NCBI RefSeq assembly: GCF_963676685.1 | Contig: NC_092350.1 | Coordinates: forward strand, 81,840,001-81,904,000 | Length of the DNA stretch: 64,000 nucleotides | Source of the DNA: Mytilus edulis | Taxonomy: Eukaryota | Direction: 5' to 3' | In this document: positions 1 through 64,000 of the stretch, piece after piece | Position numbering within the stretch: position 1 is the first letter of the stretch | How the letters are laid out: each line of letters begins with the position of its first letter | Made by a program: the position numbers and the translations under genes | The notes under the pieces: model-generated | Told to the model about the DNA's origin: nothing | Database searches by the model: none | Seen by the model: the letters and a program-made list of their open reading frames with translations, nothing else

Positions 1-2
1 CA

Positions 3-392
3 TACCTTTCCAAAACAGAGGCCGATCCTGGACACCATCATACCATAATCTTTGATTCTATCCTTACAAATTCTGGAAATGGCTACAATAATCATACTGG
101 GGCATTTATTGCTCCAGAAAAGGGACTGTATGTTTTTGCTTTTACCGTCGCTGGGGTCGCAGGCAGCAGAATGCCAGTTCAGTTGGTAGTAAACACTAAT
201 ATTATTGGAGCCACTACTGCTGATAGTCTATCAGATACTCCGACATCAACAGCTTCAAGCGTTGTCATAATTTATTTGAACCAATGTGATACATGTTTTC
301 TAAGAACGCCACCAAATACCGACTGGATTGTTGGAAGTTTGTATAGCCATGTTGATTGGTCTAGATCGTCGTTTTCTGGCTGGAAACTATAA
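3..392 (+). CDS. C1q-domain protein paralog 1, terminal exon (5' partial, runs off window)
   Basis: Frame is open from base 3: YLSKTEADPGHHHTIIFDSILTNSGNGYNNHTGAFIAPEKGLYVFAFTV...SSFSGWKL*. It has the gC1q hallmarks (FD..N.G..Y...G.F..P..G.Y.F; FSGW.L). Confidence 0.92.
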   Translation, partial: YLSKTEADPGHHHTIIFDSILTNSGNGYNNHTGAFIAPEKGLYVFAFTVAGVAGSRMPVQLVVNTNIIGATTADSLSDTPTSTASSVVIIYLNQCDTCFLRTPPNTDWIVGSLYSHVDWSRSSFSGWKL

Positions 393-451
393 AAGTGAAA
401 ATATGATAATTAGTCGTATTTGAAGCTGATTTGTTTTCATTCTTTATAGAA

Positions 452-668
452 TAGGAGCAAAATGTACCAGAATGACAGCCAAACTCATGGATCGAAAATA
501 TAAACTGACAACGCCATGGCTAACAAAGGAAAAGACAAATAGACAAATAATTGAACACAAGTGACAAAATAGAAAACTAAAGACTAAGTAACACGAACCG
601 CATCAAAAGCTGAATGTGATCTCATGAGCTCTGAAGGAATGCGCAGGTCCTGCTCCCCACGTGGCATT
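452..668 (-). repeat. Short 3'-end copy of the abundant Penelope-like repeat family
   Basis: Matches 1216-1430 (aaactgacaacgccatggctaa...gtgatctca..gctc.g.aagg...cctgctccac). Confidence 0.75.
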
Positions 669-1215
669 CTTTATAGGAAACGCCTTTCTGTACATATTGT
701 TTTGTCTTTCTTTATTCGAATGAATTGTTATCATAAGTATTGTCTGCTCCTTTTAAACTACATTCGATTTCAGAGACAAGCAATAAATAATTGTTCAAGG
801 AAATTTCCAAGTATGAAAAAAAAAAAATCGGAAATTAACAAAATAAATAACGAAAGTTGAACATCTTTGCACAAACGCTTATACACCATTTCATTTGTTC
901 AATTTGTTTCGTACTCAAAACTGAAAGTATCAATCTTTAATGTACAGTTATTAAAATAAGTTGGTATTCAGTTAATACATTCAGTAAAACGCGTATAAAA
1001 CTGAATGGAACCATGAGTATAGCCAAACACTGACTTGGAATCAGAGTTATGATAGAAGGAGACACAATTCTCAATTTCAAATGATTACCGTAGCTATGTA
1101 AAAAAAATATGCAAATGTTTATGCCAATTCTGAAGTATGGGGATAATTGGTTAGGGAGAGATAAGTAACCATATAAGGAGCAAAAATTACATAATTCCAA
1201 AATGAAGACAATACA

Positions 1216-1806
1216 AAAGAGGGACAAAAGATACCACAGGGACAGTCAAACTCATAGATTGAAAATAAACTGACATCGCCATGGCTAAAAATAAAAGACA
1301 AACAGACAAATAATAGTACAAAAGACACAACATAGAAAACTAAAGACTAAGCAAGACGAACCCCACCCAAAACTATGGGTGATCCTCAGGTGCTCCGGAA
1401 GGGTAAGCAAATCCTGTTCCACATGTGTCATCCGTCGTATTGCTTATGTTATTATACAAGTCCGTTTTATAGTCTAATTCGGTAGGTCACATTCGTGAAA
1501 AGGGAAGGGAAGGGTATTGTAATTACGACATTTCCGATATCATATGTGAAACAGTTATTCCATAACGGTCAACCAACTCGTAATGACGAATGTATAATTA
1601 ATGAAGGAATGATTTCAACCTCACCATTTGGAACTCTTGATTTAATAGCTTTATTTTGAGCAACGATTCTTTACCAAGGAACTCATAATAGGAAATACTC
1701 CGTATACAGGCGCTGCTGTTGAATGTTGCTACATAGCAATGGAAAGTTCACAATTGGGAAGATAAAAACATCTCTTTTGTCGTAAAGTTTTGTTTTCAAC
1801 CGACCC
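1216..1806 (-). mobile_element. 5'-truncated Penelope-like retroelement remnant (RT C-terminus plus 3' end), Naiad-like motif
   Basis: Minus strand reads GRLKTKLYDKRDVFIFPIVNFPLLCSNI/AAPVYGV ... KLLNQEFQMVRLKSFLH*LYIRHYELVDRYGITVSHM, with frameshifts and stops. The 3' part is shared with many short copies in the window. Confidence 0.75.
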
Positions 1807-2775
1807 TTAAGTTGTACAAGATTAAAAAAAAAACACCAATCACACTAACCCTGCATTAGACAAATCGCTTACATGAACTCATTTACACTTCATCAGTAAA
1901 AAGGTATATAAAAGATACCGACATAAAAGGACAATTTGTAAATTTGAAGTCAAAATTACACGTGATACTTTAGCAACAAACGGAACAATCGAAAACAGCT
2001 GTCCTATTCCTGACTTGGTACAGCCATTTTAATTTTATAAAAAAATTACGAAAAAGTGATTTACTGTTCATAAATGAATTTTAAAGGATTGTAAACACGT
2101 TTACAACTATCTATTTTAGACCAAATAAACAAGATGTAGATAATTACAGGTCATCGTTCGGCGATCAACAAAACCCATACCGTATAGTCTGATGTTGAAT
2201 AAACATGGATGTCAACACCTGAAACAATTAAGCAAAGATATTCAAGAAATCCTGAAAAAAGCGCATGCATGTTATGTTTCTTTTATGTGTTAATGCATTG
2301 CTTTTTAATCGCAAAACTTGTTGTCTCTCTCTCTTTTTTCTTTATTGATTTTGTTACCGTATCTGTAACATTTTTTGTTGCTCAGTCCGTATTTTAAATA
2401 CATTCAAATGGTTCTTTTTTTTAATTTTGTTATAATATAAACTAACGTGTATTCGAACATTTGCCAGCGTTGACTTATTATCCCATAGAACATTTGAAGG
2501 ATGCCAACATGAATTGGTGGTCCATTATGTTACAATTCTTGGTGCTACCTTCCTGTACTGTGTACATCGTGTGTGATTTACATAATTAGACTCATAGTTG
2601 ACAGGTTCTTTGCAATGAAATTGTCAGTTTGTTTTCGACTAATAAGTTTGAATATCCCTTTAGTATCTTCGTCGTCTTTTATTTTGACATTATGATAAAC
2701 GCTTACAGATAAGCATATGTCTTATCATCATTTTATAGGTTATAAGTGTTCTTGTGATCTAACGAGAAACTAAAC

Positions 2776-3058
2776 ATGGTAGTCATTTTTGTATTGTTCA
2801 CAATTTGCTGCATTAACTTTGACTCTGTTTCTTGTAGTGATGATAGGATTTCTAGACTTGAGAAACTTGTTGAAGCACAGAATATCAAAATTGACAGGTT
2901 GGAAAACAAACTACTCAGCTGTAAGGCATGTATTGATATCCAGCGTTCCAATAACACTAGTTCGTTGCTGTCTCATCAAACCTTAACTTCTCCTAACGAC
3001 AACAATCAGGAAGCGGAAAAAGATAAAGTGGATGTGTCAAACAACAGACTGCTGAAAG
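2776..3058 (+). CDS. C1qDC paralog 2, exon 1 (signal peptide plus short coiled coil)
   Basis: MVVIFVLFTICCINFDSVSC SDDRISRLEKLVEAQ...RLLK, then a phase-1 donor AAAG|GTATAT at 3058/3059. Near-identical N-terminus to 11085. Confidence 0.85.
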
Positions 3059-3199
3059 GTATATTGTGATTTCATTTATTTGCGTTAGTTTCGACTGTCG
3101 TATTCTCTATCTCAATTGGTCTCTTTTGGGCAGTTGTCTCATTGGTTTGCTACTATATCTTCTTATTTTATACTGGGTATCAGCTGTTTCTTGATGAGC

Positions 3200-3405
3200 C
3201 TGTCGTCAAAGTGAGAGGGTTAGCGCTATAAAACCAGGTTTAATCCACCATTTTTTACATTTGAAAGTGCCTGTACCAAGTCAGGAATATGACAGTTCTT
3301 GTCCATTCGTTTTTGATGTGTTTTGTTATTTGCTTTTGCCATGTGATTATGGACTTTCCGAATTGATTTTCCTATAAGCTAAGTATTTTTGTGATTTTAC
3401 TTTTT
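3200..3405. repeat. Dispersed interspersed repeat (cctgtaccaagtcaggaatatgacag family)
   Basis: Homologous copies near 14500-14630, 27365-27530, 29420-29630, 43610-43740, 47980-48160 and 52985-53180. Confidence 0.7.
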
Positions 3406-4110
3406 ATAAGATTTACTGAATACCTGTATTTTGTCGACAAAATTAATATATTATTTATTATCGACATTCCACACAATCCAAGAAAATTAGTAACTTCCGA
3501 GTATAAACGAATCTCAACATGTATAAATTATAATGATGAGTTCGTCCTTCGATGAAATGATAGCAGATGAATTAAACGAAATCCCAGTATTTAAACCGCT
3601 AAGGTATTTCATTTGCATAACCAATATATCTCAATCCAATATAACAAAAACTCTTTTAATACTTCTTTAACCAATAATGAATATATATTTTGTATTTTCA
3701 AAACTGTAATTCACTCATGGAAAATTCCTCCAGTCCTATGCATATCATTTTGAAAATATTGTTTTAATTTTTTGGCATTCATATTTAACTAGCATGCAGA
3801 TATCCTAAATATGTCAACAAGAGAAAAAACTGTCTGCTTGCGTGCAATCAGAACCAAAAGTAAAAAGTCAAATGTTGGTTTAGAAAAGTAATTTTCGAAA
3901 ATTTCAAACAATAGCATTCAAACTAAAAGGTAGGAATACGAAAATTCGAAAGGAAATGACCCAGCCTTTAGTTTTGGAACAAGAAGTATGAGGTTAGACT
4001 TAGACTATTCTTATTTCTTGCATTTTTGTGAAATTCATAATAATATTTCACAATACGTACAAATGTAACTTCTATACAGTATATATATATATATATATTT
4101 TTATTTTCAG

Positions 4111-4310
4111 ATTTAGACCGAAATAGAAGATTACTGGTGTCCGGGACTAACGGTGATTCATTACCAATTATCGCATTTCACGCATACCTTTCCAAAACAG
4201 AGATCGACCCGGGACACCATCATACCATAATCTTTGATTCTGTTCTTGCAAATTCCGGGAACGGCTATAGCAATAACACCGGAGCATTCACTGCTCCGTT
4301 AGGGGGAATG
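4111..4310 (+). pseudogene. C1qDC paralog 2, exon 2, 5' half (interrupted by insertion)
   Basis: Acceptor ttttcag|AT in phase 1 gives DLDRNRRLLVSGTNGDSLPIIAFHAYLSKTEIDPGHHH...FTAPLGGM, after which the insertion begins. Confidence 0.9.
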
Positions 4311-5053
4311 TATGGTGGCCGGTTAAGGCCATTTCGCGTTTTCGCGTTTTCGCGTTTTCGCCCATCATATTATATAGGGCGAAAACGCGAAAACGCGAAA
4401 TCGCGAAGTCGAAAACGCGAAAACGCGAAGTCGAAAACGCGAAAACGCGAAAACGCGAAGTCGAAAACGCGAAAACGCGAAGTCGAAAACGCGAAAACGC
4501 GAAATATTTTTTCTTTCCGATTTCGCGTTTTCGACTTCGCGTTTTCGCGTTTTCGACTTCGCGTTTTCGCGTTTTCGCGTTTTCGACTTCGCGATTTCGC
4601 GTTTTCGCCTTTTCGCGTTTTCGCCTTTTCGCGTTTTCGCGATTTCGCGTTTTCGCGTTTTCGCGTTTTCGCGATTTCGCGTTTTCGCGATTTCGCGTTT
4701 TCGCGTTTTCGCGTTTTCGCGATTTCGCGTTTTCGCGTTTTCGCGTTTTCGCGATTTCGTGTTTTCGCGTTTTCGCGTTTTCGCGATTTCGCGTTTTCGC
4801 CTTTTCGCGATTTCGTGTTTTATATACCAATACATATTCTTAGTATTTGACTTTATTTCATAATCTATTTTGTTCAATTCAATATTTTATCATAAATATT
4901 TGTTGTTTTTTAAGGTGTTTCGGTTAAGGTTTAACTACCAAGGCTTTTCCTCATCAGGTATCCCAAGCCTCTAACTAATAAAATAATCAGTTTCAAAGTA
5001 AAGTTCAAAGCATCCATACGCATAGAATTTAAAAATTCTGCATACCGGGATAC
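4311..5053 (-). repeat. Left terminal inverted repeat (743 bp) with (TTTTCGCG)n-type arrays
   Basis: Reverse complement of 6012-6706 apart from 48 bp of extra 8-mer units and a few substitutions. Confidence 0.95.
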
Positions 5054-5060
5054 GACACCT
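4913..5060 (-). ncRNA. Type III hammerhead ribozyme, predicted cleavage GUC| between 5054 and 5053
   Basis: Minus strand: AGGUG-UC|GUAUCCC-(82 nt)-GGGAUAC-CUGAUGA-G...GUUAA acc UUAAC-C-GAAA-CACCU. Stem I is 7 bp, stem III is 6 bp and the core is intact. Loop I AGGCUU is complementary to AAGCCU in the stem II bulge. Confidence 0.82.
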
Positions 5061-5162
5061 GGTAACTTTGTATTGATGTATTGTATTCTAAATTAAATCA
5101 GTTTATGATTTGATATAACCATTGTCTTTTATGTTGTGATTTATCCTATAACTTGGTTTATC

Positions 5163-5510
5163 CTATAACTTGGAGGATGTAAGTAGATCCTTCAAGTTTT
5201 TGTGTCTTTTATATGCTATGATCGGAGGTTTTGGAAACATGGTTTTTGTGCTATCATTTTGTTCAATTAGGTGCCAATGTTTTTTAATTGCTTTATTTAG
5301 TCCATTGAAGGAAGGATTAAATTTGGTGGCTAAAACAAATGGAGGCATTGCTCTTTTGTTTTTAAGCTTGTACCTTAGACAATCTTTTCTTTCCTTATGA
5401 AGTGCATTTGTTATAATGGGGTTGATATCTTTTTCCGAGTATCCCCTTTGGAGAAGTTTTGTTTTAAAAGTTTCAATTTCTTTTAGTGTATCTTTTATGC
5501 ATTTTTCTAC
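5163..5510 (-). pseudogene. Penelope-like RT C-terminal (thumb/linker) fragment ending without GIY-YIG
   Basis: Open frame VEKCIKDTLKEIETFKTKLLQRGYSEKDI...PFVLATKFNP...IKKHWHLI...FPKPPIIAYKRHKNLKDLLTSSKL*. The L..RGY and P.IAY+R.KNL+D.L motifs are typical of PLE RTs. Confidence 0.8.
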
Positions 5511-5773
5511 CTAGTTCGTAATTGTTTAATGTATTTTACATCAGGACTGGGAATAAATTTTAATCCCTTTGCAAGAACTAATATTTCATAGTTTGTGAGA
5601 TTCTCACGTGAAAACACTTCTATATAGTTTAAAGCTTTTTTTACATTTTCATGAAAGTGTTTTGTGCGTTTAAGATGGCCTTTGTTATTATTATGTATAC
5701 GGAGTTTACTTTTGTATTTTATTAATCGTTTTTTCTTATCCCTTTTTCTGAGAGATCGTTTTCTATTACTCAT
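5507..5773 (-). pseudogene. Penelope-like ORF N-terminal fragment
   Basis: Basic N-terminus followed by NLTNYEILVLAKGLKFIP, the L+..E..VL.KGL.F.P motif of PLE N-termini. The RT core is deleted between this and the C-terminal fragment. Confidence 0.78.
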
Positions 5774-5835
5774 AGTAATTTATTTGTATAAATTTGTTTT
5801 GTGACAAAACTATTTTGTTTGTTTGTATAATTATT

Positions 5836-5940
5836 TCAACTCTAATTGAGAGATGAAATGAATATATATGAACTTCAACTCTATTTGAGAGATGAAATGT
5901 ATTTTATTAATTCTACTCTATTTGAGAGATGAATTGATTT
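5836..5940. repeat. Three ~38-40-bp direct repeats upstream of the RT start
   Basis: tcaactctaattgagagatgaaatg / tcaactctatttgagagatgaaatg / tctactctatttgagagatgaattg. Confidence 0.85.
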
Positions 5941-6011
5941 GTATTTTGTTTAAATCTATTTCAAAAATTATACATTGTATATGTAAACTCTGTTGAAGTG
6001 TTTGTTCACTT

Positions 6012-6706
6012 GTATCCCGGTATGCAGAATTTTTAAATTCTGTGCGTATGGATGCTTTGAACTTTACTTTGAAACTGATTATTTTATTAGTTAGAGGCTT
6101 GGGATACCTGATGAGGAAAAGCCTTGGTAGTTAAACCTTAACCGAAACACCTTAAAAAACAACAAATATTTATGATAAAATATTGAATTGAACAAAATAG
6201 ATTATGAAATAAAGTCAAATACTAAGAATATGTATTGGTATATAAAACACGAAATCGCGAAAAGGCGAAAAGGCGAAAACGCGAAAACGCGAAATCGCGA
6301 AAACGCGAAAACGCGAAAACGCGAAATCGCGAAAACGCGAAATCGCGAAAACGCGAAATCGCGAAAACGCGAAATCGCGAAAACGCGAAAAGGCGAAAAC
6401 GCGAAAAGGCGAAAACGCGAAATCGCGAAGTCGAAAACGCGAAAACGCGAAAAGGCGAAGTCGAAAACGCGAAAACGCGAAGTCGAAAACGCGAAATCGG
6501 AAAGAAAAAATATTTCGCGTTTTCGCGTTTTCGACTTCGCGTTTTCGCGTTTTCGACTTCGCGTTTTCGCGTTTTCGCGTTTTCGACTTCGCGTTTTCGC
6601 GTTTTCGACTTCGCGATTTCGCGTTTTCGCGTTTTCGCCCTATATAATATGATGGGCGAAAACGCGAAAACGCGAAAACGCGAAATGGCCTTAACCGGCC
6701 ACCATA
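6012..6706 (+). repeat. Right terminal inverted repeat (695 bp), starting at the ribozyme cleavage position
   Basis: Starts with GTATCCC, the first bases 3' of the GUC site. It contains CTGATGA...GAAACACCT but lacks the upstream AGGTGTC strand. Confidence 0.95.
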
Positions 6707-6712
6707 GTAATG

Positions 6713-6973
6713 TATGTTTTTGCTTTTACTGTTGTTGGGTACCAAGGTACCCGAATGCCAGTTCAGCTGGTTGTAAACAGTAACATTGTTGGAGCTACTG
6801 CTGGTGATAGTTTATCGAGTACTTTGTACCCATCATCTTCAACCGTAGTGGTTATTCATCTTAACCAAAATGATGCATGCTTTCTAAGGACGACAACAAC
6901 TACCGGTTGGAATGTTGGTAATTTGTATAGCAGTGATTGGTCTAGATCATCATTTTCTGCATGGAAGCTTTGA
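6713..6973 (+). pseudogene. C1qDC paralog 2, exon 2, 3' half
   Basis: YVFAFTVVGYQGTRMPVQLVVNSN...SSFSAWKL*, with AATAAA at 6995-7000. Confidence 0.9.
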
Positions 6974-7484
6974 TTTGGATTAATATAACTTTTGAATAAA
7001 AAGGCAATATTAAAAGAAGATGTCTGTTTTAATAGTTGATAGGGTATGTCATTTTGAAGAAGATAAAACAAAGTAAAGACGATTAGATCATAACTACTAA
7101 AACAAAGTAATTCAAACAGCGTCATTAGAATAAAACATGTCAAAACAAAATATATATGACTACTCGCTATCAGTTCAGTAAAACTTAGAGCATCAGTTGA
7201 CATGTTGGTAAAAAAAAACAAGAAAATAAAAAAAAAACGAAAAGTTAGAAGTACAATTGCTTTTGCATGCATACCTAAAAAAAGACTTCATCAAGGCGCC
7301 CATTCAAAATAAGTGCTTATAAATACAACTGCCACATTGTACATATACATGTATATCAGGAGGTCATCCTCTGTTCTAAAGACAAAATATAATATACGTC
7401 CTAAAGGGGAAATTTTTTTAACTTTGCGATATAACAATTGCTATTTAAAATATCTTAGAAAGACATTGCTAAAATAAAAGGTAG

Positions 7485-7705
7485 CAATAGTTATCAAAGG
7501 TATCAGGGTTATAATTTAATAAACCAGACGAACGTTTCGTTTACATAAGACTTATCAGTGACGCTTTGATCAAAATAGTTACAAAGCCAAAGAAGTACAA
7601 AGTTGAAGAGCATTAAGAACCCAAAGTTCCAAAAAGTTGTACCAAATAAGGCTAAGGTAATATAAATGCCTGGGATAAGAAAGTCCTTAGTTTTTCGAAA
7701 AATTA
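7485..7705 (-). repeat. Degenerate retrozyme-like hammerhead repeat
   Basis: Minus strand gcgtca CTGATAA GTC ttatgta AAC GAAAC GTTC GTC tgg. Flanks match the copies at 24280 and 26460. Confidence 0.75.
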
Positions 7706-8087
7706 ATTCTTTTGTAAAACTCTAATTTATAATTTAAAGAGTTAGGAGAACGAGCATGACGATAAGACACGGATCAACATAGCAATGGTAAACAGTTTCG
7801 GTTCAACTAGCAGCTACTTATAAAACATCCTGATCGAGCACAGACATACAGATATCGTACAAACCATGAAATGTTTGCATAAAATTGGACACTTATCCAG
7901 GCTCTTATCAAGCCATATACCTTGAATTAAATGTGCACTACGGTGTGATTGAAGATAAGCACTCACAAGAGATAGTCACTTTAACTTGTGACACCGTTTA
8001 AGTATATTTTGATTTTGATACCTTAATTTTAATAGTGTAAGCATTCAAAACGTTCACAGTTCTAAGAAAAAAAGGTTTTGAATTTAA

Positions 8088-8514
8088 ATGGCTTCCATTG
8101 TAGGAATGTTAACGGCAATTTTTCTGCTATTTTCTATTTGTACAATAAGATCTTCTGCAGAGTTTGCTAATGACAACAGAATTTCCCGGCTGGAGAAATT
8201 GGTGGAATCACAAAATGCCGCGATTTTGTCGTTGAGGAATGAAGTTGCCGAGATTGGTGTTTTGAAGAACAACATGAGGATATTGGAAAAAGAGAATTTA
8301 GATTTAAAGTTTTTAAATGAGAATGTTAAAACACATCGTGCCGAAATGCGAAATATGAAGAAAGAAATAAGGAGACAACAGTTGAAAACTCAGTATTTGG
8401 AAACTCAATTACGAATTTCCTCATTACGTTTAAATACCACTTGTGATCCGTGTTATTCCACAACTACACCGACCTTAGGCAAAACATTCCACAATGAAAT
8501 AAATCAGGAAACAG
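8088..8514 (+). CDS. C1qDC paralog 3, exon 1 (signal peptide plus long coiled coil)
   Basis: MASIVGMLTAIFLLFSICTIRSSA, then NRISRLEKLVESQ and heptad-like sequence. Donor ACAG|GTAAGG in phase 1. Confidence 0.88.
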
Positions 8515-9516
8515 GTAAGGCAGATATTGGTATTTTTGAAAAGGATCCTGCAGTTAATAAGTTAAATAATTTTTGAAACTACAACAAAGTTACCAAGTTA
8601 TACAGTATAACATATATATATTGCTTTGTTTAAGATAAAAGCAACATATGAATTTCAATGTCCGTTCGAAGTGCTTTTCAGGGTGACCTTCAGACGGAAC
8701 ACTTAAAGCCGAATTGTTGAAAGCAAAATATATAAAAACGATCAATTGAAGACCTTTGTAACCAAAAAAGAACACCTTTATTTTTTTAAGACGAACCATG
8801 CGAAAGGGAGTTAAACCCTTAATTTCTAACCATTTCAAAAATGTCAACGGAAATATTAAAAAGGTTTGTTATAAATCATATCATTACCGAAGTGTTAACT
8901 TCAAGAATGGTGATTCCCTTGGGAGTTGATAATCCTACAGCAGCGGGATCGACCTAATGCTGTAAAAAATGTAAAAACACGCTATAAATGTCATGTGTCC
9001 GAAGCGCTTTTCTGGATTCACCTTCATCGGTAAACGAATATTTGAATATGTGTACGAACCAACACATTTGAAGAGCAATTTACCAAAAATCCTTCTGAGC
9101 TGAATTGTATCTGAGGGAGGTGAAATCTTAGTTTCTATAAAAATTTCAATATTTATTAACTGACAATTTTAGACGGGTGTTTAATAGATCATGTCAGCCC
9201 CGAAGTATAAACTACTTAGGTATCGACTAAGTGCTGTACAAATTCAAATAACACGTTGTAAAGTTCATGCGTTCGAACCGCTTTTCTATAGGTACTTTTA
9301 TATACAGTTATAAACATATAGTTTTATTTGTAAACATGAATTCATCTACCATTTTTTGGCATATTTGATTGGCACATTAGTAAATTATGTCTCTACATTT
9401 TGATGACATGTTCGAGTTCATCCATTGCGAATTTATAAGAAGCTTGATAGTTTAATCTATTTAAAAATTAAACTCACATCTAAAACAGTAGACTTCATTG
9501 CTTTTTTTCATTTCAG

Positions 9517-9977
9517 CATTAAGAAGGCAAGATCGAATGTTAATTTCTAGTCCAGTTGTCGACGCATTACAGAAGATCGCATTTTACGCATACCTTTCAC
9601 ACGGTGAGGTTGACCCAGGGCATCACCATATCATTGTTTTCGATAATGAACTTACTAATTCCGGAAATGGATACAACAAATATACAGGAACGTTTTTGGT
9701 CCCAATTGAAGGGCTTTACGTTTTTTCTTATACCATTGTTGTACAGCGGGGACATCAAATGCCGACAGAACTAGTGGTAAATGGTAATGCTATTGGTGCT
9801 GTTGCAGCTGATAGTTATTCAGATTCCCATTACCCAGCTGCATCAACTACACTTGTTGTTAGTTTGAAAAAAGGCGATGCTTGCTTTATTCGAACTTCAA
9901 CATTCCAGGCTTATGACATTGGGGATCTGTACAGCAGTGTTTGGTCTAGAACATGCTTTTCTGGTTGGAAATTATAA
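9517..9977 (+). CDS. C1qDC paralog 3, exon 2 (gC1q); spliced product 295 aa, apparently intact
   Basis: Acceptor tttcag|CA in phase 1. IAFYAYLSHGEVDPGHHH...CFSGWKL*. The exons total 427+461=888 nt, and AATAAA overlaps the stop. Confidence 0.9.
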
Positions 9978-10245
9978 TAAAACTAAGGTGAACTGAAGTT
10001 AATGATTGGTTGTAGTTAAAAAAAAACACTGGCATTTAAAATTGATACTATAAGTCAGAAAACATAATTTGAGGAACAAAATGCTAATTTTTCATATTGG
10101 GAATGCTGACCCTTTTTGAGGTATTTAATCATTTTGAAATGGCGGGAAACAACTGACTCGAAATTTTACCTTATATTTAGCATTGGATTTATTTGGCTCT
10201 CTTATCGAAAAAAAAATCTAGAATCTGGTTATATTTCGGTAATTA

Positions 10246-10575
10246 GGAGATAACTGTATTGTATTTTAAGCTCCGACGGCATCAATTGGGAATTTGATGG
10301 TAGAAAATTCAGTTTACTGGCGACGCGTTAGCGGAGACAGTAAACGGGTATTTACGACCATCAAATCCCCAATTGATGCCGTCGGAGCTTAAAATACAAT
10401 ATTGTTATCTCCATTCTAATGAAACTGACAGAAAACAACGTTAAAACATGTATTTAAAAACTGTCATATGCCGCCTGCGCTTGCGCGTACGTTCCATAGC
10501 ATCAATTGATGCCATGTAGATAAGTGACGTTATCCAATCAAAATGAACGTTACAAACGTTGTTGCATTATAATGA
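10246..10575. mobile_element. Non-autonomous palindromic element (Crypton-like MITE)
   Basis: Near-perfect hairpin 10246-10412 centred on gcgttagcg, followed by a tail with a short internal inverted repeat. The family assignment is inference and the right end is approximate. Confidence 0.6.
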
Positions 10576-11084
10576 CCTTTGTATGATACAATTGCAGGAG
10601 CTAACACCCTGTACTGTGTATGTAAGCTACCTAATTAGACTCATCATCGATAGTATTATTTAATTATCAACATGACAGCTGCTACATGTAGAGCAGGGTG
10701 TAATTTTCCGTCGGGTCACCGGAGATAATTTCAGTTTAAAATATGGTTTGTGTTGCTCAGTCTTTACGGTGACCTATAGTTGTTAATGTCTGTGTCATTT
10801 TTCTCTCTTGTGGTCAGTTGTCTCATTGGCAATCATACCAAATCTTCTTTTTTATATTTAGTTTTCTATATTCTGTTTTGTGTATTATTGTTTGTCTTTT
10901 CATCGTTGACAGGTTTTTTTACCATGACACTGTCAGTTTGTTTTCGACTTATAGGTTTGAATATCCCTTAGTTATCATCGTCGTCTTTTATTTTGACATT
11001 ATGTTAAACGCCTACAGATAGGCACATGTTTTATCATAGTTTTATAGGTTATCAGTGTCATTGTGATCTAACGAGAAACTAAAA

Positions 11085-11430
11085 ATGGTTGTCATCTTCA
11101 TGATAGTCACAATTTGCTGCATCAATTTTGACTATGTTTTTTGTAGTGATGATAGGATTTCTAGACTTGAGAAGCTTGTAGAAGCACAGAATATCATGGT
11201 CCTTGGATTTGAGAAAGATTTTGATGTGTTGAAAGACACCGTTAGGACTCAAAATATAAAAATTGATAGCTTAGAAAATCAATTGCAAAGTTGTAAGGCT
11301 TCTTTTGATTTCACGGAGTCCAATACCACTAGAACACTGCTGTCTCGACATATCTTACCGTCTCGGGATAAAATGAATGTCGAGACGCCACAGCATGAAG
11401 TGGGAGTTGAAATAAACCGACTGCAGAAAG
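11085..11430 (+). pseudogene. C1qDC paralog 4, exon 1 (signal peptide plus coiled coil)
   Basis: MVVIFMIVTICCINFDYVFCSDDRISRLEKLVEAQ...RLQK, then donor AAAG|GTTATA in phase 1 at the same position as paralog 2. Confidence 0.82.
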
Positions 11431-11725
11431 GTTATATTGTGAAATCATTTAATTTCGTTGGTTTCTACTTTCGTGCTTGTAGAATACTTAGCTCTTTCTA
11501 ATCAAATTTTCTGACTATAGGTAAAACAAATAATTTTTTATTTGCAGTTACCACGTTTCTATAAATCTTAGAAAATCAGAAACACCGGGGTATAAATCAA
11601 TTCTCAATAAATAATTGATAATTTGCAGAGTTCATGTGATTATCTGTTGTAATGCTGAATTCATCATTGAGCATTTGGAGATGTCTGCTACTCTGTTTAA
11701 CAATAACAATCTTTTTAGCAGACTG

Positions 11726-12545
11726 TAAAAGAGGGCCGAAAGAAATCAGAGGAACAGGCATACTCATAAACCAAAACCCGAAAACAAAACTGACAACGCC
11801 ATGACTAAAAGTAAAATTCAAATAGACAAATAAAAGAACACAAGATACAACATAGACAACTACAGACTCAGCAGCACGTACACTACCAACAACTTCGGGT
11901 GATCTCATGATCAGGTGCTCTGGCAGGGTAAGCAGATCCTGATCCACATGTGGCGAGTTGCTAATATTATCACAGACCTGGTACTATTAGTTACACAGTG
12001 TGCAATTGTCCTAATACGAAAATTTATCGGGTCAATAAAGTTCATATCGGGTGAGGCGAAACCAAACCCGATATGAATTTTATTGACCCGATAAATTCCG
12101 TATCAGGACAATTGAACACTGTGTAACGAATTTATCCTGATTTTATTATTTTACATATTATTATATTCAAATTCATTTTTAGGACATTATCAACCAAATA
12201 TATAATAGATATTTAATCTGAAACTGTAAAAACTTTAAAATATAAGAACTGTAAAGCAACTGAAATTTTATTTTTTTATTAGGTCAATGGTATAAGGGAG
12301 ATAATTCCAATTGACGTAATAAATAAGGGAGATAATTCCAATTGACGTGATAAAAAATTGTACTGAAATTTATTAAGATAATATCAGCCAATCAAATTGC
12401 GAGAAATTACTCTGAATCAGGATAAATAGTGTAATTCGTGAAAAGTAAAGGGGATTGTGGTAACGACATAAGGAGCATATCCGATATCGTATGTGAAACG
12501 GTTATTCTAAAAAGGTCAATCAACTCACGATGGCGTCCGTAAATT
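11726..12545 (-). mobile_element. Penelope-like 3' fragment split by a nested palindromic element
   Basis: 11726-~11985 and ~12426-12545 together match the continuous 1216-1600 and 49730-50112 copies. Confidence 0.7.
11985..12426. mobile_element. Nested palindromic non-autonomous element (Crypton-like)
   Basis: Hairpin 11990-12127 centred on gaggcgaaacc, plus a second inverted pair ttatcctgatt/aatcaggataa. Ends are approximate. Confidence 0.6.
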
Positions 12546-13796
12546 TAGAAACAGGAAGAAAACACCCTAGCCAAAAGAGACTTTAAAAGGATTATCAACT
12601 TTGAAACGATGAAAGAAAAATACTGCGTGTCTGTCTGTCTGTCTGTCTACCTGCATGCAGATCAAAAACGGTTCTTATCATGCACCTATCTTAAACATGT
12701 GAATCTTAACTATTTTGTCATAATACATATATGTGGGTCAACCAACGTTACTTGGGAAAAGTCCTTTAGTGAACTCAAGACTGGAAAAGTTATAAATAGG
12801 ACAAAAAAGAATTGAAAAATCGAAAAATAAACGAAACAACATGATAAAAGAAAAAGGGCAATGACCTTCTTTATAATTTCAAAAAATGCACAAAACGATT
12901 AAAGCGACAATTCAGGGGTGAGCTTCAAAATGGTAAGCAGTTTCGACTCATAAGTAGCTACTAACAAAGCCCCCAGATTGAGAAAAAGAATGCATCTTAT
13001 CGTACCATAGCTAATCAGGATGGGTTGTACATTCAAATTGGTTGAAATTTCTTTCAGTAATATTTATCCCATGAGGACGCGGTGTGTCAGTGTAAGTTCA
13101 CCCCGATGGCCGGATCTTAAACTGACACACCAAGTCCGAAGCTGTTCTAGATTATAAGAAAAAAATGTATATAAAACGACCACCAAACACATGTTTAAAT
13201 ATGAAACGATGCCAACTCGCCCTACTGACTATCGGCCCAACACGAAATCCACACTTATGAAAAATAGAAAACCCACGATGAATTAAGTCCCGACTTACCT
13301 CACTAATCAACCCAACTAATCAGAGATAGTCCTCACATAGGTAGTTCTAGAGTTGAGCGCTTATTTTAAAAGTGGGGCGAGTTGGTGAAAGGTGTTCGAT
13401 CTGGTATGGGGCGATTTGCCAGTGGGGCGAGTTATCTTGTTTTCTTTCAATATGTTAAATTACTAATAGTTTGTATGCAGTCGTCATGGTGTAGGGGTTT
13501 GATTTGTGGAGTTGAATGCTAAACGTCTACAGTTCGAATCCCAGTATATATAGGCACTTGATTTTTTCAATACATATTATGAGTTAGTCTTTTCCGTAAA
13601 ACTATTTTCTAAGTTTATTGTGGATTTAACATTCCCGCCAAATGTTACAGAACTAAGGAAAGCATGCAGAGCAAGGACACTCCATCTGGGGTGATCTGGT
13701 AGGACAATGGAGCTGGGATGTAATTTGAAGTGTCATATTAGTAATCCTTCTGCTTGTCACTTCCATATTCTTGATATGTTTATTTTTCATTTTCAG

Positions 13797-14242
13797 ATTT
13801 CAAGTGAGATAGAAGATTACTGCTGTCCGGATCTAACGTGGATTTCCCACCAATTATCGCATTTCACGCATACCTTTCAAAATCGGAAATAGACCCTGGA
13901 CACCATCATACTATAATTTTTGATTCTGTTCTTTCGAATTCTGGAAATGGCTACAATAATCACTCAGGAACATTCATTGCTCCTGAAAATGGAATGTACG
14001 TTTTTGCTTTTACCGTCGTTGGGTACCCAGTTCAGTTGGTTGTAAACAGTAACATTGTTGGAGCTACTGCCACAGACAGTTTATCGGATACTCCATACCC
14101 ATCCGTTTCATCGATAGTCGTTGTTTATTTGAACCAAAGTGATACTTGCTTTCTAAGAACTGCACAAACTACCGGTTCCATTGTTGGAAATTTGTATAGC
14201 AGTGATTGGTCTAGATCATCCTTTTCTGCATGGAAACTTTAA
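13797..14242 (+). pseudogene. C1qDC paralog 4, exon 2 (gC1q) with in-frame TGA at 13805-13807
   Basis: Acceptor ttttcag|AT gives DFK*DRRLLLSGSNVDFPPIIAFHAY...SAWKL*. It also has a 15-nt in-frame deletion relative to paralog 2. AATAAA at 14264. Confidence 0.82.
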
Positions 14243-15079
14243 ATTGGATTTATCGAACATTTGAATAAAATTACGTCATTGGAAGGTGTTGTCGTCTTAA
14301 CTTGTTGACAAGACTTGTTTTTTTTTTTAAATGAGAAATGAAGAAAAGACGAAAACATAACAACAAACAGTGGTATATAGACAATAAACTATACTTAAAT
14401 TTTATGGTAAAATAAATAAAAGCAGCAGTTGTATGCCGAGGTTCAAAAGTCATAAATTGATTGTAAAAAAACAAATTCCGTTTTACAAACTAAAAAAAGT
14501 AAAATTACAGAAATACTGAAGACAAAATTCTAAATTCAAAAAGGCATGTTCCTTACAAAATGGCAAAATCAAAAACTCAAAGGAAAGATAATAATAAGCA
14601 TATTCCGTACTTGGTACAGGCATTATCCTATGTATATGTTTTCCTTTTTGAAGACGTTAAGGAGGTAAACCCAGGTTGAGGGAAATGACTTTTGAAATCA
14701 TTTAGTAACCTTAAGTCAAAAGAAAAACGTCCTCACATCAAACAAAGATGTTTAGATAACGTTTTGCGAAAAATAATTCCGTTTACACTATATTGGACTG
14801 TATCTCCTTATACTCAAATTCAACGAGTCTCACGTATATTGACGTGACTTGTTATTAAAATTTTTTGAATCATTCTAGAAGAAAAATCATAACAGGACAA
14901 CACATAATCTCAATTTTACACTTAGTCAGAACTGAATTTTCGCGCTGTCGTACTAGTCGAATAGTATATATGTGAATGTGTTCTTGTCTATTTTACCTTT
15001 AATTTAATCATTTACAGGCGAAAATTAAGAACATGCATATATGGAAACATTGTATCCTTCACACTCGATGTCAAAACCA

Positions 15080-15440
15080 TAAAATTGAAATGTAAATAGG
15101 GAATATGTTAAAGAGACAACAACCAAACCAAAGATCAGACAACAGCCGAAGGACATCAACGGATCTTCAATGCAGCGAGAAACTCCTGCATCTGGAGGCG
15201 TGATTCATGTAGCTTCTAAACAAAAATGTATACTAGTTCAGTGATGACGAACGTCATACTTAACACCGAAATGAACGCAAGAAACTAAAATCACACAAGC
15301 CTAACAAAGGCCAAGAGCTCCTGACTCGGGACAGCAGGCGCCAAGATGTGGCGGGGATAAACATGTTTTTGATATCTCAACCCTTCCCCTATACCTCAAG
15401 CTAATGTAGAAAAAAAAACCAATACGCAACAATACGTAAT
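15080..15440. repeat. Dispersed repeat (aaattgagaatggaaatggggaatgtgtcaaagagacaac family)
   Basis: Homologous copies at ~42570-43130 and ~50990-51070. Confidence 0.65.
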
Positions 15441-18400
15441 AGCCGTTGCGTGGTAAGGTTATTGCTTTATTTTTAAACACTCTTCTCATTAAACAATTCC
15501 GATCAAAGAAGACTTAGGTCACTTCAGTACCTTCGTGATACGGATGATCAACTTAGACATATACAACCCCATACTCAGCAATGATATCATTTAAATCTGG
15601 CCTTAATCATATAAAGCTTGAAATTAAATGGCTGATCAAGTTACTCATCCCTACCCCTAAGTACGTAGTAAGTGACCCTCAGGATAAAATCGAAGTATCT
15701 GTAAAATAATGAACTTACATGTAGGTATGACTCGAGAGTATTGACGATATTTAGTCGTACATTTCTTGTTTTGATCCTATTAAAGATGAAGATAAGTTTC
15801 TTATTTCAGGACACAATTGTCTGAAAGGCAGTATTGGTTATTTTGTAGCCTTTATGACCTTCGAGATCCTTAAAAAATTGTATCTCAAATAACAGTATAC
15901 AAGTTTAAACAAAATATTATATCAAGGCTACGAGACTTGCTGTAATATTTGAGTTTCCTCCCCTATCATGCTTAATCCAGTATCTTCACTAAACAATTGC
16001 GTAATTTAACCTGAAAAATAATTGCGTCTAAAAATAAAATGACAAGTTCAGGTCGTTTACCTTCAATTAACTGCCATGTTTACATTAACCGATATAAAAG
16101 TGCAATGAATTGATTAAAACGTGATTTAAAGTCAATTGCATTTACCTTTATAAAAATATATTGGATATGCTGTTTGTATTCAACACAGTCTGTCCAAAAC
16201 TTTGAACTATATCGGTTCACTTTTTAAACGAATAAATTCCTTGGACCAAACAATACAGAAGCAGACTGCCTATCTAATATGAGCATGATAAGCGAACATT
16301 TTGTTATCGAACTTAGACTTCAAAATAAAGATAATGTGCTCTTGAAATTACTTTATATTTTGTTTTTAATGCAAACTAGTGTCACAAAAAGTCAGTATTT
16401 TCAAGCATATAGTCGAAATTCTTCTACATTCGTGCATACAATTTATAAATAAAAGTGTTGTTTGTATTTTAACAGAACTGGGTCAATACCTCTTCTGGTA
16501 GACTATTATTCCCGTGTGTATCATCTGTTGAGTAGTCAGTTCTTTGGTACTGACATGATTAATAACGTATAATTCTTAAATTGTCAGGTTTTCGAGGTAC
16601 GTTTATAAGCTTAGATTTTATTTACCAAACTAATGTTTTGATTTTGGTAATAGTTTTAGGTCCCTTTTTAATCATCATGTGTTTGGTATCTAAACATCCT
16701 TTTTCGCTTTCAAATATTTGGCTTTAAGTGTTCCTGGTAAATCGGTAAATCGAGAATTGCGCATTGGACGCACACAATTTGTCAAGGGGTATTTTAGTGT
16801 TTTGTTTCAGTTCTTTTATCAACACAAAACATAGTACTATAACAAGTAACTAGAAACAACATTACCAATGTTATAGTGTCTGCGCAATTAAGAGTATCAG
16901 TGGTGCAGCTTATTTTATTCACATTTGACCTGAAAGTATATATGAAGAATAAATGCACACTTTGAAACAGAAAATAATACAATCATGCGTATTTATAGAA
17001 CAATGTAGAATAATTAAACATTATACAAAATAAATATTGTTCAATTATTTTGTTTTAAAGCCTGTACCAATATCATTTTGTATTCATACACTAGTATATA
17101 ATGTGTATCAGTACATTAACAAGTACATCGCGGAACATGAGGATTCTTTCTCACAATAATTGTTGTCGGCTTTCATAAGTATGTTATATAAAGGTCGGTG
17201 AACTGCAGAAATATAGTTCAGTATGTACTTAAACCGATATACAATATCCTGTTAGCACAGTACAATAATGTATTCACTGTTTTATTGTGTTGAAAATATA
17301 GACACAAATAAAATTGTAAACCTTGAAATCGATAATCAACTTTTGTTTACATAATCATATGATAAAGTGCAATAGGTCATTTATCAATTTTGATCAATAA
17401 TATTTGTTCTGGTCATAAATCTGATCAGAAAAGAAAGCCATTAGAGTGAAATTAGTTAAAATAATTGATGTCCTACAAAGCCAGCTCATATATTAAATTA
17501 TCTTGGAAACAGCTGTAAAATTAATCTGTGTTTTTTTGTATTTTGCATCTAGATAAGAAAAAAATATACTATTTATCTCATTTATGCAAAAAATACAATA
17601 TGACATGTATAAATCCCTGCTTTAGATTCAAACAGTTCTTTTGGCTTGTGTGTTTGACATATAAGAACTAGAACGAGCGTAGAGGTTTAGACTTTCAGTC
17701 GTCAATACTAAGATCCTGCAAGACGTGTTTGGAATTAAATTTTTTAGTTGGGATTGGTTTGGTATAGATATAAGAAATGATATATACATATTGGACCTTA
17801 AAATAAGGAGGCATTTACGAGTGAATTATTTTTATGTAGAAAGATATTACCCAAGTTCGAAATTCCAAATCTGAACATTAAAACATTCATTCTTTGTAAG
17901 AACAATGTCTGATATGAATGGACTACCAGACAATCTTATGTGTCAATACAATTGAGAGCTGTAAGACTTCGGTTGCTCTCACATGGTTGGACTAATCTTC
18001 CAATGTCTCTCTACCATTGCCATGGTTGTCATATACTGGCCCTACAACGTACATATTTCGATTCAGATTTAGTTAATTGAAGGGAGACTTTTGTTGGCAA
18101 AGAAAAGTTATGGAAAGGGTCTTTTCTTCTATTCATTTTTTCCAATGCGAACTGGTTTGAAACAGTTCTAATATGTGACTTACAATTTCCGATATGCTAG
18201 CAGTAGAATTTTATTTAGTTCTGATTGCCACTTTTATGCAATAGATTTCTAAAAAAATTGAAATGTGTCACCTACTACTTCCACGTCGATAGAAGAGTGT
18301 ACAGAAGAAGGAGTAATGATAAAAAACCAAACATATTCTTGATGATCATAATTTCAATAAAAACATTGAGTTATGTCTTCAAGCTTGTGTCATTAGAAGA

Positions 18401-18469
18401 ACTTTTTTTAAAGTTGATTAAATTCTGCTATGATATAGTTATCGTGATAATTTGTATTTGTTTATATGT

Positions 18470-18692
18470 TAAAAAAGGGGGGACGAAAGATACAAGAGGG
18501 ACAGTCAAACTCATAAATCGAAAACAAACTGACAACGCCATGGCTAAAATGAAAAAGACAAACAGAAAAACAATAGTACACATGACACAACATAGAAAAC
18601 TAAAGAATAAACAACACGAACCCCACCAAAAACTAGTGGTGATCTCAGGTGCTCCAGACGGGTAAGCATATCTTGCTCCATATGTGGCACCA
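18470..18692 (-). repeat. Penelope-like 3'-end copy
   Basis: High similarity to 1216-1430 and to the reverse complement of 52613-52832. Confidence 0.8.
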
Positions 18693-21600
18693 AACGTATG
18701 CTATAGTAAACGTCAGAAATGATATTTGAGATATGTCGATACATCACAATTAACGATAAGGTACACTATATTTCGTTTGAATGCTTGATAAACTATTTTA
18801 GCTTGTCTTTCAGATTTTACTTCAATATCCGATCCTTTTGTAATTTCTGATTTAACGTTTTTTGAAAAAATTCTTCAAGTCAAACGTTCACCGCTACCAA
18901 CTGATTTATACAGACCTGTATCATGACAATCAGACGCATGTCTTGCGTACTTTATATTCGGAATGATAACTTTTAAGAGTTATATTATTTGTCTAATAGT
19001 TGGCTTTCTGTTTATGTTTTAAGTCTTTAAATATAGTGGTTGTACTTCAAGATTCGAACATTTCTTTTTTGTTGTAAAATACGGTACAAATATAAGACAG
19101 TATTAGTTTACTGATGTTTACATCTCGTTAATCGATTACGAAACGACAAAACAAGGTACAAACAAAAACTGATGGAATTGCAGGAATTCCAAAAAGGAGC
19201 TAGACCAGATGTGTACATAGTGTATGCATTTTATGCTTTGTATGTATAGGGTGAATTCATTAAAAAGCTCCTATTGACTTGAATGTTAATCTATGTCTTG
19301 AATTAAATTTATACCTGATTTACCTTCAGAAATTAGAAATTTCATATATCATTCACGAAAGTACAAATGTAGCCCTATCTTTTGGAACAATAAAAACATA
19401 GGGTCATGCGGCATTTTTGGGGTATTCACATGGCCTTGTTTACAAACACTGTAGATTCGCACTTAATCCCTTCACTGACCCCCATTTCTTTTCAACCATG
19501 TAGTAAACAAATTTATTACATTCAGCATTTATTATTTTATTTTTTCAACTCTAGTTTTGATCCATTTATCAAAAAATATTTGTTGCAAACATTATCTACC
19601 AATCAGAAGATTACATGACTTCAGTGCTATACAGAAACCTTTGCCCAAATGGGCGGTCCCTGATGACGTATATTTATTAATTGAATTTACCCCTATAAAG
19701 GGTCATGTAAATTTACATTCGGTCAAATTGCAAACATCGGGTAGGATAATAAATCACAGATGGGAAATAGATATCGACGTTTTCAGTTTTACGAAACTAT
19801 GTTGGCGTAATTTTGAAAGATTCAATTATGTAATAAGATCAGAAAAAAAAGAAAATAAATAAAACAAAAAAAGAAAATAAATAAATAAAACAAAAAAAGA
19901 AAGCCGAAAACAAAACACACTGCACTATGGTCAAAATAAATGCACCAAACTATTTATTTTCAAGTCAAGTTCACTCCCTGCCTCTGTTTTAAAAGCAAAA
20001 TAAAAGACAAATATGAAAAACATCAAGAAATGAAATAATCACTGAATTACAGGCTCCTAACTTAAAACAGGCGCATACAGAATTTGGTGTGATTGAATAT
20101 GTTAATCCATAAATTCTATTTAAGTACTGAACTTTGGATTTTGTTCTTGGTGTAATCTACATATTATTCGTTATAAAACGAACCAAACAGCAAAGTTAAA
20201 GAAGATCTGATAACCCGTAAGGTCATGTTACCTTTTGTTCTTACGTACAGTGTTGGACTTTGCCCTCTTGTATCTGTAAAACTAATTGCATTTTGATTCA
20301 TATAAGTTTTCTATTCAGAATATGTTTGCATTCTTTTACTTAAGTGACATTTGTCTGTAGACTTATCTGTTACCCAACTGTCACTGACTTGGGTTTTTAG
20401 GTCAAGTACTGTAAAATTGTTAACGTCAAGGTCCAATCTTTTCTTAAATAACTTTAATATATTGATACTTATGTGTGCTTTTATAATAATAGCTTAACAT
20501 CTGGTTTAGTCAAGAGTTTAAAAGAGGGATGTAAGTTTGTTACGAGTTATGCATTCATAATTTGAAAATGATATATATATTGTGGCTCTAACAATTTCCT
20601 TGGAGGTCTTATTTCCAAGAGTATTTGAAACCAGGTGATCAGATGCCATTTTGTATACATTCTACTTCATGCCTACATATTGAGCTAGATGGGTCACGAT
20701 GAAAAATCAAATCTTACATGAGAAAAAACAGGTATTAGCTTTATTTCAAAGCAGGCTATCGGAAAATCACAGTACTATCCAAAGCTTAGCATATCCGGAT
20801 GAGGAGGAGACGCATAGATGTTTTGTTCATTCGAAGACCTCTACGTGTGTCATTAAAACGTCTGACATTACAAATGTTTCTTTCAAATCTATAAATTTTC
20901 CAATCTCATACAGCGACAGCTTTACATTTCAAATTTCCTCAAACTATTAATTCAATGTGTTGAATGCTGTATTAAAAATATGTAAATGCTTCGTAGAGTT
21001 ATCGTCTTGGTCCTTCGGAATGATAACTTGCAATTTGATTTATTCAAATCATTTTTTTAGCATTTTCATTGAGCAATTTCATTTTTGCTGCACCAGATGC
21101 ATGATGCTTATTTCGACAAGAAATGTCTTTTAAGTGATACTCGAGGCCAACATATCTTTTTTGATTTAAAGTTAGGAAATCTTATACATTAAAAATGTAC
21201 AGCAAGGCATCAATAGAGAAGATTTCCTTCAAATGATCAATTAAAGAGCGGCTTAAGACACCAGAGGGACAGTTAAACTCATAGATCGAAAATAAAATGA
21301 CAATGCAATGGCAAGTGATTGTACGTGTAATTGTGTAGTCCCTATTTTCTCCCACAACAATTGGAATATTCTTATTTCATGTCTGATTGTGAACGTGACT
21401 TAAGTTTATATCTATACCTATCAAGAGATGAAATGAACGTAACCACCTATTATGTGATATACTTCGTACGAATATAACCCTTTTCCGCCTACTGGTGTAT
21501 ATTTAAACCTGTTTGAATCTAGATCATTTAGATACAAGTCATATATATATAGATAGATCGTGTGACTCAATATAGTATGAGAAACAAAAGATTTAAATCG

Positions 21601-21989
21601 ACTTTACAATTAAAGAACAATAAATATCTGAATTGTACAAGGAATAGGGTTGAACTACGTACCAATCATCACAAAGGAAATGTACCATCATGCAGTATAA
21701 ATTAAAATAAATCTTTTGAGTGTTTGCTAGAACATGCATAATGTTGTTCAGCTTAAAAACTGGATTGTCACCAATATTTACATAGGATAAATGAGAGACA
21801 ACAGTGTTAATGATCGAAGTATTATGCAACTAGATGGTGGTCCCATTTAAAAGTTTTAACCGTCAACTAGTAATGAACAATACATCAGTTTTCCTCATTT
21901 TGATTATATGACCGTTATAAATCTGAACCTAATTGAGCAAGCAAATTTCATTGCGTTTAATTTCTAAAATAAAGAGGATCCACCTTACA

Positions 21990-22295
21990 TATTCAACCCC
22001 GCCGAATTCTATATGTGTGTGCCTGTCTCAAGTCTGGAGCCTGTAATTCAGTGGTTGTCGTTTATTGATTTGTTACATATTTGTTTTTTGTTCATTTTTT
22101 GTACATAAATCAGGCCGTTAGTTTTCTCGTTGAATTGTTTTCAATTGTCATTTGGGGCATTTTATAGCTGACTATGCGGTATGCGCTTTGCTCTTTTTTA
22201 AGGCTGTTCGGTGACATATAGTTGTTGATTTCTGTGTCGTTTTGTCTCTTGTGGAAAGTTAACTCATTGACAATCATACCACATTTTCTTCTTTT
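21990..22295. repeat. Dispersed SINE-like repeat (...ctcattggcaatcataccacatcttctt)
   Basis: Tail shared with 10760-10850 and, inverted, with 33775-33970, 39630-39730 and 61855-61940. Confidence 0.65.
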
Positions 22296-22697
22296 ATATA
22301 TTATATTCGAATCAATTGATCATAACGTGTTGGCAACATGCAAAATATTTACGAAAAATTAAATTAAAGCAAACTTTAGTATAAATAGCTTTGTTCATTT
22401 GAGAGATCTTGAGATTAATACTTAAATATATCATACATTGTTTCGATCGTATTTTGTAACATGAATGAATAGTTGATACGTCATTCTTAATTGATAATTA
22501 TGTGTGTGCCTTTTGACCAATTGTAAAATATTGTCAATTGATTTGTTTGTTCTCGAATCGAATCTTTAGTTTGATTTGAAACCAGGGGATAATCCAAAAA
22601 TACAATATGAAAAAAATAATAAATGAGTTTTAAACATGCATACCTTACTTTGTTTGTTATGTTTTTTTTAGTTCAGGTGACTTTGTGTCAATTGAAT

Positions 22698-23091
22698 NNN
22701 NNNNNNNNNNNNNNNNNNNNNNNNNNNNNNNNNNNNNNNNNNNNNNNNNNNNNNNNNNNNNNNNNNNNNNNNNNNNNNNNNNNNNNNNNNNNNNNNNNNN
22801 NNNNNNNNNNNNNNNNNNNNNNNNNNNNNNNNNNNNNNNNNNNNNNNNNNNNNNNNNNNNNNNNNNNNNNNNNNNNNNNNNNNNNNNNNNNNNNNNNNNN
22901 NNNNNNNNNNNNNNNNNNNNNNNNNNNNNNNNNNNNNNNNNNNNNNNNNNNNNNNNNNNNNNNNNNNNNNNNNNNNNNNNNNNNNNNNNNNNNNNNNNNN
23001 NNNNNNNNNNNNNNNNNNNNNNNNNNNNNNNNNNNNNNNNNNNNNNNNNNNNNNNNNNNNNNNNNNNNNNNNNNNNNNNNNNNNNNNNNNN
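22698..23091. other. Assembly gap (394 N)
   Basis: Run of N. Confidence 0.99.
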
Positions 23092-24312
23092 ATTTGAAAT
23101 GATAAAGACGCGGAAAATGCCAAAGGACATTAATGCTTATAAATCGAGGAAAAATTTATCAACGACATGGTAAAAATTAAAAAGATCTAAAGAAAAACAA
23201 CAGTATACAAAACATGATATAGAAATAGCAACACGAACAATTTGAGAAGATCTAAGGTTCTCTGGAAGAGAAGTAAACATGCAATTAGTTTTAAAAAGTC
23301 ACCTTTACCGCGTTAATAAGGCTGATTTTGTAAAACATGTCTATCAGTTACATGTCTGTTTTATCTATTTCAATGTAGGTAAAACAAATAATTATGTAGG
23401 TGAAATTTTAACCTTTTTTTTTTTTTACCCAGTTTTGGTTACTTTGATAGATGTACAGTCAGATCTGCTACTAGTGAAAGGAGATGAGACAAAAAGAATT
23501 ATAAAATCATTTAATTTACCAATAAATACGTAAAAGCTGGTGAAAAAAGAAAAGGCTCGTTTTATTTTGAATCTAAAACGTTCCATAATCAATCTCATAT
23601 ATTTGAAAAAATATATAAAAAAAAACCACCCACATTCAATAACGTAGTTTCTGATAACAATGAAAACTGAAGCTAAGGAAGTAAGAACTAAAGATCTTCA
23701 TAGACTTATTCAAGCTAGATGTTTAATAAAACACAATATTCGTTTGATTCTGTTCCTTGTTATCGGGTTAACTGTGTTCCCCTCAATACAAAGTTTCGGT
23801 TTTGAGTAGCAATGTGTTGTCCCGTAAACTTATTGAGTATACAGATTTGAATCGACATCATATAACAAAACAATTTCACAATGTTTCATGGTATGTTGAA
23901 TGTATGTTTCCGTGAGGTTTGAAAGTGAAAACAGATAATGCAGAACGTTTGATACTTGATCCAATGATGTGTATAAATATATGGATGACGACGAAAAGAC
24001 GTAGCAATCTTTTTGATAAACCGTAAGAAGGCGCTGCATAAAAAACCTCGATAAATAGAGGATAGTCCATATAAGTCGTATGCTAATTATTAGCATGCTC
24101 TTATATATAAATACAAAATATATTACTTTTCCGGAGTATCAACGATAATCCTCATCTTTTGATGTAGTTAAGTATTTAAATTTTTACGGTGTGTTTGGTA
24201 TATTTTACTATTTTGGTCGTTTTCGAAATTGTATGGCAATGTCAGTTTGTTTTCGACTTTTTGTGTTTTATTAGTAAATAGCTATCAAAGGTACCAGGAT
24301 TATAATCATAAT

Positions 24313-24357
24313 ACACCAGACGCGCGTTTCGTCTATACAAAACTCATCAGTGACGCT
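24313..24357 (-). ncRNA. Minimal type I hammerhead ribozyme in a retrozyme-like repeat (~24275-24460)
   Basis: Minus strand gcguca-CUGAUGA-GUU uuguaua GAC-GAAA-C GCGC G-UC|uggugu. The core is intact and stem III carries the palindrome ACGCGCGU. Confidence 0.8.
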
Positions 24358-25094
24358 CAAATCAAAATAGTTATAAAGCCAAACAAGAAAAAAGTAGAAG
24401 AGCATTGAGGACCCAAAATTCCAAAAAGTTGTGCCAAGTAATCTATGCCTGGGATAAGAAATAAAATATCTCGTCAGTACCTTTCGTCTTTCTTTATCAA
24501 ATGACAATAGGACTTGAACATAACAAACATGGAAGACTATAGGTTCAATAAATGATACAGGATAACTATTATGGTTTTGAAATCTGTCTGAGTGCTATGT
24601 GTTTTGTTGTTTTAGAATTATAATATGGCAAGGAACAATAACAACTGCGTGTTAAAAATCATTTATTATGCATTTCAATTTAAATTGTCAAAACCGCTGT
24701 TATAAAGATATCGAAGGAACACCTCCTTAATGTAATCTGATAAATTTACTAACAAAGTTTACAAACTAATCATTTACATCTACAAGGACATCGACCGATT
24801 TAAAGAATGTCCAAATTTTAGGACAGTTTACTCACGATAACCAATCGATAGAAAAATTGCCATTCGTTCGAAAACTAAAATCAGAAACAGTTTTTTTAAA
24901 CATGGGCTTTAAATTGAATCAAATAATATAAAATAATTAAAGTTTTTGCAAATTGTAAAAAAAGCAAAACATGTTGGCACCTTTTATGGTGTTTGGTCAT
25001 TGTAATTAGGATACTTTGTCCCTGCTTTTCCATTTAAAATGATTTCAAATAGAATCAAATATTAACCAATAATGGATGGTCTCATCCATAAATA

Positions 25095-25170
25095 ATCAAA
25101 GGTACCAGGATTATAATTTAGTACGCCAAACGCACGTTTCGTCTACATAAGACTCATCAGTGATGCCTAA
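25095..25170 (-). repeat. Retrozyme-like hammerhead fragment
   Basis: gcatca CTGATGA GTC ttatgta GAC GAAAC GTGC GTT tggcgt. Confidence 0.75.
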
Positions 25171-25489
25171 AGATACATTACAAGTCATCTTTCTTTTACA
25201 CAATTTAATTGCACTATTTAGAAAATCCTTGATAGACAGAAAACTCTATTATCTATTCAAAATCATGTATGTAAACAACTGACATTTAAAGGACCTTCCT
25301 TTTTTAGTTTTCCTCGCAGTTCATTATATTTGAATTTTACTTATATATTGATCCATCTTTATGTCAGGGATTGATTGTTTTTGCTTGAAATCTCGATTAG
25401 AATGCCTATGTTAAAACATATGGAAACATCAAAGTTAAAAGAAGATATATCTATATTGTATACTGAGTAAAGCGAAGTTTGGTGAATAT

Positions 25490-25655
25490 TCACCCCCAGT
25501 TTTTGGCGGGGTTCGTGTTGCTTAGTCTTTAGTTTTCTATGTTGTGTCTTTTGTACTATCATTTGTCTGTTTTTCTTTTTTAATTTTTTAGCCATGGCAT
25601 GGTTAGGTTATTTTCAATGTATGAGTTTGACTCTGTTTTTTTTTACCCTCTTTCA
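25490..25655 (+). repeat. Penelope-like 3'-end copy
   Basis: tcacccccagtttttggcggggttcgtgttgct...gagtttgact. Confidence 0.75.
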
Positions 25656-26486
25656 GGACAGTAAATTTTATATACGAATAAACCTCAAATCGCACTCCAA
25701 AAAAAATGCCATTAAAAACAAAAGAAAATATATAAACTTTGAAAGAAACTGATGTTGTTGCGTTTGATTCTTTTGATTTGTTTTTAATCATTTGTTTCAG
25801 TTGCTTTGTTTTTATTGGGTATTATCGGATGTATTTTTATTCTTTTCTTTGCTCCTTTACCTAAAATATTGTTTTATGTCTCATAAGTCTGAATATAAAA
25901 GTCGTTTATACTGTAGTCAAGTTTATATTACAAATGTTAACGCCTATCGCCTACATAAGAACCAAAAACGTTTAAATCATCTATTTAAATTAAGATTATA
26001 TATGATTAATTTTGCAAAACTGAATGACGTATCATTACCATTGGATTTAAATAGTTTATATTAGTATTATTAACTATACATTACAAAATAACGCTTGTGC
26101 CATATAGTTGACTAAATGACTGTTTCACTAAATTTTATACCATGGTCACCAGTGGAAAACCTTTGTTTTAATATACGTATCCAGCTGTTAGTACCTGCAA
26201 GTACTGTTACATCGATACGTTGAGGGGATGTCCGATTATTGTGTGTACTTAGTGTTGATCTATAGCTATTGAGTCAAACTATTTCTGACTGATTGCCAAT
26301 CACTAAGATACAGAGTATTTTTCAAAGTTTATATTATGTTGTGATAAGGGCTCACACAATGATTGCAACTTTTTCAATGGTTGTCTTCGATACCTTTTTG
26401 TTGTATTGTTATTCGTTTAATTTCAAATATAAATAGACCAGTTTATATCTTATAATAGTTATCAAAAGTACCAGGATTATGATTTA

Positions 26487-26534
26487 GAACGCCAGATGCG
26501 CGTTTCGTCTACACAAGACTCATCAGTGGCGTTC
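26487..26534 (-). ncRNA. Minimal type I hammerhead in a retrozyme-like repeat (~26455-26700)
   Basis: gaacgcca-CUGAUGA-GUC uugugua GAC-GAAAC GCGC AUC|uggcguuc. Stem I is a perfect 8 bp and stem III has a C-A mismatch. Confidence 0.75.
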
Positions 26535-28999
26535 ATATCAAAATATTCATAAAGCCAAAGTTCAAAGTTGAAGAGCATTGAACATCCAAAATTCCAAAAA
26601 GTTGTGCCAAATACGGCTAAGGTAATCTATGTCTGGGATAAGAAAATCCTTAGTTTTCGAAAAATTGAAAGTTTTGTAAACAGGAAATTTATAAAAAAAA
26701 AAAAAAAAAGACCTACTGAAACGTATAATGTGAAAAACGCAAGTTTGAATGATTTGCACATGTAAAAAAAATTAATCTTTACTCTTATAATATTCGAGTG
26801 CATGATTTGATGAAGTATTCTTTTAAAACATAACTTAACATAGTCAATTTTGTGATCAATGACTGACAGAGGTTTAGACGTGTATATGAGATGCTATTTA
26901 AAAAAATAACATAATGAAATTTGAACAAATTTGTCTTGGTATCATGTGTTATGATTGTATGAATATACATAAAATACTACAAGACAGGGTACCAATGATC
27001 TATACGCGCAACCTTAAAGAAAAACTAACAAATATATAAATGAATTATAAGCTATTAGATGTATGCATGACAATGTTAAAATTAAAAAGATAAAGATAAC
27101 ATTCAAAACGACAAATTCAACAAAAAAGAATTCATGACTTTAAAAATACCGTTTAAATTGTAAAGAAATCTACTTGAACCATACATTTCTGGAGAAAAAA
27201 AAGGTCCAACCACCATTATCTTGGTAATGATTATACGCTCAAACTTGATAAAAGTAAATATAATAGTTCATATTCTTTATGTGAGAAAAAAAATTTTGGT
27301 TATACAAAATACAGAGATGAAACATAAAAATAACTCGACAATAATGATATTGGTCTCCTTTCTTTGAAACCAGGTTAAATCCACCGTATTCATAAGGAAA
27401 TGTCTGTACAAGGTCATAAACACGACATTTATTGTCCATTCGTTTGATGTGTTTGAGCTTTGATTTTGCCATTTGATAAGGGACTTTTCGTTTTGAATTT
27501 TCCTCGGAATTCTTGTGATTTTACCTTTTTCCTCAACCTCTTTAATAAAGGAACCAACTGTTTTCTATCATTTGGTGTTGATGGTTAGTAGCAAAGAGAT
27601 TACCTCGAAGGTTCGTGATTGTCGGTACAATGATTATCTGAGTTGAGCTTCGAAAAAGTTTTTACTGCTTTGTTTTTTTGTCTAGCATGCGGCATTTCGA
27701 GTTTCAATAAAAATAAGGAATTCAAAGATTTTTATATGTTATCGTCTTTGGAATACATGTCGTGATTTAAGCAGAACTTATAGCAGCCATTGCATTTTTT
27801 GGTCGAATCGTGATTCTTGTTTGCATTTGTCATACACACTGAATAACCTTCAATTCAACTTCATATAAGGAACTTTAATTTACTCGAATAAAAAGTATAA
27901 GTGCCTTGTTATTTAAATTACATGACTTGTTTATGTCTTGCCATGCAAAAATGTTTTATTTCAAGGTCCTAATTATCATAATTTTTAATCTGTTCGAGTT
28001 GTAAGACATACTTCATTAAAAAAAAAGTGACATCCTTACATGATATTTTTAACATAACGCTTTGCGAAAAATTGAATAATGTTGTCCCTGTTTTCCGTAT
28101 TTGGAAGTTGTATATTTCAGTAAAATGCCATATGGGTCAGTAGAGAGTCTCACACTCAATAAGTATGCGGTGATCAGAGATCGAGTATGTTAAATCTACA
28201 TTTTTCTTGCTGTCACTTACCTTTTTATAAGAGAATAATATGACGAAGTTTGTGTTGAGCGGCCTTAAGCATGTTTTGTGCACTTGAGTAAATTTCTAGT
28301 TTAGTGCGTTTCCTTTTTCGTTTAACCGTAGTTTTTTTCCCTGTTTTGTTTTGTATTTTCTGCCGTTCTCTGTCTTTCTTCGAATTGTGTATTTTGATAT
28401 TTCTCCTCAATTCGTGTATTTTTCTTTTATCAATTCATGTAATACTTTGTTTCTTTTTTATTGGTTTGATCTCCAATTTTCAATCTTTTCTATGGGTATG
28501 TTTTTGCTAACTTGTTCTATTTTGCTAAGTTTTTATAAATTTTTAGTTTTTATTTCTTAAATTACAACGTACAACACAATTTGATAGTTTGATAAAAGTA
28601 TATTAGCAACGTATCATGCACATAAAATGATTGCATAATTCTTTATATTTTCAAGGCTCTGAATTGAAAGAAGTCATGCTAAAATAGGTGAAATATATCT
28701 GAACATGCATTTTTTTTCTTTTTTGAAAAGAATCTTAATACTATTTCAAATTACCAGTCTATTTTTCTACCGTTTAATAAATTCCATGGTTTGCTTATCA
28801 AATAAGAAAAGTGAACTACGTCTACATTAATATATTGTTTTTTGTAGAGACTCATATGTATACACGTTAGTGTTGTAAATCTCAAATCATTGTGCATGGC
28901 TTTTTTGTTTATAAGCATTGAAGATATTCTTTCTAACAAGCTTTTTTTCTTGTCTTAAATTATTTTCAATGTCATAAATTGTATTAATGAAATAGCATA

Positions 29000-29206
29000 C
29001 TGTGGATTCACTTATTTTCATGGGTACCAATTTTCGTGGTTTGAAGAAAATTTGCATATTCGTGGATATTTATTTCTTGGTTTTGGCAAAGTCTGCACCC
29101 ATTCCTTTAGAAAAATTGTAATTCGTTGAATATTAGAATTCGTGGTTCTCCTGTACCCACGACATCCATGAAAATTAGTATCCAACGAATATTAATGAAT
29201 TCACAG
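29000..29206. mobile_element. MITE with TA target duplication (Tc1/mariner-pogo-like)
   Basis: TA|CTGTGGATTCA ... TGAATTCACAG|TA. Confidence 0.75.
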
Positions 29207-30019
29207 TACCTTTGGCATGTTTGATTGATTGACCGCATAATGTGCATTTCGCTGCAACCAAGATTTACATCCCGTAGTTACGGGAACATGTCTAGAAGAA
29301 GAAAAAGGAAGGGTGTTTTATTGTTAAAGAAATTACGACAAGGAAATCAAATATTAACAAATAAGAACAGAACATTATTATGTTGATCTGGTTTGTAAAA
29401 CTATAAGAAATATGCAGTACAAAAGACTTAACTCCGAGAAAAATTCAAAAAGGAGAGTCCCTTATCAAATAGCAAAATCTAAAGCTCAAACACATCAGAT
29501 GAATGGATAACAACTGTTCTGAGTATAGTAGATACAAGCCTTTTTTCTTAGGTAGAAAATTGTATATTAAACAAAAATGTGTTATAGCTAGCTAAACCTA
29601 TCATTTGTATGACAGTCGCATCAAATTCCATTAGTTTCGTAGAGTTGTTGCTTCTTTAACATGTAACGTATTTCCATTCTCAATTTTATTCAGATATATG
29701 GACATGTAACATAGATGTTCATCAATATCAGTGGTCATATAAGTATGTATATTTGAGATGTCTCTGAGATCTCGTTCTTTATTGACAATTGAGTCCTATT
29801 AAACCATGAATCATACGTTGGTCTTAGAAAAATTGATGTTCTTGCTTTTATAGCAATTTTACGTATGATGTAAAATGAGGGGTATTGCAACATAAAAAAT
29901 TAGCTGTATTTCTACAATACCACATATCCAAAATGGCGAAGCCACACTTTTTTTTAAGAAAGAAATAGTTATTTAGAGACCTCCTTGCATGCCAAGTCTT
30001 AAGTTGTAAAAAGAAATTA

Positions 30020-30455
30020 TACATAAAGGCAATAGTGGTATACCGCTGTTCGAAATTCATAAATCGATTGAGAAAAAAACAAATCTGGGTTACAAACTAA
30101 AACTGAGGGAAATGTATCAAATATAAGAGGAGAAAGACCACACAACAGAAACACAACATTAAAATGTAACACACACAGAAACGAACTATAATATAACAAA
30201 GGCAATTTTCCGGACTTGGTACAAGTCATTTTGATAAAAAAAAAAAAAATGGTGGGTTGAACCTAGTTTTGTGTTTTTCCGTTTTTATGACAATGTTAAA
30301 TATAACATTAAAATGACAACATTACATGATAGGACTATAATACAAATAAATGGAATAACATAAAGGACAGAGAAACACACGAATAATAGCTAACAAAAGG
30401 TGCCAGGTTTAAAATCTAATACGTCAGACGCACGTTTCGTGACTAACCAGTAACA
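30020..30455. repeat. Dispersed repeat ending in a degenerate hammerhead motif
   Basis: Colinear with 53900-54520. Confidence 0.7.
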
Positions 30456-32109
30456 CAAGCAAACGTAGGCAAATTTAAACAAGGGACGTCAATATAAACT
30501 GAAAGATGCAAACGCTATCAATTAATGGTAAAAGTCAAAAACAAATACAACTTTTTTGATTTGGAACATGCTTTTCCCGTTGAACAGTAGGTTAACCCGA
30601 GTTTGTAGGTAGCTCAACCAACCACTTGTATTACAATTGTTCATATTTTCCTTGTAATGACAACTAATAACAGAAATAAAAGATAAACATACAAATTAAC
30701 AAAGTCGCCGACAAAAAAAGTAAGTTAAGAGTTAAAACTCAAAACAGCTGTCAATTATGCTCAAGGATAGATATGAGAAATGTAAGTATACAGGTGTTCT
30801 ATCAGGTGCTAGAAACTGTGTTACAGAAGTTAGATCTTCCAAATGATTGTATAGATGTTCGTTGGGTAATTCAATTAATCCACAAAAATACAATGTTCTT
30901 TCACGGAAATGGTCAACAACAAAAAATGAATAAACACAAAATTTACATCTGCTATTAGATCCTATTACGATTTTTATATTTGTTTTAGAATGTATATCAG
31001 TAAAAGCTTACTTGTATATAACAGATGAAAGAATATGTGTATAAACATAATAAAAGGGAAGATTAATAAAGGTTTACAGCACATTCCAAGGTCTTGTTTC
31101 TATCAGACACTGCACTTATCATAATCATAAAAATAAGTCTACATTTTATATGAAAATTTTTACAATATTATACAATGGTCATATCATTTAGAAATATAGA
31201 AATTTATCAATAGACTAAGTCAACTGTATGAAGCTAGTTTTATTAATACAGATGCTATCAACAGTCACTAGTATTGTTTATTGATGCGCTAAATTACAAT
31301 GGATTATTCAGTTTTAGAACGAGGCCAAACAGTTCATGTGAAAAAGAGAAATTTATACTACTGTTATCTTCATTCGGACATAATGATGCATCTCAAAAAA
31401 AGAAGTCTGAATGTCATATGTAGTAACCTTTATTAAGACTTTTTACGTCGAAATGTTCAATCTACTGTTTTACATTTTTAGCTAGTTAGTTTACTTTTTG
31501 TTTTAATTGAGTTGTTGAAATACCTTTCAATCAACACCATGGAGATGAAGATAGTTATAAAAATATCAGAAACGGGCATTTATTTGCTAAACTGAAACTT
31601 GTACACATATGAACATCTCAAAAAAGGGTATCAGACGAAATAGAAAGGAACAACCAATAAGCGTTTCTGTATAGGTTATTAGGGTTTCCCAAGTCCTTTT
31701 CAATGAGTCGCTGAACGTTTGGTGGTGTTTTACTAAAACCTGTTATTTTTATTACTACAAAATTAAAATTATTATTGAAAATCACTTCACGCCCATATGA
31801 GCCAATGGCTTAGAACATTATACATGATATACAGTATACTTATAAACAAAGAAAAATACAAATTAATTAAGGAGACAGTAGGTTATCGATGTTCCAATCT
31901 CGTTAATCGATTAGAAAAAAAAACAAATCAAGGTAACAAACAATCTGAGGGAATCAAACAAACTCCATAAGGAGCTAGACCGAATGCGTCGACAAGGATA
32001 TCGCTATCGTCACCTGCTGTGCATCTATCACCCGCAATGACAATATAAAATCTGTAAACATGACACAATAAGAAAAAAAAGCACACATTAAGATTACCGA
32101 TCAGGCGAT

Positions 32110-32792
32110 TTATTGATATCTTAAGCTCTAAAACAGCGGAAACATATTAGAAGAGAGTCACCTTATTGTATCGGTTAACCAACTTATCATTGTGACCGTT
32201 AAAGTTATTTAGTGTCAATTTCAGTCTTCCATATTCATAACTTGTAGCCGCAGGATCAGCTGACCCTTCCGGAGCATCTGAGGTCACCCCTAGGCTAGTT
32301 TTTGATGGGGTTCGTGTTGCTTATTTTTAGTTTTCTTTGTTGTGTCATGTGCACTATTGTTTGTCTTTTTGTCTTTTTCATTCTTAACCATGGCGATGTC
32401 AGTTAATTTTCGATTTATGAGTTTGACTGTTACTTTGGTATCTTTCGTCCCTCTTACAGATTACTGACCAGACAATATATTAATATCTCTATTAAAGGCA
32501 GCGGAAACATGTCGATAGTAAATTGCCATGTCGTATCAGTTAACCAACTTATCATGGTGACCGTTAAAGTTATTTAGTGTCGATTTAGGTCATCCATTAC
32601 AATAACTTGTAGCCGGAGCACCTGAGATCAACCCCAGTGTTTGGTGGGGTTTGTGTTGCTTAGTCTTTAGTTTTTTATGTTGTGTCTTCTGTACTATTAT
32701 TTGTCAGTCTTTTTATTTCTAACCATAGCGTTGTCAGTTCATTTTCAATCTATGAGTTTGAATGTCCCTCTGGTATAATCTTACGTCACTCT
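32110..32792 (+). repeat. Diverged tandem duplication (~370-bp unit), each unit ending in a Penelope-like 3' end
   Basis: cagcggaaacat...taaccaacttatca..gtgaccgttaaagttatttagtgtc...ataacttgtagccg followed by the PLE tail, present twice. Confidence 0.75.
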
Positions 32793-34492
32793 TTTGTATT
32801 TTTATAAATCATTTCAATAGCAAATCCCTATGTACCTGCCCGATAACAACATCGGTGACTTACAGTCCATTATCAGTGATATCGACCAAGATAAAGTTGT
32901 AATGGGCTGCATAATTTTAATAAGCTTCCCTCAGTTTTAGTTTGTTACCCCGATTTTGTTTTTTGTCCATGGATTTATGAGTTTGAACAGCGGTATACTA
33001 CTGTTGCCTTTATTAATAACAAAGTAATAATAACTTCAAGAAAAAACTCTTTTCTACTTTTTATATATTTTAGTCCATCCTCAGGAATGAATATCATGTT
33101 CTGTTGTCTGGAGCTGTACATGCATACTCTTATAATATAAAACAACATACCAACGGATGTAATAAAATAGTTATCTTTATTCAGACTTATTTAACTTACT
33201 TAACTGTTCAAGGTTCTATTATATCAGACACATACATAATTATAAAAAGCAGTGATATTTACATATTTACTCATTTTAGTGTCGCGGAAGATTATTATTT
33301 AATTACACCAACGGTGGCATGCAAATTTTAAGGTGATGGTATCAATAGTAAAACTATAAAATAACGTTTTTATTTTTATACTTAGTCTCATAAATTTCAA
33401 GGTGGTTTGACACAGAGCCATTGAGTTCGGGAAAAATCGTACCACATTTTCATTAACGATTTTACATAAAATTGTAAAATTATAATTGTTAAGTTATAAA
33501 TAACGAAATCATTCTTGGTTTTGACTTTATTCCGTGCCTGAAAGCATTATGAACTGTAACCAAACAAAATTACACATTTAAATTACCCCTGAAAGTTCGA
33601 ATGCTCACACGTGTCCAGTTATTTTTATTGAGGGATGTAGTTAAGTCTGTGTTTTATCTTGCAGCTTAGTTTTTGGCAAGTATATACAGCAACCAAACGA
33701 GAAACATCACTGCTCTCTGCCTTCTTCGTCAATTTTAAAGATATATCTTGATTCATGGCAGAAACGAACAAATATAGGAAGATGCGGTTTGAGTGCCAAT
33801 GAGACAACTCTCCTTCCAAATAACAATTGATAAAAGTAAACCATTATAGGTCAATGTACGGCCTTCGACACGGAGCATTGGCTAACACCAAACAACAAGC
33901 TATAAAGGGCCCCAAAATTACTAGTGTAAAACAATTCAAACAGGAAAACCAACGGTCTAATCTATATAAAAAATTAATTTGGGGTAGTAAGACTACCACT
34001 CCAACACGTCCCATTTATAAGGGACATATAATTCCCAGACCAATATATCTATTTACTAAATCCGTGATTGCCAGTGGTGCCATTGAGGTTCCTGTTTTTC
34101 TAAATGAAGATCAACATTGTTTTGAGATGATGACCCCGAACTGAGTTGACTGACAATAGATTTAAAAACAATTTAAAATACTAAATATAGAAACCGTAGT
34201 ATGAATCAATCCGACATTGATTCCAGTCCAAATATGGTGTCATATTCTTTGAAAAAAAATGTTTGAGTTTCAAGACACCAAAAACAGTAATCAGATTTCG
34301 AGGTATAACATATCATTAGATAACTAATATGTAAATCAAAACAGTTTTGCGTTTAAAAAAAATAAACAGAATATCGACTTAAATGATTACAGTATTCTAA
34401 TCAATCGATTTCTCTAATGTCTATCTTATACACTAGTACTATTGTATAATCTATGATACTTCGTGAACAAATATGACGTGTTTCTAACGTGT

Positions 34493-34874
34493 AAATAAAC
34501 TCATCATATATATACCAGAACTGAAATTATGTATTTGCGCCAGACGTGCGTTTCGTCTAAAAAGACTCATTTGTGACGCTCGAATCATAGAAAGTTCAAT
34601 GGCTAAATCATGTACGAAGTTGAAGAGTGATTGGGAACCCAAAAAATTCCTAAAAGTTTTGCCAAATGCAACCAAGGTAACCTATTACTGTCAGAGGTAG
34701 AAAAGTCTTAGTTTTTTTCAAAAACTCAAAGTTTTGTAAACGGTTCATTTATAATAATAACCATATTAATGATAATGCATGTCAAGACAAACGTGCTGAT
34801 TACTGCGGTGATTATACCCCCGGGGAATTAAACTCCACCAGCAATGACATCGACACAGTGGTTTTAAATAAACT
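34493..34874 (-). mobile_element. Apparently full-length retrozyme-like monomer (~375 bp) with degenerate hammerhead
   Basis: Begins and ends with aaataaact (terminal redundancy). The core reads gcgtca CAAATGA GTC..GAC GAAAC GCAC GTC tggcgc. Confidence 0.7.
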
Positions 34875-36610
34875 AAACATTGAACATGAAAAAGGCATGC
34901 TCCCTAGTAAGGACATTTGTCTTCCTACATAGAACCCTATGTTGAATTTTAATATTAGGAAAAGTGTCTATCATGTTTCAAACAGATTTGGATTTCATGT
35001 GGCAACGTATTTTCACAGTTTAGGAAGGGGTTGTTTGTTCTGGTCAAACAGAATTTCAATCTTTAGAACTGGTATTCGCTTTTATCGCTTACTCCGGAAT
35101 AAGACGTAGCAATATTAAGTTGTGGTTGATAATTACTTAGAAAAAATGTGTCTAGCAAGGCTTCTTGCTAGCCAAAAAAAGTTTATCTGATGAATTTGAA
35201 AGAAATAAAATAAATAAAAAAAATAAAAATAAATAGAAAGGAAATGACACGCTTAGTCTACTTTACGACGACACTCGCAAAAACTAGTGTGTGTCTCGTA
35301 CTAATAGTGTACCAGTTATTGGACAAAATAACAATTAATAATTTATTTTTAACTGTGAACTTGATCCTCATTAACTTTAAAATAGTCGGTCACACATAGT
35401 GCTTGTCTACAATATATCTTTTTACATTTAATTCATTCCTCAAAACTTTATTTTGTCAGCAATAAAATATGTTAGTTTACGTATAAAAAATTTTGTAATT
35501 ATTTGCTTGGCGGTAATTTGTTAAACTTTACCATGAACTTCAAAAGCTATTTTTATTAGAATTCAGTGCGATTTATCTTGTGCATTATTTGTACAACCTG
35601 TTGGTTTATCAAACGTCATGACAGTTTAAATAGCTCGTAGCTTTCAATTTTTTTTTTATAGGAAACCAAATGCACGATAATATTATGTTTTGTTTCAGAA
35701 TTATTTTCTGAAAATTCTATCACTGAATTTCAGGTGGATTTTTTTTACAGTTGCATATTGAAACAGTTATTCAATATAATGAACTGTATACCTTTGTTTT
35801 CCCATATGCGCATTACAAAAATAAATGTCCGAGGCCAAACTATTTCAATGTCCAAAACTAGTACAAAGGAATAACTAAAAATTAAATATCACCAAAATTA
35901 AAGCCCAACCCAGACAAGGAGGAATGCTTTCAATGAGGGAGATATATGCCTTAATTAAAATAATTACGAAATTATATGACAGAAAATTTAAACAGAACAC
36001 TATCCGTCTTTTCATACCAGGGTAAATGTGCAGACTTAACTGGGAGGTTGATACCCTCGGAGACTAACAGTCCACCAGTATATGTATAGAGCAATGTTGT
36101 TTTAACAATAAAAGCATCTTCATTGTTGCTCGAGTCCTAGATATTCAAAGTCTCAAACTATAAACGATGAAGGTATGACACAACATAAAAGGAGTCAATA
36201 TTCTAAAGACGGAAAAGATATAAAAGTTCTGTATGATTTGGGTTGTAAGGGGACCAGACATTTTTAAATAGCAACAAGTGTTTTTGATGATGTGTGTAGA
36301 AATAGTAATGATAGTCGTTTTAGCCGCAGAATTCTTACAGTCAAAAATGTTCGTATACATTAAAATACATACAGTATACAGTATGACATTAAGCGTCGGC
36401 AACTAGTAAAGGTTTTCATCATATATAATAAGTTTATTGAATAAATGCACATTTTTATCCATATGGGTTGAAGGCATACATAAATCAATTTAATAATTTT
36501 ACAATACATCATACAAAAAAAAAAAAAAAAAACGTTTATATACATATATGTTTCTATCATGCAGTTGTCGAGTACACCCTCCTCAGTGACTTAAGCAGGC
36601 TTTCAAAATA

Positions 36611-37364
36611 TCTATAATACCAAAATAACGAGGTCCAATTTGTCACCCGTCATCACGTTAAAACGACAAATCAAAGAATTCAACTTTATATATAACTAAT
36701 ATAGTACAAAGGTGTAGATTAAAAATTACACCACTCCAGGCCCCTTTGTTTTCCACGTAATTAATATTGCCAATAATTAAGAAGTTCCGGGTCGAGTCCG
36801 ATACCGATACCAATAGTATATTCACCTGTTACCTATTACCTTATCTGTACGTTCTGCATCTGACAGGCGCTCCACCAAACGGTGTATTCAGGATATATAT
36901 GCTATATACACGGGTCATAATCACAGGGTTGACACTACTAAATTGTCAAATTGTTACCTATTGTAGTATTTTAATCAGTAAGACTTTCTAAGATAACAAT
37001 ACGAATACTTAAAAACTGGACTAAAAATTAGGCGTAAAGGTACAGTTTTCAATTTGTTAGCGGGTATGACGTAAAACAGCGAATCAAAGAATTTAACTTT
37101 ATTTATAACTAATATAGGACAATGCTGTTGATTAAAAACTACTCCATTGCAGGGCCTTTTGTTTTCCAAGTAATTATTATTACCAATAATTGATAAGTTC
37201 CAGTTCGACGGGTTCAACAGAAAGATTTGAAAGTAGAGAAAACTGTGAAATCTTATAATCGGCATGACTTTATCAGATCACAATACTAATACTAAAATAA
37301 GGCTTGCGCATAGTTATATACCTTAATTCAGTCACGGACCCGCGATATCACGGGTGTGTTCTAG
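36611..37364 (+). mobile_element. Non-autonomous Helitron
   Basis: A|TC 5' end, subterminal hairpin acccgcgatatcacgggt and 3' CTAG|T, with no TSD. Internal ~140-bp duplication (36655-36800 vs 37070-37215). Confidence 0.85.
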
Positions 37365-37544
37365 TATGAAAAAAAAATAAACGGTAAGTGTCCATTGATG
37401 ACGGATATTCATAACCTTTATATATTTACACCAATTGTTCCTATGAGTATACAATATATTTGTAATTTACTTTGATTACACACTTTCATCGTTATATATA
37501 TATATATATAGTTCTCTGCATATTTCGAGACTAGAAAAGTTAGA

Positions 37545-37960
37545 TAACACTCTGCAAAACATTACTTAGATAATTGAAAGATATCGACAGACTACACAAT
37601 GATGAAAATACATTCACGAAACAGGCCACCAAAAAATTCATAGAAAACTGAAATATATCAACAGATAACACAATTGTTATAAAACAGTCTACGAAACATA
37701 ACTAAGATTTGAAAGACATCGACTGATTACACAACGTCGAAAATACATACATAAAAATTTAGAGAACAGTCTACAAAACAATGTTAAGAAAACTGAGAGA
37801 TATCGACAGGCACAATGTCGAAAATACATATACAATTGTTAGAGAACAGTCTACCAAACATTACTTATGAAACTGAAACATATCGACAGACTATACAATG
37901 ACGAAAATACATACACAAAAAGTTAGAGAACAGTCTACTTAACATTCCTTAAGGAAACAG
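37545..37960. repeat. Degenerate tandem repeat, ~80-bp unit, ~5 copies
   Basis: Recurring aacagtctac..aacat...gaaactgaaa.atatcgacagactacacaatg.cgaaaatacatac. Confidence 0.8.
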
Positions 37961-39152
37961 AAATAAAAAGCAACACGAACCGCAAAAAAATGTATTTTGC
38001 GCCTTTGACGTGCCAATAATTTCTTTTGTGTTAAATGTATCAAAATCCGATCAATTAGTAAAAGTTCTTGATAAAACATATTATTCGACCGAGTTAAAAT
38101 TTAAAGTAGAAAAGTATTACGTAACTAATAATGTCAATGACTCGAAACAAACACTTCCAATCGGTCATAAAATTGGCTCATTTACATATCATTTGTTTAA
38201 TATTGAATAACAAATATAACCTAATGTATAGCATGAAAGGTCTTTTACCAATTTTGTAAAGTACACCAAACATTAACGTTTGATAATTTTGAAATTGATT
38301 TTCCATTTAATAATTCTTTCTAATTGAATGCATAACAAACAAAATGCATAAAGAAAGATGAAGTTGTTTTTAAGAAGGAAAATCAATTATGAATTTGGGT
38401 GACACAGTTAAAAGACTGGACCCCTATGCAAGACTGTACTTTTTTTTTACATTTTACTTTCTATGTCTTTTGTACATGTTTTGATCAAACATAGCATAAT
38501 TATAGTCGACTGTCATACAAGTGAGAGATTTAGCTAGCAAGCTACAATAATGAATACACAAAGTATAATCCCCTATTTTATACATTTGTTTGATGCGATT
38601 GAGCTTTTGATTTTGCTATTTGATAGTGGACTCTCCTTGGACTTGGATATATTTTTTGTTATTTTATTTTGTTTAGTACGATTTGCAGTTCATGAAAATG
38701 TCCGTAGCTAAAAATCCAAACTAATTTGCTATATTTAGTATTTGTTAGTTAATACGTCTTTAGATATGTAAAACATTACGTGATTTCAGTTAAATTATTT
38801 TGATCTGTTTTTTTATAAGTTTTAAGCATAATCCGATAATTCGTAACAATAAATGGAACGACATTTGATGAAGAAATCAAGTAAATAATGGAAACGTTAA
38901 ACAAATACTTCTCAGTTTTTGACACTGTTTCAAAATATCAAATTGAAAATAACACTTATGTTTGTTATAATTCAAACAATATCCCGATATATTAAATTAA
39001 TGTATGCTGTATACATGCAAACATAATACAAAATAAGCACATAGACAAAAACAATATTTTTTTATTCGTGTCATGGAAAATGGACAAACCAAAGTTATAA
39101 ATGAGTAAAAAAATCTTACAGTATTATTATGATTGTATATCCAAAATTATGC

Positions 39153-39271
39153 ACAATCTTCCCGTAAGCTGAAAGACAATCTTCCCGTAAGTTTGAAAGA
39201 CAATCTTCCCGTAAGATTGAAAGACAATCTTCTCGTAAGTTTGAAAGACAATCTTACCGTGAGTTTGAAAG
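39153..39271. repeat. Minisatellite, 24-bp unit x5
   Basis: acaatcttcccgtaagtttgaaag repeated head-to-tail. Confidence 0.92.
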
Positions 39272-39934
39272 AATCTAGGTTGAAAACTGTATTTTGACTT
39301 GATTAAACAAGCAACCCCCTTTTATTGATTTTTTTTCGCTGAAAAAATACTAAGTTCTCAACTCTGAAAAAAGAAACAAAGTCGTTCATTAAAGATATGT
39401 GTTGTTTCCTTTTATGAAAAACATGCATACAACTTCTTAGATATAATTAGTTAAAATTGAAACCTGTCGTCTAATTTATCATTCTCCTCGATAATAAATG
39501 CTTAATATACAATAGATTGATTATCTGTCATCAAGTTTGTAAGTTATATTCATTTCTTAAAACATAATTTAAAAATAGAAAACTATGTTTCACTTATTTA
39601 AAGAAGTTTGAATGTTAAAATATAAAAACAAGAACATGTGGTATGATTGTAAATGAGACATCTCTCAAAAACAAATGAAATGACACAGAAAATCATAACT
39701 ATATAGGTTATAAATGCAGTATGGGTTTTACTCATTGTTGATACCAGTTAATCTCAATTTGTTTGTGAAGTGTAAATTTGCCTTCTTTAAGATACTCTTT
39801 TCAAATCTAAGCAAAAACAAAATACTCACTTTACCGACAGTAAAACATTATCAAACGTGTGAATCATATTTTATGGACGCCATCTTGCTTTGATTGACCG
39901 TTCTAGCATTTCAGCTCTTCAGATGACAACGAGT

Positions 39935-40170
39935 ATATTCCAAATGCGCGTTGTGTCTACTCAAGACTCATCAATGACGATCGAATGAAAAAAAAATTAC
40001 GATGTTGAAGAGAATTGAAGACCAAAAATTCATAAAGGTTTGGCCAAATACACCTAAGGTAATCTATTCATGAGTTAAAAAAAAGTACTAGTCGACTACT
40101 GGGTTGGTGATACCCCAGGGAATAAAAACTCCAACAGCAATGGTATCGACCCAGTGGTTGTAAATAAACA
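39935..40170 (-). repeat. Degenerate retrozyme-like copy
   Basis: Colinear with 34530-34874; ribozyme core mutated. Confidence 0.65.
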
Positions 40171-41699
40171 TTAACAGTCATAATGGAAAAAAAACGTCAA
40201 TCAGTATTTTTATGGATTTCTCACTGTTAAACACAATCTGTTAAAATTTTAACCAACTTGTATTTAAATCTGATTATACTAACTCGCAAAAGGTTCCTGT
40301 AGACAGAACAAAAGATGTGGTTATTTTTACTATGTTAATCCGATAAATTGTTTATCAACACTGCGATCAAAATAGAATAAACAGTTACATTTAATAACTT
40401 TACATGTATTTCCTTTAAGATTAACATTCTGAAATGTATATGACGTGCGTAAAACACTGTAAAACATTACATGGCATCAATATTGCTCTGTACAATGCAG
40501 CTAAATGTGAAAGTTTCATTGTCTGCTTCAACTGTGTTATTGGCAAAATTTCCTCAAGATTCCCTGCTTTAACATTATCATTACTTTATTTACAATAAAT
40601 TTGAAAAATTAATTATCCCATTATGATTAATTTTTTTCTAAAATTATAAATTAAGTCAGAGTTATCAAAATAGGGTTAACTTTTATGGCCTAGTATAAAA
40701 AACAATTAAGTAAAATTGGTATTAACACTGTTGTTGTCAGTTGCATATAAATCATTGCACTCTAAATTGTCTATCTAAAAGTGAATATGGAAATTAATTA
40801 CATACTTAAAATGCTTCTAGCACTTGTAGTTTAAAAAGATAAATATACGTGGTTCAGAAAACCTGACATGGTTAGGGTACATAATTGGATTGGGTTGTAC
40901 CAGTGTCGCATGCGCATACAAATTGTAATTCCTGTAATTCCTAGATTGTCACGTACAATAAAACCCATTGATATTGCATCTTTCCAAATGATGACTGTTA
41001 AACAAAGATATAAACACGGCACCTTTTTTTGAAAGTTATGGTCCATAGTGTCTACCTACGGCTGGAAGATACCTACATATAACAGTTAAAAGTTCGATAG
41101 TGTTGCTCAGAAATATATCCAACTAGTAAACGCAACGAAGCCAGCAACACCAGATTCTTGTATATATTCCTAATAGGAAGGAAAGAAAAACTACACAAGA
41201 TTATAGCTTGAAATTTTTATACAATTATGACCATTTATGAAACTGAATAAAAAGACAATAATGCAAGATGTAATTCTTTCTTCTTTTTAGGTAATCAACC
41301 AGTTCTATTTTTTATTCTTTTTCTTTCTTTTCTTCTTGCGGGATTTTTTATCTCTCTCTTTGTAACTTTTTTTTCTTTCAGTCTGCATGTCGCTGATCGT
41401 TTTTTGACATGCGAATCTATCATTTAACTCATGTTTTAGTGTGAAGTACGTTCATGAGTACATTTTACCAATGTGTACTGATATATATTTTTGAAGAAAG
41501 AATTTAGTCAATGCAAGTGTGTGGTTAAAATTAGCAACAGTGTTGGTGACACAAACAAAAGTTGAATGGTCTTTCAATGTTTGTTGAAAGCAAATTCCGT
41601 TTAACATCCTAAAGGAAGGATGTAAATTGCTAAATATAAATATACAATAAAGTACATATTTTTTACGTTATAAGTATCATAGTATGTACTTTTATATAA

Positions 41700-41860
41700 A
41701 GAAATTTTGTATTTGCGCCAGACACGCGTATCGTCTACAAGAGATTCACCAGTGACGCTCGAATAAAAAAAGTGAAAAAGCAAAATAAAGAACGAAGTTG
41801 AAAAACATTGAGGACCAAAATGTCCTAAAATCTTTACCAAATACAGCTAAGGTTATCTAA
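41700..41860 (-). repeat. Degenerate retrozyme-like copy
   Basis: gcgccagacacgcgtatcgtctacaagagattcaccagtgacgctcgaa plus the shared flank. Confidence 0.7.
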
Positions 41861-44574
41861 TGCATTGAAAACTGACAAAATGACTACAAGAGTATAAAAA
41901 ATACGCATTTCTTTATACTATCATTTGCATGATAGATGTTTGTCCCGAAATAGGTTATCGGTTAATTATGATAAAATATTACCTTGTTTATGCAAATACA
42001 AAGACACAAAATTCAACGATTATTTTTTACATAGAGCACCTAAAACATAGATTGATTCATCTTTTAATTAAAATATATTCATAGCCTTATTTTTTTTTAT
42101 CGTTTTGCTTACTTTGTATTAAATATATGATCTTCTTAGTAGTAGAGATTTTTATGTTAATACATTATTTACCCTCAAACTGAGAAAATACATTTGTATC
42201 ACTATAACTGGATCAGTGTCATTACAGTCTGTAATATGCAAGGGTTCTTTACATTCAGGAAACAGTACTTCAAACAGGCACGATATACATACTTATGTAT
42301 AATTTTCACTGATAAATTATTCTTATTATACGCAAACAGACCATACATGTACAAATTTGTAATCAGGCCACTTTGTTAATTCTCAATATTTTAAAACATA
42401 TTTTTTGTAACTAGTTAATGTATCGAGTTTCAATGATTTCGCCTGAAGCTTACATAAAGAATAAAAAGTAGTGAATTTGTACAACGTATATTCTAACACA
42501 AAATAAAATCTGCATTGTTATTATTTGACTTCGGTAAAGTGTGTGTAACATTGTTAAATATTTCAACAAAATTCAGAATGGAAATGGGGATATGTCATAG
42601 ATAAACTCTTCATAGATACCAGGACTAAATTTTGTATATACGCCAGACGCGCGAGAAAAAAAAACGTCCAAAGATCAGACCAAAGCCGAAGGCCACCAAT
42701 GTGTCTTCAACGCAGCGAAAAAATTCCGGACCCGAAGATGTTCATCAGTTGGCCCCTAATTAAATTGTGTAGTACTAAGGAAAAACGGTAGTCGTAATAA
42801 ACCCTAAAACAAATAAATAAAATAAAAATGAAAAACATACAAGACTAACAAGTCCAAAGCTCCTGATTTGGGACAGGCGGCAGGGTTAAACATGTATGTG
42901 TGATTTCAATCCGCCCACTCCCCTCAATACCTCTAGAGAAGGTAGAGTGAAGAAACATATAGCAATACGCACAGTAAAACTCCGTTTAAAAGAAGTCCGA
43001 GTCTGATGTCAGAATAGGTAACACAAGAAACTAAGAAAAGTTACAATGTCAGATACATAAATCAACAAAAGGCTTCTACTACTGACATGCCAGCTCTAGA
43101 CCTCAACTAAGCTGATGGAAAAATTATGTGTTTATCATATCTCTTTCTTGTAATGGTACTATCATACTTATTCATAGTCTGTTGTTATTTAATGTGTTCT
43201 TTTGTAATATTCTAAATATATTTTGTTTTCTATTTTACATCTATCTTTTTCTCGCTGTCTTTGGTCTTTTTCTCTGTTTCGTGTCTTTGATCATTCCCAA
43301 ATATGGGCATGTATAAAGAAATAAATATTTTCAGAGTGAAATACGTAGTACATTATATTATGATATCTTGCTAAAAAAAACATGAGATGAAGATAGAAAT
43401 AAAACAAGAACAATTGCGTCCGACAAAGGGATAAATTTAGTTTAACGGCTGTTGTAAAGACGTGTTTAGTTTGTAACTAGGATTTGTTTTCTCTCAATCG
43501 ATTTATGACTTTTGAACAGCGGTATACTACTGTTGCCTTTATTTAGAACGTAAAAGCAAGATATAAGTGGCTAAGTATAAATTTACAAAAGACGAATTTT
43601 CGACATAATAAAATGCCAGTACCAAGTCAGGAATATGAGTTGTAAACCATTCGTTTGATGTGTTTGTGTTTTTTACTTTGACATTTGCTTAGGAATTTTC
43701 AGTTTAGAATTTTCTCCGAGTTCGGAATACGTCCTTTTTAACATATATAGAAGAATTTTGTTATAGACGTCCAATACAACATATATTGATGATTTTTTTT
43801 CTCAGACGGTCCGTGTATATATACCAGTAGGAGAGAGATAAACAACATCATGACAAACGGAAACTATCAAAACTAGGTCAACAACATATTGCACGGTAAT
43901 AAAAGAAAAGAACTCTAGAAAAATAAGTAGGTTAAACTGTAGTACTATTTCTACAGCTTAATGACAGATATTACATTAACTTGTTTTAGGATACAAAATC
44001 AATGCTGTATCATGGAAAAATTGACATCAAGTTTACACCTACATAGTAGTGAAAGTACTTTTGGAAAAAAAAAGATGCTAGTTAAAAATACCGTGGTAAC
44101 TATAATTTAAGCATTCTGATGTATAAATAAATTCAAGTAATCTTTATCCATATCTATTTTTCATAGGATAAATTATGACGATGATATACAAAAATGTCTT
44201 TGTTTTTGCAACCAACATAAATAGGTAAAATACGTGTTAATACTAATATATAGATTAAAAATATATCAAGTGTATGCCGATATCATTTTTCGATAATAAT
44301 GCAATATTTACAAATATATTTCGCAACTGTCATAAGAATAAACAAGTCAGAAATGACTCATTGACAGTGAGGATTTGTAAGAATTAAAATAAACACATAC
44401 GTAACATATGTTCAATGATTGTTATTCAAAAATAGCTTGAAAAGTTATGATTATCCTATAATAATGATAACTACATCATACATTAAGAGTAGCACAAGTA
44501 TTAGTATTAGTATAGATAAACACATAGTAATAAACAGCTAAAATATGAAACTCGAGATATGAAATAACTATATA

Positions 44575-46381
44575 CACCGTGTAGAACGCCACATGCGGGG
44601 TGTCGGCTATGTTTGACATGGGGTGGCAATTTTGAAGCGACGAAAAAGTAAGAAGGTAAGTTCAAGCATCAAAATTTCTTATTTCTAGAACTCTCAGTAC
44701 CATATAATGTATTGCACGGAAGGAACCACAATATAATCTATTTCCTGAAAGCAGAAGCAGTCGTTTTCAGTGCTCAGTTTTCTCAAACACCTCGCCCTAG
44801 TTTTCCGTGTTGCAGATTTTGAGGCTTTATATGCAAATTTCGGTATAAAAAACTACTTTACACAGCCATCCCCCGTATCATTTATATAGAATTGTATTCC
44901 TCTCATTGACTTATACCAAATACCAGTTTCTTAGTTAAAATTAATTGGTTTTAAAACTGTTATTCATCAAAATATAAAGTGTCGCTCGGGGTGTCAGATT
45001 TTGCGTCGCAAGGGGTAGAGGCTTGTCATGAAAAAATACATATTTGCTTGTAAATTAGTCTTCATATGATACATTTTATTTCAAACACATCTACTTTACC
45101 ATGACAAAACAAGGATTTTTCATTTTGCCTGTTTTTGGTCTAATAAAATATATGCTTTTGATTTCATTCACATCTACTTTACCATGACAAAATAAGGGTT
45201 TTTCATTTTTGCCTGCTTTTGGTCTTACAAAACATGTGCTTTTGATTTCATTCATAGTAAAAAAAATGGCTTAAAATATTTAGTTTTCAAGCTGGTAAAC
45301 GATTTCTTTTCCTTTTCAGTCACAATCATGGTAAAAAAAAGTCAAGGCTATGGCTCAATAAACCAAAACATCACAAAATAGTCCTCAATATAAGATATGC
45401 CCAAAGCCTCCACCAGCCAAAATGCATCATAGTTCATCAGCAGGTTCATCTAAAAAGCACTCGTGCACGCCGCAAAAATCCATTACTCCTAAAAGAATTA
45501 GAACACTCTCTCCAATGAAACACTCTCCAGCATCTTTTTCAGCGAATGACAACACAACTTCAAGTAATCCTGAAGACGATGATACTACAATTGTCAATGA
45601 GAAAACAACGACTTGTACACAATATACAACGGAACAGGTTTACAAGAACAAATGATTCAAGACAGTTATTTCGTTCGTAATCGCCCAGCTAGAACTATCC
45701 GTTTTCTGTTACACATCTATCATATCATATCTACTTTGAAGGTTTACTCTGACTATATACATATCTCTAAACGAACCGGAATTGAATAAAATTTGAAAAA
45801 TATGATGTAACCTGTGTTTTTCTGGGTTGCATTTCTGTTACATTTATGTTTCTATTTTTGTAGGTGTGTTTGAATTAAAAAGTATCAGATAGAGATCGAT
45901 TTATAAGAAAATGTATTCTTTTTTTTATGACAAGCCTCTACCCCTTGCGACGCAAAATCTGACACCCCGGGTGACACTTTATATTTTGATGAATAGCAGT
46001 TTTAAAACCAATTAATTTTAACTAAGAAACTGGTATTTGGTATAAGTCAATGAGAGGAATACAATTCTATATAAATGATACGGATGGTAGCTGTGTAAAG
46101 TAGTTTTTTATACCGAAATTTGCATATAAAGCCTCAAAATCTGCGACATGGAAAACTAGGGCGAGGTGTTTGAGAAAACTGAGCACTGAAAACGACTGCT
46201 TCTGCTTTCAGGAAATAGATTATGTTGCGGTTCCTTCCGTGCAATACATTATATGGTACTGAGAGTTCTAGAAATAAGAAATTTTGATGCTTGAACTTAC
46301 CTTCTTACTTTTTCGTCGCTTCAAAATTGCCACCCCATGTCAAACATAGCCGACACCCCGCAAGTGGCGTTCTACACGGTG
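44575..46381. mobile_element. Non-autonomous DNA transposon with 455-bp TIRs, CACCGTG termini and an apparent 5-bp TSD (Transib/CMC-like)
   Basis: 44575-45029 is a near-perfect reverse complement of 45927-46381, with ATATA on both flanks. The interior has a ~85-bp tandem duplication and a decayed Ser/Thr-rich ORF (45422-45655). Confidence 0.88.
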
Positions 46382-49300
46382 ATATAACTGAGAAGTTTCT
46401 TTTGATCGATTAGATTTGTGTAAATATGAGTTTAATGCATTGAAAATTGACAAAATAACTATAAAAACTATAAAGTAATGCGCACTTTATCAAAATATTA
46501 TTTGCGTGACAGATGGTTGTCCCGAAATAAATTATCGGTTAATTATGATAAAATATTACCTTATTTATGAAATATACACAGAAAATAAAAAAGTTTCGAT
46601 TCTAAACACCTCAAACTTGGGCCTGATTCAACATATGTATAGATAGACTATTTTCTCTTATATTTTTGTTTTTTGTCGTTAAAATATAATATCTGTTTCA
46701 CAAAGCAGATATGTTTCATCTTGAATTGATCCACTAGTCTACCAACTGATTAATGATACAGGCATGATTTCAAGGCCATATATATGTAATGTAAAAATAA
46801 TCAAACTGTACGTTTACCCCCTTTTTTCCTCCGGAGCAGATCTAATATCAGGTCATTTCGGTTTTTCTTCATATTGTGATGCACTTAAACTGTTTTTGTA
46901 TCTTGATTCGAACTTTAGCCAGGAGCTTATATGAGAAAAAGGAAACAATGAATTTTATAAACTTCTAGACATGTTCTTTAAAATCAATGTCCATATATAA
47001 TTGCAATGGGTGATTTTCTATTTAGTCCTGAACATTTCGATTAAAATTTTCTGTTTTATCAGTATATACAAACATTTTGTGTTCACAATATTATAAGTTA
47101 TGCGTTTGATTTAACAAATTAAACCCGTTAGTCGGTTTTTTTTCTCACAATTTTAGGTGAAGTTTTTGCTATATTGTAAACTCGATCGTACGTCAATGTT
47201 TTTGGCAGATTATATTTATATTTTAACCTGTTAAATGATTAGCGACACTTATTTACATTACTAGTGCTATAAACTAAATCATTTTATATCATATCGCTAT
47301 TTTAAAAAGATAATAAAAATGTCATAAATGAACTATTATTACTTAAGTTGTTTAAATGAGACATACTTTAAGCGTTCTCTTAGATGTTTATTCATACAAC
47401 ATACTTTGCAATGTAGGCAATTTTATCGTTAGTACCAGATAAAGTTATATCCTTATAATAGGAACTTTATGAGCAAAATGGCAGTAATAAATCGGTCCAT
47501 ACATACAAAAACATCTACCATGCGTATAACTTACTGTCTTTATTTTCATGTACTTTTGACTTTGTTTATTTGTCTTTTGTTTTTCATCTCATTTTGTTAA
47601 ATGTATTTGTTTTAAAATCCAACTCTAGTTTTCACTTTGCTTTCGTACGTGACAGGCATTCGTCTTAAAACAAGGTTTCGGTTAATGATAAAAATCTCAC
47701 CTTGTCTCTATATACATAAAAATTACATAACATTAACAAATCTTTATACCTTAGTCTTTGTTTACTAAAAGGCGTTAAACCCGGTAAATATGACCATTTT
47801 TGAAAGCTGTTGACCTCATTAGGACAACTTTATTTTCAAAATTGTATTATCTTTCAATAATGCATTGTTCAACATACACTGGTTTTTTTTATTTTAGGGT
47901 AATACATAACAAAAAAAGACATAGAGGATCGTTTGAACAATACTCGCAGTTACTGAAAGCTAGTTGAAACTATAGATTTCGCTAGCTATAAACCCTAGTT
48001 TACTCCTTCATTTTCTATATAAGGAAATAACAGTACTAAGTAAGGATTATGACAGCAGTTTTCACTTCGTTTGATGTGTTTGAACTTGTTATTTTTCCGT
48101 TTGATAAAGGACATTCCATTGAGTTTCCCTTGTAAATCAGTATTTTTTCTATTTTACTTTTTCCTGATATTTACTCTATTGAGTAATAACGATCTTATCT
48201 TGGACTGTCAATGATACATATAATGTCTGTATTAATCAATCAAATCAATCAAATAATGTCCATTGATCTACAAGAGTAACAAAACAGGCAATGAAAGTCC
48301 TGCTTAAATTGTAGTAGCATATAACAACAACTGTGAAACTATTTCTTCATAGAAAAAAAGCCATTCACAACATTTCTTGTTGAAACAATACAAGTTTTGG
48401 TGCACTATATGCATATTTTGACAAATAATGTTTCTTTAGTGATGATCAATGCAAAAACCAATTGGAACATCCAAAACATAATACAAATGTTGAAAAATAA
48501 AAAAGGACCTCAAGTAACGTTTAAGTTTTGAAAATATGTTATGGATTAATTAGAAGAGTATTGAGTGAATTGAATCTGATGACAGTTAAATCGTAAAACA
48601 AATGCCTTGCTTAGTACCACACTTTCTTTGCTAGCGTCAGATGGATTGGTACAGCTACTGGTTGACTATAAGTATCCAATGAAACTATCCGTCAAGAAGC
48701 TGTTTATTCATACTGATATGATTTTATTGGACTCATCAAGTAGTCAAATACCTGATGCAATTGTTACATTACGACTGTTTTGATCTTTTTGTAGAAATGG
48801 TCTCAACAATTTAAAATAGTTAATTTCCAAATATGAACAATCTAATTGAATATAGTAAGGAAAACACGTGTCATAGTCACGCAACATTGCTTAGTAAAGA
48901 CCCGTTTTGTCCCATATGTGTTACAGTAGACCAAAGTTAACTTGGATTTTGCGTACTTCCATTTCCCTGTGTAAATAGACTTGAATGACACTTCAACCGT
49001 AATCAATCTCGTAGTTATAAAAAGAAATTAATAAACATTAAAATTGAGATACAATAACAAACAAGACATTATGTTTGACCTTCTAAACTTACGCGATGAA
49101 GGTTATTCTAGAAATACGTGACGTACGCACGGAATTCGGAAGCAAACGATTTTTCATTCTTGATATAAGATGAAAACACTATTAATGATATAGATGGAAT
49201 TCAATAACTACGACACGAATACGTCTAAAGACTAAACAGGCGGACTCCGAGTAAACGTAACAGAAAACAGAGTGATAAAATTCCGATTGTCATCAGTGGA

Positions 49301-49452
49301 ACTTGTCTGAAGAAAAGTTTTAAATGGATTTGAACTCATAATTCTTTTTAAATTTGTATCTTCCAATTCATCGATGTTTTTTTTTTCTTTGTTTCTTATA
49401 GATTGATTGCAACTAGGTATTTTCTTCTCATTATTTACTTTTAAGGGTTTTG

Positions 49453-49570
49453 TATGGAACGCCACAGCTGTCTTATGTGGAACTCTGATATTACAAACTA
49501 TTATTAAGTAATGATAAAAGAACATCAAGTAATATCAGAGAACCACATAAGACAGCTGTGGCGTTCCATA
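49453..49570. mobile_element. 118-bp MITE with TATGG...CCATA termini and a perfect 6-bp TSD (IS3EU-like)
   Basis: GTTTTG|TATGGAACGCCACAGCTGTCTTATGTGG...CCACATAAGACAGCTGTGGCGTTCCATA|GTTTTG, ~42-bp TIR. Confidence 0.9.
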
Positions 49571-49729
49571 GTTTTGTTCTGTATACTTTATATAAAAGAA
49601 AAAAAAAGAAACTGCGTAAAAATTGTACTTGGATATGTATAAAGTATATTCTACTGTTTATAAAATGCTTACCGGAAAACATTTATTCTTTACAGTTTTT
49701 ATCTTAGCAATAGATTTAAACGAACTATA

Positions 49730-50112
49730 ACAAAAGGGGGACAATAGATACCGGGTAGACAGTCAAACTTATTGTTAGAAAATAAATTGACAACTACATG
49801 GCTAAAATAAAAAGACAAACAGACAAATAATAATACAGAAGAAACAACATGGAAAACTAAAGACGAAGCAACACGAACCCCACCAAGAACTGGTGGTGAT
49901 CTCAGGTGCTGTGGAAGTGTGACCAGATCCTGCTCCACATTTGGCACCCGTCGTGATGCTTATGTTGTTTCAAATCCGGTAAATAGTCTAATTCGGTAGG
50001 TCAAATTCATGAAAAGGGAAGGGTATTATAGTTACGACATAAGGAACATATCCGATATCATCTGTGAAACGGTTATTCCATAACGGTCAATCAACTCGTG
50101 ATGGCTTCCGTA
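49730..50112 (-). mobile_element. Penelope-like 3' fragment including the last RT codons
   Basis: Colinear with 1216-1600. Minus strand reads YGSHHELIDRYGITVSQMISD. Confidence 0.8.
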
Positions 50113-51234
50113 CAAGGATATTGCAGTAAAAACTGTCAATAAAAGATAGAAAGCAGGTAATCAATTGATAAAAAAAAAACAATTCTGACAAATCCAACTG
50201 CCAAATATAGGCATACAATTTGTATGAAAATACCTAACTGGAATGGGGATAAATATTAAGTTTTCGACCACAACTACGTGATCACTGTAGGTAATATATA
50301 AATGTAATCCCCCTCACCGTCGGTTTCACGTATTACATCATGATCTGCATTTTACTTCCATCAGCGACATGTGATAATGGTTTTAGAAAATGCAACTGAT
50401 CTCGTAATGTTTATGTCAGTTTTAAAAATTGAAAAAAGGAAAGCCATTGCTCATTTCAATAAGTTAAAATGACTTTTGATAATATTCTATTTTTGCTAAA
50501 TTTAATTTCAATGAATGACCGGTCACTTTCTAGAAAAACTGTTTATTTGGACTTATTGACATCCCAATACTATCTTTCTGGAGTTTCTAAGTTTCTGCTG
50601 ATTTATACAAATTACGTTCGTATTCGTCGTATTATATACATTGTGCATCATATAGGTATGGTAATGTAACAAGTATGCAAGTGCATCATTTTATGAAGGT
50701 CTTAGAATTAGGAAACCCTTGGGTCATGGACAACAAATAATATTGATATGAGTCATATTCTTCGTTTATTATAAAGGAAGCACTGTGTACAACCGAGTAC
50801 GATCACATTCAAAACTTGAAAAACAAATGGAATGGAGACTTGACTTTCACCTTGTCATACGTTTGTCACAATGGAGAACAATAATGTGATGTTTGGATCG
50901 CGTTTAAAATACAATTCTGAAACGGAAGCAGTTTGAAGGCAGTAAAATATTTCTGCATTGAAATATATCAAAGTATGTGTTATAAAAGATAAAATTGATA
51001 ATGGAAATGGGGAATGTGTCAAAGAGACAACAACCCGACCAAAAAGCAGACAACAGCCAAAGGCCATCAATGAATTAATCCGAACTATTAAATATTGGTC
51101 TTTTTCTCTTCTTTTGTATTTTGGTACTAGTTTAAAGGACAACACATTATGAGAATAATCACTAAAGACGTATGATATGTTAGTAAATGTACAGAAATAA
51201 TTTGTTGGGAATAAATTTCATTTTAAATTAACTG

Positions 51235-51462
51235 TTTACAAAATTTACAAAATACTAAGGCTTTTCTACCTCAGGCATAGATTACCTTAGCTGGATTTTG
51301 CAAAATTTTTAGTAATTCTGGTCCTCAATGCTCTTCAACTTCGTACTTTATTTGGCCTTTTTAACTTTTTTGGATTCGAGCGTCACTGGTGAGTCTTTTG
51401 TAGACGAAACGCGCGTCTGCCGTATATACAAAATTTAGTCATGGTATCTATGATGAGTTTAT
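51235..51462 (+). repeat. Retrozyme-like copy with a point-mutated hammerhead core (51378-51423)
   Basis: gcgtca CTGGTGA GTC ttttgta GAC GAAAC GCGC GTC tgccgt. Confidence 0.8.
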
Positions 51463-52612
51463 TTTCATCGGATACGCTCGAAGTTATATTAGATGTTATG
51501 AGAGAAAAATTCATATAAAATTCAATGACATTTTCACCAAAACGTGCCTTCACAGAACATCCGAAATAGTCTTCCAAATTTGTTGAGTTTCATAAGGATT
51601 TTGATCCATTGATCCTCTCGTACTATTGTGTTATTTAAGAATGACTCTCAAAATGTGATTGTCATTTATTTCAGATTCATGTAGTGGTATCCCACCATAA
51701 TTCATTGAAGTTGTAAAAGATTGATCTGCACATTTTGCTTCTTTGTCTTTCATATAATTGTCTTTGCCATTCTTGAGGAAAAATCGGTTTGAAGTTCCTG
51801 TTTCCACTGTATAAGTTAGTAATTCTTCAATGTAGAATTCTCGTCGTGAGTATTCCGTCTGATCAGCAACCACTCTTCTGATCTTTACTCAAGTTAGCTT
51901 TAACTCTGTTCAATTGGATTTTACTCAAAGCCGTGTATTACACCATAATCAAGGTCAAGATAACAAGTGGTTTGCAAACAGCATCAACTTCATCTAGACT
52001 ACTGTAATACCTGAGAAAATGATCTCAGTTTCTGGTCATCGGAATACTCAAATAGACCAATTCAGAAATCATACTTCCGTCTTCATTAACAATATCGCAC
52101 AGTAATAATATATATGTCCTCTTTATCAAAGTACAGACCACTCAAAATTATCAATTCAGAAATCCAAGTTCCGTCCCCATTAACAACATTGTGCAGCCTT
52201 ACTAGTATTGGTACTCGTTATCAACGTCTGAACAAATCAAGATGTTCAAAATAAGACTTCTATTATAGAGATCATATAGAAGGGAATATTTGTAAAATCA
52301 CTTGTGCATGCCATGAGTATGACCAAATTATATTGCACCTAAACAAATCTTTTTGTCATTTATTTTAGAATCATCGTTATCGTAACTATTAGTCCTAGTA
52401 AAAAAATCCCTGGAGGAGATCGAACATCTGTATACTTTAAATGCTTAATGTCAAATATTTGTATGCATATAAATCACATTCTAAAATTTAAAACTAGTTT
52501 TCTTTTAAATTTAGAGGATGTTGTTCGTCAACAATAATGAATCCATATAAAAATCATGAATTTCTACCAATGTAATCTTCATCAACTCTCTGATTTTCAT
52601 TTATATATTATA

Positions 52613-52832
52613 CGGGTGACACATGTGGAGCAGGATCTGCTTACCCTTCCGGAGCACCTGAGATCACCCCTAGTTTTCAGTGGGGTTTGTGTTGCTTATT
52701 ATTCAGTTTTCTATGTTGTGTCATGTGTACTATTGTTTGTCTGTTGTCTGTTTTGTTTTTAGCCATGGCGTTGTCAGTTTATTTTCGATTTGTGAGTTTG
52801 ACTGTCCCTCTGGTATCTTTCGTCCCTCTTTT
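52613..52832 (+). repeat. Penelope-like 3'-end copy
   Basis: acatgtggagcaggatctgcttacccttccggagcacctgagatcacccc...ctttcgtccctctttt. Confidence 0.8.
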
Positions 52833-53338
52833 GTCAACTCGCCAAATTCGAATTGTATTGTTCTGGAAATTTTTATTTATATTGGCCGGTTAGTTTAAAG
52901 GAAAAGTTGTAAATGAGATGTAAGAAGAGTTCAGTAATATCTAGGTGGTATTAAATTATTGCGAACTGAAAATTGTATAAGTAGAAAGTAAAATCACAAA
53001 AATACCGTACTACGAGGAAAATTCAAAACGGAAAGTCCCTAACCAAATAGCAAAATCAAAGGATAAAACACATCAAACGAATAGACAACAACTTTCATAT
53101 TCCTGACTAGGTACAGGCATTTTTAAATGTAGAAAATGGTGGATTGAACCTGGTTTTATAGCGCTAAACCTCTCACTTTTATGAGGCTCGAAATCAGTGT
53201 TCTGATGTCCAACATGGCATGAACGGCCGTTCAGTATTTATTTCCGAAAACCTTGCGTCATTTTTCATATCGAGTTTGATTCGAATTCGCCGTGACATGT
53301 GCAATGACATCAGAAAGGAAAAAATGTACGCTATTCTA

Positions 53339-53562
53339 GAGGGCCCTCATGGGGTTTTTGATTATGTGATTACTTGGCCGTTTTTTTAATGATTATTTGA
53401 TTATTAAGCCAATTATTTCATGATTATTTGATTACCTAGGACTGTATTTTTAGTTTATGATTATTTGATTACTAAAGATAAGCAAATATTTAATGATTAT
53501 GTGATTATATTGGCAAAAAAATGGTGATTATGTGATTACTAGGACCCCCCATGAGGGGCCTC
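53339..53562. mobile_element. 224-bp MITE with 16-bp TIR and 6-bp TSD
   Basis: ATTCTA|GAGGGCCCTCATGGGG...CCCCATGAGGGGCCTC|ATTCTA. The interior carries repeated tgattat(t/g)tgatta. Confidence 0.85.
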
Positions 53563-53899
53563 ATTCTAAGCGACTTAGATAGCTACTTTTAGCCGTTTGG
53601 AAAGGATTGGCTGACAGAAAAAAGTATACTGTGCTATCGAGTTGTATTTTGTATTTGAATTGTCTGACTCCCTTGTGTAAAAATATGCAAATAAATTTAT
53701 TACTTAGTCAATAATTTTGAATGTTCCAATATGCCAAAATAATGCACTTGAAGATGTTTCACACATTGCTCGATCAAATACAAAAGTACACCTTGGCTTG
53801 TAAAGTACATTCTACGGATTTTCATTCTGTGTACAATGTTACAAGAATATGTGATTGTCAATATACTATGTCCACAATTTCCCGAGGCAAATCTACGAT

Positions 53900-54860
53900 A
53901 GATAAAGGTAACAGTAGTATACCGCTGTTCAAAACTCATAAATCCATGGACAAAAAACAAAATCGGGGTAACAAACTAAAACTGACGGAAACGCATTAAA
54001 TATAAGAGGAGAACAATGACACACCATTAAAATGTAACACACACAGAAACGGACTAAGCATTAGACAAAATCCTATGAGAATAACAAATATAACATCAAA
54101 ACTAAATAGATGAACTTGGGATAGATAAGTACCGTGACACGTGCACGTTTTATAGTAATGTGAATTCACACTCAAAAATAAGAGAAAACAAACGACACAA
54201 CGGAAACACAACGTTAAAATGTTACACACACAGAAACGAACTATAATATAACAATGGCCATATTCCTGACTTGGTACAGGACATTTTTAAAGGAAAAAAT
54301 GGTGGGTTGAACCTGGTTTTGTGGCATGCCAAAACTCCCTCTTTTATGGCCATGTGAAATATAACATTAAAATGACAACACAACATTACAGGACTGCAAT
54401 ATAAATAAATAGGAGAACACAATGACAAAAAACACACAAATAGCTAACAAAAGGCAACAAATTTAAAATGTCAATACGCCAGAGTGCATTTTCTCCACAC
54501 AAGACTTACCAGTGACGCCAAGATACAAAAGTTTGAAAGCCGAAACAAGTACAAAGTTGAACAGCATCGAGGACCAAAAGTTCAAAAAAGTTGTGCCAAA
54601 AACGGCCAGGGTTTTCTGTTAATAGGTACCAGAACATCCCTATTATTTAGAATAACTTATACTTTTGCAAAAAATTTATAAAATGACTATACAAAAGATA
54701 TATGATAAAACTGAAGTATTAACTAATTACAGGAAACAACCGAAATACATTACATAACCCGACAAAATGTACAAAAAATAGACACATCCGAATAAGTTAA
54801 AACCTCAACGCCAAGTGACGTCATACTTGAAGTTGTAAAAAATGACAATAAAATGACGTC
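53900..54860. mobile_element. ~1-kb repeat containing a degenerate hammerhead/retrozyme segment
   Basis: The first ~600 bp are colinear with 30020-30455 and continue into retrozyme-like sequence at 54470-54720. The right end is approximate. Confidence 0.6.
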
Positions 54861-55234
54861 ACATTTGAATGAATAAGATAGAATTAGGATTGATTTAAGA
54901 ATTGACTATTTCTGTTAGATCCCTTTTTGGTCATAGATATTCGCCTTGTTTCATCAGCATTTTACCAACTACAAAATCAAAGACCCCGTACCAAATTATC
55001 ATGGAGAAACGCATTTAACGACCAGATGACATATATGTTTAAAAGTATGATTTTTACATGTCATGCCATCAACACAAATATTGTCTTACAAACAACCCTA
55101 TTTTTAGAACGATGACCTTGACTTTAGATATAGGGACTTCAAATTCAGTAGGGATATTCGTCTCACTATAAATAACCATAGATTACAGAAACAACTTTTC
55201 TTTGTTTTGGACATTTGTAAGTAATAGCTGTAAT

Positions 55235-55466
55235 CGATGTCCTGCCTTTTTATTTTTCACTCTATTCGGTCCTGCCTTTTTTTTTTAAAAGTTTATCCTG
55301 ACTTTTTTTTACCTAAATTGTCGTCCTGACTTTTTTTTTGCAAGTGTCTCATCCTGCTTTTTTTTTTTTACTCAAACTCCTGTCCTGACTATTTTTTTTC
55401 AAATTTCATCCTAGCCCCCCCCCCCCCCCCCCCCCCCCCCATAAAAATCAAATGGTGGCTCCCTAA
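55235..55466. repeat. One-ended MITE-like remnant with cctgcct/poly-T units and poly-C
   Basis: Repeated tcctg(c/a)cttttt units, a long C tract and the terminus ataaaaatcaaatggtggctccctaa. No partner end seen. Confidence 0.45.
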
Positions 55467-56777
55467 CTATATGACCTTGAAATATACGATATTGAAATCC
55501 AAATCAATATAGGTATCTTCCTCTTTTTTTCATTTAACCATATATCCAAGTATGGTTTCAATTAAATATATATTATTTGATTTAGCATCTAGAAACTACT
55601 TTTCTGCACTAAGTATGGCATTGATCTTGTAATGGTTGAACCTCTCATCCAATAAGAGATCTTCGCCTCGTTATACCTATTTAAGTTGCAATCTATAGTG
55701 TGTGATAACATTGTGTGAGGGAATTCGACGTTTGATGTACCACTGTTCACTCCAGTGCAATTTATGACAATACCACTGCATCAATCAGAATTATTTTTTT
55801 TTGCAGTGTTTTAAGAAATGATTTTGCTTTGTTGTCGCGTATTATTTGTGAAACATTCAATGTTTTAAAAAGGCGAATTTTCTTTATAAAGTCAATGATT
55901 AAGTTGACTTTTGAAGGCCAAACTTTCTACAGCCTTAAATACGCTAATGAAAGATCCAAAAACTATACCAATACATAACGACATGATTATGAAATTATAA
56001 CAAATCTATTGGTTAACAAATTTTTACTCGTTATTGCAAAATAATGAACTTAATATATCTGACATTTTCTCCCTACCCAGTTTACCCCTATACATTTTTA
56101 TGATGTGGACTGGTCATTGTTATTGAATCGTAGGCAATTTGATTGGATTAAGTTGTTATTAGTTTACCTTCAAACTTGTTTATGCTTTTCATACATGACT
56201 ATTGATTAATTAGAACGTGCATGAATGTGACCGGTAACTAAAATGACCTTCAAACTGGACACTGGACGAGTCAATATTATCATATGTTTTATCAATGAAA
56301 GTTAAGGTATGAAAGGTAAGAATTGCCACTTATTCGATTTTCATAAAATTTTCGGAATATACAGTTGGAAAGGTTATTTTTTAAAAGCCTATTGTGAAGA
56401 GTAAAGAGAAAGTTTACAAATAATACGTTTTGTTCCATTAAACAAGTCATTTTCGTAAGAGAAATACTGAAATATATTTTACGCACGACTACGGCAGGTA
56501 AAATTATTATTTATCATAATAAAAAAAAGCATTTTTCAGTCTCATTGGAATATGTTGATTACAATTAATCCCAAACTTAAGAAGTAAGTAACTAAAGTCA
56601 AAATATGTCCGATCTGCCTATTTCTGCACATTAAAAGTCAATACGATCGTTTTAAAGTCAATTTCGTCTACCTCACAAAATCTTGTTAGGCACTATAATG
56701 TTATTTATATATAACATACTGGAGTAAGTATTCGGAAACGAAAATATCTGACAGGTCAAAGACTATCAATATATTTT

Positions 56778-56825
56778 TTGATTCGAGCATCACTGATGAG
56801 TCTTTTCTAGACGAAACGCGTTTAA
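56778..56825 (+). repeat. Hammerhead fragment of the retrozyme-like family
   Basis: gagcatca CTGATGA GTC ttttcta GAC GAAAC GCG; the 3' stem I strand is lost. Confidence 0.7.
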
Positions 56826-59626
56826 TACTACAAAGTTTAATCCAAGTATGAGTTTATCCCTACCCCATCCTTGAAAGCGATGGGTGTCAAAAATGTAATT
56901 ACGTCATATTAACAATATCAACCTATGAATTATGAGTGAACGTGATAGTTTGCATGGAATATACAGTGTTCGGGTAATTAGATGTTTTCCACTTGTTGTC
57001 AATTGCTTCCAATTGCGTAAACACGTCAATGATATGCTTTCTTCAATGCTGCAATATATGACTAATATCTATTCAGTGTTTTCTATTGTAAACAAATAAT
57101 TCACTTCCAAAGTGTGACCTGGTTTCATATCTCAGAACGTTGCACTGGTATATTACAAGGGAAGATAAATCGATATCAGAGTTTGTTTACGTTTTCTGTT
57201 TATACACGTCAGCCAAAAATAAGTGATTGTTTGAAGGCCAAAATGCAATTGGGAATATCAAAAGTTAAAAAAGATTAAAACGGGAGGGGTAATAGTTTGA
57301 AAAACTGATTGTACAGGGTAATAATGTTATAATATTATGGAGCAAATCCTGACAATATATTAAATGCCCCAGAGCAATCTCTTTTTTTCCAATTTAATAC
57401 TGCATTCAATAACATGTTATTATGAATTTAAGAAACACATTTTAGACTGTTTAAGAAAACTCGACATATTCCTATTATACTTTCAGACAAAAATAACCCC
57501 AGGGCGTTATACTATAGACATTTAAACAGTTGCATAACGGATACTAAATCGGTCAATACATAAACGCTGTTCTATCGTATAAAGTTAAATGACCCAAATT
57601 TAGGTCATGTACTTGAAACAAACAACTAAATCGGCAACCATAACACTATTTTGACAAATAAAGACAAATATGTTTTTCGACTACATGAACTTGTTTTCGT
57701 GATAATAATTACAAGTTACAGCTATTATCTAATAACGAAATGCCTGCCAAGTTTTTCTCGTACTACACGTACCATGTACGCCATAAAAATCTTTGTTTTA
57801 CCGACTGTTTTAAAACACAATAAAGTCGCTTTGAAGTACTTGTAAACGCGAAATAAACCTTGCAACACCAACATCTAAAGGTCGCTATATTAAAGTTACA
57901 GCCATTTGTTTCTCAAAATAATTATTCAATTTAAATTCTTGTTTATTTACTGGTTTTTTGTTTGTTTATAATAATTTAAATATCAACGGTTTTTTTCTGC
58001 TGTGCTGCATAAATTCGGGAATTCCAATACGAAAACAACAGCTGCTGTGATCGATCTATAAAACGACAAAGGAATGTTTTATTGTACACACATTTTTCAC
58101 ATTTGCTGTTAATCTTCGACTTGTCCAACTCTTGTTTGTTTTTATTCTATATTTATTTTTTCATGTTTTATTCATATACCAGTTGATCAAACTAAAGCGT
58201 CCATTTAACTGTAGATCTAACATTCAGTGACCAATATTTGAAGTGGTAGAGTTAACAAAAAGTAACCAAGAAGGCAAAGGATTTGATAATCGGATAAAAT
58301 AAGCTTTCAATTTTCCAGTGAAGATATTTTCCCTAATAAAGCTAACTTAAATGCCTTTCTTAGATGTATCCTGTAGGATTGCTGTCTCTTTCACGTACAT
58401 CCTATGTATCCTTTTATATGATCTTAAAGCAAAAGTAAAGTTTTAACGGTTTAGTGTGTTAAGTATGATTGGGTTCCTATATACATGTATGTTGGTAGGC
58501 AAGTGGGAGTTTTTATCTCTACCCAAGACATCACTTTATCTATGCTTGACCTCAAAATGTCTTCAAAATGTAGGTTAAGGCTAGCACTTTACTTGGGTAG
58601 AAATGTACTGGGGCACACTAAAACAAAGTTTTGATTCCCCAAGTGCTGTTTTTTTCTTTCTCATCATGCCTGACAGATAAAAAATCTAAATAGAGTGTTT
58701 CTTGCACTTTATTTCTTTTACAATTATATAAAACATTAACAAGTTTTAAACAACCAATCTTTCAATAATTACACATGTAAACTGTACCTTTCATGCAATT
58801 TTATACACTTATAAACAATTCTTCCACACTAAATTAGCACAAGTGTACTTCCATACAAAATTAGCACATTTCAAACACACTTCCATATAAAATTAGCACA
58901 AGTCAATATACTTTTCATACACATTTAGCACGGTAAAGAAAAACCATATACTTCCATACAAAATTAGCACTTATTTAACATCCACACAATTTGTATAGAT
59001 TGCACCAAATTAAATTATAACTCCCAGCACTAAATACTGACCGTTTGCAAAAAATCTCCAACTGCTCACAAAATGTCTCTTTGGAACGAAAAAATATCTA
59101 TATCGAAATTACATTAAAAACTAATAATGCCATTTTCAATTGCAAGCGAACATGCATATTTTACAACTTTCACAACTTTTGTTCACTTTTTCTCTCCAAT
59201 TGTTCACAACAAACTTGTATACAATTTTTTCACGAGTTCTTTCTTTTCAGATGGCAAAATTTATATAATTCTTAACATTTCTAAATGAACTTCATGTACA
59301 TGTACCTACAGTTCAGAATATGTTCAAAATTTACAATTAAGTTTTACACATTATAAACAAAAGGTCATATATTCAAGCCATACACTAATTTGCATGTTCA
59401 TGAATATTTAAATTAATAATATCACAGCACCATTTGAAATAAGTTCTGTTTTTCCAGACTGACTGTTGCCTACAACAGCAACGACTTAGTGGTATCAACT
59501 TCCTTTGAGCCTCTACGGGGCGTGTTCAACAAACTACTGATTGTTTGCGAGTTTTCTGAATCCCTGAGGGGGGCGTCAGTCGTTCATAGAATAAATCACA
59601 GATAAATTGTTTGGAATTGTTCAGAT

Positions 59627-59764
59627 CTAATGCTGGTTATCAAGTGTTTGTGTCGAGTCCATATAACTCAGAATAGCGCGTCCTACAATCCGACATTGTG
59701 CTAAATCTTGATATACTTGTTGTGCGTCACAAGCTGGGAAAACATGATACATTGGTGGCTCCAC
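59627..59764 (-). CDS. MDR/alcohol dehydrogenase-like protein, last exon
   Basis: ttccag|VEPPMYHVFPACDAQQVYQDLAQCRIVGRAILSYMDSTQTLDNQH*. GRAIL is the MDR C-terminal motif. Confidence 0.88.
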   Translation of the reverse strand: MEPPMYHVFPACDAQQVYQDLAQCRIVGRAILSYMDSTQTLDNQH

Positions 59765-60195
59765 CTGGAAAATAAATTTAAGCAAAATTGAAAAATTTGT
59801 CACAACACATTAGAACAATTTAAAACATAGTCATACACAAGATGAGCAATGGCATGATATTTTGTATATTAGCAGTATGTTTGCTTTTCTTATGATAAAT
59901 GAGTCGATTCTTAGAATACTTTCATGCTTTAATACAAGTCATTTCTACTTAAATACCTGCCTTTTTAAAAAAAAAAATTCAAATGAACAAAAAATATCTT
60001 TTCCATAACGGCGACATTAAATTACAAAGACTCCCTTTTTAATTTATGTAGCCATCCATTTTATTATCAAAATATATCTTTTGCCTTCTGGTGTTTTTTT
60101 TTCTTCAATTGTTTTTCATTCAACTTGCTTTGTCTTAGGAGATGAAACAAAGAATGACATTTTTCTGTATTTTTTTATTATTAATTTTAATTTAC

Positions 60196-60345
60196 CTTAT
60201 TGTCTGCCACCATGTCGATAATTTGTTGTAGTTGCTCAAATGTTCCCTGAGGAATGCCAGCTATACTTTGTTGTTTAGCAGCGAGTACATTCAAATTAAT
60301 GCTGACTTCTGACAATGTGTTTCCACCAACCAGTATTAAACCCTC
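60196..60345 (-). CDS. MDR/ADH-like protein, coding exon 4
   Basis: AG/GT bounded, 150 nt, phase 0: EGLILVGGNTLSEVSINLNVLAAKQQSIAGIPQGTFEQLQQIIDMVADNK. Confidence 0.88.
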
Positions 60346-60674
60346 CTGAAATGAAATACAAAAGTTATAAGCAACAGTTTACATTTACAATGTATGGCTG
60401 AGGATTTTTATTTTATATATATCCTTTTACAATAAGTAATTTGAACAGAAAAGTAACTTTGTCACACAAGACTTTTTTGAAATCTAAGCCTTCAATTTCT
60501 TCAAAGTGTGTTGTTCAAATGTCTTTGGATGTCAGTTGATATAATTTTTCTAAGATTTGGGTGTATGTAAACATTCTTTAATCTTTTTCACCAATTGAAC
60601 TTAAAAATTACACAAGTCCAAAGATATCAAAAACAGATTTTCAAAGTATGGCCTAAACTGTCAATGAAACCTAC

Positions 60675-60976
60675 CCTATTCAGAACTTTGAGATCTCTTT
60701 GAACTGTTCTTGGGGAACTGACGAAATCGACTATAACATCTACACCGCCTCTGCAAGCGTCTAAAGTCCTCTCTACGATGTACTGTTCATGGTCTTCTTC
60801 ATTCCAATGTATAATGTCATAGCAACCATGATCTTGGGCTGCTAATAGTCTGTCGATGCTGTGATCAGCTACATACACTCGGACCCCATTATCTGTTGGG
60901 CCTACTAAAGCCTGGGCTATTCTGACTGCCCATAGACCTAATCCACCAGCACCAATAATCATAACATTCACACATG
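60675..60976 (-). CDS. MDR/ADH-like protein, coding exon 3 (Rossmann fold)
   Basis: CVNVMIIGAGGLGLWAV...VYVADHS...GGVDVIVDFVSS. AG/GT bounded, phases 1/0. Confidence 0.92.
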
Positions 60977-61228
60977 CTGAAAAAGAAATTAAAATGTTTA
61001 GTTATAAATAAAGGAGATGGATCTTTTATTATTCTGTATGTTAATTCAACGTCCTATAATCTAAACAGAATTTGAAAGATTGATTTAAGATTTTCATATT
61101 TTCTTTTTCCCTGCATTTAGAATTACTGAAATTTATTCTAATTATTTAATATTGATTATTCATTAAATATTGAGGACATGCATCAATTCAAATGTTAGAA
61201 AGTTTTCTGTATCTGACAAGACACTTAC

Positions 61229-61571
61229 ATTTCACTTCTCTTAGTTTCTCCACATGTGACTTGGCTTTAATCAGTGCACAATATGCAGTCAATGCACTTC
61301 CGGACAACTGTGCAGCAACTTCAAGAGGTATTGATGGTGGAATCTGTATGCAATTTGAAACATCACTAACAGCTAAATATTCGGCACAACCTGTGCTTAG
61401 AACACCTTCATCTGGGTACAGAATAACTTTATCTCCCTGTGTGAAGTTTTTATTTGGCAGTGAGCTACAGACATCTTGGACATATCCAGCAATTTCCAAA
61501 CCTGGCAATTGAGGTCTGATGTCCCTCTTTTTAACTTGGCCTTCTGCAAAGCAGGCACCAGCACAAGCTAC
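61229..61571 (-). CDS. MDR/ADH-like protein, coding exon 2 (GroES-like domain)
   Basis: VACAGACFAE...LPGLEIAGYV...GDKVILYP...AEYLAV...IPPSIPLEVAAQLSGSALTAY. AG/GT bounded, phases 0/1. Confidence 0.92.
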
Positions 61572-62300
61572 CTGCAATACATAAACAAATAAAATGAATA
61601 TTTGAGGATCTACAAATGTAGGCTTAAAAGTATATTGTATATAATAAATAAATATATTGCTCAGTGGCCCTTACAATATCAAAAGATCATACACAAGTCA
61701 AGTGCATTTAATATAATTAATATCTAAATTCAAACAAATAAAAATTTAATTGTTTTGGTTTTTTTTTAATTTAGAAGAGACAATTGACCTTTATATGAAT
61801 CTATTGTACATGTACAAGTCATAAATGTGACCATACATTGCAATTAGATATATATAAGAAGATGTGGTATGTGTGCCAATGAGACAATTCTTCATCCAGG
61901 TCAAAATTTGAAAAGTAACCCTTTATAGGTCAAAGTATTTGTAGTATTTGATATACATGTTCAAGTCCTGATTATTTCTGTCCAGATAACCAGCTTTTAA
62001 TCTAAGTTAAATATATGGAATAAGTAAAATTTTTAAAAATATATTGATTAAAATGAAAGTTTGACCTTGTTATCATATGAATACACGTACTCAACACATG
62101 TAGAGATGTATATCATTATCTATTCCATGTAAAAAATGATGTACATTTGTATAAGTGATCATTTTTGTTTCCAGATAATCGTATTCTAATAACTAAAGTT
62201 CAAACTCTGTGAAGTTCCCCAAGTACATCTCTTTAAAAAAAAATTATAAAAATTGAATTACATTTTTTTTAAATAGATAATTAATTAAAATTTAACTTAC

Positions 62301-62402
62301 TCTAACTAATAATCCTCCTTTAGGTATGGGTGGCATTGAAGTTGATCCACACTCAAACGGGGATACACCAACATCATTCAACAATCTTTCGTTATCCAAC
62401 AT
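62301..62402 (-). CDS. MDR/ADH-like protein, first recognisable coding exon (344 aa total from this ATG)
   Basis: ttgcag|aaagATG LDNERLLNDVGVSPFECGSTSMPPIPKGGLLVR|gtaagt. The upstream acceptor implies a further exon, so the true start may lie upstream. The five exons total 1035 nt in frame. Confidence 0.8.
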
Positions 62403-64000
62403 CTTTCTGCAAATAAATAATTTATTTTACTGTCTAACCTTCTAATATATAATACGTAAACTTTCCAGAATTATACTGACTAACGCAATACACACTGTAT
62501 TCATGTATCGATCACTGTATCTGGGACTCCATGTGCATTCAGTAAACACGCACTGATCATTCCAACTTTCATTACGCATGCGTACATAATCATGTTCTTT
62601 TTTTAGACCAAGGGAAAACAGCTGATCAGTGAGTGATCGGTGACCATGAACAAAGAAAACAATAAACCGCAATGTACTAATAAACAAAGTGGGTAGGAAA
62701 CGGTTTAAAATTTTTATGACAACTAGTTAAAAGGGGAATGTACTTGCATTAAAAACATAGAATTGAGATTTTATATTAACTTTTAAATAAATCAAAAAAT
62801 AGTCAGCATTGTTGACAAAATTGTTAGGAAAACATCTTTGACTATACCCTCAGAATAACTGTAATAGTGTAACTGTCCACAATAAACGTTATGTAAAGAA
62901 ATTCGAAAAACGAAAAATATTTTGTTAAAGAATAACATAGTTATGAATAAATTATAAACTTACCTTATTTTATTTATTACAATATGTTTATCATATAATT
63001 TTATAATCCTTGGTTATTTGAATATTAAAATATTCCTTCAAATGTTAATATATTTTCACAATTTCTTCTCAATAATATTATCCAACTTTACAACAGCAAT
63101 GATTCAAGCAAACTGAAGTCTGTATCATGTTTATCACGCTAAAATGTAAATATAATCCTTGGGAATCACCCCGTCTTCACGTGGACACAATTCGGTCGAG
63201 GGGCACCGACAGGATTCAGTGTTCTTGCATATGTATTGGATTTGTTTACGAGTAAAAATAATGACTTTAACAAGTTAAGATTTATTGATTATTTTTTATT
63301 ATTTTACTGTATTTGATTTGAATTCCAAAAGCAAGTAAATTCCAAATAAACTATGTTAAAATATCGTCTGTTATAGAGTTCATTTTGTCTATTTTAACCG
63401 CAAGGTCAGTCAGCCGACAATGAAGTGAACAGCATCTACTGAGAGTATACCAGTGACCCAGATTAGTGAGGTCAAGAGATAATATTCGTGCCATCAAACG
63501 TGACACATAAAATTGAATATTATTAAAGTTTTCTGTTTTCAGTTTGATTAAAATGGAGAGCTTGATGCGAATAATTTATTGTTTTCAATCAGGAAAAAAT
63601 AATGTATAAGATTTCTCTGTGTGCACCTTGATCCACCTTGCGTGCAGCATTCGTGGTCGAATTCTGTCATGTCATTTTTTTGGTGTGAATTGTTTTGTTT
63701 TTATTCTTTATGCGGTCGGTAGGTATTATTATTGACAATTAAAAATGAGGCGTATAATTAAATATTTATTGGTTATTGAAAAAGAATTGCATCAGATTTG
63801 CTGTTAGTGTGTGCTCCTTGCGTGCAAAATTCGTGATCGAATTACTAGTCATTTCTGATGTGCATTTGTGCAACACGTAACCATAATATCACGGTTTAAA
63901 TTTGTGATATGTGTACTATTTGGGTGTTGCAAGGTATAATAATGATTCAAAATGTTTTTTTATTCTTTATTCTAAAGATGGTATTTTTCTTTTAGCCCGG

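Follow-up and report, generated by a model that had tools for sequence, protein, structure and literature searches.

An insertion with fold-back arms in a C1q exon of Mytilus edulis holds remnants of an endonuclease-less Penelope-like element

The IS3EU/GingerRoot DNA transposons are diagnosed by TA..TA ends and 6-bp target site duplications (TSDs) (PMC10045372, PMC6839031). Insertions of Penelope-like elements (PLEs) often carry an inverted, 5'-truncated copy at their 5' end (PMC8557442), and a PLE protein was able to cut and extend both strands of its target in vitro (PMC11167929). The hammerhead ribozyme of PLEs is dispensable in vitro, and no RNA ends were found at its cut site (PMC11167929). 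Where PLEs without an endonuclease (EN) obtain 3'-OH ends at non-telomeric sites has yet to be explained (PMC8557442).

We analyzed a 2396-bp insertion (positions 4311-6706) in a 64,000-nucleotide stretch of Mytilus edulis DNA (the window). Like IS3EU/GingerRoot elements, it has TA...TA termini, an apparent 6-bp duplication, inverted ends, a multi-copy family and the capacity for foreign DNA (PMC10045372, PMC6839031). It differs from them in having no transposase, in having arms of several hundred bp of short tandem arrays, and in having a single duplication with one mismatch.

The insertion also resembles PLEs with an inverted 5'-truncated copy (Craig et al. 2021, PMC8557442) in its ORF pieces, its candidate hammerhead in the terminal region, and an inverted partial copy that abuts the 5' end so that the 3' ends point outward. 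In contrast to those PLEs, there is no GIY-YIG in the ORF family, the inverted copy starts at the predicted ribozyme cut, and the copy appears to lie inside another element. EN-minus PLEs (Athena, Coprina, and EN-minus offshoots of EN+ clades, e.g., the Neptune-like MjPLE01; PMC8557442) likewise have an EN-less reverse transcriptase (RT) ORF and a hammerhead next to the 3' region. Unlike these, the PLE 3' region here lacks telomeric repeats in either orientation, the copy sits in a shell inside a C1q exon and not at a chromosome terminus, and its ORF belongs to a large, bivalve-rich group of 640-650 aa. The hammerhead is of type-III topology with a long helix-I insert, whereas a minimal type I is usual in PLEs. 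The animal non-LTR retrozymes (PMC7229834; bioRxiv 10.64898/2026.07.22.740005) are also hammerhead-bearing, PLE-related, non-autonomous and found in a mussel-like genome, but the insertion has no tandem array of 170-400-nt units, keeps ORF remnants, and has another ribozyme topology.

Classical Foldback elements (FB/Tetris) share long inverted arms of short tandem repeats, an arm-specific copy number and unrelated DNA in the middle. Drosophila FB elements make 9-bp duplications and belong to another superfamily, whereas the insertion has an apparent 6-bp duplication and TA ends. Tetris is cited in PMC8268682.

Arms, ends and empty site of the insertion

We found that two arms (4311-5053 and 6012-6706) enclose a 958-bp core (5054-6011; Table 1). 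Global alignment of the left arm with the reverse complement of the right arm gave 4 mismatches in 695 aligned bases and one 48-bp (6 x 8) indel. The inverted repeat comprises the blocks 4311-4773/6244-6706 and 4636-5053/6012-6429. The original prediction of inverted repeats of ~700-740 bp around a 958-bp core was thus accurate (the arms are 743 and 695 nt long). However, what looked like one long terminal inverted repeat is two things: the shell arms (4311-4820 and 6245-6706) and a 233-nt inverted partial PLE copy. In both parts, the two arms have diverged equally little (3/462 in the shell and 1/233 in the PLE part). Differences between the arms, together with the unique core, led us to reject an assembly fold-back artefact.

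The ends, TATGG...CCATA, are those originally proposed. The terminal 20-mer occurs exactly twice in the 64-kb window, as an inverted pair, with 0 occurrences expected by chance; a pattern scan of genome contigs and viral contigs gave 0 exact matches, and BLAST found no second copy of the element in the rest of the window. In contigs from two other organisms (X6 and X9), similarity is lost at 4310/4311 and 6706/6707 (uncertainty ~1 nt) in 12-20 contigs per run with unrelated flanks. The ends therefore belong to a multi-copy family.

The insertion was correctly placed inside a coding exon: when the two exon pieces were searched separately, they matched adjoining parts of the Pfam C1q profile (Table 1). 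We found the uninterrupted C1q exon in contigs of X6 and X9. In an X6 contig, 4307 is joined directly to 6710, and an X9 contig is joined likewise. The filled allele is therefore longer by 2402 bp, that is, the 2396-bp element plus a 6-bp duplication. This is consistent with the proposed 6-bp TSD (GGAATG/GTAATG, 5/6 match), which is known from this copy alone, with one mismatch, as the shell copies in the other organisms are not readable end to end. This pairing of TA...TA ends with a 6-bp duplication is the one published for IS3EU/GingerRoot (PMC10045372, PMC6839031), and IS3EU had been suggested originally. A perfect 8-bp (hAT-like) duplication was rejected because it needs asymmetric ends and the family ends are symmetric. 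Two other organisms lack the insertion in their matching sequence, which marks it as a recent event that broke the gene.

Table 1. Features of the insertion and its host exon (positions in the window)
Feature	Position	Strand	Description
Left part of interrupted C1q exon	4137-4310	+	Pfam C1q profile positions 1-46; 4305-4310 GGAATG, left TSD copy
Left shell arm	4311-4820		TATGG terminus; terminal mini-hairpin (stem 4316-4320/4327-4331); nested palindromic arrays of the 8-mer TTTCGCGT and its complement
PLE 3' tail downstream of predicted hammerhead cut	4821-5053	-	233 nt; carries ribozyme helix I, core and helix II
Candidate type-III-topology hammerhead	4913-5060	-	6-bp helix III; GUC cut site C5054|G5053; 9-bp helix I closed by ~80 nt; CUGAUGA, interrupted helix II, GAAA; core intact
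Unique core	5054-6011	-	Body of PLE copy; 5'-truncated, internally deleted
C-terminal ORF piece	5166-5510	-	RT thumb/linker; true homology from 5495
Internal deletion junction	5497-5498	-	~Residues 90-541 (whole RT core) removed
N-terminal ORF piece	5510-5773	-	Basic region and LAKGLKFIPSP motif
Three tandem repeats, 37-38 bp	5826-5939	-	5' leader of PLE copy
Inverted partial PLE copy	6012-6244	+	233 nt; first base is the first after the predicted cut; without the 5' strand of helix III
Right shell arm	6245-6706		Mirrors 4311-4820, six 8-mers shorter; ends CCATA
Rest of C1q exon	6707-6973	+	Pfam C1q profile positions 46-123; 6707-6712 GTAATG, right TSD copy

The Penelope-like copy, its ORF family and its candidate hammerhead

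The core was thought to hold N- and C-terminal pieces of a PLE-type RT ORF, and alignments to a 653-aa relative (P0004) bear this out. The N piece (5773-5510) matches its residues 42-73; the C piece (5510-5166) matches residues 542-651 at 53% identity (E 1e-35). Relative to other copies, the N piece is shortened by a 17-bp deletion near 5520. RVT_1 is present in the relatives; this copy has lost the RT core, and other copies run on from 5496 with an open frame. The element is thus a deletion derivative, as proposed, specifically of a PLE. A Pfam search with the two ORF pieces alone gave no matches, and protein-seeded scans with the C piece found no relatives in genome contigs or viral contigs. 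The N-terminal motifs and the thumb/linker pieces mark a PLE-type ORF, and 6012-6244 mirrors 4821-5053 as an inverted, 5'-truncated copy. Contigs from organisms X8 and X9 stop exactly at 6244/4821, as expected if this is a recurrent 3' end of the element. An AATAAA ends 31 nt before the PLE end at 4821, and one might speculate that insertion was poly(A)-primed, with the array supplying a TTTT primer.

We found that the absence of an endonuclease is a property of the ORF family. The ORF stops at 5163-5165, right after ...TSSKL, where EN+ relatives continue into a CxxC linker and GIY-YIG. Over 60 clusters of 640-650-aa relatives, many of them from bivalves, stop at the same place without PF01541, and GIY-YIG is present only in matches of ≤34% identity. 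The original prediction had noted the stop at LKDLLTSSKL* and had proposed to test longer copies for a full RT with no GIY-YIG; the ORF family does end ahead of the GIY-YIG position. EN-less ORFs (n=16) form one group apart from 57 EN+ ORFs (FastTree, SH-like 99). The group is rich in bivalves (mussels, oysters, pearl oysters and scallops), and its members in Pinctada sit on contigs of 47-115 Mb. An N-terminal (Naiad-type) endonuclease was considered and rejected, as there is none in this copy or in the full-length relatives. A metagenome scan with the EN-less alignment yielded 80 loci, 65 of them with GIY-YIG. Only four (L001-L004) clearly lack EN; they form a distantly related family whose 3' end is short, and they say little about the 8-mer shell. 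EN-less relatives in metagenome contigs end ~66 nt past the stop, without an array shell.

The proposed hammerhead is present as a motif with an intact core. A motif scan found one type-III hammerhead, where ~0.01 of such strength would be expected per 64 kb. Helix II is weak (2 bp, then internal loops), and the ribozyme fold, at -28.8 kcal/mol, lies ~10 kcal/mol above the minimum free energy of -39.2 kcal/mol. Rfam reported no hammerhead, either at gathering thresholds or at E≤10, and gave only spurious miRNA-like matches on the array hairpins. It found no hammerhead in 20 other PLE loci either, so the Rfam miss is uninformative. A 27-mer from the hammerhead had 0 exact matches in metagenome contigs. 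The predicted cut, C5054|G5053, falls to the base where the inverted repeat has its inner edge, a match that would arise by chance at ~1 in 1200 positions of PLE-derived sequence. The candidate may be active as a ribozyme: indirect support comes from the inverted copy, whose first base is the one predicted to follow the cut. None of 15 RNA reads compared with the sequence covers the site.

Origin of the combined insertion

We compared the insertion with contigs from short-read assemblies of three other organisms (X6, X8 and X9). Abundant PLE copies pass straight through both junctions, 4820|4821 and 6011|6012, into sequence unlike the shell or the inverted arm. At the first junction, X6 record 4 (depth 572) extends 14 nt beyond 4821 into non-array sequence, and ~95% of the depth of the hammerhead-bearing segment in X6 does the same. 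At the second, X6 record 6, X9 record 21 and an X8 contig reach 185-438 nt beyond 6011. The shell is ~10 times more abundant than the PLE part (in X6, depth in the thousands versus ~580 for 4863-5504), its depth increases toward the outer ends, and contig joints reveal array-loop-array copies that contain no PLE sequence. These data would be compatible with a small number of composite copies.

We lean, at slightly better than even confidence, toward nesting: a non-autonomous fold-back DNA element with an IS3EU/GingerRoot-like signature, holding a truncated, internally deleted EN-less PLE and an inverted partial copy made from hammerhead-cleaved RNA. The outer 510 and 462 bp, with their CpG-rich 8-bp arrays, would be the arms of the fold-back transposon, and this shell would have inserted into the C1q exon, presumably with a DDE transposase acting in trans. 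Its center would hold a dead EN-less PLE copy, 5'-truncated at 6011 and without the RT core, adjoining a second, inverted partial copy; the 3' ends of the pair both point outward, a known signature of PLE insertion. A break at the fold-back center may have provided two DNA ends that both primed reverse transcription, one copying a long RNA and the other a hammerhead-cut RNA to its very 5' end. The inverted repeat would begin exactly at the predicted cut because the template RNA had already been cleaved by the element's own hammerhead. The element contains no ORF for an IS3-like DDE transposase, which counts against nesting. Furthermore, the PLE pair lies at the exact center of symmetry of the shell, so nesting needs either targeting to the center of a palindrome or another origin, and the equal divergence of the arms in their shell and PLE parts would also fit one event that made both.

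One such event would be a single Penelope-type retro-insertion of the whole 2.4 kb, with the 8-mer arrays and terminal hairpin forming the 3' tail of a PLE RNA that may have been chimeric. Each outer end would then correspond to an RNA 3' end, one of a full copy and the other of an inverted copy made from the 743-nt 3' fragment left by hammerhead cleavage; the shell family would be 5'-truncated or non-autonomous tails mobilized by PLEs, and the likeness to IS3EU would be coincidental. Inverted 5'-truncated copies are standard for PLEs (PMC8557442), the arm begins exactly at the hammerhead cut, and divergence is uniform across the array and PLE parts. The climb in depth toward the outer ends is like that of 5'-truncated retroelements, and a terminal hairpin with a short single-stranded end would be a fitting recognition site for an RT. 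However, most of the hammerhead-segment depth in X6 leaves 4821 for non-array sequence, the RT would have had to copy nested perfect hairpins of >100 bp twice without error, and one arm is six array units shorter than the other. Precise, symmetric TA ends combined with a 6-bp duplication are a DDE hallmark, whereas PLE ends and 'tails' vary (PMC8557442, PMC11167929). We regard this account as unlikely. A fold-back transposon might instead have taken up a pre-existing genomic PLE fragment at the DNA level, by Pack-type transduplication or repair synthesis, with the match between repeat edge and hammerhead inherited from an earlier PLE insertion or due to chance. GingerRoot elements carry foreign DNA, including acquired gene fragments (PMC6839031), but the piece must have been cut exactly at both outward PLE 3' ends (4821 and 6244), without flanking DNA, and also placed symmetrically between the arms, which makes such capture very unlikely.

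The original prediction was of one hybrid family that pairs an EN-less PLE RT and ribozyme processing with DDE-type ends and integration, with this insertion as a deletion derivative. All the parts are physically together, an EN-less RT family needs some other integration route, and the element lies in an exon and not at a telomere. Nevertheless, copies typical of this PLE family do not have the junctions with the shell and the inverted arm in contigs of three organisms, and on these contigs the refutation test set with the original prediction comes out against it. In addition, the EN-less metagenome relatives have no such shell, the shell is far more common than the RT part, and there is no DDE ORF. 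This leaves a hybrid family with hardly any probability.

Significance for endonuclease-less Penelope-like elements

Nesting is the simplest account, and with it the striking claim of an RT/ribozyme element with DDE-type integration is removed. What stands is a large, diversified group of PLE ORFs in bivalves that stop exactly before GIY-YIG and yet are dispersed in the genome. It is conceivable, but quite improbable in our estimate, that EN-less bivalve PLEs enter chromosomes through DNA ends made by others; here, these would be two identical T-ended 3' ends at a break in the fold-back center, priming on a long and a hammerhead-cleaved RNA. If such entry were recurrent, EN-less PLEs would have in fold-back or IS3EU-like shells both favored insertion sites and vehicles. 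The role of the PLE hammerhead is unsettled, and the start of an inverted copy at the predicted cut offers a genomic footprint by which reverse transcription of cleaved RNA could be tested. If EN-less PLEs do recurrently enter through such ends, the edge of the repeat would be the first genomic footprint of hammerhead-cut RNA serving as a template in the PLE life cycle.

Insertion site and termini

The insert interrupts a single C1q-domain exon, and its flanks are the two halves of that exon. When exons were searched singly with Pfam, the left piece matched positions 1-46 of the C1q profile and the right piece positions 46-123. Public sequencing runs of several organisms (labelled mollusc, food or invertebrate-gut) contain most of the window, and we compared 3900-7100 with contigs of three DNA runs (X6, X8 and X9) and reads of one RNA run. 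We found that 4307 was joined directly to 6710 in one X6 contig and one X9 contig. Because both contigs have single-copy depth and flanks differing by a few per cent, they stand for an empty site that is either orthologous or a close paralogue; compared with it, the filled allele is longer by 2402 bases.

The TATGG termini of the original prediction held up, and the predicted 6-bp duplication is consistent with the empty site at this one copy. Assuming symmetric ends at 4311 and 6706, the two copies of the duplication, GGAATG and GTAATG, agree at 5/6 bases. The termini are those of a multi-copy family, since similarity is lost at 4310/4311 and 6706/6707 in 12-20 contigs per run of X6 and X9 whose flanks are mutually unlike. 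TA..TA termini and 6-bp duplications define IS3EU/GingerRoot elements (PMC10045372; PMC6839031), and GingerRoot elements carry foreign fragments (PMC6839031). The flank base adjoining the shell end (4310, 6707) is apparently G or C in the contig clusters listed. The pattern might reflect a preference for GC at the outer bases of the 6-bp target, which has been reported for GingerRoot; it might also be an artefact of how the tool places contigs.

A shell and a Penelope-like element (PLE)

Features of the insert
Feature	Coordinates	Strand	Length	Description
Insert	4311-6706		2396 bp	inverted arms 4311-5053 and 6012-6706
Outer arm layer	4311-4820 and 6245-6706			begins with TATGG and a mini-hairpin with a 5-bp stem
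Inner arm layer	4821-5053 and 6012-6244		233 nt each	unique, AT-rich
Core	5054-6011	minus (ORF pieces)	958 bp	ORF pieces
Candidate hammerhead	5060-4913	minus		full type-III layout (motif reading)

The window is AT-rich (32% GC). A global alignment of the arms showed 4 substitutions across 695 positions and a single 48-bp indel, equal to six units of an 8-bp repeat. Beyond the mini-hairpin, nearly the whole outer layer is a set of nested palindromes built from arrays of TTTCGCGT, an 8-mer, and its complement. Arrays at 4450-4567 and 6450-6567 have sub-gathering Rfam scores as plant miRNA precursors (MIR859, 76 bits versus a cutoff of 130); the scores are an artefact of long perfect hairpins and do not point to miRNA genes. 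The array hairpins, if transcribed, could supply small-RNA pathways. Elsewhere in the window, 394 N at 22698-23091 mark an assembly gap or masking.

IS3EU-like DDE ends, an endonuclease-less (EN-less) PLE reverse transcriptase (RT) and a hammerhead had been proposed to form one hybrid family. The contig comparison decides most of this question, against a single family. In X6, 4821-5496 is a single contig (depth 572 of ~590 in its bin) whose leftmost 14 nt, beyond 4821, do not resemble the arrays. Right of 6011, contigs of X6 (depth 216), X9 and X8 extend 185-438 nt, and the sequence reached there does not resemble the inverted arm. Both junctions are thus absent from typical copies of this PLE. 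At 6244/4821, X8 and X9 contigs stop exactly, as expected of a recurrent element end. Arrays and termini reach depths in the thousands, about ten-fold that of the PLE part, and many joints are array-loop-array modules without PLE sequence. The metagenome, genome and viral contig collections scanned gave no copy of the PLE/shell family.

The main alternative is that the 8-mer arrays are the PLE's own tail and the whole unit a single retro-insertion; the uniform arm divergence and the position of the PLE pair exactly at the symmetry centre speak for it. We consider this unlikely: PLE contigs run past 4821 (X6) and past 6011 (X6, X8 and X9) into other sequence, the TA ends are precise, and perfect hairpins of >100 bp would have to be reverse transcribed.

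A candidate hammerhead and a proposed history of the insert

The hammerhead proposed for the element has a counterpart in a predicted motif with intact layout: a 6-bp helix III, a GUC cut site, a 9-bp helix I closed by ~80 nt, a CUGAUGA core, an interrupted helix II and GAAA. A motif scanner recovered exactly this site, and hammerheads of this strength arise by chance at 0.01 per 64 kb in Markov-shuffled windows. Rfam found no hammerhead in the window; it was also blank in 20 PLE-bearing control loci, so its silence is weak evidence. Because the MFE structure is ~10 kcal/mol more stable than the ribozyme fold and helix II is weak, any activity is putative. Separately, a solitary minimal type-I motif, a type known from PLEs and retrozymes, lies at 24318-24350 (minus strand; CUGAUGA, short helix II, GAAAC, 2-bp helix III with a palindromic CGCG loop, GUC site), with no tandem array around it.

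The predicted cut falls between C5054 and G5053. The inner edge of the inverted repeat is at 5053/6012, the next base being already mismatched, so the right arm starts with the first nucleotide of the predicted 3' cleavage product; the 5' strand of helix III is absent from this arm. With ~1200 nt derived from the PLE, the two positions would coincide by chance on the order of once in 1000 cases.

We infer that the most likely history combines a fold-back shell, a PLE insertion and a move into the C1q exon. A break at the palindromic centre of a fold-back, IS3EU-like non-autonomous element would have let both ends prime reverse transcription of EN-less PLE RNA. One product would be a 5'-truncated, internally deleted PLE body, the other a full copy of the 3' fragment left by hammerhead cleavage. 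The shell would have transposed into the exon before or after the PLE event. Inverted 5'-truncated copies at the 5' end are frequent in PLE insertions (PMC8557442), and a purified PLE protein cuts both strands of its target and extends them (PMC11167929). Speculatively, two features fit priming on a poly(A) tail: the last base of a polyadenylation signal lies 31 nt short of the PLE end, and the array unit supplies a TTTT 3' end.

The EN-less reverse transcriptase family

On the minus strand, the core has an 88-codon ORF bearing the PLE N-terminal motif (N piece) and, in a different frame, a 115-codon stretch terminating in ...LKDLLTSSKL and a stop (C piece). Scoring the C piece against 1.84 billion proteins gave 1546 relatives. 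The closest full-length ones (643-653 aa) have a similar basic N-terminus, an LSKGLKFIP motif and RVT_1 as sole domain, and terminate at the homologous ...LTSAKL, in agreement with the prediction that the ORF ends before GIY-YIG. More distant relatives (P0123, P0080) have a CxxC linker and then GIY-YIG. A search with the 653-aa relative P0004 gave dozens of 640-650-aa clusters from Mytilus edulis, M. trossulus, M. galloprovincialis, Saccostrea, Pinctada and Argopecten, none with PF01541; GIY-YIG was confined to matches of <=34% identity. No relative examined had an N-terminal endonuclease. In a quick FastTree tree of 78 ORFs without named references, 57 endonuclease-bearing (EN+) ORFs stood apart from one group (SH-like 99) of sequences with the EN-less ending: 12 proteins from the database and the metagenome ORFs L001-L004.

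Marine metagenome contigs (L001:3841-3907, L002:5413-6100, L003:925-1770) contain a distant EN-less PLE family that ends only ~66 nt past the stop codon. One copy adjoins a 20-bp minisatellite array, and another contig has a 25-bp array upstream. Its ORF has a ~340-aa acidic, coiled-coil-like N-terminal extension without endonuclease.

Aligned to P0004, the N piece covers residues 42-73 and the C piece residues 542-651; judged from these remnants, the RT core is gone and the copy is dead. Near 5520, other PLE copies have 17 additional bases. Contigs of all three DNA runs break at 5496/5499, where one branch runs on in open frame (...RSSNNK/KDTLKE, matching the relative P0001) and is backed by seven RNA reads. 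The contig ends suggest that the deletion form is probably present at other loci too. Reads with the full-length continuation at 5496 come from RNA run X21 (organism B), and 15/15 share one orientation.

EN-minus lineages arising within EN+ clades are already known (PMC8557442), and the EN-less group is therefore a variant and not a new class. Because seven RNA reads support the open-frame branch, the EN-less family seems to be transcribed in intact form.

What the first reader, a model, noticed from the sequence alone, without database searches (positions are those of the whole stretch)
4913..6018. The TIR begins exactly at the hammerhead cleavage site
Seen: a complete type III hammerhead lies ~100 nt downstream of the RT stop on the RT strand, with predicted cleavage GUC|GUAUCCC at 5054/5053. 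Inverted-repeat identity ends precisely at 5053. The right arm starts at 6012 with GTATCCC and lacks the AGGTGTC strand, so the TIR equals the 3' self-cleavage product to the base. Inference: the cleaved RNA is the template from which the opposite TIR is reverse-transcribed, so the TIRs are built through RNA. A 5-bp hairpin (AAGTG-tttgtt-CACTT, 5996-6011) abuts the right junction and could mark a priming or template-switch point.
Basis: partly seen in the sequence, partly recalled or inferred. Interest (0 to 1): 0.92.

Follow-up and report, generated by a model that had tools for sequence, protein, structure and literature searches.

The report
Retroelement's inverted arm ends at ribozyme cut
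A young, defective Penelope-like retroelement sits inside a mussel-type C1q immune gene with a second, flipped copy of its tail, and that flipped copy stops exactly at the base where the element's own hammerhead ribozyme is predicted to cut. This single case suggests the ribozyme cuts the RNA before it is copied into DNA.

Summary
The inverted-repeat arms are 4314-5053 and 6012-6703, about 99.5% identical apart from one 48-nt indel. Identity stops to the base at 5053/6012. On the minus strand a hammerhead motif has its cleavage nucleotide C17 at 5054. Its core is complete, with a 7-bp stem I and a 6-bp stem III. No such motif appeared in 300 shuffled windows. Stem II is poor, Rfam finds no hammerhead, and catalysis is untested.

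The element is not a DNA transposon with captured cargo. It is one retro-insertion of a Penelope-like element (PLE) into a C1q exon, with a 7-bp target duplication. It consists of a sense copy with the reverse transcriptase (RT) core deleted, plus an upstream inverted copy of the tail. That architecture is already published for PLEs. The parent family is about 645 aa long and ends before the GIY-YIG endonuclease, so it is endonuclease-less. Three of its relatives, L001, L004 and L011, carry hammerheads right after the stop codon.

The new point is that the inverted copy is truncated exactly at the ribozyme cut. That fits cDNA run-off on self-cleaved RNA. It rests on one locus, with a chance estimate of roughly 0.001-0.02. 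The scan has other unchecked notes on the same stretch and on similar hammerhead elements elsewhere in this genome.

The parts
4307..4313 (.). Left copy of the target-site duplication, AATGTAT. It forms the end of the 5' half of the interrupted C1q exon.
   Evidence: the intact paralog at window 100-180 shows the uninterrupted site ..TGTAT|GTTTTT; 4137-4313 matches C1q profile positions 1-47.
4314..5053 (-). Sense tail of the element (left arm), equal to the predicted 3' hammerhead cleavage product. It runs from GUAUCCC to the 3' terminus ..GGCCUUAACCGGCCACC and includes nested palindromic 8-mer (CGCGAAAA) arrays at about 4330-4822.
4913..5060 (-). Discontinuous type III hammerhead motif: stem III 5060-5055 with 4918-4913, C17 at 5054, stem I 5053-5047 with 4964-4958, loop I 5046-4965 (82 nt), CUGAUGA 4957-4951, stem II region 4950-4922, GAA 4921-4919.
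   Evidence: No Rfam hit.
5054..6011 (-). Unique body of the sense copy: 3' UTR 5054-5162, ORF remnants, and 5' UTR 5774-6011 with three ~38-nt tandem repeats at 5826-5939.
   Evidence: (family D15).
5163..5501 (-). C-terminal remnant of the Penelope-like RT (112 aa plus stop), corresponding to residues ~540-651 of 653-aa relatives. The ORF of the whole family ends here, before any GIY-YIG endonuclease.
5507..5773 (-). N-terminal remnant (88-aa ORF with the KGLKFIPSP motif), corresponding to residues ~1-85 of relatives. About 455 residues between the two remnants, including the RT core, are deleted.
5996..6011 (.). 5-bp hairpin AAGTG/CACTT at the 5' end of the sense copy, next to the head-to-head junction.
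   Evidence: Background frequency is 1.1% per position.
6012..6703 (+). Inverted copy of the tail (right arm). It starts at GTATCCC, carries the hammerhead core but has no stem III 5' strand and no C17, and ends at the same terminal base (..GGCCACC) as the left arm.
6704..6708 (.). Five extra bases, ATAGT, between the right arm and the target duplication. They are either filler or a slightly more distal RT start on the RNA. In the alternative reading the element is 4311-6706 with an imperfect 6-bp duplication, GGAATG/GTAATG.
6709..6715 (.). Right copy of the target-site duplication, AATGTAT. The 3' half of the C1q exon follows, to about 6973.
   Evidence: 6710-6973 matches C1q profile positions 46-123.

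Best explanation
This is one recent retro-insertion of a non-autonomous Penelope-like element (PLE) into a C1q-domain exon. It was built head-to-head from two cDNAs.

Shown:
- The sense unit (6011 down to 4314, minus strand) is 5' UTR, RT remnant with the catalytic core deleted, 109-nt spacer, hammerhead, then a 740-nt tail.
- The right arm (6012-6703) is a reverse-complement copy of the tail only.
- Both outer ends are the same element 3' terminus.
- The composite is flanked by one 7-bp duplication.
- The inverted copy ends exactly at the predicted hammerhead cleavage site.

Inferred:
- The element's transcript partly self-cleaves after C17. That gives a full-length RNA and a tail RNA beginning 5'-GUAUCCC. 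Both keep the 3' end that the RT uses.
- At the target, the 3'-OH of each DNA strand primed reverse transcription of one RNA. The two 3'-OH ends came either from a staggered cut made in trans by an endonuclease-bearing PLE or from the two ends of a break.
- The cDNA on the tail RNA ran off at the ribozyme-made 5' end. The other cDNA ran to the 5' end of the full-length RNA at 6011.
- The two cDNA ends were joined by template jumping or end joining.

On this reading the 'TIR' is a by-product of double-ended priming, and its inner edge is a footprint of ribozyme cleavage in vivo.
For: - The boundary is exact. Identity runs to 5053/6012, with no similarity in the 22 bases inside the boundary. C17 is at 5054.
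- The hammerhead is not a chance motif: 0 hits in 300 shuffles. It spans the boundary, so the tail and the body are contiguous parts of one retroelement.
- Relatives of the same RT family have hammerheads 25-35 nt after the stop codon (L001, L004, L011).
- The ORF remnants are homologous to the N- and C-termini of ~645-aa PLE-type RTs.
- It was a single insertion event. There is one duplication, AATGTAT, and an intact paralogous empty site. The C1q profile is split at positions 47/46.
- Both arms end at the same terminal base.
- The arms are about 99.5% identical, as expected if both were made at insertion.
- Published support: an inverted 5'-truncated copy upstream of PLE insertions is typical (PMC8557442). 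A purified PLE protein cuts and extends both target strands and is predicted to be a dimer (PMC11167929).
- Coincidence estimate, my own arithmetic: a random truncation point along the 1698-nt unit falls on this base with p of about 0.0006, or about 0.002 allowing +/-1 nt. Allowing for 5-10 landmarks a reader might have noticed gives about 0.005-0.02.
Against: - There is only one locus. No independent copy was available.
- Stem II is only 2 G-C pairs plus a possible interrupted helix.
- The ribozyme fold is 7 kcal/mol above the minimum-energy fold.
- Rfam finds no hammerhead even at E<=10.
- In the one PLE studied biochemically, hammerhead mutants did not affect insertion in vitro, and no RNA-seq reads began or ended at the cut site (PMC11167929).
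- The parent family has no endonuclease, so the source of the staggered cut is unknown.
- The sense copy spans the cleavage site. It therefore needs an uncleaved RNA or a jump across the cut.
- Another hammerhead-bearing dispersed repeat in this window has boundaries that are not at its cleavage site.
Confidence: 0.55

Rival explanations
1. The architecture is the same PLE double-primed composite, but the truncation at 5053 has nothing to do with RNA cleavage. The inverted cDNA simply stopped or switched template there, either by random 5' truncation or by an RT pause at the ribozyme's three-way junction. The hammerhead may be inactive.
For: - 5' truncation at arbitrary points is the rule for PLE insertions (PMC8557442).
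- Stem II is weak and the active fold is not the minimum-energy fold.
- There is no Rfam hit.
- Hammerhead cleavage was dispensable, and left no RNA ends, in Anolis.
- The evidence is a single locus.
Against: - An exact hit on one base in about 1700 is unlikely by chance.
- An RT moving 3' to 5' would be expected to pause on entering a helix, not after fully copying stem I and exactly before C17.
- The motif itself is highly non-random.
Confidence: 0.2
2. The 2.4-kb unit is a foldback or TIR-type DNA element that moves as DNA, using a transposase supplied in trans. This is the scan's other reading: IS3EU-like ends enclosing PLE cargo. The 6011/6012 junction arose once in an ancestor and is inherited, so it says nothing about each insertion.
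For: - The terminal inverted repeats are long and near-perfect, with internal tandem sub-repeats as in foldback elements.
- A short duplication of 6-7 bp flanks the unit. In one reading the IR extends to 4311/6706 with a 6-bp duplication, GGAATG/GTAATG.
- The parent RT family has no endonuclease.
- Another long-TIR DNA element lies at 44575-46381 in the same window.
Against: - The arm sequence is retroelement 3' UTR. The hammerhead pairs across the arm boundary, and three relatives (L001, L004, L011) carry the ribozyme after the ORF.
- No transposase remnant is present.
- In the perfect-duplication reading, 5 extra bases separate the right arm from the duplication. That is usual for reverse transcription and unusual for cut-and-paste.
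- Even if true, this rival still needs an RNA-level explanation for how the arm first came to start at the cleavage site.
Confidence: 0.17
3. The inverted duplication was made at the DNA level after a simple insertion, for example by fold-back priming at a break or by replication template switching.
For: A 5-bp hairpin abuts the junction. The arms are nearly identical.
Against: - The right arm ends at exactly the same terminal base as the left arm and is followed by the target duplication. A later duplication would not recreate that.
- There is no microhomology between 6007-6011 and the sequence next to 5054.
- The 958 nt between the arms is far larger than a fold-back spacer.
Confidence: 0.05

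Closest known systems
Penelope-like element insertions with an upstream inverted 5'-truncated copy (Evgen'ev and Arkhipova 2005; Craig et al. 2021, PMC8557442, fig. 2)
   Same: - A sense copy is preceded by an inverted, 5'-truncated copy, so inverted repeats flank the whole unit.
- There is a hammerhead in the non-coding terminal region.
- There are a few extra bases at one end only, a very short analogue of the published 30-40 bp 'tail'.
- The RT is of the PLE type.
   Different: - The truncation point of the inverted copy is the ribozyme cleavage site, which the papers read here do not report.
- The parent ORF has no GIY-YIG endonuclease.
- The hammerhead is a discontinuous type III, not the minimal type I dimer form.
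- The sense copy is an internal-deletion derivative.
Hammerheads of PLEs (Cervera and De la Pena 2014, PMC4209133; Frangieh et al. 2024, PMC11167929)
   Same: A hammerhead is embedded in the PLE untranslated region. The proposed role is processing of element transcripts. The 2014 paper notes pairs of hammerheads on opposite strands 100-700 bp apart.
   Different: - The published motifs are minimal type I with almost no helix III and probably act as dimers.
- In Anolis the cut lies 26 nt inside the ORF, cleavage was not needed in vitro, and no RNA ends were seen at the site.
- Here a 6-bp helix III closes the motif, and a genomic junction sits at the cut.
HDV-like ribozymes at the 5' end of R2 and other non-LTR retrotransposons
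   Same: A self-cleaving ribozyme sets the 5' end of the RNA template, so the DNA copy's 5' boundary coincides with the cleavage site.
   Different: The ribozyme class and the retroelement class both differ. In those elements the ribozyme defines the 5' end of the full element. Here it would create a sub-genomic tail RNA that becomes the inverted arm.
L1 twin priming
   Same: Both target strands prime cDNA synthesis, giving an insertion with an inverted segment and a target duplication.
   Different: In L1 the second primer anneals internally on the same RNA, so the inverted part is the element's 5' portion and the junction varies. Here both outer ends are element 3' ends, and the inner end of one cDNA is a defined RNA end.
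Discontinuous hammerheads in mammalian Clec2 3' UTRs (Martick et al. 2008, cited in PMC4209133; details from my own knowledge)
   Same: Type III-like topology, with the substrate and enzyme strands separated by a long insertion in the stem I loop.
   Different: Those lie in a host mRNA, not a mobile element, and the insertion is longer. No sequence relationship was tested.
Endonuclease-deficient PLEs Athena and Coprina (Gladyshev and Arkhipova 2007, as summarised in PMC8557442)
   Same: The RT ORF has no GIY-YIG domain, and a hammerhead sits next to short tandem repeats near the 3' end.
   Different: Athena and Coprina sit at telomeres and carry reverse-complement telomeric repeats. This element is inside a gene, has a target duplication, and carries non-telomeric CGCGAAAA arrays. 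Phylogenetic placement was not tested.

Membership tests
Hammerhead ribozyme (type III topology) | Conserved core C3-U4-G5-A6-N7-G8-A9, G12-A13-A14, the A15.1-U16.1 pair, and H17 not G | tested here: met
   CUGAUGA at 4957-4951, GAA at 4921-4919, A15.1 at 4918 paired with U16.1 at 5055, C17 at 5054.
Hammerhead ribozyme (type III topology) | Helices I and III flank the cleavage site, with the open end at helix III | tested here: met
   Stem I is 7 Watson-Crick bp and stem III is 6. None of 300 shuffled windows contained the motif. Loop I is 82 nt.
Hammerhead ribozyme (type III topology) | A stable helix II starting with G10.1-C11.1 | tested here: inconclusive
   G10.1-C11.1 and G10.2-C11.2 are present, but RNAfold finds no stable helix in the 29-nt segment (-1.9 kcal/mol). 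A 2+3 bp helix with an A.A internal loop is possible by eye.
Hammerhead ribozyme (type III topology) | Match to the Rfam hammerhead covariance models | tested here: not met
   No hammerhead family is reported at gathering score or at E<=10 on 4200-6800. The 82-nt loop I may be the cause.
Hammerhead ribozyme (type III topology) | Self-cleavage 3' of position 17 | not testable with these tools
   This needs an in vitro or in vivo assay. Read data could not be obtained.
Penelope-like element (PLE) | PLE-type reverse transcriptase | tested here: met
   The remnants match the N- and C-termini of 643-653-aa proteins that carry RVT_1 and the motifs P-G-R-P-I-I-S and R-Y-R-D-D-G. The closer relatives come from Mytilus coruscus and Pinctada imbricata. 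The catalytic core itself is deleted in this copy.
Penelope-like element (PLE) | GIY-YIG endonuclease in the same ORF (canonical EN+ clades) | tested here: not met
   The query maps to the extreme C-terminus of at least ten listed 643-653-aa relatives. The consensus of a 13-sequence alignment ends ..LTSSKL. Pfam finds no GIY-YIG in any of the six relatives of 412-688 aa that were scanned (five of them full-length, 643-688 aa), but does find it in the 919-aa relative P0131.
Penelope-like element (PLE) | Hammerhead in the terminal non-coding region | tested here: met
   Window motif. Type I hammerheads lie just after the ORF in L001, L004 and L011, and a minimal type I lies in L002.
Penelope-like element (PLE) | Complex insertion with an upstream inverted 5'-truncated copy or pseudo-LTRs | tested here: met
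   The inverted tail copy 6012-6703 lies upstream of the sense copy. No direct pseudo-LTR is present.
TIR or foldback DNA transposon (including the scan's IS3EU-like reading) | Terminal inverted repeats directly flanked by a perfect target duplication | tested here: inconclusive
   The terminal inverted repeats are present. The duplication is either a perfect 7 bp separated from the right arm by 5 extra bases, or an imperfect 6 bp directly abutting the arms.
TIR or foldback DNA transposon (including the scan's IS3EU-like reading) | A transposase gene, or termini matching a known transposase-bearing family | tested here: not met
   The only coding remnants are PLE RT pieces. No library of transposon termini was available, so similarity of the ends to IS3EU was not tested.
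Non-LTR retrozyme | Tandem repeats, each with a type I hammerhead, giving unit-length circular RNAs | tested here: not met
   There is one substrate site only. The second core copy is inverted and lacks the substrate strand. There is no tandem unit.

The most novel reading that the evidence does not exclude
Hammerhead self-cleavage in vivo splits the transcript of an endonuclease-less Penelope-like family into a full-length RNA and a tail RNA. The RT then uses both at the two 3' ends of a chromosomal break or staggered cut. This would create retroelements with transposon-like terminal inverted repeats whose inner edges mark the ribozyme cut. If general, it would give PLE hammerheads a concrete job and explain how inverted pseudo-LTRs form.
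Probability: 0.3. Interest if true: 0.75.

Novelty: new variant of a known kind. Interest (0 to 1): 0.55.

Why it matters
What hammerheads do in Penelope-like elements is an acknowledged open question. PMC8557442 states that their function 'is still unclear'. PMC11167929 found cleavage dispensable in vitro and saw no RNA ends at the cut.

A DNA junction that sits on the cleavage site to the base would be a fossil record of a cleaved RNA having served as an RT template in vivo. It also makes the question testable by a simple genome-wide count of junction positions.

The work also points to an abundant bivalve family of ~645-aa PLE-type RTs without an endonuclease that nonetheless inserts inside genes with target duplications. 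The canonical endonuclease-dependent model does not cover that case.

Practically, such composites mimic TIR DNA transposons and could be mis-annotated. Here the insertion has disrupted a C1q immune-type gene copy.

Tried and rejected
- Rfam at gathering score on the whole window and at E<=10 on 4200-6800 gave no ribozyme family. The only hits were spurious miRNA-like matches to the palindromic 8-mer arrays.
The contigs behind the near-identical proteins P0001, P0002 and P0168 could not be read.
- An exact-pattern scan for the 23-nt core segment found nothing in metagenome contigs, genome contigs or viral contigs.
- The search for related loci found nothing in viral contigs or genome contigs.
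- The metagenome scan gave 18 loci. They are short, have no inverted repeats, and are only 23-43% identical, so they could not test the boundary.
- The upstream regions of L001-L014 show no inverted hammerhead. The CTGAGGA site in L009 is not a hammerhead.
- My first loose descriptor (G-U pairs plus one mismatch allowed) was uninformative, with 0.42 hits per shuffled window. I replaced it with a Watson-Crick-only test.
- The Terminon paper could not be read.
- The second large inverted repeat, at 44575-46381, is an unrelated DNA-type element.
- The dispersed ~190-nt hammerhead repeat family in the window has a common 3' end about 45 nt past its cleavage site and not at it. It does not replicate the finding.
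- Post-insertion fold-back duplication was rejected: both arms end at the same terminal base next to the duplication.
Full report
**What is there**

The window holds a 2.4-kb insertion with long inverted arms. The repeat finder reports arm pairs that together cover 4311-5053 and 6012-6706. A gapped alignment of the reverse-complemented left side against the right side shows one continuous arm pair, 4314-5053 and 6012-6703. It has a single substitution in the 232-nt unique part, three substitutions in the 8-mer arrays and one 48-nt (six-unit) indel. Identity starts abruptly at GTATCCC, and the 22 bases inside the boundary share nothing. Base 6011 is not the complement of 5054, so the boundary is unambiguous.

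**The insertion event**

The flanks are the two halves of a C1q-domain exon. Segment 4137-4313 matches C1q profile positions 1-47, and 6710-6973 matches positions 46-123. Intact paralogs lie at 1-347 and about 9500-9977.

The paralog shows the empty site ..TGTAT|GTTTTT. The insertion is flanked by AATGTAT on both sides (4307-4313 and 6709-6715), with five extra bases ATAGT next to the right arm. An alternative parsing puts the element at 4311-6706 with an imperfect 6-bp duplication. I cannot choose between the two.

In both readings, both arms end at the same terminal sequence, ..GGCCTTAACCGGCCACC, and the composite went in as one event. The arms differ by about 0.5%, so the event is recent.

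**The coding content**

On the minus strand an 88-aa ORF (5773-5510) and a 112-aa open frame (5501-5166, stop at 5163-5165) are all that is left of a protein. Pfam sees nothing in either piece.

The 112-aa piece finds more than 1500 relatives. They include a 98%-identical fragment that retains more upstream RT sequence (P0001), a Mytilus coruscus RT-domain protein (P0004) and Pinctada imbricata proteins.

In at least ten full-length relatives of 643-653 aa the match lies at the very C-terminus. Their alignment ends ..LTSSKL and carries PLE-type RT motifs. Pfam finds RVT_1 but no GIY-YIG in them. A 919-aa relative does have GIY-YIG.

The 88-aa ORF matches residues about 1-73 of P0007. The window copy is therefore a deletion derivative lacking about 455 residues, including the RT core. 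Its parent is a Penelope-like family whose ORF stops before the endonuclease.

**The hammerhead**

Reading the minus strand from 5060 to 4913 gives AGGUGU-C|GUAUCCC, then 82 nt, then GGGAUAC-CUGAUGA, then 29 nt, then GAA-ACACCU. All core positions are correct: the A15.1-U16.1 pair, C17 and G10.1-C11.1. Stem I has 7 Watson-Crick pairs and stem III has 6.

A loose descriptor was uninformative. A strict Watson-Crick descriptor gave no hit in 300 Markov-shuffled windows, even at 4+4 pairs, and exactly one hit in the real window.

Weak points:
- Stem II is not a stable helix.
- The ribozyme fold is about 7 kcal/mol above the minimum-energy fold.
- Rfam reports no hammerhead even at E<=10, plausibly because of the 82-nt loop I.
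- Catalysis is untested.

The right arm carries the same core but is preceded by ..CACTT, so it has neither stem III nor C17.

**Relatives**

Eighteen metagenome loci encode relatives. In L001, L004 and L011 a hammerhead begins 25-35 nt after the stop codon. It has type I topology with a long insertion in stem II: stem I of 5-9 bp, stem III of 4-7 bp, and C or U at position 17. L002 has a minimal type I motif further downstream.

A ribozyme right after the ORF is therefore a family trait, although the topology differs from the window's. These contigs are short, contain no inverted repeats, and do not allow the boundary test.

**Interpretation**

Stem III pairs across the arm boundary, and three relatives (L001, L004, L011) keep the ribozyme next to the ORF. 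The left arm and the body are therefore one contiguous retroelement, and the right arm is a partial inverted copy of it. This argues against the scan's other reading of DNA-transposon ends with captured cargo.

The architecture of a sense copy plus an upstream inverted 5'-truncated copy is described as typical of PLE insertions (PMC8557442). A purified PLE protein cuts and extends both target strands and is predicted to dimerise (PMC11167929). 'TIRs built through RNA' is thus consistent with published knowledge rather than new.

What I did not find in the papers read is an inverted copy truncated exactly at the ribozyme cut. A cDNA that copies G1.1 and stops before C17 is what run-off on a 5'-OH cleavage product would give. 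An RT pausing at structure should stop on entering a helix, not on leaving one.

For a random truncation point along the 1698-nt unit, the chance of hitting this base is about 0.0006.

My best model is that partial self-cleavage yields a full-length RNA and a tail RNA, each primed from one target strand. The two cDNAs then meet head-to-head at 6011|6012.

The family lacks an endonuclease. The cut may therefore come from an endonuclease-bearing PLE acting in trans, or the two primers may be the two ends of a break. Either is inference.

**Cautions**

- This is one locus.
- In Anolis, hammerhead mutants did not change insertion in vitro, and no RNA-seq reads ended at the cut.
- The sense copy spans the site. 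It needs an uncleaved template, or a jump across the cut held together by stems I and III.
- If the composite now moves as a unit, identical junctions in other copies would reflect descent rather than repeated events. The census must therefore look for independent junctions.
- A hairpin like the 5-bp one at 5996-6011 ends exactly at 1.1% of positions, so it is a weak after-the-fact coincidence.

**What could not be done**

- Pattern scans of three collections found no other copy.
- The scan's own notes list related hammerhead and Penelope observations elsewhere in this genome. I used them only as leads.

**Verdict**

This is a known kind of element (a PLE composite insertion) with a new and testable detail, the arm edge at the ribozyme cut. 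It lies in an apparently endonuclease-less bivalve PLE family.

Noticed in passing
window 4137-4313 and 6709-6973; paralogs at 1-347 and 9498-9977: The element interrupts a C1q-domain exon, splitting the profile at positions 47/46. The window holds at least three C1q-domain gene copies, which supply an intact empty site.
   Followed up: yes
proteins P0007, P0012, P0015, P0024, P0045, P0046, P0075, P0090, P0110, P0154: A large family of 643-653-aa PLE-type RTs ends at ..LTSSKL with no GIY-YIG endonuclease. It has many near-intact copies in Pinctada imbricata. The papers I read place endonuclease-less PLEs at telomeres, whereas this family inserts inside genes.
   Followed up: partly
window 24310-24355 (minus strand); copies near 7486-7682, 25089-25166, 26454-26645, 34540-34665, 41718-41843, 51263-51425, 54438-54599: A dispersed ~190-230-nt SINE-like repeat carries a minimal type I hammerhead: CUGAUGA, a 13-nt stem II, GAAAC, and a palindromic helix III GCGCGU. 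Copies share a 3' end about 45 nt past the cleavage site, and one copy is 5'-truncated just before the core. Rfam did not report it.
   Followed up: partly
window 4330-4822 and 6244-6690: The tails consist largely of CGCGAAAA/TTTTCGCG 8-mer arrays arranged as nested palindromes. They give spurious plant-miRNA-like Rfam hits below gathering score. The two arms differ by six units.
   Followed up: partly
window 44575-46381: An unrelated element has 462-bp terminal inverted repeats (97% identical), termini CACCGTGTAGAACGCC.., and AT-rich flanks. It looks like a non-autonomous DNA transposon.
   Followed up: no
L002 3026-3071, 3598-3643, 4698-4743, 5048-5092; L015 823-869: Several Rfam histone 3' UTR stem-loop matches, three of them above gathering score, lie downstream of a distant PLE-type RT in a metagenome contig. 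Either the element's tail carries repeated histone-type stem-loops or the contig neighbours a histone cluster.
   Followed up: no
L012 1-110 and 6404-6513: The contig ends are identical, so this distant relative (27% identity) is assembled as a 6403-bp circle or tandem unit.
   Followed up: no
window 5826-5939: Three tandem ~38-nt repeats lie in the element's 5' UTR, each containing the palindrome CTCTAATTGAGAG or a near variant. They may be a promoter or a protein-binding module.
   Followed up: no
window 5130-5165: A 17-nt direct duplication (TTTATCCTATAACTTGG, twice) lies immediately at and after the ORF stop on the plus strand. In the relative P0002 the stop is read through for 20 more residues.
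   Followed up: no
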